Below are positions 1-39,689 of a DNA stretch of 39,689 nucleotides, piece after piece. Under the pieces are notes generated by a model. The model was not told the DNA's origin. It saw nothing but the letters and a program-made list of their open reading frames with translations, and searched no databases. Location of the stretch: IMG/VR virus record IMGVR_UViG_3300045988_132498, positions 1 through 39,689 of that record; one strand, given 5' to 3'. This DNA comes from a virus. A program made the translations under genes and the position numbers. Numbering within the stretch: the first letter of the stretch is position 1; each line of letters opens with the position of its first letter.

Positions 1-55
1 GACGTTGCCGCGTAGGTGGGCGGGTGCGAACCCGGTCGGGCAGAGGGCCTGGGCG
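1..55. repeat. Terminal direct repeat, copy 1 (identical to 39635-39689)
   Basis: GACGTTGCCGCGTAGGTGGGCGGGTGCGAACCCGGTCGGGCAGAGGGCCTGGGCG is present at both window ends. This is typical of circular assembly overlap or terminal redundancy. Confidence 0.95.
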
Positions 56-201
56 AGGGTGCGGGCGTCGGCCATGGCGAGCGCCCAGGAGCGGAGGCTG
101 GCTTGGGCGGCGCTGGCCTCCCCTGTGGCGACGACGGCGGGCGTCGGCAGTGGCATGGGCGCGAGGTCGGCGCTCGCGGGCTGTGTGGTGAGGTCGGTCA
201 T
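1..201 (-). CDS. recT: RecT-family single-strand annealing protein, 5' part (continues in frame into 39119-39634 across the junction)
   Basis: ATG at 201 overlaps the stop (198-200) of the upstream exonuclease gene (ATGA). Translation MTDLTTQPAS...FAPAHLRGNV joins DATAVTIMKGAALGLDP at the other window end. Total 238 aa. Confidence 0.8.
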   Translation of the reverse strand, partial: MTDLTTQPASADLAPMPLPTPAVVATGEASAAQASLRSWALAMADARTLAQALCPTGFAPAHLRGNV

Positions 202-926
202 TTGTGGTCTCCCCAGGAGTCGATGGTGGTGGTGAGGTCTGCGACGGCTTTGACGGCGAGGAAGGCGTTCCAGGCGGCCGGGATGGATGGGAACTCGGCG
301 AGCCTGCATCCGTCGGGCTGGACGTGGATGGCCCCGATCCGGTCGATGGGCGGCATGGGCGCCTCCTGGCCGTCGGTGTCGAGGTGGAACTCGGCGTGGG
401 CGTAGGCGGCGCACTGGAGCGCATAGGAGCCGTGGATGCTGTTGGAGGTCTTCAGGTCGAGGAGCCAGGTCTCCCCGCCCATGCGGGCGATGAGGTCGGC
501 GGTGCCCGCGTACCAGTGGGCGCGGCTCGCCAGGCGGGCCTCGGTGAGGATCGGCTCGACGTCGTGCCCGTCGAGGAAATCCACGTACCCGGCCACGTAG
601 GGGGCCAGGGATGCGGGGACGTCCACGGCCTCTCCGAGGGCGACCTGCTCGGCCAGGGCGTGCACCCTGGTGCCGCGCACGGCAGCATGGTCCCTGGCCT
701 GCCAGGGGGCGCGCTTGAGCCGGTTCACGACCGCCTCGCGCCCCTGCGTGCTGATGGTGGCGGCGAGGGTGACCGCCTCATCAGCGGCAGCCTCAGCCAC
801 CACCTTCGCGGACCAGTACGGGAGCCCCGGCTTCGGCAACCCCTTCCCGATGATCGTCGTCACCCCGGTCACTGGCTTGCCGTCGAGGCTGTACCGGTGA
901 CGGGCCTCATCGAATTTCAGGCTCAC
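198..926 (-). CDS. PD-(D/E)XK (RecB/Cas4-like) recombination exonuclease
   Basis: GTG start at 926 (VSLKFDEARHRY). Motifs GTADLI, LLDLKTS and YALQCAAYAHA match the D...D/ExK...QxxxY nuclease core. It sits immediately upstream of recT, as in phage exo/annealase pairs. Confidence 0.75.
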   Translation of the reverse strand: MSLKFDEARHRYSLDGKPVTGVTTIIGKGLPKPGLPYWSAKVVAEAAADEAVTLAATISTQGREAVVNRLKRAPWQARDHAAVRGTRVHALAEQVALGEAVDVPASLAPYVAGYVDFLDGHDVEPILTEARLASRAHWYAGTADLIARMGGETWLLDLKTSNSIHGSYALQCAAYAHAEFHLDTDGQEAPMPPIDRIGAIHVQPDGCRLAEFPSIPAAWNAFLAVKAVADLTTTIDSWGDHK

Positions 927-1147
927 TGCTCGCCCCTCTCGGTGATGCGGATGAGGCAGTGCTCGCGGCGGATGAGGCCGGTGGGGAGGGAGCCGACGTG
1001 GCTCCACCCGTCGCGCCGGAGGCGGCGGACCCGGCGGCGGCCGATCGGCCCCCAGGTGGGGACCCATCGGGCGTCGTAGACGCGGAGGCGGGCCACCGTC
1101 TGGTCGCCCTCGCTGCTGGAGGTGGTTATGTCAATGTCTGGATACAT
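923..1147 (-). CDS. Small basic hypothetical protein (74 aa), paralog A
   Basis: ATG 1147 preceded by GGAAAGGAAC. The stop overlaps the next start (GTGA). Shares the WVPTWGPIGRRRVRRLRRDGWSHV...TGLIRREH core with the 1177..1377 product. Confidence 0.65.
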   Translation of the reverse strand: MYPDIDITTSSSEGDQTVARLRVYDARWVPTWGPIGRRRVRRLRRDGWSHVGSLPTGLIRREHCLIRITERGEQ

Positions 1148-1176
1148 GGGGGTTCCTTTCCGGGGAGGGGTAGGGG

Positions 1177-1377
1177 TTAGAGCAGTGGCTCGACGTCGAG
1201 CCAGGAGCGGGATTCGCGGGACAGTAGGTGGTCTCGGCGGATGAGCCCAGTCCGCAGGCAGGCCACGTGCGTCCACCCGTCGTCGATGAGGCGCGCCAGC
1301 CGTCGCGCACCGATGGGTCCCCAGGTGGACACCCAGGTAGTTCGGATGCTGGTGCCGTAGGTGGTGGAGAGAGTCAT
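1177..1377 (-). CDS. Small basic hypothetical protein (66 aa), paralog B
   Basis: ATG 1377. WVSTWGPIGARRLARLIDDGWTHV...TGLIRRDH is clearly paralogous to the 923..1147 product. Confidence 0.65.
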   Translation of the reverse strand: MTLSTTYGTSIRTTWVSTWGPIGARRLARLIDDGWTHVACLRTGLIRRDHLLSRESRSWLDVEPLL

Positions 1378-1387
1378 AGGTGTGTCC

Positions 1388-1648
1388 TCAGAGGCCGTTG
1401 GTGAGTGTGTCGGCGTCGACGCGGAGGAGGGTTGCCAGGGCTTCGAGGAGCCTGGCCCGGTGGTGGGCGTGCTGGCCGAGCGTGCCCCAGGGGAGGTTGG
1501 CGTCGAGGCGTCCGGCCCCGCGCCGTTGCCGGTCGCGCTCGTCGAGGGCGGCGGTCTCACTGTCCTGGTAGTCGGCGCAGGCGCACAGGAACTCGGCGGC
1601 GGCGGTGATGTCGACGCAGTCGCCGCCGATGTGGTCAAGGCGGGTCAT
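1388..1648 (-). CDS. Hypothetical protein (86 aa)
   Basis: ATG 1648 overlaps the upstream stop (ATGA). G/C-rich third codon positions. No recognisable motif. Confidence 0.5.
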   Translation of the reverse strand: MTRLDHIGGDCVDITAAAEFLCACADYQDSETAALDERDRQRRGAGRLDANLPWGTLGQHAHHRARLLEALATLLRVDADTLTNGL

Positions 1649-2238
1649 TTGTCCGCCACCCACGCCATCCAGGCGGTGGTCTCCTCGGCGAGGTCATTGG
1701 AGGAGAGGGAATCGTCCCTGGTGGGGGTAGCCCATGTGCCGCCGTCCTCGTCGTCGATGCAGGTCCAGGCTCGGCCGGACTCATCGCGGACGACGGTGCC
1801 GACGGGGAGGACCTGGAGGTCGTAGGAGTACATGCGGGCCTGACCGCTGGCGGATGCGGTGACGGCGCGGAGGACGCCCCGGAGGCCAGTGATCTGCTCG
1901 TTGATCGCGTCGATGGTGTCTCGCTGGTCGCGGTAGAGGTTCACCTGGCTCTTGAGCATGTCGATGGTGTCTCGCTGGTCGCGGACGGTCTGGGCGAGGG
2001 CCTGCTCGCTCAGGGTGGGCTCCGTGGTCTGCTGGGCCTTGCGCTGGTCGGCGGCGAGCATGAGGAGGCTGATCGCACCAATGGGGTTATTGCCGCTGCG
2101 GTCGAGCAGGCTGCGAGCCTTGTCGCCGTAGGTGGCGATGGCGTCTTCGTAGACCTCCTTGACGGTGGTCAGATTGTCGGCGAGCCGCTGGACGTCCTCG
2201 ATCTTGAGGCGCTTGGGGCAGAGGCTTTCGATCCTCAT
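1645..2238 (-). CDS. Hypothetical coiled-coil protein (197 aa) with internal RDQRDTID repeat
   Basis: ATG 2238 with AAAGGAC SD. First gene after the promoter at 2305-2333. Contains a 25-bp in-frame direct repeat (1909-1933 and 1960-1984). Confidence 0.7.
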   Translation of the reverse strand: MRIESLCPKRLKIEDVQRLADNLTTVKEVYEDAIATYGDKARSLLDRSGNNPIGAISLLMLAADQRKAQQTTEPTLSEQALAQTVRDQRDTIDMLKSQVNLYRDQRDTIDAINEQITGLRGVLRAVTASASGQARMYSYDLQVLPVGTVVRDESGRAWTCIDDEDGGTWATPTRDDSLSSNDLAEETTAWMAWVADK

Positions 2239-2304
2239 TTTTCACGGTCCTTTGTTCTGGGGGGGGTTGGCTGGGTTGGGGTTCCCGTGTGGCCCACGTG
2301 GACC

Positions 2305-2333
2305 ACATTAGATGCCCATTTGGGCACCGTCAA
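2305..2333 (-). promoter_or_regulatory. Sigma-70-type promoter TTGACG-17-TAATGT with operator palindrome TGCCCA-AA-TGGGCA in the spacer
   Basis: Minus strand reads TTGACG (2333-2328), then GTGCCCAAATGGGCATC, then TAATGT (2310-2305). The palindrome at 2313-2326 matches the CI/Cro operator at 7979-7998. Confidence 0.6.
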
Positions 2334-2457
2334 GGCGGGGCAGGGGTCGTTACACGTTCGTGACGGGCGGCAGGGGCGGGGCGATCGCACAACGTGTTAA
2401 CGCGCGTGAATCCGGCCTGAAAACGCGCAACCCACACCGAGGTACGCCCGAAGCGCG

Positions 2458-3015
2458 TTAGGCCGCTCCGCGGGCCTCCCGCGCACGATTCGAGGCACTC
2501 CCGGCCCGACCGCCACCCCCAGGGTGCGACGAACGCGCCAGAGCCTCCACGGCCGCCCGTGCGCGCTCGCGCCCCGACTGAGCCGTCGACATGATCGCCG
2601 GAGGCGGCGGAGTCCGCCCAATCGCCCGCCAAGCATGCGCCTCCGCAGCCTCCCGGTCAGCCCCAGCCCCGACGGCCTCCAGGGCGGCGCGACGCCAAGC
2701 CGCCTCCACCGCAGGCTCCCCAGCCAGCCCCGTCGGCAGGAGCGCCCCGCGGGCGTCCTCCTCGACCCGAACCCGGTCCGCCCGCTCACGGCGGATTGAC
2801 CGCGCCAGGCGGGCCACGTCGATCCGGTATGAGCGCCCCTCGGCGGCCCACTCGCGGATCGCCCGCCGCGTCGCCCCAGGCAACTCCCCCGCCGCCGGGG
2901 CCACCTCGTGGTTCAGGAAATCCGCCCACACCTCGCCCTGCCGATCCATGACCGGGGTAGCCCCAGCAACGGCGAGGTACGAGACGGCGTTTGCGGCGTC
3001 AGCTGGCGTAATCAT
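2458..3015 (-). CDS. Hypothetical protein (185 aa)
   Basis: ATG 3015 overlaps the stop of the replication gene (ATGA). Coding-type codon bias. No motif recognised. Confidence 0.6.
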   Translation of the reverse strand: MITPADAANAVSYLAVAGATPVMDRQGEVWADFLNHEVAPAAGELPGATRRAIREWAAEGRSYRIDVARLARSIRRERADRVRVEEDARGALLPTGLAGEPAVEAAWRRAALEAVGAGADREAAEAHAWRAIGRTPPPPAIMSTAQSGRERARAAVEALARSSHPGGGGRAGSASNRAREARGAA

Positions 3016-3929
3016 GAGGCCCCTCCGGCGATGAGTCGCAGCGCATCCCCCTGGGATGCCCGCTGCATGGTGACGGTGGATTCTGCGGCTTGCTGGCGCA
3101 TGTCAGCCATGATCTGCGCCTGGTTGCGGTAGCCCTGGCGGCTGCGGCGAGCGTTGGCGTCGTCCTGGGCTCGGCGCGCCCAGTTACGCCATACAGCATC
3201 CCAGTCGACCTTGCGGGCTTTGGCTCCGGCGGCGGAGTGCCAGTAGTCGCGGAAGCGGTCGACCTCGCTGTCCTGGACGTCAGGGGCGTTGGTCCGGGTC
3301 CAGTCGATGAGGGAGGGGCTGGGTGCCCAGTCGTCGGGGAGGCGGGTAGCCCGATCAGATCGCTTCGCCGTCTTCGGGGCGGGGAGCGCCGCTGGCGCGA
3401 CCTCGGTGCCGTCGCGGTCGGCGACGTCGCGGGGGGGCCTAGAAGGGGGTATATCCCCTGTTCCCCTGTTCCCCTGTTCCCCTGTTCCAGGCGCGAGGGT
3501 GTCGCGAGGTGTCGCGACAGTGTCGCGAATTGTCGCGACGGTTTCGCGATTGGCGTCGTTCTGTGGGAAAGTGCCATTCTCCTCTTCGGTGGGTTCGGGG
3601 ATGCGTGACGCCTTCGGTTTATCTACCCGCTGGTGCTTTCCCCACCCCGTTACTAGGAAATAGGTCCTAGACGCGACGGTGTAGCGGTGGATCAGATTCG
3701 CTTCGGAAAGCCTCGCGAGGCCGTCGCGAACCTTCGCGACAGTGTCGCGAGGATTCGCGACCATGTCGTGCGGGAACAGGGCGGCCACAATCAACGCGAC
3801 GTCATCCCGCCCCCGGCCATGGTCATCCACATAGGACCAGAGCCCGATGAACAGCAGCCGATCGGCGTCCGACAAGACCGCGACGTCCAGGCTCGACCAG
3901 AACTCCGGTTTGATACTCCGAATCCGCAT
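3012..3929 (-). CDS. Putative replication initiator / replisome organiser carrying the origin iterons
   Basis: Two adjacent ATGs (3932, 3929). AGGAGG spacing favours 3929. The N-terminus MRIRSIKPEFWSS...LLFIGLWSY is winged-helix-like. The gene body contains two phased iteron arrays, the arrangement known from lambda O-type initiators. Confidence 0.55.
   Translation of the reverse strand: MRIRSIKPEFWSSLDVAVLSDADRLLFIGLWSYVDDHGRGRDDVALIVAALFPHDMVANPRDTVAKVRDGLARLSEANLIHRYTVASRTYFLVTGWGKHQRVDKPKASRIPEPTEEENGTFPQNDANRETVATIRDTVATPRDTLAPGTGEQGNRGTGDIPPSRPPRDVADRDGTEVAPAALPAPKTAKRSDRATRLPDDWAPSPSLIDWTRTNAPDVQDSEVDRFRDYWHSAAGAKARKVDWDAVWRNWARRAQDDANARRSRQGYRNQAQIMADMRQQAAESTVTMQRASQGDALRLIAGGAS
3455..3486. 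repeat. Tandem repeat (CCCCTGTT) x4
   Basis: Four perfect 8-bp units inside the replication gene, adjacent to iteron array 1. The 8-bp period is not a codon multiple. Confidence 0.9.
3502..3549. repeat. Iteron array 1: five (T)GTCGCGA boxes
   Basis: TCGCGA starts at 3502, 3512, 3523, 3533 and 3544 (spacing 10/11/10/11). A degenerate GCGCGA lies at 3491. Confidence 0.85.
3713..3760. repeat. Iteron array 2: five TCGCGA boxes
   Basis: TCGCGA starts at 3713, 3724, 3734, 3745 and 3755 (spacing 11/10/11/10). A degenerate TCGTGC lies at 3766. The ~160-bp segment between the arrays looks less G+C-rich by eye. Confidence 0.85.
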
Positions 3930-3963
3930 CATTTCCTCCTAGCGTTTATTACGGGGCTAATTC

Positions 3964-4239
3964 TCATGACGCCGCCTCCTCGATAGCGGACGTGAAGTCG
4001 GCCTCGAACCGCTGGATATCGTCGACGGTGCGGATGCGGCGCGTCTCCGTGGGGTGGCCGATGATGGTCCAATGTGCCTCGATCTCATCGTCTGCCGTGA
4101 GGTCGCTGCCCCAGGTGACGGTGAGGCCGCGCCCGTAGGCGACGCCCCACCGATCGCCGGACCCAGGGGCGGGTGCGAGCCCCGCCCTGACAGCAGCAGA
4201 CACGATGACAGACCGGAGGACTAGTAGGAGAGCGGTCAT
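3964..4239 (-). CDS. Hypothetical protein (91 aa) with hydrophobic N-terminus
   Basis: ATG 4239. The N-terminal MTALLLVLRSVIVSAAV looks like a signal or TM segment. Confidence 0.55.
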   Translation of the reverse strand: MTALLLVLRSVIVSAAVRAGLAPAPGSGDRWGVAYGRGLTVTWGSDLTADDEIEAHWTIIGHPTETRRIRTVDDIQRFEADFTSAIEEAAS

Positions 4240-4244
4240 GGCGA

Positions 4245-4877
4245 TCAGATCCCGTCCACGACGACGAGGGTGGCGGGCAGGTCGATCTCGTGAGCGCTGT
4301 AGGTGTACTCGCCCTCGCGGCCGACTATGACCCAGTCACCTAGATACAGGTGAAAAGCGTTGCCGTATGCGTCACGGATGACTGCGTCCACTGGCAAGCT
4401 GCGGATGTCGTCGACGCTGGTGATGACCTGCCCAGTGAGGTAATCCTGCGCCTTCGAGACGCGCACCGTGACCCCGACGGGGTGGGTGTCGTTGGCGTAG
4501 CGCTTGATGGCATGCCAGCCCACGATCCGGGAGTCATCCTTGAGGACGCCGGGCCGCTTGTAGGGGGCTAGGGCATCCCCGATCGCGCGCTGAAGCTTGT
4601 CCAGGTCAGGTTTCGTCTGCGCGTGCTTGCGCGACTTGGGGGCGCTCTTGGGGCGGGGGACCCTGAACTCGGCCCACACTTCGACTGGGCCGTCGTGGCC
4701 GACCTCCCAGTAGGCGGCCTCGGCGGCGGCCTCGGCGGCGTGCGCGACCTTGAGCCGCCATGCGTCGAGCTCTCGGCCGCGGTCGTGGGTGACGACCACC
4801 CGCTGACCCGATGTAAACGCCTTGGTGGAGCCCTCGGTGATCGGCTCACCGGGGACGAAAAAAGAGAATGAATCCAT
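4245..4877 (-). CDS. rusA: RusA-family Holliday junction resolvase with ~70-aa C-terminal extension
   Basis: FFVPGEPITEGS... and KPDLDKLQRAIGDAL...VLKDDSRIVGW match RusA signature regions. ATG 4877 with TAAGGAC SD. Confidence 0.7.
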   Translation of the reverse strand: MDSFSFFVPGEPITEGSTKAFTSGQRVVVTHDRGRELDAWRLKVAHAAEAAAEAAYWEVGHDGPVEVWAEFRVPRPKSAPKSRKHAQTKPDLDKLQRAIGDALAPYKRPGVLKDDSRIVGWHAIKRYANDTHPVGVTVRVSKAQDYLTGQVITSVDDIRSLPVDAVIRDAYGNAFHLYLGDWVIVGREGEYTYSAHEIDLPATLVVVDGI

Positions 4878-4904
4878 TGGTAGTCCTTAAGTGTGGGGGC
4901 GTTC

Positions 4905-5177
4905 TCACAGGTCGAAAAGAGGGGCGGTCCCTATGCCCTCGACGACGGCGGACCGGTGGGCAGCCAGGCAATCAGGACAGACGAGCGGGCCGGTGAGGCA
5001 CGCGCTCTCGACGTCCTCGCAGTGCTGGGTGAGAAAGCCCAGGTTTTCGAGTTTGCCGAGCCCGTTACAGAGTCGCCAGACCGGGTAATACATGCCATCT
5101 GGGTGCTGATGGGGCTTGTCTTCCTCGACGTCGGCGAGGTGGCGGCGAATCCGCCCCGGCAGGAGGATGCGAGTCAC
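4905..5177 (-). CDS. Hypothetical Cys-rich protein (90 aa)
   Basis: GTG 5177 overlaps the methyltransferase stop (GTGA). Cysteine-rich (CNGL...HCEDVESAC...VCPDC). Confidence 0.55.
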   Translation of the reverse strand: MTRILLPGRIRRHLADVEEDKPHQHPDGMYYPVWRLCNGLGKLENLGFLTQHCEDVESACLTGPLVCPDCLAAHRSAVVEGIGTAPLFDL

Positions 5178-5858
5178 GCCACCTCACCGCCCCACAGGTC
5201 CAGCACCGGCTCGGACAGCCGGGTCGCGATGGTCTCGCAGTAGCGCTCCTCCAGCTCGACGCCGATAGACCGCCGCCCTAGATTCCGGGCAGCGAGGAGC
5301 GTAGCCCCCGACCCCGCGAACGGGTCTGCCACGACGCCATCGGGGCAGCGCTCGATGAGCCTCTCCATGAGCCCGATCGGCTTCGGCGTCGGATGCCCGG
5401 CGCGCTGCACCTCCAGGCTGCGACACTCGCGGGTGGTGATGACCGACCTCTGGGGGGGGGGCGGAGGCCTTAAAGCCTTCGCCTAGGACATAGATTTCCT
5501 CGTCCATGGTCATGAAAGCGCCCCGCACTGGGCCGGGCGCCATGCCCTGCTTATCCCAGATGAGACGATGCCTCACGCCCGCCGGGCGGGGCGCTTTCCA
5601 GGAGCCGAAGCAGATTGCGGGGCGGGAGCCCCACATGGTGAGGATCGTGTCTCTGCTCTCGACGCTGCTGTCCCCCGCAATGTCCGGCTGCCGCTGTGGG
5701 ATCGCGACACCATGCCGGTAGGAGGTCGCGATGCCCGTCCACCGCACACCGTAGGGCGGATCAGTCACGAGGACGTCCGCTGTCAGCCACTCGGTGATCT
5801 CGCGGCAGTCACCGTGGTAGAGGGTGACCTGGTCATCCTCGTAGTAGAGGGCGGTCAC
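5174..5858 (-). pseudogene. N6/N4 DNA methyltransferase (DPPY then FxGxG order) interrupted by a 1-nt frameshift in a homopolymer
   Basis: GTG 5858 with GGAGGAGGAG SD. The N-terminal frame carries LVTDPPYG. The C-terminal frame carries HPTPKP and DPFAGSGAT. The frames meet at the G10 run (5452-5461). Removing one G gives a continuous 227-aa ORF (685-1 = 684 nt). Confidence 0.8.
5452..5461. repeat. G10 (C10 on coding strand) homopolymer at the methyltransferase frameshift point
   Basis: Counted directly: t + 9 g at 5451-5460, plus g at 5461. Confidence 0.95.
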
Positions 5859-6388
5859 GACTCCTCCTCCTGCCAGAGGCCGCGCTCGGCAGCCAGCGCC
5901 GCACACACGGCCTCGACGGTGAGCGCGCGGAAACGGTGGGGGGCGATCCCCCCGTCGGGGTCGTAGGAGTCCGTGGAGCATGCGGCTAGGTCACCGAGGT
6001 ATGTGATGAAACGGCCTATCCGCACGCTGGGGGGCATCCCCAGATCGCGACTGCGGAGACTGAGGTATCCCTCGCGCCGGGCGCTCTCCAGGTACCCATC
6101 AGGGTCTCGGTCTCGGAGGGCGGCGAGGCAGTGTGCGGCGACCTGGAGGGCGCTCTTCGTCACCTGGCCGACCGTGTATGGGGTGAGAGCCCCGGTGGAT
6201 GCCCGGTGGGCGGCCTCGTGCCAGCCGTAGCAGAGGTTGGAGACTTCCTTGGTGAGCCTGGCGAGCATGAGCCCGTCGGCCTCGGGGTACATCTCCCGCC
6301 GCTTCTGTCCTGCGGCCCGGACCCGCACGGCCCGCTTGAGCATGGCCTCGAAATCGTGGCGGCGCTGGGCCATGGTCAGGGCGGTCAT
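5855..6388 (-). CDS. Hypothetical protein (177 aa)
   Basis: ATG 6388 overlaps the upstream stop (ATGA). Its own stop overlaps the methyltransferase GTG. Confidence 0.6.
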   Translation of the reverse strand: MTALTMAQRRHDFEAMLKRAVRVRAAGQKRREMYPEADGLMLARLTKEVSNLCYGWHEAAHRASTGALTPYTVGQVTKSALQVAAHCLAALRDRDPDGYLESARREGYLSLRSRDLGMPPSVRIGRFITYLGDLAACSTDSYDPDGGIAPHRFRALTVEAVCAALAAERGLWQEEES

Positions 6389-6723
6389 GCGGCGGCCCTC
6401 CCCTGCGTGGTGAGGGTGAGGAGGCGTGCGCGGCGGCCGGAGGGGGTGGTCGCGTACTCGCCGGTCTCCTCGATGAGGCCCTTGTCCTGGAGCTCGCGGA
6501 CGGCGGTGCGCGCACGGGAGGGGGACAGGGTGCCGCGGGTTACGTCGACGACGTTGGCGAGGGTGAAGGGGGCGGGGCGGGTGAAGTCTCGGAGGACCAT
6601 GAGAACGAAGTCCTGTGAGGTGGTGGCGTCGGTGATGGAGTCGGCGGCCCACTGGCTGGTGTCGGGGTCGGTGGCACGGACTGAGCCGCGCTCCCTGGGG
6701 TGGATGGTGCTGGCGGTGGTCAT
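6385..6723 (-). CDS. Winged-helix (MarR-like) DNA-binding protein (112 aa)
   Basis: ATG 6723 (ATGA coupling). FTLANVVDVTRGTLSPSRARTAVRELQDKGLIEE resembles a wHTH recognition helix plus wing. Confidence 0.55.
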   Translation of the reverse strand: MTTASTIHPRERGSVRATDPDTSQWAADSITDATTSQDFVLMVLRDFTRPAPFTLANVVDVTRGTLSPSRARTAVRELQDKGLIEETGEYATTPSGRRARLLTLTTQGRAAA

Positions 6724-7019
6724 GCTGCGGCCTCTTCCTGGTCGTTGTGGTGGGGGTGGGGTGGCTGCTGGAGCTGGCGGGCCTCGTGGTCGGTCGCGTA
6801 GCGGGCGCGGAACTTGAGGCTGAGGACGGGCATGACGCCGTGCTTGACGGTGGTGCGAGGCTCGCTGGTGAGGACCATGCCGAGCGTCCTGAGGAGGTTC
6901 ATGAGGTCGGCGACGGCCTCGCACTTCTGGTGGATGACGGGGACGGCGGAGAGCATCTGCCAGCGGAAGGAATACTCGCCGCCCCCTAGGGGCTTAAGCA
7001 TGGTGAGAGGGGTTTTCAC
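6720..7019 (-). CDS. Hypothetical protein (99 aa)
   Basis: GTG 7019 preceded by AGAAAGGAC. Confidence 0.55.
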   Translation of the reverse strand: MKTPLTMLKPLGGGEYSFRWQMLSAVPVIHQKCEAVADLMNLLRTLGMVLTSEPRTTVKHGVMPVLSLKFRARYATDHEARQLQQPPHPHHNDQEEAAA

Positions 7020-7047
7020 GAGGGGTCCTTTCTGGGGAGTCGGGGGG

Positions 7048-7236
7048 TTACGCCTCGGGGAGGCGGTCGATCCAGGCTTCGAGGTCGTCTCGGCGGATGA
7101 GGTACTTGGTGCCTGCCATGTGGGCGGGGAGGTGGAAGTCGGGGTCGGTGGACTTGACGGCCTTGCGGATGTAGTCGACGGACAGGCCGGTGACTGCGGC
7201 GGCCCCGCTGAGGGTGTAGGTGAGGACGACGGTCAT
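7048..7236 (-). CDS. Excisionase/MerR-type HTH protein (62 aa), Xis candidate
   Basis: ATG 7236 with AAAGGAG SD. LSGAAAVTGLSVDYIRKAV...YLIRRDDLEAWI is typical of excisionase-family HTH domains. Confidence 0.6.
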   Translation of the reverse strand: MTVVLTYTLSGAAAVTGLSVDYIRKAVKSTDPDFHLPAHMAGTKYLIRRDDLEAWIDRLPEA

Positions 7237-7397
7237 CGGCGGGGCTCCTTTTCGGTGCGGATGGTGTGGGCTGCGAGGACTGCGGTGAGGGTGACGGCGA
7301 GGAGGAGGACACCCGTGTGGTGACCGAGTGCGGTGGTGAGTGCGGCCTCGGTGAGGATGGCGGCGGCAGCGGCGGCTCCGAGGATGTAGGTGCTCAT
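7233..7397 (-). CDS. Small two-TM membrane protein (54 aa; below the ORF-track cutoff)
   Basis: Hand translation MSTYILGAAAAAAILTEAALTTALGHHTGVLLLAVTLTAVLAAHTIRTEKEPRR. ATGA overlaps at both ends (7394-7397 and 7233-7236) fit the coupled operon. Confidence 0.55.
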   Translation of the reverse strand: MSTYILGAAAAAAILTEAALTTALGHHTGVLLLAVTLTAVLAAHTIRTEKEPRR

Positions 7398-7720
7398 GCG
7401 GCGGCCGCCTCGGCACCGAAGAACGGCTCATCGCCGTAGTAGGAGGAGTGGATGTACCAGCGGCCCACGCTGCGGCTGGCGTACCAAGAGGTTGGCTCGT
7501 AGGCATCGGAGCGCTGCTCGCGGACGAAGAGGTCGAGGAGGTCGCAGATGGCGTCGAAGCCGCCGTCGTAGGGGTAGATGGCGATGTCGAAGCGCCCTTC
7601 GGGGAGGGCGTGGATGTAGGTGTGGGAGATGTCGATGCAGTTGCGCTCGGCCTCTTCGATGAGGGCGTTCACGAGGGGCATGGCCTCTGAGATGGGGCGC
7701 TGGGTGGTGGGGTTGCACAT
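7394..7720 (-). CDS. Hypothetical protein (108 aa)
   Basis: ATG 7720 with AAGGGAAC SD. No motif recognised. Confidence 0.6.
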   Translation of the reverse strand: MCNPTTQRPISEAMPLVNALIEEAERNCIDISHTYIHALPEGRFDIAIYPYDGGFDAICDLLDLFVREQRSDAYEPTSWYASRSVGRWYIHSSYYGDEPFFGAEAAAA

Positions 7721-7738
7721 GATGGGTTCCCTTAGGGG

Positions 7739-7966
7739 TTAGGCGGCTTCTGCCTGGGTGATGATCTGGCTGGCAGTGGTTCCGAGGGCGGCGGCGATCC
7801 GGCTGATCTCGTCGAGCTGTAGGCCGCGGCCGGTTCGGAGTCTGCGCTGGAGGGTGGAGCGGGGGATGTCCGCGTCTCGGCTGAGCTGGAGGAGGCTGGT
7901 GCCTGTTGTCTCCATCTGGTGGGTGATCGCCCGGATGATGGGGGGCGGCTCGTTTCTGTGGTCCAT
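7739..7966 (-). CDS. Cro-like XRE-family HTH regulator (75 aa), first gene of early operon
   Basis: ATG 7966 lies 7 nt after a TACTGT -10 with no SD (leaderless). HTH segment TSLLQLSRDADIPRSTLQRRL...ISRIAAALG. Divergent from the repressor gene. Confidence 0.7.
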   Translation of the reverse strand: MDHRNEPPPIIRAITHQMETTGTSLLQLSRDADIPRSTLQRRLRTGRGLQLDEISRIAAALGTTASQIITQAEAA

Positions 7967-7973
7967 GTGGGCA

Positions 7974-8003
7974 ACAGTAGGTGCCCACTTGGGCACCTGG
8001 CAA
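7974..8003 (-). promoter_or_regulatory. Early promoter TTGCCA-18-TACTGT with 20-bp perfect palindromic operator
   Basis: Minus strand has TTGCCA (8003-7998) and TACTGT (7979-7974). The spacer holds AGGTGCCCA-CT-TGGGCACCT (7979-7998), with 9-bp perfect arms. Confidence 0.65.
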
Positions 8004-8030
8004 GATGCTGGGAGATCGCTCAGAAAACCG

Positions 8031-8060
8031 TTACCATTCCGTCACCTTGTGGTCCAATAT
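8031..8060 (+). promoter_or_regulatory. Tentative repressor-maintenance promoter TTACCA-18-CAATAT
   Basis: Hexamers at 8031-8036 and 8055-8060. The ATG at 8075 would leave a very short leader. A weak match, so tentative. Confidence 0.3.
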
Positions 8061-8074
8061 GGCACACTCAAAGC

Positions 8075-8356
8075 ATGGGAACTCAAGCAACCAACCCCGA
8101 GGCCGGTCTCAACGCCGCGGCCGCCGCCGTCCTGCGCGAGCTCAGGGAGCAGCAGCACATCACCATGCGCTCCCTATCCACCTCCACAGGCATCCCCCTG
8201 CGCACGCTCACACGCCTCCTACAGGCGGACAGGTCCATCACCTTCGACCCCCTGTGCGCGCTCGCTGACGCCCTCGGAGTCAGCGTCTCCACCATCGTCT
8301 CGCTGGCCGAGGAGCGCCTGCGGGAGGAGCAGCGTGTCCCCCAATTCTCCTGCTGA
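8075..8356 (+). CDS. CI-like XRE-family HTH repressor (93 aa, no peptidase domain)
   Basis: ITMRSLSTSTGIPLRTLTRLLQADR...LCALADALGVSVSTI is an XRE-type HTH. It is divergent from the Cro-like gene, lies in the integrase-proximal position, and is one of very few plus-strand genes. Confidence 0.75.
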   Translation: MGTQATNPEAGLNAAAAAVLRELREQQHITMRSLSTSTGIPLRTLTRLLQADRSITFDPLCALADALGVSVSTIVSLAEERLREEQRVPQFSC

Positions 8357-8378
8357 CAGCAGGCGGCGCAGACAGGAA

Positions 8379-8414
8379 AGTGGCCCCACCCGGTACTGCC
8401 TGGGCGGGGCCACT
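8379..8414 (+). terminator. Hairpin downstream of repressor gene
   Basis: AGTGGCCCCACCC (8379-8391) pairs with GGGCGGGGCCACT (8402-8414): 13 bp with one mismatch. There is no U-tract. A 14-bp palindrome CTGACGGCCGTCAG follows at 8438-8451. Confidence 0.45.
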
Positions 8415-8494
8415 TCTCGCGCGGTCATCTGACCTCGCTGACGGCCGTCAGGTGCGACGGCCAACCAATCGGTATCGATCCCGTTAAGGAATTG

Positions 8495-9016
8495 TCACGC
8501 CGCGGTGAAGTCGATGGGGGCCTTCCCCTTCCGAGCGCGGCGGTCATTGATGAGGTCGCCGACGGTGGTCTCCCACCAGCGGCGCTTGGCGGGCTCGCTG
8601 GGCTCGACGTCAGCGGCGGTGGCGGGCGGCTCCGGAGCCGGGGTGGACTCCTCGACCTTCTCTGCCGCTGCGGCCTGGCCGCGGGCGACGGCGACCTGCG
8701 CCCGCTTCACGAACTCTCTGGCCTCCCGGTAGCGCTTGGCGCTGATCTCGTAGACGTAGGCGACCTCGGTGGTCTCGATGACGATGAACTTGGTGGCGTC
8801 GACCTTCTTCTTGATGGCGAGGGCGAGGACACCGACGGCGGCGACGCGGGCCGCGGTGACTCGCTTGCTGGCGGCCTTCCCGTCCTCGATGGCGATGTCG
8901 GCGACGTCGACGGCGGGGACGACGGTGAGCCGCTTGGGGAGGTTGAGGGAGCCGTCGTGGTAGACGCCGATCTTGCCGTCGTCGGTCTTGATCTGGGCGG
9001 CGTAGATGAGTGACAT
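8495..9016 (-). CDS. Hypothetical protein (173 aa) cotranscribed with integrase (lysogeny-module cargo)
   Basis: ATG 9016 lies 15 nt after the int stop. Central hydrophobic stretch VTAARVAAVGVLALAI. No recognisable catalytic motif. Confidence 0.65.
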   Translation of the reverse strand: MSLIYAAQIKTDDGKIGVYHDGSLNLPKRLTVVPAVDVADIAIEDGKAASKRVTAARVAAVGVLALAIKKKVDATKFIVIETTEVAYVYEISAKRYREAREFVKRAQVAVARGQAAAAEKVEESTPAPEPPATAADVEPSEPAKRRWWETTVGDLINDRRARKGKAPIDFTAA

Positions 9017-9030
9017 GGTGGTTTTCCTTT

Positions 9031-10281
9031 CTAGGGGGTTGGGGTGGAGGCGAGGCCGAGGCGGGGAGCGACGGCCTCGAGAGCCGACCTGGCCTGCTCG
9101 AGGTCAGCGTGTTGGTATCCCATGGAGGTCGTGATCGCGGTGTGGCCCATAATTGCTATGACGACGGTGGCGGGGACCCCGGCGGCCATGAGGAGCGTCG
9201 CCGTCGAGTGGCGGGCCTCATGCACGAGATAGTAGCCGCCGCCGTCCTTGTGGACGCCAGCCACGTCCTGGAGGGCGCGCCACGCCAGCCGGTCGTCTTT
9301 TTTCGACCACGGGCCGCCGTCAGGGCGGGGCCACACGAGCCCATAGGGCGAGGTCGGGCACTGGTCGCGCCAGGCGCTCAGGGCCGCCGCCATCCACGGC
9401 ACCAGCGGCAGGACACGGGAGCCCGCCGCGGTTTTGACCGGCCCCCAGTAGTAGCCGTCCATCAGGTGCTCATAGACCACGCCGTCGGTGCCGGTGACGT
9501 CCTCGGCGGCGGTCATCTCGACGAGCTGTCGGTCTACGGTGAGGGTACCGGCGTCGAGGTCGACACGGTCCCAGGTGAGTCCCAGGCACTCCCCCTGCCT
9601 CATACCCTGGAGAAGGGCGGCGACCCACCGGCTGGCGTCCTGCTCGGTGGCGAGGCGGCGGGACCGGTGGGCGGGGGCGCTCATGGCGTCGGGCAGGGGC
9701 GGCCAGGTGTCTTTCTCGGTGGCGGCCTTGAGGAGGGTAGCGGCGTCGGCGGCGGGGATGGCCTGCCGCTTGGAGGCGGCCGCCTTGGGCTTGGGTGCGA
9801 GCATGACGGAGTCGGGGATGCGGTGACCCTCGACGATGGCGGCCCTGAGGGCGCGGTGGAGGATCAGCCGGACGTAGCGGATCGACGTTGTTGACCGCCC
9901 GGCCTGCCTCATGCCGGCTTCCATCTTGCGTAGGTCGGTGACGGTGAGGTCGGTGAGGCGGCGGTGCCCGATGGTGGGTACGACCCACTTGCCGAGGAGG
10001 GCGATGTCATTCGAGTAGGTGCGGGGGCGGGCGGTCCGCTTGTAGTCGACGGCCCAGGTGTCGAGCCAGGACTTGAGGGTGGTGCGCGGGCTGACGGCGG
10101 TGGACTGCTGCTCGGCGAGGACCTCCCGGCGGATGGCGCGCAGGGCGCGCTTGGCCTCCGCCTCGGTGGCTCGCGCTCGGGTGATCCGTCGGCGGCCACC
10201 GGATGGCGTGTAGCCAGCCTCGACGCAAGCGACCCATTTGCCGTCGCGCCGCTGGTAGACGGTGCCCTCACCGTAGGCCAT
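9031..10281 (-). CDS. int: Tyrosine integrase (416 aa)
   Basis: N-terminal arm-binding-like GTVYQRRDGKWVACV. C-terminal HEARHSTATLLMAAG...IMGHTAITTSMGYQH contains the H-x-x-R ... H ... Y catalytic pattern of tyrosine recombinases. Adjacent to attP. Confidence 0.9.
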   Translation of the reverse strand: MAYGEGTVYQRRDGKWVACVEAGYTPSGGRRRITRARATEAEAKRALRAIRREVLAEQQSTAVSPRTTLKSWLDTWAVDYKRTARPRTYSNDIALLGKWVVPTIGHRRLTDLTVTDLRKMEAGMRQAGRSTTSIRYVRLILHRALRAAIVEGHRIPDSVMLAPKPKAAASKRQAIPAADAATLLKAATEKDTWPPLPDAMSAPAHRSRRLATEQDASRWVAALLQGMRQGECLGLTWDRVDLDAGTLTVDRQLVEMTAAEDVTGTDGVVYEHLMDGYYWGPVKTAAGSRVLPLVPWMAAALSAWRDQCPTSPYGLVWPRPDGGPWSKKDDRLAWRALQDVAGVHKDGGGYYLVHEARHSTATLLMAAGVPATVVIAIMGHTAITTSMGYQHADLEQARSALEAVAPRLGLASTPTP

Positions 10282-10305
10282 GGTCGGTCCTCTCGTAGCC
10301 GTCGA

Positions 10306-10326
10306 CTAGCCATCTGGCTAGCCATC
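10306..10326. repeat. Arm-type repeats CTAGCCATC x2 (int-proximal arm of attP)
   Basis: Copies at 10306-10314 and 10318-10326. Together they also form the palindrome CTAGCCA-TC-TGGCTAG. They lie 25 bp upstream of the int start. Confidence 0.7.
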
Positions 10327-10397
10327 CGCGTCCCAGGATAGCATAAGAGGAGCCAAGTAGGTACCGCACATTTCGCGGCGATTCCGCGGTTTCCCGG

Positions 10398-10444
10398 TCG
10401 GGCTGGCGGGATTTGAACCCGCGGCCCCCTGCTCCCAAAGCAGG
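10398..10444 (-). other. attP core: 3' half of a tRNA-Pro(UGG)-like sequence
   Basis: Minus strand reads CCTGC-TTTGGGA-GCAGG (anticodon arm, TGG), GGGCC, GCGGG-TTCAAAT-CCCGC (T-arm), CAGCCCG-A (acceptor 3' strand plus discriminator). Upstream sequence cannot form a D-arm or a matching acceptor 5' strand, so this is a fragment. Confidence 0.6.
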
Positions 10445-10505
10445 TGCCATTCCAGGTGATACCCCCCGACAGCACTCACCAAACCGCCGACCAGCCGCCC
10501 CGAAA

Positions 10506-10525
10506 CTAGCCATCAACTAGCCATT
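10506..10525. repeat. Arm-type repeats CTAGCCAT x2 (distal arm of attP)
   Basis: Copies at 10506-10514 and 10517-10524, in the same orientation as the 10306/10318 copies. Confidence 0.7.
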
Positions 10526-10653
10526 TTCCCACAACACCGAGAATCCCCCGGAATCACGCCATAAACAGCCAACAGAGACGACGAAACGCGCCCCCACGCC
10601 CGAAGTAGGTAGCGGGGGCGCTAGCGGGCTAGAATGACCCCGAGGAGGTGACC

Positions 10654-10728
10654 ATGGGCTACTACTGGGACACGCTCGTCGCTCGACCGGCGCGGAACAT
10701 CTACTGGTGGATGACTCACCTCTGGTGA
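10654..10728 (+). CDS. Possible 24-aa Trp/Tyr-rich micropeptide MGYYWDTLVARPARNIYWWMTHLW
   Basis: GAGGAGG lies 5 nt upstream of the ATG and TAGAAT (-10-like) at 10630-10635. The stop is followed within 10 nt by the 16-bp-stem hairpin. Too short for statistical support. Confidence 0.35.
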   Translation: MGYYWDTLVARPARNIYWWMTHLW

Positions 10729-10737
10729 GATGACAAA

Positions 10738-10773
10738 AGGCGCCCCTCCCACCCGAAGGTGGGAGGGGCGCCT
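10738..10773 (-). terminator. Intrinsic terminator ending the late/lysis operon (also closes the plus-strand micro-ORF)
   Basis: AGGCGCCCCTCCCACC-CGAA-GGTGGGAGGGGCGCCT is a perfect 16-bp stem. It is followed on the minus strand by TTTTGT. Confidence 0.8.
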
Positions 10774-10778
10774 TCCTG

Positions 10779-11042
10779 TCAGTCGTCAGCGAGGTCCCTG
10801 ATCGGAGACTCCCCGGGGCCGCGCGGCAGGTCGCTCAGGGGCGCCCCGCGGTCGAGGGCGATCGCGCGCGTCCTGCGCGCCACACACTCCCACTGAGCGG
10901 CCTCCCGGCGCGCGGCCTGCACCTCCGTCTCCCGCCCCTGACGGGCGTGCCAGAGAGCGCGGATAGCGGCCCCGATCTGCCCGACCAGGGTAGCGGCGAG
11001 GCCGCTCGTGATGACGACGGCGATCAGGTCGGCTGCTCGCAT
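10779..11042 (-). CDS. Lysis-cassette protein (87 aa) with N-terminal TM helix
   Basis: LIAVVITSGLAATLVGQIGAAI is followed by a charged tail. Last gene before the terminator. Confidence 0.5.
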   Translation of the reverse strand: MRAADLIAVVITSGLAATLVGQIGAAIRALWHARQGRETEVQAARREAAQWECVARRTRAIALDRGAPLSDLPRGPGESPIRDLADD

Positions 11043-11536
11043 CCCGTCTCTCCTCTCTCTGCGGCGCGGGCCGCCGCGTCAGCCTCGCGGGCCTTCGCGA
11101 CGGTCACGCCGATCTGTGCCCGACGAAGCGGGGTGTCCGGCTCGCGGCCGGGCTCCCACGCGCGGCCCCAGGTGCGGGCCATCCGCTGGGCGATCATGAG
11201 GAGGAGAGCGATGATGATGAGGAGCGGCCACCCCGGCCACCGGTCAGTGGTGAGCGCGCGCAGAGTGTCCTCGACGGCGACGGCGAGGAGGCCGAGGGCG
11301 GTGAGGGCCGCCGCTGGCCCCTCGACTCCCCACCAGCCCCGCCACGCGGACGGGGCACCCAGCAGGCACCCCAGGATAGTGACAGCACACCCCAGAGTGA
11401 CGTCCCACGGCTGGACGCGCGGGCTGGTGAGGATGAGGGCCATGGCGGCCGCCACGACCCCATACGTGATCACCATCAGGGCGGTGACTATACGGGGCTC
11501 ATGGAGGGTCCCCCAGATGCGGCGGCCCAGGCCCAT
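11024..11536 (-). CDS. Four-TM membrane protein (170 aa), holin-like / lysis accessory
   Basis: ATG 11536 has an ATGA overlap with the upstream gene. Four hydrophobic segments by eye. Located downstream of the endolysin. Confidence 0.55.
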   Translation of the reverse strand: MGLGRRIWGTLHEPRIVTALMVITYGVVAAAMALILTSPRVQPWDVTLGCAVTILGCLLGAPSAWRGWWGVEGPAAALTALGLLAVAVEDTLRALTTDRWPGWPLLIIIALLLMIAQRMARTWGRAWEPGREPDTPLRRAQIGVTVAKAREADAAARAAERGETGCEQPT

Positions 11537-11829
11537 CAGGACGCCTCAGGCTCGCTGGTAGCGGGCCGCTGCTCAGCTGGGGAGGCGGCCAGCCACGGCA
11601 CATAGGCGCGCAGCCAGGCGTCGACGCCAGGCAGAGCCATGATACGGGTGACCGCTCCGGTGACGGCGAGGACACCAGCGGCGGCCCCGGTAGCTACAGC
11701 GGGGTCGTGCTGCGACGCGGCGCTGTAGACCACCGGGGCGAGCGCGCACAGGCCCACGAGGGCCTGGAAAATGGTGCGGATGACGGCGCGCGATGGGTGA
11801 TTGATCTGGGTGGCGAGGTGCTTGCTCAC
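11536..11829 (-). CDS. Holin-like two-TM protein (97 aa)
   Basis: GTG 11829 overlaps the endolysin stop (GTGA). Hydrophobic segments IFQALVGLCALAPVVY and AAAGVLAVTGAV. Confidence 0.55.
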   Translation of the reverse strand: MSKHLATQINHPSRAVIRTIFQALVGLCALAPVVYSAASQHDPAVATGAAAGVLAVTGAVTRIMALPGVDAWLRAYVPWLAASPAEQRPATSEPEAS

Positions 11830-13418
11830 GCGGCCGCCTCCTCGGTCTTGGGCGCGGCGTTGGCCTTGACGGCGGCCAGGACCTCGGCCGTAGCGGCCTC
11901 GACGTCCTTCTTGCCAGCGAGGGAGCCAAACAGGTAATTGTACTGGTCCCATGAGTCCTTCACGAGGGCATTGAAGTCCTCGCCGGTGACCCAGGTGGTG
12001 CGGTAGCCAGCGCGGTAGAAGGCATCGGCGGTAGCCTGGTCCATGCTGTAGGCGCCCAGGCCGGGGGTCAGGCGGGCGTACCCGTAGGTCCCGTTGCCGA
12101 AGTCGAGCCCGAGAATTTTCATATCGTCCTCTTCTGTAGTGGTGGTGTCGGCGGGGGCGGTCGCCCCCACCATGGCGTCCCAGGCTGCGCGATCACGCAG
12201 CCTGTTCAGGTCGAGGCTGCCGCCGTACCCAGGCAGGCGTCCGTCCTCGGTGTACTGGTGCACCAGAGGGGCACCCCAGTACGGCACGGACGGGACGGAC
12301 GGGTCCGTGTAGCTCCTGCCGTAGTCGCTGTAGTCCGGGCCGCCCGCGTACCAGAGCGGGTACTTGGCGGCGACGGCCGACCAGTCGTAGCCGCTGGCGG
12401 CGGACCCGTTCATGTAGACGCCCGGGGTGAGGCCGGTCAGCGAGGCGACCGTGTCGAGCCACGCCAGAGCCCACCCAGGCCCCTGCGCGACAGCGTCAGA
12501 CTCCCAGTCCAGCCACAGTGTCGCGCGCCCGACATAGGAGCTGACGGCGCTCACGAAAAAGCGCGCCTGGGCGCCCGCATCGCCGGGTCGGGCGAAGTGG
12601 TAGAAGCCGACGCGCTTCCCGGCGTCGAGGGCACTAGCCGCCTGCGTGTGCATGACGGGGCTGATGTAGTCGTCATCCTCAGTCGCCTTGACGATGACGA
12701 AGTCGCCGGGGACCGCCGCTAAGTCGATGCCAGCCTGATGACTGGACACGTCGATCCCGTGCGCATGTGTCGGCTCGCTCGACGCCGACGGCGCAGCGGG
12801 CGCAGGAGCCGGTGCCGGGGCGCTCGCGCCAGCGAACTCGGGCCACTGGGACAGGAACAGGCTGTCGTCGAAGCGGTGGCAGCTGGTCCATTTCCCGGTC
12901 AGCGTGTAGGGGTGGCTCGAGTAGGGGACGGTGCGGGTCTCGCCGCCGGTGGTGTCGCCAGCGTAGCCGTCGATGCTGCCGTCCTCGGCGATCCATGCCT
13001 CCGACAGGTAGTCGGCGGCGGGGTCGGTGATGATGACGACGTGGCCCGCTCCGCCCTCTGGTCCGGCGGACAGGACGACGTCGCCGACTTGGAAGCCTCC
13101 GTCCGGGTACAGGCTGGCGTCGTCCCAGTTGACCTCTCGGTAGCCGCGGGCCTCGAGCCCCTGCCGCATGTTTCCGGTCCATAGGCCGTCGATCTCCGGC
13201 AGGGCAGGGTGGCCCCAGGGGACGCCGTAGGTGACGTGCAGGCCGAAGCAAATCGACCCGCACACCAGCGACGAGCAGTCGGCGTTCTGGGGGGTGGTGA
13301 CGTAGCCAGCCTCGTCGGCGCTGGCATACCAGGAGCGGCGCTCAGGCTGGCTGTAGCCGACGTCGGCGACGTCGCAGATGTAGCGAGCCTGCGCGGCCGC
13401 CACACTTCCAACAGACAT
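11826..13418 (-). CDS. Modular endolysin: N-terminal Cys/His peptidase, central GH25 muramidase, C-terminal wall-binding region
   Basis: ATG 13418 with GGAAAGGAAAC SD (the track ORF extends to 13460). Peptidase part: DCSSLV...GHVVII. After an APAPAPAP linker: GIDVSSHQAGIDL...FVIVKATE...GFYHFA, the GH25 signature. Confidence 0.85.
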   Translation of the reverse strand: MSVGSVAAAQARYICDVADVGYSQPERRSWYASADEAGYVTTPQNADCSSLVCGSICFGLHVTYGVPWGHPALPEIDGLWTGNMRQGLEARGYREVNWDDASLYPDGGFQVGDVVLSAGPEGGAGHVVIITDPAADYLSEAWIAEDGSIDGYAGDTTGGETRTVPYSSHPYTLTGKWTSCHRFDDSLFLSQWPEFAGASAPAPAPAPAAPSASSEPTHAHGIDVSSHQAGIDLAAVPGDFVIVKATEDDDYISPVMHTQAASALDAGKRVGFYHFARPGDAGAQARFFVSAVSSYVGRATLWLDWESDAVAQGPGWALAWLDTVASLTGLTPGVYMNGSAASGYDWSAVAAKYPLWYAGGPDYSDYGRSYTDPSVPSVPYWGAPLVHQYTEDGRLPGYGGSLDLNRLRDRAAWDAMVGATAPADTTTTEEDDMKILGLDFGNGTYGYARLTPGLGAYSMDQATADAFYRAGYRTTWVTGEDFNALVKDSWDQYNYLFGSLAGKKDVEAATAEVLAAVKANAAPKTEEAAA

Positions 13419-13487
13419 ACGGTTTCCTTTCCGTGATTTGGTATAGGAAATCCCCGCCACCAGGATTGGTACGGGGACAGGAAATGG

Positions 13488-14087
13488 TTAGTAGCCAATG
13501 GCCTGCCACATGAACGAATGGTTGGTGGATGACGTCTCGCCGGGGTACATGATACGGAAACCGCGATTGGACGCATAGTCCACCATTGGCATGCGGTTGT
13601 TCGTGAACCCGTATTTGCCGCCGGAATTGTAGATCGGCGTCACGGTTACGGTTAGGCAAGTTTTCGGAAAGGGCGTGTTGAAAACCATCGTCGGCATGTA
13701 GCCATTCCCGAACTGGATATCCGTATTCGACGACTGGCGGCCGTGCTTAATCAGCATGACCTCGTTCGGGCCGGGCGCCGTATACTCGATGCCAGCGTCC
13801 CCCTGCTGCGTCGTCTCCATATAGAGACCCGAGGTTCCGTCCCATCTGGTGCCGTCGTAGCGGACCAGACACCCCGGGTTCTCCACCCAGTAGAAATCAG
13901 GGTTGGATGGCGATGGGTTCCAACCCAAATCCCATTTCGCTTGGTTCGCTTTATTGTAGGCGTCCTGCCAATTCTGCGCCCAGATAATTGTCCGCACCGA
14001 CCGAGCCAGGGCATCCATGTCGCCCTGGGCGTTAAAAGGGTCCGTCCCTTCCGGGACGCGGATTCGGTTCATCAGCGTAGTTGCCAT
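13488..14087 (-). CDS. Tail fibre / receptor-binding protein candidate (199 aa)
   Basis: Last tail gene before the lysis cassette and looks less G+C-rich than its neighbours by eye. The C-terminal pattern FPKTCLTVTVTP...GFRIMYPG...FMWQAIGY resembles lectin-type fibre tips. Confidence 0.55.
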   Translation of the reverse strand: MATTLMNRIRVPEGTDPFNAQGDMDALARSVRTIIWAQNWQDAYNKANQAKWDLGWNPSPSNPDFYWVENPGCLVRYDGTRWDGTSGLYMETTQQGDAGIEYTAPGPNEVMLIKHGRQSSNTDIQFGNGYMPTMVFNTPFPKTCLTVTVTPIYNSGGKYGFTNNRMPMVDYASNRGFRIMYPGETSSTNHSFMWQAIGY

Positions 14088-15065
14088 TTATACCCCTTGT
14101 CCTTTTGGTGCTGGCGGGAGCGTGGTCCATTTGATAGTGATTCGGCCGCTATCCGGGTCGGTGCCGATATCGGAGACGCCCCCCTCGGTGCTGCCCCCGG
14201 TCCATAGGAGGCCGCCGCCGTTGGTGACGAGCCATTGGGCTACATCCGCCGGGAGGGTGACGTCCTGGCCGCCGGGCGCCCACTTGGCGAGAGCTACGGA
14301 GAGGGATGGTCCGGTCGCCGTCGGCTGCTGGACCAGGCTCCCGGCTGTGTGGCAGCGGCCCTGGATGGTGACGGGCATGTTCCCGCCGTCGGCGGTCCGC
14401 TCCCCGAAATGCAGGCTGGCCTCCACGGTGCGGAAGTTGGGAATCGCCTTCAGGGCTGCGAACTGGCCGCCGTACCCCCATGCGCCGGTTGATGCGAATT
14501 TCCCGCCTACGACGATGCGCTCAGTCCACGGGTGGCCGTCAGAGCGGCGCGCGCTCCAGGAGGCAGAGAAAGCCGGGCGGATTACCGCGACGCCGTCGAC
14601 CTGGCCGAGCTGCTGCGCGGGTGCGGGAGGCGGCCCCGCGGTGGGCGTGTCAGGGGCACTGTAGGTGACGGGGCCGACCGTGGTCGGGCGGCCGTCTTGC
14701 CACAGCAGGGACACGACCTGCCCGACACTCGGCGCGCTCCACGAGTGCGTCGCGGACACGGTGCCGAAAGCGGTGCGGACGACGGCCTGGCCGCTGCCGA
14801 TGCTGACGACCGTGCCGGTCGTCGGGCGGGGGGTGTCTGTCACTCGGCCGAGGACGATCGCCGACGACTGGCCTGCCTCGCCCCTGGTGAGGGCCACGAG
14901 GACGCTGTCCCCATAATTTACGGACACAGGGTCGAGCCAGGTCGCGGGTACCTGCACCCCCTCGATCGTCACCGCCGGGCGGCCCTGAGACCAGCCGACG
15001 GTGCCGGTCACGATGCTGGCCCCGCCCTGCTGCCCGATCCCCGCGATCAGCTCGGCCAGGCTCAT
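14088..15065 (-). CDS. Minor tail protein (325 aa)
   Basis: ATG 15065 has an ATGA overlap. Position within the tail-tip block. Confidence 0.6.
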   Translation of the reverse strand: MSLAELIAGIGQQGGASIVTGTVGWSQGRPAVTIEGVQVPATWLDPVSVNYGDSVLVALTRGEAGQSSAIVLGRVTDTPRPTTGTVVSIGSGQAVVRTAFGTVSATHSWSAPSVGQVVSLLWQDGRPTTVGPVTYSAPDTPTAGPPPAPAQQLGQVDGVAVIRPAFSASWSARRSDGHPWTERIVVGGKFASTGAWGYGGQFAALKAIPNFRTVEASLHFGERTADGGNMPVTIQGRCHTAGSLVQQPTATGPSLSVALAKWAPGGQDVTLPADVAQWLVTNGGGLLWTGGSTEGGVSDIGTDPDSGRITIKWTTLPPAPKGQGV

Positions 15066-16237
15066 GATTGCTTGTCCCCGAGGATGACGCTGCGCATTTC
15101 GTTGGCGTCGACGTCGACCTCCAGGGTGGAGGCAGTGACGCCACCCATCGCGTCCCCACCGAGCGTCAGGGACATGACCTGCCCGGTGACGTCGATCGCC
15201 TTGCCTGACCGGGTAGGGACGGTTACCGTCACCCAGTCGTAGAGCTCCAATCCTGGGTGCGGGAGGCACTGCACCTTGAGCCTGGTGGTTTTGGGGCCGG
15301 TCTGATTGGCGAGGCGGGTAGCGGCGGCCCGCTCGGCCGCTAGGGGGGAGTCGATCAGCGGCGAGGAGTAAAATTCCGTCGCATTGCCGAGAGGCCCACC
15401 CCATTTCGCGACACCCCGATCGAGGTATGCGCGCCCAACATACTCACCTTTCCCGCCCTGGGACGTGGCCACGACCGAGTTGTAGACGGTGCCCAGGTCC
15501 ATCGACCGGGACAGGGACACCAGGGCGGCCATGAAATCCCCGCCCTGAATTTTCCAGACAGGGGCGTCCGCGCCCTTTTTCGGGTCGATGAGGTGCATCG
15601 TGCCCTCACCGTCCGTGCGGCGCGCCAGGCCCCCGTGAGACAGGAGGTCATCGATCGCGTCCAGCCTCTCCTTCTCGTAGATTGTCCCGGCCGCCACTTT
15701 CGGCAGTGTGAGGTTCTTCGAGTCGTCCACGAGCGGCACCGTCCCAGCCAGGAGACGGCGCGTCTCCTTGACGACGTCGGAGCGCTCATCGCCCGGGGTC
15801 TTGGCCTGGAGCTTGTCGCGCTGGAGAAGAATTGACGTGTCCTCAACGGCGCAGGTGATGACCCCGCCGGTCGTCAGCCACCGCTCCACACCCCCAGCGC
15901 GAGTGAGCTGCCAGAACTGCTCCGGCTCCGGTTTGGTGACAACCACGACGGCGCGGGGGATACGGCTACCATCCTCGGCGATCCAGGTGAGGCGCAGGCG
16001 CGCCCCCGGCCCCAGGACGTCCCCCAGCACCCACGGCTGGAGCGTGCCATCCTCATCGATAACCTTGATGGTGCCCGAGCACTGGACGGCGCGGGACGCG
16101 TCCCAGGTCAGGGACCAGGACTCCACGCGCAGACCAGCCCGCACGAGATCATCACCCAGGTAGGCGTCCACCTGCACCGACTCGCGGGAGCGGGTGCCGG
16201 TGATCGACTGCCTCGCGGCATCAGTCATGGCGAGCAT
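15062..16237 (-). CDS. Minor tail protein, Tal-like position (391 aa)
   Basis: ATG 16237 preceded by GGAGG. Second gene after the tape measure. Confidence 0.6.
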   Translation of the reverse strand: MLAMTDAARQSITGTRSRESVQVDAYLGDDLVRAGLRVESWSLTWDASRAVQCSGTIKVIDEDGTLQPWVLGDVLGPGARLRLTWIAEDGSRIPRAVVVVTKPEPEQFWQLTRAGGVERWLTTGGVITCAVEDTSILLQRDKLQAKTPGDERSDVVKETRRLLAGTVPLVDDSKNLTLPKVAAGTIYEKERLDAIDDLLSHGGLARRTDGEGTMHLIDPKKGADAPVWKIQGGDFMAALVSLSRSMDLGTVYNSVVATSQGGKGEYVGRAYLDRGVAKWGGPLGNATEFYSSPLIDSPLAAERAAATRLANQTGPKTTRLKVQCLPHPGLELYDWVTVTVPTRSGKAIDVTGQVMSLTLGGDAMGGVTASTLEVDVDANEMRSVILGDKQS

Positions 16238-16239
16238 GG

Positions 16240-17673
16240 TCAGCCTCCAATCTGTAGCGGACGCCTCTTGATGTCCGCGTAGGTCTTGGTTCCCAGGCGG
16301 GACTTGACCGCGTTGTAGGTGGCCCCCGCAGCGAGCTCCTTGGTGCGGTCGTAGGTGGCTCGGACCACCAGGACCGGCAGCGACGGGGGCGCGACCACAC
16401 CCCCGGACAGGTCCCAGCGCGTGATCCCCTCGGCCACCCACTCCACGCCGACGTCGGCAGGCAGGTACCCGCCCCACAGGGTGCCCCGCTGCGGGTCATG
16501 AGGGACGCGCAGGAGCAGGACGCCCGCCTGCTCCACCAGGGCAGCAACCCGGTCAGCCTGCGCCTGGCTCCAGGTCGTGATGATCGCTTTCAGGGACTCA
16601 GGGGCGCTCCTGGCGGCCCCGAGCTGGACCGGCAGCCTCGCCCCCAGGGGCAGGACGGTTTTCCCGCCGACGCCCCACTTGTGGCCAGACAGGGAGCCCG
16701 CCGTCAGCAGGGGTATGTCCTCACGCCCCTGGTCGCCCATATCCAGCTCGATCGCGGATGTCCAGTCGAGGGGGTCGGACAACCACGCCGACGGCGAATC
16801 CAGGCGGATCGTCGAGGAAAAAGACTGCTCCGCAATTTCATTCGTCAGAGTGTAGGTAACCTCGACGCCAATCGGGATTTCATGATCCTCGACGTAATCA
16901 AGATTGGAGATGCGGACGTTTGCACCACCGCGAATTAGGGTCGTGAAACCCCGGACAGTCCTGGTTACCGAATAGCCCGAGCCGTCGCCGTGGACAGCCA
17001 GAGAAACAGCAGGGTGTCCCTCCTGGGCGCTGATATCCTCGATGGCAATATCTTTGCCGGGCAGGACGCCGTAAATCCCGCGGGACTGCGACTTGTATTT
17101 CTCGCCAGTCCATTCGTAGCGCCACCCGACGCCGGAGTGCCCTTCCTCGTAGGATGGGGTGTCGCCGTCGAAATACGAGAGATCGGAAACGTCTTCGCGC
17201 GTCGCCCCCATGGAGCAGAGCACGTTGTCGGCGTAAATCGTACCGACCGGGTTGCCGTGGGATTTGACGCCGACGTAAATGTCGAAGGCGGTAGCATCGC
17301 CGGGAATAGACAGGATTAGCCCGGCCCTGCCAACGGGCGTGACTTTCCCTAGCATGTTTGCGTATCGGACCGTCCGCCCACCCGCGGTGTAGAAACGGAT
17401 CGCGAGCATGGCGACGTCTTGCAGGTTCGCACCCATTGGGGACGTGTCGAAATCCGCGGCGACCGACACCCATTTCTGTTCCGACGCAGCAGGTCCGCCA
17501 AGGTTGATTTTCTCACTAGCGGCCATCTTATCGTAGCCCTTGGCGTCAAGAGCTTTGATTTTCAGGCGCCCGTTCTCGACGGATAGCTCTGATTTCCAAC
17601 CCCACCACCAATGTAAGTCCTTGGTGAAGGAACCGTTTTCGCAGAGGTTGGTCCGCATTTTGGTGTAGCCCAT
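16240..17673 (-). CDS. Minor tail protein, Dit-like position, with N-terminal carbohydrate-binding-like domain (477 aa)
   Basis: ATG 17673 with GAGAGG SD. First gene after the tape measure. The N-terminus CENGSFTKDLHWWWGW...GRLKIK resembles a CBM-type jelly roll. Confidence 0.6.
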   Translation of the reverse strand: MGYTKMRTNLCENGSFTKDLHWWWGWKSELSVENGRLKIKALDAKGYDKMAASEKINLGGPAASEQKWVSVAADFDTSPMGANLQDVAMLAIRFYTAGGRTVRYANMLGKVTPVGRAGLILSIPGDATAFDIYVGVKSHGNPVGTIYADNVLCSMGATREDVSDLSYFDGDTPSYEEGHSGVGWRYEWTGEKYKSQSRGIYGVLPGKDIAIEDISAQEGHPAVSLAVHGDGSGYSVTRTVRGFTTLIRGGANVRISNLDYVEDHEIPIGVEVTYTLTNEIAEQSFSSTIRLDSPSAWLSDPLDWTSAIELDMGDQGREDIPLLTAGSLSGHKWGVGGKTVLPLGARLPVQLGAARSAPESLKAIITTWSQAQADRVAALVEQAGVLLLRVPHDPQRGTLWGGYLPADVGVEWVAEGITRWDLSGGVVAPPSLPVLVVRATYDRTKELAAGATYNAVKSRLGTKTYADIKRRPLQIGG

Positions 17674-17692
17674 AGTCGCCTCTCGGAATAGG

Positions 17693-17725
17693 GGGCGGGG
17701 ATCGCTGGTGTGGCGATCCCCGCCC
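17693..17725 (-). promoter_or_regulatory. Intercistronic perfect hairpin after tape-measure gene
   Basis: GGGCGGGGATCGC (17693-17705) pairs with GCGATCCCCGCCC (17713-17725): 13-bp stem, 7-nt loop, no U-tract. Confidence 0.6.
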
Positions 17726-17727
17726 GG

Positions 17728-20700
17728 TTAGCGGATGCGACGGCCGGACAGGTCCGACGCGACGCGATCTACCGCGCGCCCGGCCTCCACCTGCATCCGG
17801 CCGATCAGGACGCCGTCAACGTCCCTCACCTCAAGCACATCCGGCACGCCGGAATTCCCCTTGGATAGGAGGTCGTCGATCTTGTCCCACTGGCCACCCG
17901 TGAAAACCGGCTCCGGCTTACCCGTAGCATTCAGCACAGTTGTCAGCCCCGGCTGTAAAAGGCCGCCGGAATCGAATTTGTAGAGGCCCGTCGACGGCGC
18001 GCCCCATATGCCGGTCTCGCGAACAGAAAGCCCCGGGCGCGGGGCCTCAACCATCATGCCATTACCGGACGCAATGGCAATGTGATAAGCCGGGTGCCCC
18101 CAGAAAAGCAGCGTCCCCGGCGCATTGATCGACCCGCCCGGAGTAGCCCCCGACTGGTACCCCGCCGCCGTCAGACGCGGGATACTCGACCCCATCTGAT
18201 GGGCCGCCCAGTACACGAGACCAGAGCAGTCCAGGCCTGGGGGAATCGACGAGCCACCCCACACGTAGGGGACGCCAATCGCCATACGCGCTGCGTTCAC
18301 GATATCCGTGGCAGACCCGGTAACAGGCATCGCGGCGGTATTGGATTTCAGCCACTCCCCGAAACCGTCGACCCATTTCCCGGGCAGGGCCATCGCCATG
18401 TCCTTGAAGAATGCTGACCCGGGAATACCCTTGAGGGCTGCATTCATCGGAATGCGCAGCAGATTCTCGACCGCCCCGAGTGGATCGGAAATGATCGAGG
18501 AAACCGCGTCCGCGGCCGTGGCAATCCAATTGCTGGCGGTCTGAACGCCTGCGCCGACGGTGCTCTTGAGCTTGTCCCAGATACCGCCGTCGGCGAATGC
18601 GGCGAATCCGACGCCCCTGTCTCCGCCGGGGACTCGGTCTCCCGCGCCGCCGCGGGCGGCGGCGTTCATCCGGTGGACCGCTGCGGGGCCGCCTACGGCG
18701 CGCACCCACTCGGGCCGCATGATCGCCTCGCCCCCGGAGAGGGCGATAGCTCCGCCGCCGTCGGGGCTGTAGAAGTGGTAGATGTCGCGCCCCGGGCTGT
18801 AGCCGGGGAGGACGCCACCACTGGCGTAGCCGGGGATCGGACTGACATCCGGTAGGCGCAGGGACAGGCCGAGCTTTTCCGCGATACTGTCAGCAGTTTT
18901 CTTGATGCCGTCTTTATAGACGGTGTTAATCAAGAAATTGATGGGTTTTGCGGCTACGGATTTAACCCCGTCCCAAACGGTTTGGATGCCGCTCTTCATA
19001 TTGTCGAACGCGGTTTTGATATTCGTTGTGACCGTGTCGAAAATAGGTTTGAGCGTATCCCGGAACCAGGACGCCACTGTATTGATGGTGTCCTTGATAC
19101 CATTCCACACTGTCTGTAGGCCGCTCCACAGAAGGTCGGCCCCAGCCTTGATCCCGTCCCATACGGCCGTGATGACGGGCTGCACGTAGGTCTGGAACCA
19201 GCCGACCACTGTTTGGATGGCCGACTGGATGCCGTTCCAGATGGTGACGATCCCATTCCAGAGGAATTGAGCGCCGACCTGGATTCCGGTCCACACAGCC
19301 GAAATGACGGGCTGCACATAGGCTGTGAAGAAATCCGCGACCGTCCGGACCGCCGACTGGATACCGTTCCAGACCGCGACAAGCCCAGCCCACAAGAACT
19401 GCGCCCCCACCTGGATACCAACCCAGACCGCAGACAGGACCGGTGACACGTAGGCGTTGAACCAGTCGACGACGACGCCGACTGCGGATTTCAGGCCGTC
19501 CCAGACCGTCTGCACCCCGGTCCATAGCCACTGCGCCCCGGCGACGATACCGGACCACACAGTCGACAAGACAGGGGCCACATAGGTCATAAACCAATCG
19601 ACGACGAGCAGAACGGACGCGCGGATGAGCGACCATACGATGATGAACGGAATTGACAGCGCCCAGATGCCGATTTTGATGCCGGTCCACACGGCCTCGA
19701 AAGCCGGGACGACATAGGACGTAAACCAATCGGCCACCGTCTGCACGGCCGACTGGATTCCAGACCATACGCTGGTCACGATCCACACCAGACCGCTCCA
19801 GAGGCCCCCCAGGATGCTCACGGCGCCCGTGATAGCGGGGACCACATAGGAGGTGAAAAACCCGGACACGGCGGACCAAATCTGATTCCAGACGGCCCCC
19901 AGAACCGTCAGCGTCGCATTCCAATAGGGGGCAATCCAGTCGAGGAATTTCTGGAACTCGGCCGTGATCGCAGCCCACGCCGCTTTGCCCATTTCCGTCT
20001 GGGTGAAGAACCATGCGAGGCCCGCAACAAGAGTGGCAATAGCGGTGACTACAAGAATGATCGGGTTGGCGTTCATCACCACATTGAAAGCCGCTTGTGC
20101 GATTTTCGCCAGGTCCGTCGCCCGCTTGAACGCCTCCATCCCGGTAACGAACGACAAAATCGCGCTCGCAGACCCCCCTAAGGCGGAAATCGCCATGACA
20201 GCCTGCATTCCCTTGAATGCTACGACCGCAGTCCCAACCGTGACCGCAAGACCACCGAGAAGAGTTTTGTTGTCAACGATCCAGGCGCTCAGTTTCAGGC
20301 CCGCGTCGACAACCCAGCCGACCGCGTCGCGCAGCCCCTCCAGGAAGCTCACGATCGCCGAATCGGGCTTGAGACCGAAAATCGGCTTGTCCGTGTCTCC
20401 TGTGAAAATGATTGACGCTATACCCTGAATTGCGGGCAAAAGCGTATTGTTGATCCAGCTCCCAGCCTCGATAGCGCCATCCCGGATGCGGAACAGCCAA
20501 TCAACTACAGCTGAATCCTCCTCAAGGCCGAACAGGGTGCTAGGCCCTTGATAGTCGCCCTGGAAAAGAATGCTGGCGACGCCCTGGATTCCGGGAATAA
20601 GCGTGCCGGTAATCCAGTCCCCGGCCGCCCTAGCGGACTCCCCAATCTTGAAAAGGAAATCGACAATCCCGGAATCCTCCTCGAGGCCGAAGAGTTTAGA

Positions 20701-21636
20701 GGAGCCGTCGAATTGGCCTTTAGCGAGGATACCCCATACGCCCTGAATACCAGGGATGAGATTGTCGTTAATCCACCCGAAAGCCTTCTCGGCCCCAGTG
20801 GCGACATTCCCCATGAAATCGGTAAGGGCGGGCTTGATCTTGTCGACGATACCCATCGCACCAGAGACGAGGGCGGCCTCGAGGTTGCCCCATGCGCCCT
20901 CGATCGTCGCCGTCGACGTCGCCGCTTCCTTGGCGACGTCGGTCATGCCGAGGTCCATCACCGCCGAGTTGAATTCTTCGGCGGTGATCTGCCCCTTCTC
21001 CATCGCCTCACGGAAATTACCCGTGTAGGCTCCGGCCTCAAGAAGGGCCTGCTGGAGTTTCCCGGACGCGCCCGGGACGGCGTCAGCGAGCTGGTTGAAA
21101 TTCTCGGTTGTGAGCTTGCCTTGCCCGGCGGTCTGGGTGAGCACCATGCCAACGGATTTGAAAGTTTCCGCATTGCCGCCAGCGACAGCGTTCAGGTTAC
21201 CGGCAGCCTCAGCGAGCTTGTCATATCCGGCGACATTATTCGACGCCAGCTGCGCGGTAATGCTCTGGATATCGGACAGGCCGTAGACGGTCTTATCCGC
21301 ATAGTCTTTAGTGCTCTTGGTGAGCCGTTCAATATCGTCCGCGGATTTCCCCGCGAACCCAAGAGTATTCTTGAATTTGTTGGTCGCGTCGGAGGCGGTG
21401 ATTGCCTGAGTCGCGATATCGGCGAAACCGGTCGCGAGGCCGACGGTTCCAGCGACGGCGAGCGCCCCGGACGCAATCTTCCCGACCTTCTGGAAAGCCC
21501 CACCCAGGCCGGAGACGATGCTATTCTCAGCCTTGCTGGTGTTAACCTTATTGAGTTGTCCCTCGACCTCGCGGGTGAGGTTGGAGCCGGAGATAGCGAC
21601 CTGAATCCAGGCAGTGCCAATGTTGTAGCCAGCCAA
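17728..21636 (-). CDS. Tape measure protein (1302 aa) with C-terminal NlpC/P60 endopeptidase domain
   Basis: TTG start at 21636 with GAGGAGG SD. Two internal repeat families. IGVPYVWGGSS...GLDCSGLVYWA...HIAIASGNGMMVEAP is an NlpC/P60 Cys-His core. Confidence 0.9.
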   Translation of the reverse strand: MAGYNIGTAWIQVAISGSNLTREVEGQLNKVNTSKAENSIVSGLGGAFQKVGKIASGALAVAGTVGLATGFADIATQAITASDATNKFKNTLGFAGKSADDIERLTKSTKDYADKTVYGLSDIQSITAQLASNNVAGYDKLAEAAGNLNAVAGGNAETFKSVGMVLTQTAGQGKLTTENFNQLADAVPGASGKLQQALLEAGAYTGNFREAMEKGQITAEEFNSAVMDLGMTDVAKEAATSTATIEGAWGNLEAALVSGAMGIVDKIKPALTDFMGNVATGAEKAFGWINDNLIPGIQGVWGILAKGQFDGSSKLFGLEEDSGIVDFLFKIGESARAAGDWITGTLIPGIQGVASILFQGDYQGPSTLFGLEEDSAVVDWLFRIRDGAIEAGSWINNTLLPAIQGIASIIFTGDTDKPIFGLKPDSAIVSFLEGLRDAVGWVVDAGLKLSAWIVDNKTLLGGLAVTVGTAVVAFKGMQAVMAISALGGSASAILSFVTGMEAFKRATDLAKIAQAAFNVVMNANPIILVVTAIATLVAGLAWFFTQTEMGKAAWAAITAEFQKFLDWIAPYWNATLTVLGAVWNQIWSAVSGFFTSYVVPAITGAVSILGGLWSGLVWIVTSVWSGIQSAVQTVADWFTSYVVPAFEAVWTGIKIGIWALSIPFIIVWSLIRASVLLVVDWFMTYVAPVLSTVWSGIVAGAQWLWTGVQTVWDGLKSAVGVVVDWFNAYVSPVLSAVWVGIQVGAQFLWAGLVAVWNGIQSAVRTVADFFTAYVQPVISAVWTGIQVGAQFLWNGIVTIWNGIQSAIQTVVGWFQTYVQPVITAVWDGIKAGADLLWSGLQTVWNGIKDTINTVASWFRDTLKPIFDTVTTNIKTAFDNMKSGIQTVWDGVKSVAAKPINFLINTVYKDGIKKTADSIAEKLGLSLRLPDVSPIPGYASGGVLPGYSPGRDIYHFYSPDGGGAIALSGGEAIMRPEWVRAVGGPAAVHRMNAAARGGAGDRVPGGDRGVGFAAFADGGIWDKLKSTVGAGVQTASNWIATAADAVSSIISDPLGAVENLLRIPMNAALKGIPGSAFFKDMAMALPGKWVDGFGEWLKSNTAAMPVTGSATDIVNAARMAIGVPYVWGGSSIPPGLDCSGLVYWAAHQMGSSIPRLTAAGYQSGATPGGSINAPGTLLFWGHPAYHIAIASGNGMMVEAPRPGLSVRETGIWGAPSTGLYKFDSGGLLQPGLTTVLNATGKPEPVFTGGQWDKIDDLLSKGNSGVPDVLEVRDVDGVLIGRMQVEAGRAVDRVASDLSGRRIR

Positions 21637-21658
21637 TCCAGGTCCTCCTCTATATGCT

Positions 21659-21693
21659 GGGAGGCCCCACAGCGGCGTGCTATGGGGCCTCCC
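21659..21693 (-). promoter_or_regulatory. Intercistronic hairpin between chaperone and tape-measure genes
   Basis: GGGAGGCCCCA (21659-21669) pairs with TGGGGCCTCCC (21683-21693): 11-bp perfect stem. Confidence 0.55.
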
Positions 21694-21702
21694 TCGTGTT
21701 GG

Positions 21703-22463
21703 TTATGCGCTGGCTTGGGCGGCCAGTTCTGGGTGCCTGGCGAGCCAGCGGCGCGCTTTGGCGTCCTGCCGCTCCTGCGCCTCGCGGGCCTTCTGCTGCC
21801 AGCCAGGTTCGGGCGGCTCGGGCGGTTTCGGCAGGTCGCTCTTTTTCGCTCCGACGGCGGAGGCGATGTAGCAGCAGATTTGCCAGGCAGCCATGCGTAT
21901 CGCCGTGACCTCGTCGGAGAGGGCGACGTCCCCGCCCATAGCCCTACCCAGGGCGCTGCCGGGCGGGAGCCCCCGGATGAGGACCAGCAGTCTGCGAGGC
22001 GTCAGCCTGCCGCGCCACAGGTCCAGGAGGTCGACCCCATACTCGCGGAGTAGGTCTGCCTCGATCTCCTCCCCATGCTCCCGCAGGAGCCCGGGGAGGG
22101 CCGTCAGTTTCCCAAGTTCAGGACCTCGAAAACCTTCCCCAGGAATTCACCCATCGCGTCGGCCGAGACGCGGCCGTCGTCGCCGCGGACGTGGTTTTTC
22201 ACGGTGTCGTAGGCGTCGCCCAGGAGCGCCTTGGTGACGCGCATCATCGCCGCGGGTGAGGCGCTGCCGTCCTCCATGGCGGCCAGCGCCTCGATCACCT
22301 CCCAGTCGGACTGGAAAGTGGACGGGTCGACCTCGATGGTCAGGCCGTCGACGGTCACCTCCACGATGCCGCCGCCCTTGGCCTCAGCCTCCTGGAAGTC
22401 CTTCGGGGTCGCGGCCCCGATCTCGGCGGCGCGCTTCCCGGTCTCACTGGTCTTCCTAGTCAT
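21703..22463 (-). CDS. Tail assembly chaperone G-T fusion made by -1 frameshift
   Basis: The -1 frame is open from 22146 to 21703. It encodes ...EADLLREYGVDLLDLWRGRLTPRRLLVLIRGLPPGSALGRA..., typical of gpT-type extensions. A slip site lies just before the G stop. Confidence 0.7.
22104..22463 (-). CDS. Tail assembly chaperone G (119 aa)
   Basis: ATG 22463 with GAAAGGGAC SD. Position between the major tail and tape-measure genes. Confidence 0.75.
   Translation of the reverse strand: MTRKTSETGKRAAEIGAATPKDFQEAEAKGGGIVEVTVDGLTIEVDPSTFQSDWEVIEALAAMEDGSASPAAMMRVTKALLGDAYDTVKNHVRGDDGRVSADAMGEFLGKVFEVLNLGN
22107..22113 (-). promoter_or_regulatory. Slippery heptamer G GGA AAC for -1 programmed frameshift
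   Basis: Minus strand reads ...AAC TTG GGA AAC TGA. This is an X XXY YYZ pattern in the zero frame, immediately before the stop. Confidence 0.7.
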
Positions 22464-22506
22464 GTCGGTCCCTTTCAGGTGGTTGGCGGTCCCATAGGTG
22501 TGGTGA

Positions 22507-22549
22507 CCCTGCCCCGGCGCAGGGACCGACCATCCGCGCCGGGGCAGGG
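22507..22549 (-). promoter_or_regulatory. Hairpin downstream of major tail gene
   Basis: CCCTGCCCCGGCGC (22507-22520) pairs with GCGCCGGGGCAGGG (22536-22549): 14-bp perfect stem, 15-nt loop. Confidence 0.6.
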
Positions 22550-22563
22550 GGCTAGAGCGGCCG

Positions 22564-23166
22564 TCAGGCCGGGATCAGCGACTTCGCGTTGGAGTAGATG
22601 ACGTAGTCACCCAGGACGCTCAGCTTGTAGGACCAGGCCGTCAGCTCGCCGACCTTGAAAGCGACTTCGCCGCGCTCACCGAGTTCCAGGCGGGGGAAGA
22701 CGATCCGCATGCGGGTACGGGTGTCCCCGGTGGAGGCGGTGTCGAAGACGTCGAGCACGCCGGACAGGACGGTCACCGTGCGCTGGGCCTTCGCCGTCAT
22801 CTTCACGACGTCGGTCTTCTGAGGCCCGGCACCGATCTGCTCCTGAATTTTCTCGGCCTTGGCGTTCAGGAAGCGGGTCACGATGTTCAGCTTAGACTCC
22901 AGGAGGGCGGCCTCCAGGCCAGTCTCCGAGGAGTCCATGAACGTGCGGACGACACCATGGCCTTGGTGTCCTTTGATTTTTGTCACGCTGTCGTCCATCG
23001 TCAGCTTGACGCCGTCGTCGGACAGCCAGCCGCAGTCCTCCAGGGCGGCGGGGACAGCGGTGGTGAGGCCCTGAATTTTGGTGGCCAACTGGGGGTCATA
23101 GGCGCCCAGGAAAAGGCTGTCGTCATCCGACCCGAAGCCCAGGACGTTGTCGGCATTCGCTGCCAT
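22564..23166 (-). CDS. Major tail protein (200 aa)
   Basis: ATG 23166 with AAGGAGAA SD. Position directly upstream of the G/G-T chaperones. Confidence 0.7.
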   Translation of the reverse strand: MAANADNVLGFGSDDDSLFLGAYDPQLATKIQGLTTAVPAALEDCGWLSDDGVKLTMDDSVTKIKGHQGHGVVRTFMDSSETGLEAALLESKLNIVTRFLNAKAEKIQEQIGAGPQKTDVVKMTAKAQRTVTVLSGVLDVFDTASTGDTRTRMRIVFPRLELGERGEVAFKVGELTAWSYKLSVLGDYVIYSNAKSLIPA

Positions 23167-23177
23167 TGGTGTTCTCC

Positions 23178-23564
23178 TTACGGTTGGTTCCGTGTGGTGA
23201 TCTGGTAGGTGGCCGTCGCGCGGGCGGCCGTGATGGTCGGGTCGGGCGACTCTGCTGGGGCGTTCCCCGTGACCTTCGTGACCGGCCAGTCGTGACCGGC
23301 CACGAGGGCGTTTATTACGGCGTCAACACGAAGGGCCAGGCGCATTGCCTGGCCCGTAGTGGGAGCGAAGGAATCGATGGTGACCTGACCGGTGGAGAGC
23401 ACCCGGTGGTGCTGGCCCTGACCGCCCGTGGCGATCACCAGGACCAGCGGGTCCGGCGGGTCCCCGTTCGCGTAGGGGACGGTGGAGACGACCTCCGTGC
23501 TCGGCAGGGCCGCCGCGAGGGCAGCCATCACCAGGGCCTTCGTGTCCCGAGACGTCCCAGCCAT
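23178..23564 (-). CDS. Tail terminator / tail completion protein candidate (128 aa)
   Basis: ATGA coupling at 23564. Called from synteny between the neck proteins and the major tail protein. Confidence 0.45.
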   Translation of the reverse strand: MAGTSRDTKALVMAALAAALPSTEVVSTVPYANGDPPDPLVLVIATGGQGQHHRVLSTGQVTIDSFAPTTGQAMRLALRVDAVINALVAGHDWPVTKVTGNAPAESPDPTITAARATATYQITTRNQP

Positions 23565-23809
23565 CAGCCGCCACCTCCGCCGTAGACGCGCTCCAGGACA
23601 TGCTTGCGGGACTGCTTCAGGCCCGCCTCACGGGTGCCAGCACGCACGTAGGCGCGGGCACGCGACGTCGTCGAGGAGTGCACCTTGAAGCCCTCCCCCG
23701 CCCGCTCAGCGAGCCCCTTCGCGGCCCCGTTGACGGCGTCCTGCGCCTCACGTGACTGGAGCATCTGGGCGACGCCCGGCCCGTTGAGCCTGAACTTGAT
23801 CTTCCCCAT
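23564..23809 (-). CDS. Neck protein, HK97 gp10-like position (81 aa)
   Basis: ATGA coupling at 23809. Called from synteny. Confidence 0.45.
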   Translation of the reverse strand: MGKIKFRLNGPGVAQMLQSREAQDAVNGAAKGLAERAGEGFKVHSSTTSRARAYVRAGTREAGLKQSRKHVLERVYGGGGG

Positions 23810-24150
23810 CAGGCACCCCCCGTCGTCTTCGGGTCGGTGGCGGCGTGGAGCGTGACCACGGTCCCCTTGGGCCAGCGCGCCGGGGCGCCCTCGACGCGGT
23901 ACGTCACGCCTGCGATGCGCAGGAGGTCACTGGAGCGGATATCCGGGTGCTGCCCGCGCCAGTACAGGGTGGGCTGGCTGACGACCGGCAGAGAGCCCGC
24001 AGTGACCGGCTCGCTCGTGCCGCCGGGGTTGAGCAGGGCGGGCGGCAGGGGCGTCTCCACGACCGGTCCGGGGACAGCCTCACCGTACTGGTCGCGCCCA
24101 CCGTCGCCCGCCCTGAGCCTTGTCACGGAGACCAGCCCGGCGGCGATCAC
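23809..24150 (-). CDS. Head-tail adaptor / head closure candidate (113 aa)
   Basis: GTG 24150 with GTGA coupling. Called from synteny. Confidence 0.45.
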   Translation of the reverse strand: MIAAGLVSVTRLRAGDGGRDQYGEAVPGPVVETPLPPALLNPGGTSEPVTAGSLPVVSQPTLYWRGQHPDIRSSDLLRIAGVTYRVEGAPARWPKGTVVTLHAATDPKTTGGA

Positions 24151-24548
24151 GGGGCCACCGCCGGAGCCAGCAGGTCCACCTCGAACGCCGCGCTGCGGCG
24201 GCCGCCCAGTTGCTTCAGTTCAGCCGCCCTGAGGAACAGGTCGCCCTCAGGGTTGCTGTAGGCGTACTGGTCGGTGAAAGGCCCCGTCGTGTGCATCTCG
24301 CTGGCCAGGAGGCCCCTGGGCTCGGGTAGCCCATCAGCCGCCCCCTGCTCGGCCTGGAGCGCGCGCTTCACGACCGCGCAGGCGATGCGCTTCAGCGTCC
24401 CAGCAGTGGCGTGCTGCCAGCGCGGCGCGGAGGACTTGATGAGGTCCGTCGCGTCCTCCAGGAGGACCGCGGCCCGCTTCAGCTCCTGCTCAGACAAGCC
24501 ACGCCAGCGCGCCTCCAGGTCCTCCACCGTGGCGAAGACGTCAGCCAT
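24147..24548 (-). CDS. gp6-like head-tail connector (133 aa)
   Basis: ATG 24548. MADVFATVEDLEARWRGLSEQELKRAAVLLEDATDLI resembles the N-terminus of gp6-type connector proteins. Confidence 0.6.
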   Translation of the reverse strand: MADVFATVEDLEARWRGLSEQELKRAAVLLEDATDLIKSSAPRWQHATAGTLKRIACAVVKRALQAEQGAADGLPEPRGLLASEMHTTGPFTDQYAYSNPEGDLFLRAAELKQLGGRRSAAFEVDLLAPAVAP

Positions 24549-24804
24549 TCTTGCCCCGCTTCGGGGACTCCTCCTCGGGCGGGGTGGCGTCCTCGGGGTC
24601 CTCGGGCTCCGTGGCGCCCTCGGGGCCCTCGGGGCTGGTCTCGGCGTGCTCGCCACCGATATCGGCGGCGTCGATACCCCACTCCTCCAGGAGCGGCGTC
24701 AGCGCGGTGAGCGTCTCCTCGTCGACGTCGGCCACCCCATCCACGAACTCAACGTGCGGGGTAGTCACCAGCAGCGATGGATGCTTGTGGCAAGTGATCC
24801 TCAT
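24541..24804 (-). CDS. Hypothetical head-module protein (87 aa) with acidic Pro/Glu tail
   Basis: ATG 24804 with GAGAGGGAA SD. Follows the capsid gene. Confidence 0.5.
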   Translation of the reverse strand: MRITCHKHPSLLVTTPHVEFVDGVADVDEETLTALTPLLEEWGIDAADIGGEHAETSPEGPEGATEPEDPEDATPPEEESPKRGKNG

Positions 24805-24866
24805 GATTCCCTCTCTCTGGGCCGGGCAGGGGCGCCCCACAGCGTGCGGGACGCCCCCATGCCGCG

Positions 24867-25841
24867 TCAGCCAGCAGCCACCGTCAGGCAGCCGTGAGAC
24901 TTCTCGTTGCCGTACTGGAGGCCGATCTCCCCGTAGATCTGCACGTCATCCGACGCGCCGGTCTTCGCCAGCGGCTCCGCGAAAAAGTGGCCCTTGCCGG
25001 GCACCTCCAGGAACACCGGAGCCAACTGCTCCAGAGAAGCCACAATCAGCTTCGTAGCCGGAACGTAGCGGCTGAGCATGATGTTCATCGTCCCGAAGTC
25101 GGTCTCCAGGGTCTTGAGGTTGACGCCGCCGACGTTGCGGGTGCCCTCCTGGTACTTGGCGTCCTTGATGAACACCTTGGTGAGGGCTCGCTTGAGCTTG
25201 GAGTTGACGATGATCGTCCGCGTCTCACCCTCCTGGAGGCCCCCGTTCGCCCATACCTTCTCGATGAGGTCGAGGACGTCAGCCTCAGTGAGTTCACCAG
25301 CCTTGTGGGTGGTGGTGGCGACGTTGGTCTTGATTGCCTCGATCAGGCCCTTGGTCTTGCGGGCGGTCTGGTTGTCCGTCGGGTTGGCGAACGTTCCGGT
25401 GATGAAGCCTTTCTCGACATCGCGGGCGATCTGCTTCATGGCGGTGTTGATCTGCCAGGCCAGTTCGTCGGCGGGCAGGACGGTGTCGCCGATGGTGACG
25501 GTCTTCGCCCCGGTTGCCGGGGTCACCTGCTTGGTCGCGCCCTGCTTGGTGTAGGAGACGCTGACCTTCTCCTGGTGAATCTCGACGACGTTGTAGTCGG
25601 CGAAGCGCTGGCGGCCCTCAGCGGCGGGGGCGGTAGCGCCCTCAGTGCGCTGGCGGCCGTCGTCAGCGTCGCGCAAATCGTAGCCACTCCAGGAGAAGAT
25701 GGTGCTGCCAGCGGAGACGCCGCCGGTCAGGCCTCCGATAGAGGACAGCAGCGGCGTGTCCTCAGGGCTGGCGGCGAAGAGTTCACCCGTGTAGTTCGGG
25801 CAGTTGTAGGTGGTTGCCATGCCGGTGATTCCGGGCATCAT
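24867..25841 (-). CDS. Major capsid protein (about 323 aa)
   Basis: Position after the scaffold gene, and size. GAAAGGAG SD (spacing slightly favours ATG 25838). Confidence 0.8.
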   Translation of the reverse strand: MMPGITGMATTYNCPNYTGELFAASPEDTPLLSSIGGLTGGVSAGSTIFSWSGYDLRDADDGRQRTEGATAPAAEGRQRFADYNVVEIHQEKVSVSYTKQGATKQVTPATGAKTVTIGDTVLPADELAWQINTAMKQIARDVEKGFITGTFANPTDNQTARKTKGLIEAIKTNVATTTHKAGELTEADVLDLIEKVWANGGLQEGETRTIIVNSKLKRALTKVFIKDAKYQEGTRNVGGVNLKTLETDFGTMNIMLSRYVPATKLIVASLEQLAPVFLEVPGKGHFFAEPLAKTGASDDVQIYGEIGLQYGNEKSHGCLTVAAG

Positions 25842-25865
25842 GGCTCCTTTCGGTCGTGATGGCTC

Positions 25866-26438
25866 TTATCGGGAGCCGAGCTTCAGGGCCTTCAGGGAGG
25901 CCGTGAGAGTCCGGTCCCCGGCCGCTTCGGCTGCGGCGATCTGCTCATCGAGGGAGGCGGCTCCCGCGCCGGACGGGTTACCGTGGTGACGGACGACGGG
26001 CTGGGCGGGCGCCTCGGCGGGCTTGGCCTGCTCGCTGGCCCATGCCTTGACCTGCTCGGCCCACATGGTCGGGTCGTCGCCGGGGCCTGCGAGGATGTCG
26101 ACGGGGACGCCGGTCTTGGCGGCGACCTCGGCGCGTTCCTTCTCGGCCCTCATCGCGGCCAGGTCAGCCTGGAGAGCGGCGAGCGCGTCGGCCTGCTTCT
26201 GGGCCTCGGTCTTGCCCGCGTCCTCAGCGGCCTTGATCTGGGCTGCGAGGTCGTTGGCGCGCTTCTCGGCCTCCTTACGGGCGGCGCGCTCGGCGGCCAG
26301 GGCCTTCTTCCCGGCGTCTCCGAGCGTGTCGGTGGCGTCGCCCGTCGCGGGCTCACCCCCAGCGGTCTCGGTGACCTCGGTCGGCTCCGCGGACTCATCG
26401 GCACTTGCGGCCTCAGCGGTCTTGATGATCTTGCGCAT
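25866..26438 (-). CDS. Scaffolding protein (190 aa)
   Basis: ATG 26438 with GAGGGAG SD. Ala/Glu/Lys-rich coiled-coil composition. Located between the MuF-like and capsid genes. Confidence 0.7.
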   Translation of the reverse strand: MRKIIKTAEAASADESAEPTEVTETAGGEPATGDATDTLGDAGKKALAAERAARKEAEKRANDLAAQIKAAEDAGKTEAQKQADALAALQADLAAMRAEKERAEVAAKTGVPVDILAGPGDDPTMWAEQVKAWASEQAKPAEAPAQPVVRHHGNPSGAGAASLDEQIAAAEAAGDRTLTASLKALKLGSR

Positions 26439-26518
26439 TGGGTTCTCCCTCGGTGATTGGTGCCATCGCGGCACGACAAAGCCCCCACCATCGCGGCAGG
26501 GGCTCATAGGTAGTTGGG

Positions 26519-27268
26519 TCACTCGGCGGGGGAGACCCCGTCAGTGACGGTCTCAGGTGACAGGCGGCGCATCTCGGCGGCTATCGCCTTGTCGTCGACG
26601 GTGGCACCGGACGCCTTCACGGCCGCCCTGGCCTCGTCGTAGGCGGCGCGCAGGCCCTTCGGGTCATAGCCGCGAATGCGATCCGCCTGGCCCTTCCACA
26701 GGGGTGTCGGGACGCACGAGCAGTGATCGTGGTAGGCGTGCCCCTGCCCGGCCGTCGCAGCACTGGCGTAGACGAAGCCGCGGCTCGCGAGCATTGAGCA
26801 CCATGCGCAGCAGCCGCCGGGGCCGGGCACTCGCGCCCACCTCGGCTTAGCCGGGTCGGCGGCGACGTTCCGGTGCACCGTATCCTTCCCCTGCTGCCCG
26901 ATGAAGCGGGACAGGGTGTTCCCCAGGGTGGCCTGCACGCTGGGCGGGTCAGCGCCCCACAGGCCGCCGACCGCCCAGCGGGTCGCCTGCGCCACCTGCA
27001 CCTCGGACGGGCCGTCAGCCAGGATGGCCGAGTAGGGGCCGCCGACGGCGTCAGCACGCATCCGCTCATACCACTCCGCAGCACTGGACGCGGCCAGGTC
27101 GCCGTACTGGGCGGCGATGGCTGGCATCACCACCAGGAGAGCGTCACGCGCAGCCTCAGGGCTAGACAGGTCCAGCCGGGCGAACGCCGCCGCCAAGGCC
27201 GCCAGCGCCATCCGCGTGGCCTCATCCAGGCCGCGAGACAGCCGCTCTAGGTCAGCCCGCGTCGTCAC
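26519..27268 (-). CDS. MuF/SPP1 gp7-like minor head protein with Cys/His cluster (249 aa)
   Basis: GTG 27268. Immediately follows the portal gene. Carries CCAWC...HAYHDHCSC. Confidence 0.6.
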   Translation of the reverse strand: MTTRADLERLSRGLDEATRMALAALAAAFARLDLSSPEAARDALLVVMPAIAAQYGDLAASSAAEWYERMRADAVGGPYSAILADGPSEVQVAQATRWAVGGLWGADPPSVQATLGNTLSRFIGQQGKDTVHRNVAADPAKPRWARVPGPGGCCAWCSMLASRGFVYASAATAGQGHAYHDHCSCVPTPLWKGQADRIRGYDPKGLRAAYDEARAAVKASGATVDDKAIAAEMRRLSPETVTDGVSPAE

Positions 27269-28736
27269 CAGCGGTCACCCCATCCGGGGCCTCAGCGGGC
27301 TCCTGCGGTGCAGGTGCGGCCGGGGTGGGCGTGGCCGCCAGCAGGCGATCCAGCACCCCACCAGCCTGCGCCCGCTTGATCTGCGACCTGATACGCACGA
27401 TCTGCTCAGCCGAGTAGCCCAGTTCCTCCAGAGCCACGTCAGTCTGAGCGAGCTCGGGAATCGCGCCGATCTGCTTGACCATGGCGTCGGACTGGCTGAC
27501 GACGGACGGCATCGCAGGATTGCGCCAGCGGGTCGAGAGGTTCCGCACCTCGTCACCCATCTCCGAGACAGGGATGCCGTCGCGGAGACAGATGGCGTCC
27601 TGAACGATCCGGTTCAGGCCGTAGCCGATGCTGCGCGTGGTGTTCATCGCCTCGACAACCAAATCCTCTTTGGCGGCGTAGATCGCCTCAGCCGAGGATG
27701 GGTTGTCCTGGACGATCCCGAGCGCGGAGATCGGCAGCGACGTCGCCGAAGCGAACTCGGCCGCCAGCGCGCGCTTCATCGACAGGAACGGGTCCATCGA
27801 CTGCTGCGGGATCACCTGGAGGTCGGGCTTGTCCCCGTCCTCGTCCTTCGGCAGCGATTTGAGGCGCCCCATGTACCAGGACCAGAGCGGAACCTTCTCG
27901 CCCTGGGCGTTCTGGAACATGGTCTCGTCAGCGCCCAGCAGAAGCAGCGCCGGGGCCGCGTACAGGTCGCTACTGACCTCGGTGCGGAAGCCCGCCCTGA
28001 CGACACGGTCCGTGATGGACATGACCTCACGGCTGATCCGCGACCGCCCAAACGGGCGGCCGAGCGCGGGCCGGTACGGCAGCGGCTCCATAGGGACGCG
28101 CCCCAGGGAGTGATCCATGCGGGCGACGGCCACCCACCCCCGGTCGCCCAGGGCCAGGCGCGTCACATGCTCGCCGGTGAGGAGGAGCATCGACGTCGGC
28201 TTGCCGTTGTCGTCAGCGGAGTCCACCAGCAGCCCGGCCTCCAGGCCCCTACGGCGCACGTCCCACAGGCCAGTAGCCCACAGGGCGTCAGCACCCGTCA
28301 CGACGACGTCGGGGTCACCCGCAGCCGGGTCACCCGGCAGGGCGACGACGAACGAACAGCAGTAGGTCAGGGTCGCGTCCACAAGCTCGGGCACGAGAAG
28401 GTCGAACCGGTTCTCATGTAGGAGGCTCATGGCCCCCAAGGGGTCCTCCTCGCCCGACGGCGACGTAACCCCATCCCACATGCACCGGGACGCCAGCGAC
28501 GTGACCGCCTTGTCAGGCCAGCCGCACACGATATCCAGTTGGTCCCGCATGTAGGGTGGCACCGACGCGCCCAAGAACGCCACGTTCACCTGCATGTCCC
28601 GGTACTGGCGGCGCAGCGCATTCCTGGCGCGCTTAGCCTGCCACTGCTTCACCAGACGGCCCAGGAGTGCGGCGTCATCCTCGGCCAGGCCGACGACGTC
28701 GGTCGGCACCGGGGAGTAGTAGACCCACTGGTCCAT
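27252..28736 (-). CDS. Portal protein (about 494 aa)
   Basis: TGATG overlap with the terL stop (GTG 28739 is an alternative start). Size and position after the large terminase. Confidence 0.85.
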   Translation of the reverse strand: MDQWVYYSPVPTDVVGLAEDDAALLGRLVKQWQAKRARNALRRQYRDMQVNVAFLGASVPPYMRDQLDIVCGWPDKAVTSLASRCMWDGVTSPSGEEDPLGAMSLLHENRFDLLVPELVDATLTYCCSFVVALPGDPAAGDPDVVVTGADALWATGLWDVRRRGLEAGLLVDSADDNGKPTSMLLLTGEHVTRLALGDRGWVAVARMDHSLGRVPMEPLPYRPALGRPFGRSRISREVMSITDRVVRAGFRTEVSSDLYAAPALLLLGADETMFQNAQGEKVPLWSWYMGRLKSLPKDEDGDKPDLQVIPQQSMDPFLSMKRALAAEFASATSLPISALGIVQDNPSSAEAIYAAKEDLVVEAMNTTRSIGYGLNRIVQDAICLRDGIPVSEMGDEVRNLSTRWRNPAMPSVVSQSDAMVKQIGAIPELAQTDVALEELGYSAEQIVRIRSQIKRAQAGGVLDRLLAATPTPAAPAPQEPAEAPDGVTAGDDAG

Positions 28737-30211
28737 CACATCACCACCCCCACACGCCTTCCGGTCAGCTCACGCGGCCTGCGCTTCGTTATCTTCGTGG
28801 CCCAGTGGGCCAGTGTCAGGGCGTCCATCCCGGCCGAGGTCATCCCCTCCGGGGCGGTCCAGCCGAACCCGCCGCCCGTGCCGATCTTCCGGCGGGAGAT
28901 GACGGCAGCCTCAGCCTCTAGCTCGGCGTCGTCCGGGTGCGACAGGGACCGGTCCCGGATCGCGGCGTCCATCATCGCGTGAGCGGCGATGACCTGATCC
29001 GTCGTCGGCGTCCAAATCACCTTCGGGCTGAACCCTGCGGCGCGGAGTCGGTCAACTAGGTCCCCGGCCCCGCTCTTGCCGTCGACGACGATCTGCGCCC
29101 AGCGGTCCCGGTGCTTGGTGAGGTAGTCGATGACCCAGTGGACGCCCTCGCCCAGGTTGCGCACCCCCTGGGAGGTGCACAGTTGGCCGTAGACAGCCTC
29201 AGACTTGCGCTCGGGCTTTCGGCCAGCGCGGGCCAGGGCGACCGTGGAGCCGTCCACGCTGAACCTCACGGCCGCGCACCAGCGCAGCCCGCTCGGGGCG
29301 TCGTCCACCGTCAGCGCGTTCCACGCCTCACGGCCAATCGCCTGAGACGCGACCTCCGGGTCCCAGATACCCAAGCCCTCGCGCCGGAACGACTCGGGAC
29401 CCATCTGGCTCTTCATTCTCAGCATCGCGGACTCAGGCGTCCGGTGGGGGAACGACGGATTCGCCTTACGCCACTGACGGCGATCCTCAGGGTCGGCATC
29501 CTCGTCAGCGCCCATCTCGATATACAGGCCATTGACCAGTTCGCCCTTGAGTGCCTGCTTCCTGAACGACGTGAACGCCTCGGAAGGATCGATCGGCCTC
29601 GGTGGCGTCCCCAAGCGAATGATGAGAGGGTTCGGCGACGTGTTGACCGCAGGCACCATATCCTCCAGAGCCCGCTGACCGAGAATCTGCGCCTCATCGA
29701 AGATGATGCTATCGACCCCAGCGAATCCACGCCCGAAGCCGCCCTCCCTCGCGCCGAAGAGGATGCGAGAACCGTTCATGAAGCGCACTTCCTGCTGGCC
29801 GTTCGCCTGCCTCGGGCGCCCATCGATGTACGGGGCGATCTCCGGCCTCTGCGAGAGACCCAGCATCGCCCTGAACGTCTCATCCGCCGTCCTCGTGCGG
29901 TGCGCCGTCCAGAGGACGAAGAATCCATCATGCAGTGTGCACAGGGCGAAGATCATCGAACCGATCGTGTACGTCTTGCCCACCTGACGCGGGAAGCAAA
30001 TCTGCACACCGTCGATCCCAGCCGCGTAGAGCCCATCCTTGCGCTTCGCCAGGATCGCGCGCCCCAGCCCATCCTGCCAGCGGTCGAAGCTCAGGCCGAA
30101 GCGCTTGGCGCGGTCCCTGACGGCAGGCCAGCCCGTGGACGTGATGCCCTCAGGCAGGATGAGGTGCTTCGCGATGTCGGACAGGCGGGGCTCAGATGTC
30201 GCCGAGCCCAT
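28736..30211 (-). CDS. terL: Terminase large subunit
   Basis: Walker A-like FPRQVGKT and Walker B-like VDSIIFDEAQ. GGAGG spacing favours ATG 30211 over 30217. Confidence 0.9.
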   Translation of the reverse strand: MGSATSEPRLSDIAKHLILPEGITSTGWPAVRDRAKRFGLSFDRWQDGLGRAILAKRKDGLYAAGIDGVQICFPRQVGKTYTIGSMIFALCTLHDGFFVLWTAHRTRTADETFRAMLGLSQRPEIAPYIDGRPRQANGQQEVRFMNGSRILFGAREGGFGRGFAGVDSIIFDEAQILGQRALEDMVPAVNTSPNPLIIRLGTPPRPIDPSEAFTSFRKQALKGELVNGLYIEMGADEDADPEDRRQWRKANPSFPHRTPESAMLRMKSQMGPESFRREGLGIWDPEVASQAIGREAWNALTVDDAPSGLRWCAAVRFSVDGSTVALARAGRKPERKSEAVYGQLCTSQGVRNLGEGVHWVIDYLTKHRDRWAQIVVDGKSGAGDLVDRLRAAGFSPKVIWTPTTDQVIAAHAMMDAAIRDRSLSHPDDAELEAEAAVISRRKIGTGGGFGWTAPEGMTSAGMDALTLAHWATKITKRRPRELTGRRVGVVM

Positions 30212-30488
30212 CCTCATCCTCCGTCGCCTCAGTCGCCGTCTGCCGCTCGCGCTCCTCGCGAGCCAGGTCGATCTCCCGGATCGTCTTGTCCACCTCCAGG
30301 AGGCGGCGGGACAGGGCAGCCAGGTCGCGGGCCGGGGTCTCAGGGCTATCGATAGACGCAGCGAGGCGACGCCTGAGCGTCACCATCACGTCCCTACTGT
30401 CCCCGTGTTCCGTCGCGTCCAGGACGCTCCCAGGGGCCTGAGGGGCCGTCTCGCCATCCTTCACGGCGCGGAGTCTCGCGGCACTCAT
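30192..30488 (-). CDS. terS: Terminase small subunit candidate (98 aa)
   Basis: ATG 30488 with AAGGGGGTG SD. Overlaps the terL start. Called from position only. Confidence 0.5.
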   Translation of the reverse strand: MSAARLRAVKDGETAPQAPGSVLDATEHGDSRDVMVTLRRRLAASIDSPETPARDLAALSRRLLEVDKTIREIDLAREERERQTATEATEDEDGLGDI

Positions 30489-30600
30489 AAGCACCCCCTT
30501 GGGAAAAAATGGTGGGGAGAGATGCCGCTATACCCACGGGGGGGCGAGAGTGGGGGACGGGAGGGTATATCCCCCCTGTCCCTCATTTCTGGCGGCTACT

Positions 30601-30921
30601 CTACCATGTTTCTGTGTCTGTGGTCTCTTGAATTTTGATTGGCCGGTCACGTTTCCGTTTCGGCGGCTTTGCTTTTCTGCCGTTTCCTTTGCGTTGGTTG
30701 CAGCGGCGGCAAATGATTTGAATGTTTTCTAGCGTGTCATTTCCGCCTCGACTGTGAGGCACGATGTGGTCGGCCTCGGGTGAGGATGGTAGTAGGCCAG
30801 CGTCCCAGGTGAGGTGGACGTGGCAGATGGGACAGTGCTCTAGTCCTGCTGCTCGCGCTGAGCGTTTGGCTGCTGCTGCGTTGTGGAGCCAGCGTGTGGT
30901 GCCGGTGCGTGAGGTGGTCAC
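30601..30921 (-). CDS. HNH endonuclease
   Basis: CPICH...ADHIVPHSRGGNDTLENIQIICRRCNQRKG. GTG 30921 has a GAGGAGG SD. ATG 30948 is an alternative start without an SD. Confidence 0.85.
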   Translation of the reverse strand: MTTSRTGTTRWLHNAAAAKRSARAAGLEHCPICHVHLTWDAGLLPSSPEADHIVPHSRGGNDTLENIQIICRRCNQRKGNGRKAKPPKRKRDRPIKIQETTDTETW

Positions 30922-31170
30922 GTGTCCTCCTCGCGCGCGTGTGCGCACGCGGCCCGCGTCACGCTGCTGTGCGTGAGCGGGCCGCGTCGCTTCTCCCCAT
31001 TCCCTTCTCCCCAGAAGGGTAGGCAGTAGTGGAGCCCAGCGACCGTGTGGGTCGGCTGGGCTCTGACACTTTGCCTATGTTCGTATGATGCGCGTTTCAG
31101 TAGCGGCGCGCAAGTGGTAGTCACGCCTGGCGTGTTGCGGTTTGGTCACGGGGTGGGGTGTGTCTGTTGT

Positions 31171-31280
31171 GGGGTGCCCCTATTGTCGACCCCCTCCCCC
31201 GCCTATCGATACCCCTGCCCCTCTGCTTGACGGGGTGCCCCTGCTGTGAGAGGGGGTGGGTGTCCATGATGGGTGCCCCC
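31171..31280. repeat. Three GGGTGCCCC boxes in noncoding divergent region
   Basis: GGGGTGCCCCTATTGT (31171), GGGGTGCCCCTGCTGT (31232) and GGGTGCCCCCTTACTAT (31271). Confidence 0.7.
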
Positions 31281-31341
31281 TTACTATAGCCCCACCCCCT
31301 TTAGTGTGGCCTACCCCACTGTTTGTGTACACCCCCTGGGC

Positions 31342-31371
31342 TTGCGTTCATTCGGTATGCCGACATACACT
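31342..31371 (+). promoter_or_regulatory. Promoter P1 TTGCGT-18-TACACT with palindrome GTATG-CCGA-CATAC
   Basis: Hexamers at 31342-31347 and 31366-31371. The palindrome at 31355-31368 overlaps the -10. About 65 bp (-35 to ATG) is duplicated at P2. Confidence 0.6.
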
Positions 31372-31404
31372 AGAGCCATCGGAACAGACAGAAAGGAACC
31401 GGTC

Positions 31405-31734
31405 ATGGAAATCACCACCAGCCACTACAGCGAGGACGACCTCCCCGGCACCCGGTACTCCATGATCGACGACGGCGAGGAGGTCGGCTACCTCATCGCC
31501 CACACCACTGGCCTCATCCTCAACGTCGAGGTCGACGAGGACCGCCAGGGCGAGGGCATCGCCCGCGCGCTCTTCGAGTACGCCGACGACGCCCAGGGCC
31601 TCTACCACATCCCCTCCTGGGGCCGCACCGAGGACGGCGACCGCTTCGCTAACGCCATGGGTGGTGACACCATGGATGACGAGCAGGCCGCCGCCATCGT
31701 CGGCATGGACCTCAGCATCTACGACGTCGACTGA
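31405..31734 (+). CDS. Acidic 109-aa protein with mini-GNAT-like motif
   Basis: AGAAAGGAACC SD. LILNVEVDEDRQGEGIARALFEYA resembles GNAT motif A (R/Q-x-x-G-x-G/A). No lysine residues. Confidence 0.65.
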   Translation: MEITTSHYSEDDLPGTRYSMIDDGEEVGYLIAHTTGLILNVEVDEDRQGEGIARALFEYADDAQGLYHIPSWGRTEDGDRFANAMGGDTMDDEQAAAIVGMDLSIYDVD

Positions 31735-31765
31735 CATCACCCCCACCCCCGAAAGGAACCCCGAG

Positions 31766-32017
31766 ATGACCCCCGTCACTGTTGCAGCGAGCTACCTCAT
31801 CAGGCACTTCGGCAACGTCGTCACCATCCAGGACAACCCTGGTGGGCGCGGCCAGGCCGTGGAGGTCCATTGGGCTGGCGGCCTCGCCACGATCCACCCC
31901 ATCCCGGGCGCGATGTACCGCGTGAACTGCGCTCTCGCCTACGAGGACACCACCCTCCTCAATCTCCCTGGCGTGGTGGAGCGCATGATCGCCACCGCCG
32001 TTGCCAACGCCAACTGA
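31766..32017 (+). CDS. Hypothetical protein (83 aa)
   Basis: GAAAGGAACC SD 5 nt upstream of the ATG. Confidence 0.65.
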   Translation: MTPVTVAASYLIRHFGNVVTIQDNPGGRGQAVEVHWAGGLATIHPIPGAMYRVNCALAYEDTTLLNLPGVVERMIATAVANAN

Positions 32018-32026
32018 CCACCCCAT

Positions 32027-32051
32027 TGCCCGCCCCGAAATGGGGCGGGCA
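32027..32051 (+). terminator. Hairpin TGCCCGCCCC-GAAAT-GGGGCGGGCA (attenuator/terminator-like)
   Basis: 10-bp perfect stem between two plus-strand genes. No U-tract. Confidence 0.45.
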
Positions 32052-32070
32052 CCCCAGAAAGGAAACCCCC

Positions 32071-32406
32071 ATGGCCCGCTACAACTGGAACCCTGCCACC
32101 TCCTCCGACTACCCCGGCACTGTCCTGGTCGCTACCGCTGACGACGGTGCGGCGATCCACCTCCACCTGGATACCTTCGACGACGAGGTCGAGGCGGCCT
32201 TCGTGATCGAGACGCACCCCGGTCGGTTTGTGACGACGGAGGAGTCGTCCTGCTGGCCGGCGGTGGAGCGCTACGTCCCGCGCGAGGAGTGGACGCCTGA
32301 GATGTACGGCAGCCTAGACGTCCCGTCTATGCGCCACCCTGACCCGGCGGTGACGGAGGCGATCGACGCCTATCGCCGGGCGATGCTGGACGCCCTGGAC
32401 GACTGA
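32071..32406 (+). CDS. Acidic hypothetical protein (111 aa)
   Basis: AGAAAGGAAAC SD. Rich in D/E. Confidence 0.65.
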   Translation: MARYNWNPATSSDYPGTVLVATADDGAAIHLHLDTFDDEVEAAFVIETHPGRFVTTEESSCWPAVERYVPREEWTPEMYGSLDVPSMRHPDPAVTEAIDAYRRAMLDALDD

Positions 32407-32461
32407 CTCAACCCCTGCCCGGCACCGCGATGGGGCCGGGCCTGACCTGGAAGGAGTAGCG

Positions 32462-32683
32462 ATGAGCGCTGAGACTGAGCGTCCGAGCTTGTTGGAGTTG
32501 GGGGTCCTGTGTGAGGAGGTGAGACATCTATGTGAGGTCCTCGATGAGACTGAGGATCGACGTCGCGCTGTGGCGGTGGCTGCGGTGCGTGGTGGCGCGT
32601 CGAAAACAGCGGTGGCTGCTGCGGCGGGGGTGACTCGGCAGACGTTGGACCGCTGGCTGGGTGTGTGGCAGCGCACATCTTGA
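32462..32683 (+). CDS. Small HTH protein (73 aa), candidate island regulator
   Basis: GGAAGGAG SD. GASKTAVAAAAGVTRQTLDRWL is an HTH-like segment. The gene ends 5 nt before the -35 of P2. Confidence 0.6.
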   Translation: MSAETERPSLLELGVLCEEVRHLCEVLDETEDRRRAVAVAAVRGGASKTAVAAAAGVTRQTLDRWLGVWQRTS

Positions 32684-32687
32684 TGGC

Positions 32688-32717
32688 TTGACCCCATTGG
32701 GTATGCGGGCATACACT
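32688..32717 (+). promoter_or_regulatory. Promoter P2 TTGACC-18-TACACT with palindrome GTATGC-GG-GCATAC
   Basis: Hexamers at 32688-32693 and 32712-32717. The palindrome at 32701-32714 overlaps the -10. Paralogous to P1. Confidence 0.6.
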
Positions 32718-32750
32718 TAAGTCATCGGGAACGAAGAAAGGAACCCCAAA

Positions 32751-33005
32751 ATGAGCACCATCCGCAAGGCCTTCAACACCATCAAGAACACCGACTACGC
32801 CGCCGCCGGGCAGATCAAGGTCACCGACCTCGTGGATGGCGCGATCGCCGTCGGCCCGCGCGGCCAGTACGTCCAGGAGAGCGACAGCCTCGGCCTCATC
32901 ATCAACGGCCACGTTGCCGCCGGGCCGGACGACGACCCCACCGACGCTGACCTCCGCGCCGCCGTCGCCGCCCTCCTCGGCTACGACCCCGAGACCACTG
33001 TCTGA
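32751..33005 (+). CDS. Acidic hypothetical protein (84 aa)
   Basis: AGAAAGGAACC SD. Confidence 0.65.
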   Translation: MSTIRKAFNTIKNTDYAAAGQIKVTDLVDGAIAVGPRGQYVQESDSLGLIINGHVAAGPDDDPTDADLRAAVAALLGYDPETTV

Positions 33006-33016
33006 CTCGCCTACCC

Positions 33017-33058
33017 GCCCGGATGGTCGCAGCGGGGGTTCGACTCCCCCGCCGGGCA
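33017..33058 (+). ncRNA. tRNA-like minihelix (acceptor stem plus T-arm only)
   Basis: GCCCGG (33017-33022) pairs with CCGGGC (33052-33057). GGGGG/CCCCC encloses TTCGACT (33039-33045), a canonical T-loop. A33058 sits at the discriminator position. No D or anticodon arm. Confidence 0.5.
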
Positions 33059-33093
33059 CGACCCACCCAAATACCCCACGGAAGGAACCAACC

Positions 33094-33300
33094 ATGGCCG
33101 CTAATGCCACCCCCAAGCAGGTCGCTTACGCCCTCCACCTCCTCGACGAAGCGGGCTACGACACCCGTTACATGAACTCCTCGTTCGCCGGCCTCGGAGC
33201 CACGATGAGGCAGCGCTCCGGCAGCGTGGAGCACTGGCTGGAGTCAATGAGCCGCCCCGAGATCAGCAGACTGATCGACCGACTGAAGGAAGGAGACTGA
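33094..33300 (+). CDS. Hypothetical protein (68 aa)
   Basis: GGAAGGAACC SD. ATPKQVAYALHLLDEAGY...EISRLIDRLK. Confidence 0.6.
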   Translation: MAANATPKQVAYALHLLDEAGYDTRYMNSSFAGLGATMRQRSGSVEHWLESMSRPEISRLIDRLKEGD

Positions 33301-33330
33301 CCCGCCCACCGCACCCCAAGGAGCCCCACA

Positions 33331-33561
33331 ATGAATTTGTACCCCACCCGCAACCTAGCCATCAACCACGAGATCAGGGACGCCCTGGCACCGGGCCTGG
33401 AAGACCTCGACGGTACGGTCGATGACTACTACGACATCGACGCCATCGCAGATGAGACCATCACCACGTTCCTCGCCCCGAGCGGGGTGGTCACCTACTG
33501 CATCTCGGCCGACATCTACCCGGCCCTGTTCTGGGAGATCGTCGAGCGGCACGCCCGCTGA
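33331..33561 (+). CDS. Acidic hypothetical protein (76 aa)
   Basis: AAGGAG SD. Last gene of the plus-strand island. Confidence 0.6.
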   Translation: MNLYPTRNLAINHEIRDALAPGLEDLDGTVDDYYDIDAIADETITTFLAPSGVVTYCISADIYPALFWEIVERHAR

Positions 33562-33572
33562 CCGAACACGGG

Positions 33573-33601
33573 AGGCGCCCCACCAAACCGGTGGGGCGCC
33601 T
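33573..33601. terminator. Convergent (bidirectional) terminator hairpin
   Basis: AGGCGCCCCACC (33573-33584) pairs with GGTGGGGCGCCT (33590-33601): 12-bp perfect stem. Lies between the plus-strand island and the end of the minus-strand early operon. Confidence 0.7.
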
Positions 33602-33621
33602 TCGTCATGCCACGACGTCGC

Positions 33622-33837
33622 TCACTTCATGTCTCCGATGGCGTCTCGGGATTCGGTGAGCATGCCGATCACCTGGCCTATGGCCTCGGTGGCGTCGGCT
33701 GCTGGTAGGCCGGCTGCGATGCCTGCGATGGCGGTGGCGTGCCCCATCATGGTGATGGTGAGGCTTCTCTTCACGGCTGCCTTGACGGTTTCCTCAGCGA
33801 CGGCGGCTAGCGCCGTCTGGGTCATCTCTGGTGTCAT
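33622..33837 (-). CDS. Hypothetical protein (71 aa)
   Basis: ATG 33837 with ATGA coupling. Last early gene. Confidence 0.55.
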   Translation of the reverse strand: MTPEMTQTALAAVAEETVKAAVKRSLTITMMGHATAIAGIAAGLPAADATEAIGQVIGMLTESRDAIGDMK

Positions 33838-34598
33838 GCTGCCTTGTCCTTCCTGCGTGCTGCGGCGGCGAGGAGGTCGCCGACGTGGTATCTGCCTTCG
33901 TGGTCGGTGAGGTGGCCCCTGTGTTTCCAGAGTCGGATGGTGGCCGCCCTCGTGGGGTATCCGGCTTGGGTGAGGAGCCTCGCGCCTTCGTCGGGGGTGA
34001 CTAGCCAGTCGGCGGCCGCCTCCAGGTGGGACTGGAGGAGCGGCTGGAGCTCCCACTGGGTGTCACAGGCCGGGCACCTGGCCCACGAGGACCCCGGTGC
34101 GGCGTAGATGGGCTGGTCGCACACTCCCCGGTCCCCCAGGTCGGTGAGGCACCGCCCGTAGAACCTGGCGTCCTCGGGGACGTCCACGAGGGCCGTGAGC
34201 GCCCGGATGGCGGCCAGGACCTCGGGGATGAGGGTGGCTAGCTCGGGGCGGCCGGGGTGGAGTGACGCCTCATAGAGTTGGACGCCGACGGCTCGCCAGG
34301 TCTGCGGGGTGCTGCAACTGGTGAGGTCTGCGATCCACTTCGCCCACTTCAGGAGGGTCCTCTCGTGTGCGCTGGCGGCCTGGATGATGCCGAGCCGCAC
34401 CGGGGGGCGACTGCACGGCGTCACGCTGGCCCCGCCGCCTTGGCCGCGCTTGAGCCCGGCCTTGGCGGCGTCCAGGGCGTCCATGAGCGCCACGATGCCG
34501 TGGGCGGCCTCGTCGAGTCGACGGCAGGCCGTCGCGCTCACGTACCGGTCACCCCGCAGCGGCTCCCCCGTGACGGGGCAGGAGCGGGCCTCAGTCAC
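33834..34598 (-). CDS. Zn-ribbon plus C-terminal HTH protein (254 aa), candidate transcription regulator
   Basis: GTG 34598. CDQPIY...CPACD, and a C-terminal excisionase-like segment VTPDEGARLLTQAGYPTRAATIRLWKHRGHL. Confidence 0.55.
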   Translation of the reverse strand: MTEARSCPVTGEPLRGDRYVSATACRRLDEAAHGIVALMDALDAAKAGLKRGQGGGASVTPCSRPPVRLGIIQAASAHERTLLKWAKWIADLTSCSTPQTWRAVGVQLYEASLHPGRPELATLIPEVLAAIRALTALVDVPEDARFYGRCLTDLGDRGVCDQPIYAAPGSSWARCPACDTQWELQPLLQSHLEAAADWLVTPDEGARLLTQAGYPTRAATIRLWKHRGHLTDHEGRYHVGDLLAAAARRKDKAA

Positions 34599-34908
34599 CG
34601 TCCTGGCCCTCCATGAGGTGGGCGGGGAACTTGATGGGCTCCAGGTTGACCCCGGCTCGCGCCCGCTCTACGGCCATTGCCTCTCCCTCAAGTGCTCGTT
34701 TAGCGAGGTCGTACTGGCTCTGCTCGCAGTCCACGCTGGCAGCGATGGCTCGCATCTCCTGAGCGATGGCCTGACGGCTCTCCAGCGTAAGCGACGGGAT
34801 GAGGATCGACCGCTCGGACTCGATGTCTGCGACCGCGCCAACGACCAGGCGAGCGACCATCGCCTTCGCCGCGTAGTGTGCGGCCTCCTCGCGAGAGATT
34901 TCAATCAC
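34591..34908 (-). CDS. Hypothetical protein (105 aa)
   Basis: GTG 34908 with GAAGGAG SD. The upstream part of track ORF 34591..35049 is an out-of-frame extension. Confidence 0.5.
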   Translation of the reverse strand: MIEISREEAAHYAAKAMVARLVVGAVADIESERSILIPSLTLESRQAIAQEMRAIAASVDCEQSQYDLAKRALEGEAMAVERARAGVNLEPIKFPAHLMEGQDGD

Positions 34909-35101
34909 GGCCGGTCTCCTTCGTTGAGCTGTTGGCTCGCTCGGCGGCATAGCGGATGGCGTCGGCGATCTGCTGGACGGCCCGCTCCGCCGTCTCGGCG
35001 CGCTCGCGGAGGCCCCTGATCGTGATGAGCGCGAACCACAAGGCGACACTCAGGCACAGGGGCAGGAGCCCCGTCAGAATCCAGTAAATCCAGGCGCTCA
35101 C
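34901..35101 (-). CDS. Small membrane protein (66 aa)
   Basis: GTG 35101 with GTGA coupling. TM segment WIYWILTGLLPLCLSVALWFALI. Confidence 0.55.
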   Translation of the reverse strand: MSAWIYWILTGLLPLCLSVALWFALITIRGLRERAETAERAVQQIADAIRYAAERANSSTKETGRD

Positions 35102-35775
35102 TTGTCCTCCTCCTCAATGATCTGGGCGGCCCACGCGAGGGCGTGGGCCCCGATGTCAGTAGCGGTGTCATCGTCCCGGTGGACGAGGAAGGCCCCGATC
35201 CGTTTGACTAGGAGCGTGAACCGCCCATCCTCCGTCTTGGGGAGCTTCAGGTTCTTGGCTTCATCGGCGATCTCAGCCCACGGGTCCAGGAACCCGCACC
35301 ACCGAAGGTGGCGCGCGGCCTCCACAGCGATACGGAGCAGGTCCAGGTATTCCGGGTGCTCAGCGTCGCTTGGCATGGACCGCAGCAGGCGAGCCACGTA
35401 GCGGTCGACGTCGACCTTCGAGCCCTGGTCGTCGCGCTTCGCATACTTTACGACCGTATCGAGCGGGCTGGGCTTGTCGGCGGGCAGGCAGGAGAGGACT
35501 TCCAGGAGGGGTGGCTCCAGGGAATCGATCACGTCGACGCCCCGGAACGCGTCCTGAAGCCGCTTGAGCGCGGCGGTGGGGACGGCCGTGACCTCCTCCC
35601 ACTTGACTATCATGTCGCCGTAGGCTTTGCGCACGATCGTCTGATCCATGTGCTCCTCAGAGATGAGGGCGTACGCCTCATCCCCGACGTGGTAGGCGAG
35701 TTCATCTGCAACGCCGTCTTCGTTCACTTCGCCGTCGAGGACGCGGATGAGGGGCTTGTCTGGCCAGTCTGTCAT
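35098..35775 (-). CDS. Hypothetical protein (225 aa)
   Basis: ATG 35775 with AGGAG SD. Confidence 0.6.
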   Translation of the reverse strand: MTDWPDKPLIRVLDGEVNEDGVADELAYHVGDEAYALISEEHMDQTIVRKAYGDMIVKWEEVTAVPTAALKRLQDAFRGVDVIDSLEPPLLEVLSCLPADKPSPLDTVVKYAKRDDQGSKVDVDRYVARLLRSMPSDAEHPEYLDLLRIAVEAARHLRWCGFLDPWAEIADEAKNLKLPKTEDGRFTLLVKRIGAFLVHRDDDTATDIGAHALAWAAQIIEEEDK

Positions 35776-35777
35776 GA

Positions 35778-36026
35778 TTACTCCTGGGGGTCGATGCCGA
35801 GGGCGGCGGCGATTCTGGTGTCACTGATGATGATGGTCTTTGACGCGGAGGCGATGGCGAGTCGGTTTGCGATTTTAAGCTGCTCACCGACTTCGAGGAC
35901 GGCCTGGGTGAGCGCGCAGAGGCTCGCGATTGTGAGTTTGTGCTGGCCTTCTATGCTCGCGTAGCTTTTGTTGATCGCGGTTAGGATTTCGGCCGCTTCG
36001 CCGCGCCTGAGTACATGGTCGGACAT
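35778..36026 (-). CDS. Hypothetical protein (82 aa)
   Basis: ATG 36026 with AGGAGAA SD. Confidence 0.55.
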   Translation of the reverse strand: MSDHVLRRGEAAEILTAINKSYASIEGQHKLTIASLCALTQAVLEVGEQLKIANRLAIASASKTIIISDTRIAAALGIDPQE

Positions 36027-36042
36027 TTCAATTCTCCTGGGG

Positions 36043-36249
36043 TTATTGGGTTCGGATTGTGACGTTTTCTGTGTCGGTTTCGTGGCCGCATTTTTTGCAG
36101 CGGATGATGGCTATTTGCCCCCAGTGGACTCGGGTGACGTGGTGCGGTCGCTCGCTGTTTCCGACCGCATGGAATTCGACTGTTACTTCTGGTTGGAGGT
36201 AGTGGTCGCCGCACCGGATTCGGTGCTCGTCTGGGTCGTATACCGCCAT
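36043..36249 (-). CDS. Small zinc-ribbon-like protein (68 aa)
   Basis: ATG 36249 with GGAGG SD. IRCGDH...CKKCGH. Confidence 0.55.
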   Translation of the reverse strand: MAVYDPDEHRIRCGDHYLQPEVTVEFHAVGNSERPHHVTRVHWGQIAIIRCKKCGHETDTENVTIRTQ

Positions 36250-36252
36250 TTC

Positions 36253-36390
36253 TCAGCCTCCGATGATTGCGCGCCAGGTGGCGGTGATGATCCACAGGAT
36301 GACGCTGATGACAGCGAAGGCAGCGGTCATGGCGAGGGTGAGGCCGACAGCTTGGCCGAGGCGCTGCCAGAACGTGGGGGTGGGTTTCAT
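36253..36390 (-). CDS. Small membrane protein (45 aa)
   Basis: ATG 36390 with AGGAGAA SD. TM segment LTLAMTAAFAVISVILWII. Confidence 0.5.
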   Translation of the reverse strand: MKPTPTFWQRLGQAVGLTLAMTAAFAVISVILWIITATWRAIIGG

Positions 36391-36435
36391 GGGTTCTCCT
36401 AGGGTTGAGCGGGATTCTGGTGGGTTGGGGGTGGA

Positions 36436-36466
36436 GGCTGGCCCCGGCGTGGTGTCGGGGCCAGCC
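36436..36466 (-). promoter_or_regulatory. Hairpin downstream of ssb
   Basis: GGCTGGCCCCG pairs with CGGGGCCAGCC: 11-bp perfect stem, 9-nt loop. Confidence 0.55.
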
Positions 36467-36473
36467 GGTGGGA

Positions 36474-36935
36474 TTAGAAGGGGGGCTCGCCGGGCTGGGC
36501 GCCCCCGGTCCCCCACGGGTCCTGCGCCGCCGTAGGGACGTTCCCTGAGCCGAACGCGGCCGGCTGCGCGGGCTGCTGGCCGTGCTGGACGGGCTTCGGG
36601 TGCAGCCCCCAGGTGTCGACGGCCAAGTTCAGGGCCGCGGCAGGCTGCCCGTCTTTCCCGGCCCATGCGCGAACGTTCGGGCGGCCGGTGAGGGTGAGGA
36701 GTTGGACCTTCTGGACGTGCTCGCAGAAGGTTTCTGCGGCGTCTCCCCATACTGCGGCGCGCACCCACACGGTGTCGCCGGCGTCGACCCACTGCTGTGT
36801 CTGCTGGTCGTATCGGCGGGGAGTGTATGGGACGCTGACGTTCGCGACGGGTTTCCCGGATGGGGTGAACCGCATTTCGGGGTCGGCGGCCGCGTATCCG
36901 GTGACCGTCATTTCGAGTTGGGGTCTTGCACCCAT
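36474..36935 (-). CDS. ssb: Single-stranded DNA-binding protein
   Basis: OB-fold N-terminus TVTGYAAADPEMRFTPSGKPVANVSV, a Gly/Gln/Pro-rich linker, and a C-terminal EPPF tip. Confidence 0.8.
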   Translation of the reverse strand: MGARPQLEMTVTGYAAADPEMRFTPSGKPVANVSVPYTPRRYDQQTQQWVDAGDTVWVRAAVWGDAAETFCEHVQKVQLLTLTGRPNVRAWAGKDGQPAAALNLAVDTWGLHPKPVQHGQQPAQPAAFGSGNVPTAAQDPWGTGGAQPGEPPF

Positions 36936-36960
36936 TATCTATTTCCTTTCTGGGGAGTTG

Positions 36961-37104
36961 TCATATTCTCGCGTTTTCGCCCGGTTTGTGCGAATCGGGA
37001 CACGCCGGGGCGAGATATTCCGCGATCAAATCCGCGTCGAAATCAATCACACGGATCGGAATGATTTCATCGTTACCCGCCGCGAATACCTCCCACGGGG
37101 TCAC
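36961..37104 (-). CDS. Hypothetical small protein (47 aa)
   Basis: GTG 37104 with AAGGAGGAG SD and GTGA coupling. Confidence 0.45.
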   Translation of the reverse strand: MTPWEVFAAGNDEIIPIRVIDFDADLIAEYLAPACPDSHKPGENARI

Positions 37105-37457
37105 GACTCCTCCTTGGGGGTGTACGCCGGAACGTGGACGATGCTGTATGGGGCATACTGTTGGGGCAGTTCGGACCATTTACCGGCAATGACATCCTTC
37201 ATCAACCGCCACCATCCACCCTCCCTAGCAACCCAGGGACGCCCCAGAATATCCACGGCGATAACGCCATCCGAAGCGCCGCGGGAAGCACAACCACCGT
37301 CATTGATCCCCGCAGAAGCCTTCAGGTCGTCGATTTCCTCTTCGAGGACGGCGATGTGGTGGATGAGCGCGTAGATGTCGCCAACCGCGCCCTCACAGCC
37401 GCACTTCTCGTATTCGTAGTTCCTCAGCTTGTCGAGAATCGTGTCTGGGACGCTCAT
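37101..37457 (-). CDS. Hypothetical protein (118 aa)
   Basis: ATGA coupling at 37454-37457. Confidence 0.55.
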   Translation of the reverse strand: MSVPDTILDKLRNYEYEKCGCEGAVGDIYALIHHIAVLEEEIDDLKASAGINDGGCASRGASDGVIAVDILGRPWVAREGGWWRLMKDVIAGKWSELPQQYAPYSIVHVPAYTPKEES

Positions 37458-37714
37458 TTCTCCCCCAGCATTCTGATCGTAGAGTTGAGGTGGTAGTTTT
37501 CTTCCCGGAGGGCGGAAATCGTGTCTTTAAGTTCGGCGATCCTGTCCCGACACTCGTCGGCGTGATCCAGGAGGTCCTCGATGTCATCGGCCATGGCCTC
37601 GGGGTCTCCGGTGATTACTCCTCCGTAGCCTTTTCCGTCTCGGAAGGCGTTCAACGCGTTACGGATGTCCTTGGTGTTCCAAAGCCATGGGGTTCGGGTG
37701 GCTGGGGTAGTCAT
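37454..37714 (-). CDS. Hypothetical coiled-coil protein (86 aa)
   Basis: ATG 37714 with AAGGAGAA SD. Shares a GKGYGG motif with the next upstream gene product. Confidence 0.55.
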   Translation of the reverse strand: MTTPATRTPWLWNTKDIRNALNAFRDGKGYGGVITGDPEAMADDIEDLLDHADECRDRIAELKDTISALREENYHLNSTIRMLGEK

Positions 37715-37731
37715 TTCAGTTCTCCTTAGAG

Positions 37732-38124
37732 TCAACGGAACATTGGGCAGACGCGCTTGTGGGATCGGATATCGTTCTCCAGGTCCCGGATACGCTCATT
37801 CGCCCAATCGAGTTGGTAGCGGGTGTTCTCGGCCTCGGCTTGGGCTGTGTCGCGCTCCCTGAGCGCACCTCCCACTGTCGGCAGCCCGGGGTGGGGGCCG
37901 ATCATTTCGATTTCCTCGTAGACCTCCAGTTCCTTGACGCGCTCTTGAAGTTCCTGGCGCTCCTCCTGGAGGTCGGCGATATGGTTGAAGAGGAAGACGA
38001 CGTCATGCACGGGCGCATCCTTGGGCCATCCTCCGGGGCCATACCCCTTGCCCTGCGCCCAGTTGTCTACTCGGGATCGAATCTGCTCTAGGTAGTCCTG
38101 GACACGCTTTTCGTCGGCGCTCAC
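37732..38124 (-). CDS. Hypothetical coiled-coil protein (130 aa)
   Basis: GTG 38124 with GTGA coupling. Carries a GKGYGPGG motif. Confidence 0.55.
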   Translation of the reverse strand: MSADEKRVQDYLEQIRSRVDNWAQGKGYGPGGWPKDAPVHDVVFLFNHIADLQEERQELQERVKELEVYEEIEMIGPHPGLPTVGGALRERDTAQAEAENTRYQLDWANERIRDLENDIRSHKRVCPMFR

Positions 38125-38651
38125 TTGCTCTCTCCGCCCTGGTAGCGGGTGAGCCAGGCGAGGGCGAGGGCGCCTACCTGGGTGACTTCGGCGATGGTGT
38201 CGGCGCTGTGGCCCGTCTCCAGCGCGTTGTCATAGGTGAGGGAGGCAGCCACCTCACCCGCCTCCTCGGCGAGGGCGTAGAAGCGGGACTCGTCCGTGTG
38301 GCCGTCCGCGTCCAGGGTCATCCCCGGGTGTTTGGCCGCCGCCCGCTCCCACTCGGCGACGAACGCGGCCACCGGGTCCTCGACTCCGAGGTGGATCAGC
38401 AGCAGGATCGACTCGGCGACGACGCGGATGAGAGCGTTCTTGGCCTTACCATCGATGATCTTGCGGAGGTGCAGTGTTTCGGGGCGGTCATCACCGGGGC
38501 GGAAGTCGGCGCTCCTGCTGATCGCGCGCCCCAGCGTGCCAAGCGACTCGTGCCACACGGTAACGCTCACCAGCGGGGTCGTGGTGATCCCCCATTCCCG
38601 GACGTCATATGTCAATCGGGCCGCGTCAGCGGCGAATGGGCATGTGTCCAT
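38121..38651 (-). CDS. MazG-like nucleotide pyrophosphohydrolase candidate (176 aa)
   Basis: ATG 38651 with GGAAGGAAC SD. The C-terminal half ESRFYALAEEAGEVAASL...HSADTIAEVTQVGALALAWL resembles the MazG EExGE...E..D helical core. Confidence 0.5.
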   Translation of the reverse strand: MDTCPFAADAARLTYDVREWGITTTPLVSVTVWHESLGTLGRAISRSADFRPGDDRPETLHLRKIIDGKAKNALIRVVAESILLLIHLGVEDPVAAFVAEWERAAAKHPGMTLDADGHTDESRFYALAEEAGEVAASLTYDNALETGHSADTIAEVTQVGALALAWLTRYQGGESK

Positions 38652-38706
38652 GAGTGTTCCTTCCGGTGGGTGTGGGTGATGAGGAGGATGGTGATGAGGA
38701 GGACGG

Positions 38707-38919
38707 TCATGCCGCCTCCCGCGGGTGGTTGGGGCAGACGGTCTGGTCATCGTCGAGGTCCCAGCCGCGCCGCTCAGCGAGGAGGTTGAGCGCCCGCATC
38801 TCGACGAAATCACGGTCTAGGTCCGTGGGGCGCGGTGAGAGGCTGATCTGCTCCGGGCAGCCGGGCCAGTCGCAGGACATGGACGCGTACGCCTGCCTGA
38901 CGGGGATGATCTGGATCAT
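38707..38919 (-). CDS. Hypothetical Cys-containing protein (70 aa)
   Basis: ATG 38919 with ATGA coupling. Confidence 0.5.
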   Translation of the reverse strand: MIQIIPVRQAYASMSCDWPGCPEQISLSPRPTDLDRDFVEMRALNLLAERRGWDLDDDQTVCPNHPREAA

Positions 38920-39122
38920 CGCGAGAACGCCTCCACGGCGCGGGAGGTCATTACGAAGAGGGCGAGCGTCCCAAAGAACACGACCACGACCTCCAGGAGT
39001 ACGCGCGCCCATACTGGGATGGCCAGCATCCATACTGCGTACCCGAGGCAGGCGAACAGGGCGCACAAGAGCAGCAGGGACATGGTCACTAGCGTCATCG
39101 CGGCAGCTTCGAAAAGGTTCAC
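38916..39122 (-). CDS. Small two-TM membrane protein (68 aa)
   Basis: GTG 39122 overlaps the recT stop (GTGA). Two hydrophobic segments. Confidence 0.55.
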   Translation of the reverse strand: MNLFEAAAMTLVTMSLLLLCALFACLGYAVWMLAIPVWARVLLEVVVVFFGTLALFVMTSRAVEAFSR

Positions 39123-39689
39123 GGCTGTGTCTCCTCGGGGATGTCTCCGATGACGGCGGCGGGCACCTCGACGGGCTCCGGCTCGGCGGACTTGGGCTTG
39201 CGTTTGCGGGCGACCTTGACTGTGGGCTGGTCGTCTCCGAGGCCGTCTAGCTCGACCTCCTCGGCGCTGTAGGAGAGGCCCATGAGGGCGTCTGCGGCGA
39301 TCATGCGGCAGACTTCGGCGGTGGCTTTGGCGCGCAGCATGGCCTGCGGCTCCTGGCCGTATTTTTTGTTGCTCAGGTACCCGGCTTGGCGGGCGCGTTC
39401 GATGGTCCAGGTGGAGGACTGGACCTGCTGGGAGCCTCTGCGGCGGCCGGAGACGGTGACGGACGTGTCGGACTGGTCGTCGACCCAGACGTCGTGCCCG
39501 GCCTGCTGGACGACGGCGAGCATGGTCCTGGCGTAGAGGGCGGGCTTGCCGCTGATGACGTAGATGCTCTCCATGGCGGCGGTGGGGTCGAGGCCGAGGG
39601 CCGCGCCCTTCATGATGGTCACGGCGGTGGCGTCGACGTTGCCGCGTAGGTGGGCGGGTGCGAACCCGGTCGGGCAGAGGGCCTGGGCG
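39119..39689 (-). CDS. recT: RecT-family annealing protein, 3' part (5' part is at 1-201; 39635-39689 duplicates 1-55)
   Basis: KGAALGLDPTAAMESIYVISGKPALYARTMLAVVQQAGH... The frame is open to the window edge and in phase with 1-201. Confidence 0.8.
   Translation of the reverse strand, partial: AQALCPTGFAPAHLRGNVDATAVTIMKGAALGLDPTAAMESIYVISGKPALYARTMLAVVQQAGHDVWVDDQSDTSVTVSGRRRGSQQVQSSTWTIERARQAGYLSNKKYGQEPQAMLRAKATAEVCRMIAADALMGLSYSAEEVELDGLGDDQPTVKVARKRKPKSAEPEPVEVPAAVIGDIPEETQP
39635..39689. repeat. Terminal direct repeat, copy 2
   Basis: Exact 55-nt identity with 1-55. Confidence 0.95.

Follow-up and report, generated by a model that had tools for sequence, protein, structure and literature searches.

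The window, that is, the whole 39,689-nt stretch of IMG/VR record IMGVR_UViG_3300045988_132498 that was analysed, is the circularly permuted ~39.7-kb genome of a temperate, cos-type siphovirus that infects oral Actinomyces. Its genome ends map to ~30546-30551, where one complete contig both begins and finishes, and at least 10 other contigs begin 326-365 nt upstream of terL, consistent with this placement. Ends at this position leave about 0.8 kb between the promoter-like cassette P1 and the right end, and the ~2.3-kb island spans 0.8-3 kb from that inferred end. The island is read against the rest of the genome and meets a convergent minus-strand operon at its 3' side. The initial annotation had described here two promoters, two palindromes, seven plus-strand genes (g1 to g7) and a strong terminator, and all of them are present where it had placed them (Table 1). 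A separate CI/Cro switch lies outside the island, with a CI-like gene at 8076-8356 (plus strand), a Cro-like gene at 7739-7996 (minus strand) and an operator-type site, TGCCCACTTGGGCA, at 7982.

Table 1. The island and its flanking control elements, in window coordinates.
Feature	Position	Strand	Details
Divergent control region	30949..31341		Between HNH (leftward) and P1 (rightward); alignment and RNAalifold
Hairpins in control region	30949-30985, 31002-31019, 31032-31063		RNAalifold
Invariant block in control region	31063-31101		Alignment
GGGGTGCCCC-type repeats in control region	31170-31290		
Cassette P1	31339..31404	+	-35 TTGCGT 31342-31347; 18-nt spacer; -10 TACACT 31366-31371
P1 operator-like palindrome	31355-31368		GTATG-CCGA-CATAC; covers first 3 nt of P1 -10
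P1 leader			AGAGCCATCGGAAC (conserved)
P1 SD	31391-31400		GAAAGGAACC
g1	31405..31734	+	109 aa, lysine-free, net charge -21; minimal GNAT fold, motif A RQGEGIARAL
g2	31766..32017	+	83 aa, lysine-free; in 9/23 islands
Hairpin 3' of g2	32027-32051		10-bp stem; dG -23.8, z -4.0
g3	32071..32406	+	111 aa, acidic, lysine-free; AF2 pLDDT 90.9
g4	32462..32683	+	73 aa; N-terminal helix and C-terminal HTH, recognition helix GVTRQTLDRWLG
Cassette P2	32685..32750	+	-35 TTGACC 32688-32693; 18-nt spacer; -10 TACACT 32712-32717
P2 palindrome	32701-32714		GTATG-CGGG-CATAC; covers first 3 nt of P2 -10
P2 leader			TAAGTCATCGGGAAC
P2 SD	32736-32745		GAAAGGAACC
g5	32751..33005	+	84 aa, acidic; in 8/23 islands
tRNA-like minihelix	33017..33058	+	42 nt; acceptor-plus-T-arm fold
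g6	33094..33300	+	68 aa; single-gene indel vs closest relatives, breakpoints 33082 and 33299
g7	33331..33561	+	76 aa, acidic, lysine-free
Terminator-like hairpin, bidirectional	33571..33603		14-bp stem; common to island and convergent minus-strand operon

Upstream of P1 lies what had been called a 455-bp noncoding region. It is noncoding, and its alignment across 22 relatives contains invariant blocks together with indels whose lengths are not multiples of three, but it is not empty, holding three covarying hairpins and an invariant block. RNAalifold predicts 39 pairs in this region, seven of them with compensatory double changes. At the other end of the island, the convergent terminator, first described with a 12-bp stem, has the longer stem given in Table 1 and folds on both strands (dG -32.3 kcal/mol, z -5.7 on the plus strand; dG -32.1 kcal/mol, z -4.1 on the minus strand). 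This hairpin is kept in relatives.

Two copies of a conserved cassette

P1 and P2 share a 44-nt ungapped repeat that is 77% identical and, with one gap, extends to the SD and ATG, in agreement with the ~65-bp duplicated cassette proposed earlier. On the plus strand of the 39.7-kb window, GGTATGCNNNCATACACT has exactly two matches when up to three mismatches are allowed (0.42 expected by chance), and the only further match comes from reading the P2 palindrome on the reverse strand, with three mismatches. The palindrome is confined to P1 and P2 in the window and, as described earlier, is distinct from the CI/Cro operator. Another short sequence, GAAAGGAAC, has three copies in the island versus one in the remaining 37 kb of the window. 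A consensus promoter scan of positions 30500-34200 returned two promoter-like sites (0.3 expected), one of which is P2 on the plus strand. The description of both promoters as near-consensus fails for P1, whose -35 shares three of six positions with TTGACA.

We compared 23 islands in the same genomic slot, comprising that of the window and those of 22 related IMG/VR phages. An nhmmer profile built from P1 and P2 identified 37 cassettes in total, with one to three copies in each related phage covering the region. All 37 keep GTATG-N4-CATACACT, the -35 TTG and AG-CATCGG, while N4 and the bases flanking GTATG vary freely. Within IMG/VR, the pattern is restricted to the window's phage group (31 contigs). 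Both promoter regions are copies of one conserved, reused regulatory cassette, as had been proposed. A single cassette is present in 14 of the 23 islands, so the duplication itself is optional. The conserved start of the leader folds as a 5' hairpin solely in long-leader relatives, and not in the window. To our knowledge, no sigma-A promoter element occupies the position of GTATG, and its invariance there argues for a protein-binding site; the right half-site of the palindrome overlaps the -10, so its conservation is partly that of the promoter.

A candidate regulator encoded in the island

The best candidate for the regulator is g4, the HTH gene already proposed for this role. It is the sole island gene found in 23 of 23 islands, and in all nine islands that have a second cassette downstream of g4, this cassette begins right after the g4 stop codon. 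A g4-like HTH also accompanies cassette islands in five phage groups, that of the window included. Third-codon-position C is 0.14 in g4 versus 0.54-0.77 in g1, g2, g5, g6 and g7. The protein matches Pfam HTH_23 (E 5.9e-5, 23.2 bits) under the 24.6-bit cut-off, weakly resembles small terminase and transposase HTHs in PHROGs, and has no RHH or DUF1778 match in the family search. Other possible binders of the palindrome include further DNA-binding proteins of the phage, for example, CI, Cro and an Xis-like protein.

The neighboring g3 may belong to the same circuit. Its model has no structural match in the PDB, its BFVD matches are limited to its own family, and 18 of the 23 islands carry the gene. 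Profile searches and the sequences themselves reveal g3-domain proteins of 175-250 aa elsewhere that bear a C-terminal g4-like HTH (P0264, P0267, P0273, P0284, P0301 and P0313), and hhalign pairs g4 with the C-terminus of these fusions at a probability of 89.5% (E 2e-6). This fusion in other phages makes g3 a probable partner or sensor domain of g4.

The cassette backbone extends beyond the window's group, as four other Actinomycetaceae phage or prophage groups share the -10 and leader with different palindromes. An Actinomyces howellii prophage has three cassettes with TATATGACGTCATATA and an HTH with recognition helix GVSPQTVYGLL, whose gene again ends just ahead of a cassette; its operator keeps a TATG-N4-CATA core although the helix differs. 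The L095 group carries four cassettes with TGTACA-type repeats, the helix GVSRMSLDDWL and the same synteny as the window's group, and a Schaalia prophage pairs the palindrome ACAGTGCACTGT with the helix GLTRRTVYKRL. In L112, the recognition helix is identical to that of g4 and the palindrome is TATGA-TCG-TCATA, with half-sites one base further apart (TATG-N5-CATA) despite the identical helix, which is no simple fit. Neither operator nor helix varies within the window's group, so there is no within-group covariation, and the between-group argument comprises five lineages.

These comparisons bear on whether the palindrome is the operator of g4 at all. Another phage or host regulator might bind it, or GTATG might be part of an unusual promoter, with g4 doing other work, for example, at cos-proximal DNA or at some different target. 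Such a reading would suit the low-scoring Pfam and PHROG matches of g4, the invariance of both operator and helix within the group, and the altered half-site spacing in L112. We regard it as unlikely, given that a g4-like HTH stands beside the cassette islands of all five groups, while m254, a neighboring HTH-bearing protein, has no homologue beside those of the other groups. The regulator gene also adjoins the cassette in three groups, the palindrome is missing from the rest of the genome, and promoter function alone hardly explains why the invariant bases are symmetric.

The sign of the regulation can be considered in the same way. MerR-type activators bind between the -35 and -10 of promoters with a long spacer, and the palindrome occupies just this position in an 18-nt spacer, next to a weak -35 in P1. 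If g4 acted likewise, it would aid RNA polymerase at an over-long spacer and create positive feedback. We find this quite improbable and infer repression instead: family searches do not place g4 in the MerR family, the -35 and -10 of P2 are already good, and binding over the -10 usually occludes polymerase.

Mosaic cargo and the role of the island

Island content is mosaic, while the genes on either side share 83-94% identity (m254, and HNH with the exception of three contigs). The set of island genes differs between near-identical backbones, and the island breakpoints (31398/31751 and 33082/33299) are cassette or SD junctions. Homologues of island genes occupy classic moron positions in the A. 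howellii and Schaalia prophages, and in the former, as in the L095 phage group, g7-like genes also lie behind cassettes. The varying gene content and the homologues at moron positions mark the block as accessory rather than core, in line with the moron reading of the initial annotation.

The cargo proteins match no family in PADLOC, NCBIfam, Pfam or PHROGs, known defense and anti-defense families among them; in particular, g2 and g5 have no family match, and g5 has no PDB match. Several products had been taken for ORFans, a label contradicted by the 138 homologues of g1, the 70 cluster representatives of the g3 family and the 115 homologues of g4. The earlier GNAT assignment of g1 is borne out at the level of fold. 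The AF2 model of g1 (pLDDT 91.7) begins directly with beta-strands, without N-terminal helices, and its top Foldseek matches in the PDB are all GNATs (E 7e-4, TM 0.52-0.56); against Pfam Acetyltransf_7, the protein scores 24.9 bits, under the 27-bit cut-off.

The tRNA-like element noted previously is tRNA-like but not a real tRNA, being negative in ARAGORN and matching no Rfam family. It comprises a 5-bp acceptor-like stem, a 10-nt bulge, a 7-bp T-stem, a T-loop (TTCGACT) and a discriminator A, and its ends presumably resemble those of tRNA-Leu minus the D, anticodon and variable arms. Copies occur on 34 contigs in IMG/VR, as well as in genomes of Nocardia and Microbacterium; the element recurs in many actinophages, always intergenic and on the coding strand. 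Across 19 distinct copies, six pairs have changed on both sides and 99% of cells are paired.

A GNAT fold, a small candidate DNA-binding autoregulator and a tRNA-like element in one block could suggest a GNAT-toxin/HTH-antitoxin module, in which g4 would be the antidote to a g1 toxin, or some other set of the toxin-antidote type, as the initial annotation had entertained. This now appears extremely improbable, as 4 of 23 islands have g1 versus 23 of 23 for g4, g2 and g3 intervene between them, g1 is a minimal GNAT of 109 aa that lacks N-terminal helices, g4 matches neither RHH nor DUF1778, and the minihelix occurs at many loci without g1.

We favor the view that the block is probably a moron-type accessory island with its own autoregulating repressor, g4, acting at duplicated cassettes. 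Transcription would begin at two copies of one portable cassette, each consisting of a sigma-A-type -35, an 18-nt spacer, the -10 TACACT, a leader start of (A/T)(A/G)AG(C/T)CATCGG and a strong SD, and the 14-bp palindrome GTATG-N4-CATAC, in the spacer and overlapping the -10, would be the operator for a g4 dimer. The P1 transcript would cover g1-g4, so that g4 would turn off its own synthesis (negative autoregulation). It would also set the output of P2, which lies 4 nt past the g4 stop codon and would serve g5-g7, with g3 acting as its partner or sensor domain. Cargo genes may be interchangeable single-gene modules exchanged at cassette/SD junctions, and the island would end in its own strong terminator.

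The timing of expression and the role of the cargo could differ from this. As a tentative alternative, the island may be an immediate-early rather than a lysogenic module, located at the first-entering genome end and read at once by host RNA polymerase, with small acidic host-takeover or counter-defense proteins as products and g4 as a Cro-like shut-off. As this differs from the moron-type reading in timing and purpose and keeps the same mechanism, our confidences in the two overlap. The promoters are host-type and P1 is near the right genome end. Strongly acidic products are encoded by g1, g3, g5 and g7 (net charge -21, -15, -6 and -10, respectively), whereas those of g2, g4 and g6 are close to neutral; lysine, absent from g1, g2, g3 and g7, makes up 1.0% of the island versus 3.6% of the backbone (binomial P ~7e-5). 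However, the identity of the first-entering end is assumed by analogy with lambda, the A. howellii and Schaalia cassette islands adjoin lysis genes and the att end rather than a cos end, and the cargo resembles no known anti-defense or defense family.

Comparison with known systems

Acceptor/T-arm minihelices are minimal substrates of RNase P and the CCA enzyme, and tRNA punctuation and tRNA-like 't-elements' are RNase P/RNase Z processing signals in organelle transcripts. The minihelix is like t-elements in its acceptor-like stem, covarying T-stem, canonical T-loop (TTCRAYT), discriminator base and location between cistrons on the coding strand. Unlike those of organelles, it lacks D and anticodon arms, is found in actinobacterial phage operons and falls outside Rfam families. 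GNAT-toxin type II systems include TacAT, AtaRT and KacAT, with which the island shares a GNAT-fold protein and a small DNA-binding protein in one operon; here, the two genes are neither adjacent nor co-occurring, the GNAT is truncated, and RHH and DUF1778 domains are absent.

Repeated control sequences offer another comparison. Cluster A phages have stoperators. Cluster K mycobacteriophages carry start-associated sequences (SAS), GGGATAGGAGCCC, and extended SAS with 17-bp inverted repeats (PMC3203893). Like SAS, the island motifs are short RBS-containing sequences that recur ahead of some of the genes, all in one orientation, and are conserved across related actinophages; part of them include an inverted repeat with a variable spacer. 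They differ in sequence (GAAAGGAACC and GTATG-N4-CATAC), in having the inverted repeat inside a recognizable -35/-10 promoter, in their restriction to a single 2.3-kb island and in the linked regulator gene.

In lambdoid immunity, one repressor controls two promoters through related operators (OL/PL and OR/PR). The island similarly has the same palindrome over two promoters and a candidate repressor that would be transcribed from one of them, giving autoregulation. Its promoters are tandem rather than divergent, however, it contains no Cro-type antagonist and controls no lytic genes, and the CI/Cro switch of the window lies elsewhere and uses a different operator.

Morons, reportedly described by Juhala et al. 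and Hendrix et al. in 2000, are said to be independent units of promoter, gene and terminator, with lambda bor and the morons of HK97/HK022 as examples. The island is like them in its own host-type promoters and terminator, its orientation against neighboring operons, its presence or absence, or variable content, among otherwise collinear relatives and its position at an operon boundary near cos or lysis genes. It differs in being a multi-gene array with one to three copies of one promoter cassette, a dedicated operator, a linked regulator gene and modules exchanged at conserved SD/cassette junctions. The island is a known kind of phage accessory region with an unusually tidy and portable control unit.

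A mosaic accessory island

By comparison of sequences across relatives, the plus-strand block is a moron-type accessory island with an apparent dedicated, portable promoter-operator-regulator unit, a new variety of a known region type. The island region is covered by 22 relatives, which together with the window give 23 islands. Flanking genes are 83-94% identical (m254, an HTH-bearing neighbour protein, and, in all but three contigs, the HNH endonuclease), whereas island content is mosaic: g4 occurs in 23/23 islands and is the only island gene in all of them, followed by the families of g3 (18/23), a 60-aa membrane protein (14/23), g2 (9/23), g5 (8/23), g7 (5/23), g1 (4/23) and g6 (3/23). Single-gene indels between islands break at gene boundaries. 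Against the nearest relatives, breakpoints 31398/31751 excise exactly g1, between two GAAAGGAACC Shine-Dalgarno boxes, and breakpoints 33082/33299 excise exactly g6; GAAAGGAAC has three copies in the island versus one in the other 37 kb. Other traits of a moron are present as well. At the level of sequence, the island has its own promoters, with -35/18-nt/-10 cassettes kept in all relatives, it ends in its own terminator hairpin, and its content is polymorphic between collinear relatives. Mosaic content between near-identical flanks bears out the reading of the block as accessory rather than core in the initial annotation, whose listed sequence features were all found in place and whose view of the regulatory architecture and accessory nature is largely right.

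The cargo is less readily classified. The 109-aa g1 carries RQGEGIA, which conforms to GNAT motif A (Q/R-x-x-G-x-G/A). Its AF2 model (pLDDT 91.7) has only GNATs as top Foldseek PDB matches, with modest scores (E 7e-4, TM 0.52-0.56), so that structure and motif agree at fold level with the GNAT motif first noticed in the sequence. The protein falls under every curated family cut-off (Acetyltransf_7, 24.9 vs 27; Acetyltransf_1, 18.4 vs 20.7; rimI, 19.1 vs 86.4) and, going by the model, is best described as a minimal GNAT. Searches with g2, g3, g5, g6 and g7 gave nothing significant in Pfam, PHROGs, NCBIfam, PADLOC or PDB sequences; several island proteins had been called ORFans, a label that does not hold, as there are homologues. 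The island proteins are depleted in lysine (six in 604 aa, or 1.0%, over 31405-33561, vs 3.6% for the backbone; binomial P ~7e-5), and the g1 family is markedly lysine-poor, with 87/120 members having none.

A toxin/antidote set, also suggested at the outset, fails on co-occurrence and gene order: of the presumed GNAT-toxin/antitoxin pair, g1 is present in 4/23 islands and g4 in 23/23, with g2 and g3 lying between them. The components do not match a type II toxin-antitoxin system either, with g1 at 109 aa against about 160-180 aa for a full-length GNAT toxin, and g4 having no RHH/DUF1778 domain and matching only HTH_23-type models. The cargo may serve in anti-defence, but no support for this was found.

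Coordinates of features in the window
Feature	Coordinates	Strand	Details
DNA methyltransferase, N4/N6-type	5174-5981	-	apparently split over two overlapping frames
Methyltransferase ORF with FAGSG	5174-5410	-
Methyltransferase ORF with DPPY	5184-5981	-
CI/Cro switch	7739-8356	+/-	operator TGCCCACTTGGGCA at 7982, between divergent HTH pair
Tyrosine integrase	9031-10281
tRNA-Pro(TGG)	10396-10468	-	ARAGORN; adjoins integrase
HNH endonuclease	30601-30948	-	Pfam HNH E 4e-12
Three hairpins	30949-30985, 31002-31019, 31032-31063		in noncoding region 30949-31341; two with compensatory changes across relatives
Invariant block	31063-31101		in noncoding region 30949-31341; from comparison with relatives
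GGGGTGCCCC-type repeats	31170-31290		in noncoding region 30949-31341
P1 (-35; -10)	31342-31347; 31366-31371	+	cassette promoter
g1	31405-31734	+
g2	31766-32017	+
Hairpin after g2	32027-32051		GC-rich, without T-tract
g3	32071-32406	+
Hairpin after g3	32417-32441		GC-rich, without T-tract
g4	32462-32683	+
P2 (-35; -10)	32688-32693; 32712-32717	+	cassette promoter
g5	32751-33005	+
Minihelix	33017-33058	+	42 nt
g6	33094-33300	+
g7	33331-33561	+
Terminator hairpin	33571-33603		14-bp stem, dG -32 kcal/mol, z -5.7
m254	33834-34598	-	254 aa

The cassettes and their candidate regulator

The P1 and P2 cassettes, each comprising a predicted promoter with a palindrome in its spacer and a conserved leader, are 77% identical over an ungapped repeat of 44 nt, which extends with a gap to the Shine-Dalgarno sequence. 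The palindrome-plus-(-10) string has exactly two copies on the plus strand of the 39.7-kb window. With a profile built from P1 and P2, one to three cassettes were found in every island, 37 in all, and 45 distinct cassette copies were tabulated. TTG at -35, GTATG, CATACACT and AG-CATCGG are invariant in 37/37 cassettes, and the four central palindrome bases and those flanking GTATG vary. We know of no sigma-A promoter element at the position of the left half-site; the fact that it never varies, and that the right half-site matches it in this, is the chief reason to see a protein-binding operator here. The cassette pattern had no match in 185,579 GTDB species genomes, and no description of it was found in the literature. 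A 5' leader hairpin as the reason for leader conservation was rejected, as in the two cassettes of the window it falls short of significance (dG -2 to -3, z about 0) and relatives with long leaders have only a modest one. P1 had been called near-consensus, a description that its weak -35 does not bear out. The region before it is indeed noncoding, as annotated, but it is also structured, with hairpins, and the late operon of HNH and terminase, which runs divergently from P1, probably has its promoter and leader there. Within the P1 transcript, the hairpins after g2 and g3, which resemble each other at about 71% in sequence, may act in attenuation or in RNA stability.

As a candidate regulator, g4 stands out. 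Its recognition helix, GVTRQTLD(K/R)WLG, is invariant in the window's phage group, and where an island has a downstream cassette (9/9), that cassette begins right after the g4 stop codon. The match of g4 to Pfam HTH_23 (23.2 bits, E 5.9e-5) is under the gathering threshold of 24.6, and several family members carry a precomputed PF13384 match. The other HTH protein at hand, m254, is disfavoured because no homologue of it adjoins the cassette islands of other phage groups.

The same backbone, a -10 of TACACT or TATACT followed by (T/A)(A/G)AG(T/C)CATCG, recurs in four further lineages, each with a different spacer palindrome and a g4-like HTH. These are an A. howellii prophage (three cassettes, palindrome TATATGACGTCATATA, helix GVSPQTVYGLL), a 43-kb oral phage group represented by contig L095 (four cassettes, TGTACA-type repeats, helix GVSRMSLDDWL), a Schaalia prophage (one cassette, palindrome ACAGTGCACTGT, helix GLTRRTVYKRL) and the L112 phage group (one cassette, palindrome TATGA-TCG-TCATA, helix identical to that of g4). 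The HTH gene ends just upstream of a cassette in the A. howellii prophage and the L095 group as well. The search for the cassette in other phages, proposed in the initial annotation, thus recovered it in all 22 relatives and its backbone in four further lineages. Two of the islands lie at prophage ends beside lysis genes, in A. howellii LR134350.1 (contig L076, 5380-8040) and Schaalia sp. CP065521.1 (contig L077, 5900-7800); in the former, the three cassettes are of identical type and there is a leader hairpin at the 5' end (ATCGGG/CCCGAT), and the latter carries a g3-HTH fusion followed by a ROS/MucR-domain protein.

Five phage groups have HTH and palindrome together; across them there are four distinct helices, four or five palindromes and no variation within groups. 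This supports g4 as the cognate regulator of the cassette palindrome but falls short of proof, because the lineages number only five, the site in A. howellii retains the TATG-N4-CATA core, and L112 keeps the g4 helix with its half-site spacing shifted by one base. The earlier choice of g4 as candidate regulator stands, given its universality and its abutting of the cassette; the repressor role assigned to it stays a presumption.

Further evidence ties g3 to g4. A g3 profile search gave 70 cluster representatives and six fusion proteins of 175-250 aa with an N-terminal g3 domain and a C-terminal HTH, the latter aligning with the g4 family at an hhalign probability of 89.5% (E 2e-6). One of the six is a neighbour of the g1 homologue in the Schaalia prophage. 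The fusions form a Rosetta-stone link, which makes g3 a probable partner or sensor domain of g4. Although confidently modelled (pLDDT 90.9), g3 has no PDB match and in BFVD matches only its own family.

The codon composition of g4 is unusual. Third positions hold C at 0.11-0.14, G at 0.52-0.62 and T at 0.24-0.26 in all 23 islands (32462-32683 and homologues in contigs L001-L039), against C at 0.53-0.77 in all other island gene families; the HTH genes of three other groups show the bias less strongly, and that of A. howellii lacks it. It could reflect rare-codon throttling of the regulator or foreign origin. An antisense ORF (32314-32712) was rejected as its cause: the translation is low-complexity and non-protein-like, and g4 has HTH homology and fusion homologues.

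The tRNA-like minihelix

The initial annotation noted a tRNA-like element in the island. The element is structured and is a minihelix rather than a tRNA: folded alone, GCCCGGATGGT-CGCAGC-GGGGGTTCGACTCCCCC-GCCGGGC-A forms an acceptor-like stem (5 bp) that stacks onto a T-stem (7 bp) capped by a canonical T-loop. It lacks the cloverleaf's D and anticodon arms, has no Rfam tRNA or tmRNA match and no covering Rfam family, and ARAGORN reports only the tRNA-Pro in the window, so that a tRNA or tmRNA gene is rejected. The minihelix recurs in many oral actinophages; 34 IMG/VR contigs carry it, as do Gordonia phages and genomes of Nocardia and Microbacterium, with copies in L095 (6150, 7081, 8452), L078, L044, L045 and L107-L110; in Microbacterium sp. 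3J1 it sits in a phage-like replication module. It always lies just 3' of a stop codon, on the coding strand, in at most three copies per genome, and at two of three Microbacterium loci the next gene's ATG follows its discriminator base by one nucleotide. Among 19 distinct copies, six pairs changed on both sides and 99% of cells were paired, values attained by 0/500 shuffles, with the alignment fitted to the model; support comes mostly from the T-stem, the acceptor stem contributing one double change. An att-site remnant is unlikely, as both acceptor-stem strands are present, up to three copies per genome lie inside operons, and the T-stem covaries. We found no description of the minihelix in the literature. 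As a hypothesis only, it could be an RNase P/Z processing or stabilising signal.

Genome setting, proposed regulation and known systems

The window has a G+C content of 66.5%, with nearly all genes on the minus strand. Their order begins with a RecT-like gene, SSB, m254 and the 72-aa m72, then the plus-strand island, followed by a noncoding stretch of 456 nt, the HNH endonuclease, small and large terminase, portal, tail genes, endolysin and holin, tRNA-Pro, the integrase, a CI-like (+) and Cro-like (-) pair and replication genes. This order shows the window to be a complete temperate phage genome in circularly permuted form. The methyltransferase gene, apparently split between two frames, points to a frameshift, an error in sequencing or a pseudogene. 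Human samples yielded 42 related IMG/VR contigs in a terL search; at least 10 start 326-365 nt upstream of terL, and one complete contig of 39,074 nt has both ends at window 30546-30551. Because of these shared starts and ends, we infer physical ends (cos) at about 30546-30551, in the gap from the HNH stop codon to the terS start, with P1 some 0.8 kb from the right genome end. The 3' 45 nt of the tRNA-Pro, which is likely the attP/attB core, are identical to sequences in Actinomyces johnsonii, A. stomatis, A. oricola and Actinomyces sp. ZJ308, and on this identity the host is taken to be an oral Actinomyces. Homologues of g1 were found in Actinomyces howellii and Schaalia prophages. Among GenBank phages, DNA similarity was limited to short minihelix matches and, in Propionibacterium phages, a structural segment at 80% identity, with no annotated relative; no GenBank phage record had a g4 homologue. 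Oral Actinomyces phages are almost uncharacterised.

In the regulation we propose, host RNA polymerase would initiate at P1 and P2, and a g4 dimer on GTATG-N4-CATAC, whose half-site centres are 9 bp apart, would block the -10. Since P1 would yield g4, the island would cap its own expression, with P2 kept at the same set-point, and g3 may modulate g4. By analogy with the related prophage islands beside lysis genes, we favour expression in the lysogen, as for a moron. The island may instead be active in the first minutes of infection, as end-proximal early genes, or both early and in lysogeny; its end-proximal position in the window's phage group fits early expression, and the lysis-gene neighbourhood of the prophage islands speaks against it.

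More broadly, and with considerable doubt that the whole will hold, Actinomycetaceae phages might share a portable platform for accessory-gene expression, in which the -10/leader backbone stays constant, the spacer palindrome can be exchanged and a small, tightly linked HTH, in some cases fused to g3, reads that palindrome. HTH/operator pairs would form specificity groups akin to immunity groups, cargo would be shuffled at Shine-Dalgarno/cassette junctions, and the minihelix would be punctuation cut by RNase P and/or RNase Z to part cistrons, leaving some hosts with leaderless downstream mRNA. If true, such a compact self-limiting promoter-operator-repressor unit, recurring with varied specificities, would mark accessory (lysogenic-conversion or counter-defence) islands in actinophages and supply orthogonal parts for gene expression in high-GC Gram-positive bacteria. 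The fusions of g3 with an HTH suggest that g3 is a small new domain, a sensor or partner, whose fold matches none known, and the minihelix, if processed, would be the equivalent, in bacterial viruses, of tRNA punctuation in organelles.

The island is not a CI/Cro-type immunity switch, in which divergent repressor and antirepressor genes surround shared operators; its genes are all co-directional. The phage's real switch lies elsewhere, with an operator unrelated to the island palindrome, and the earlier claim that the palindrome differs from the CI/Cro operator is upheld. In Cluster K phages, the 13-bp SAS GGGATAGGAGCCC lies at translation starts, with or without the 17-bp inverted repeats of ESAS (PMC3203893). 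Motif and placement differ from those of the island cassette, and the likeness is one of analogy only. The island overturns no current ideas, its main block being a well-organised case of a known region type; what is newest in it is the family of cassettes with swapped specificity, the fusion of g3 to an HTH and the minihelix between genes.
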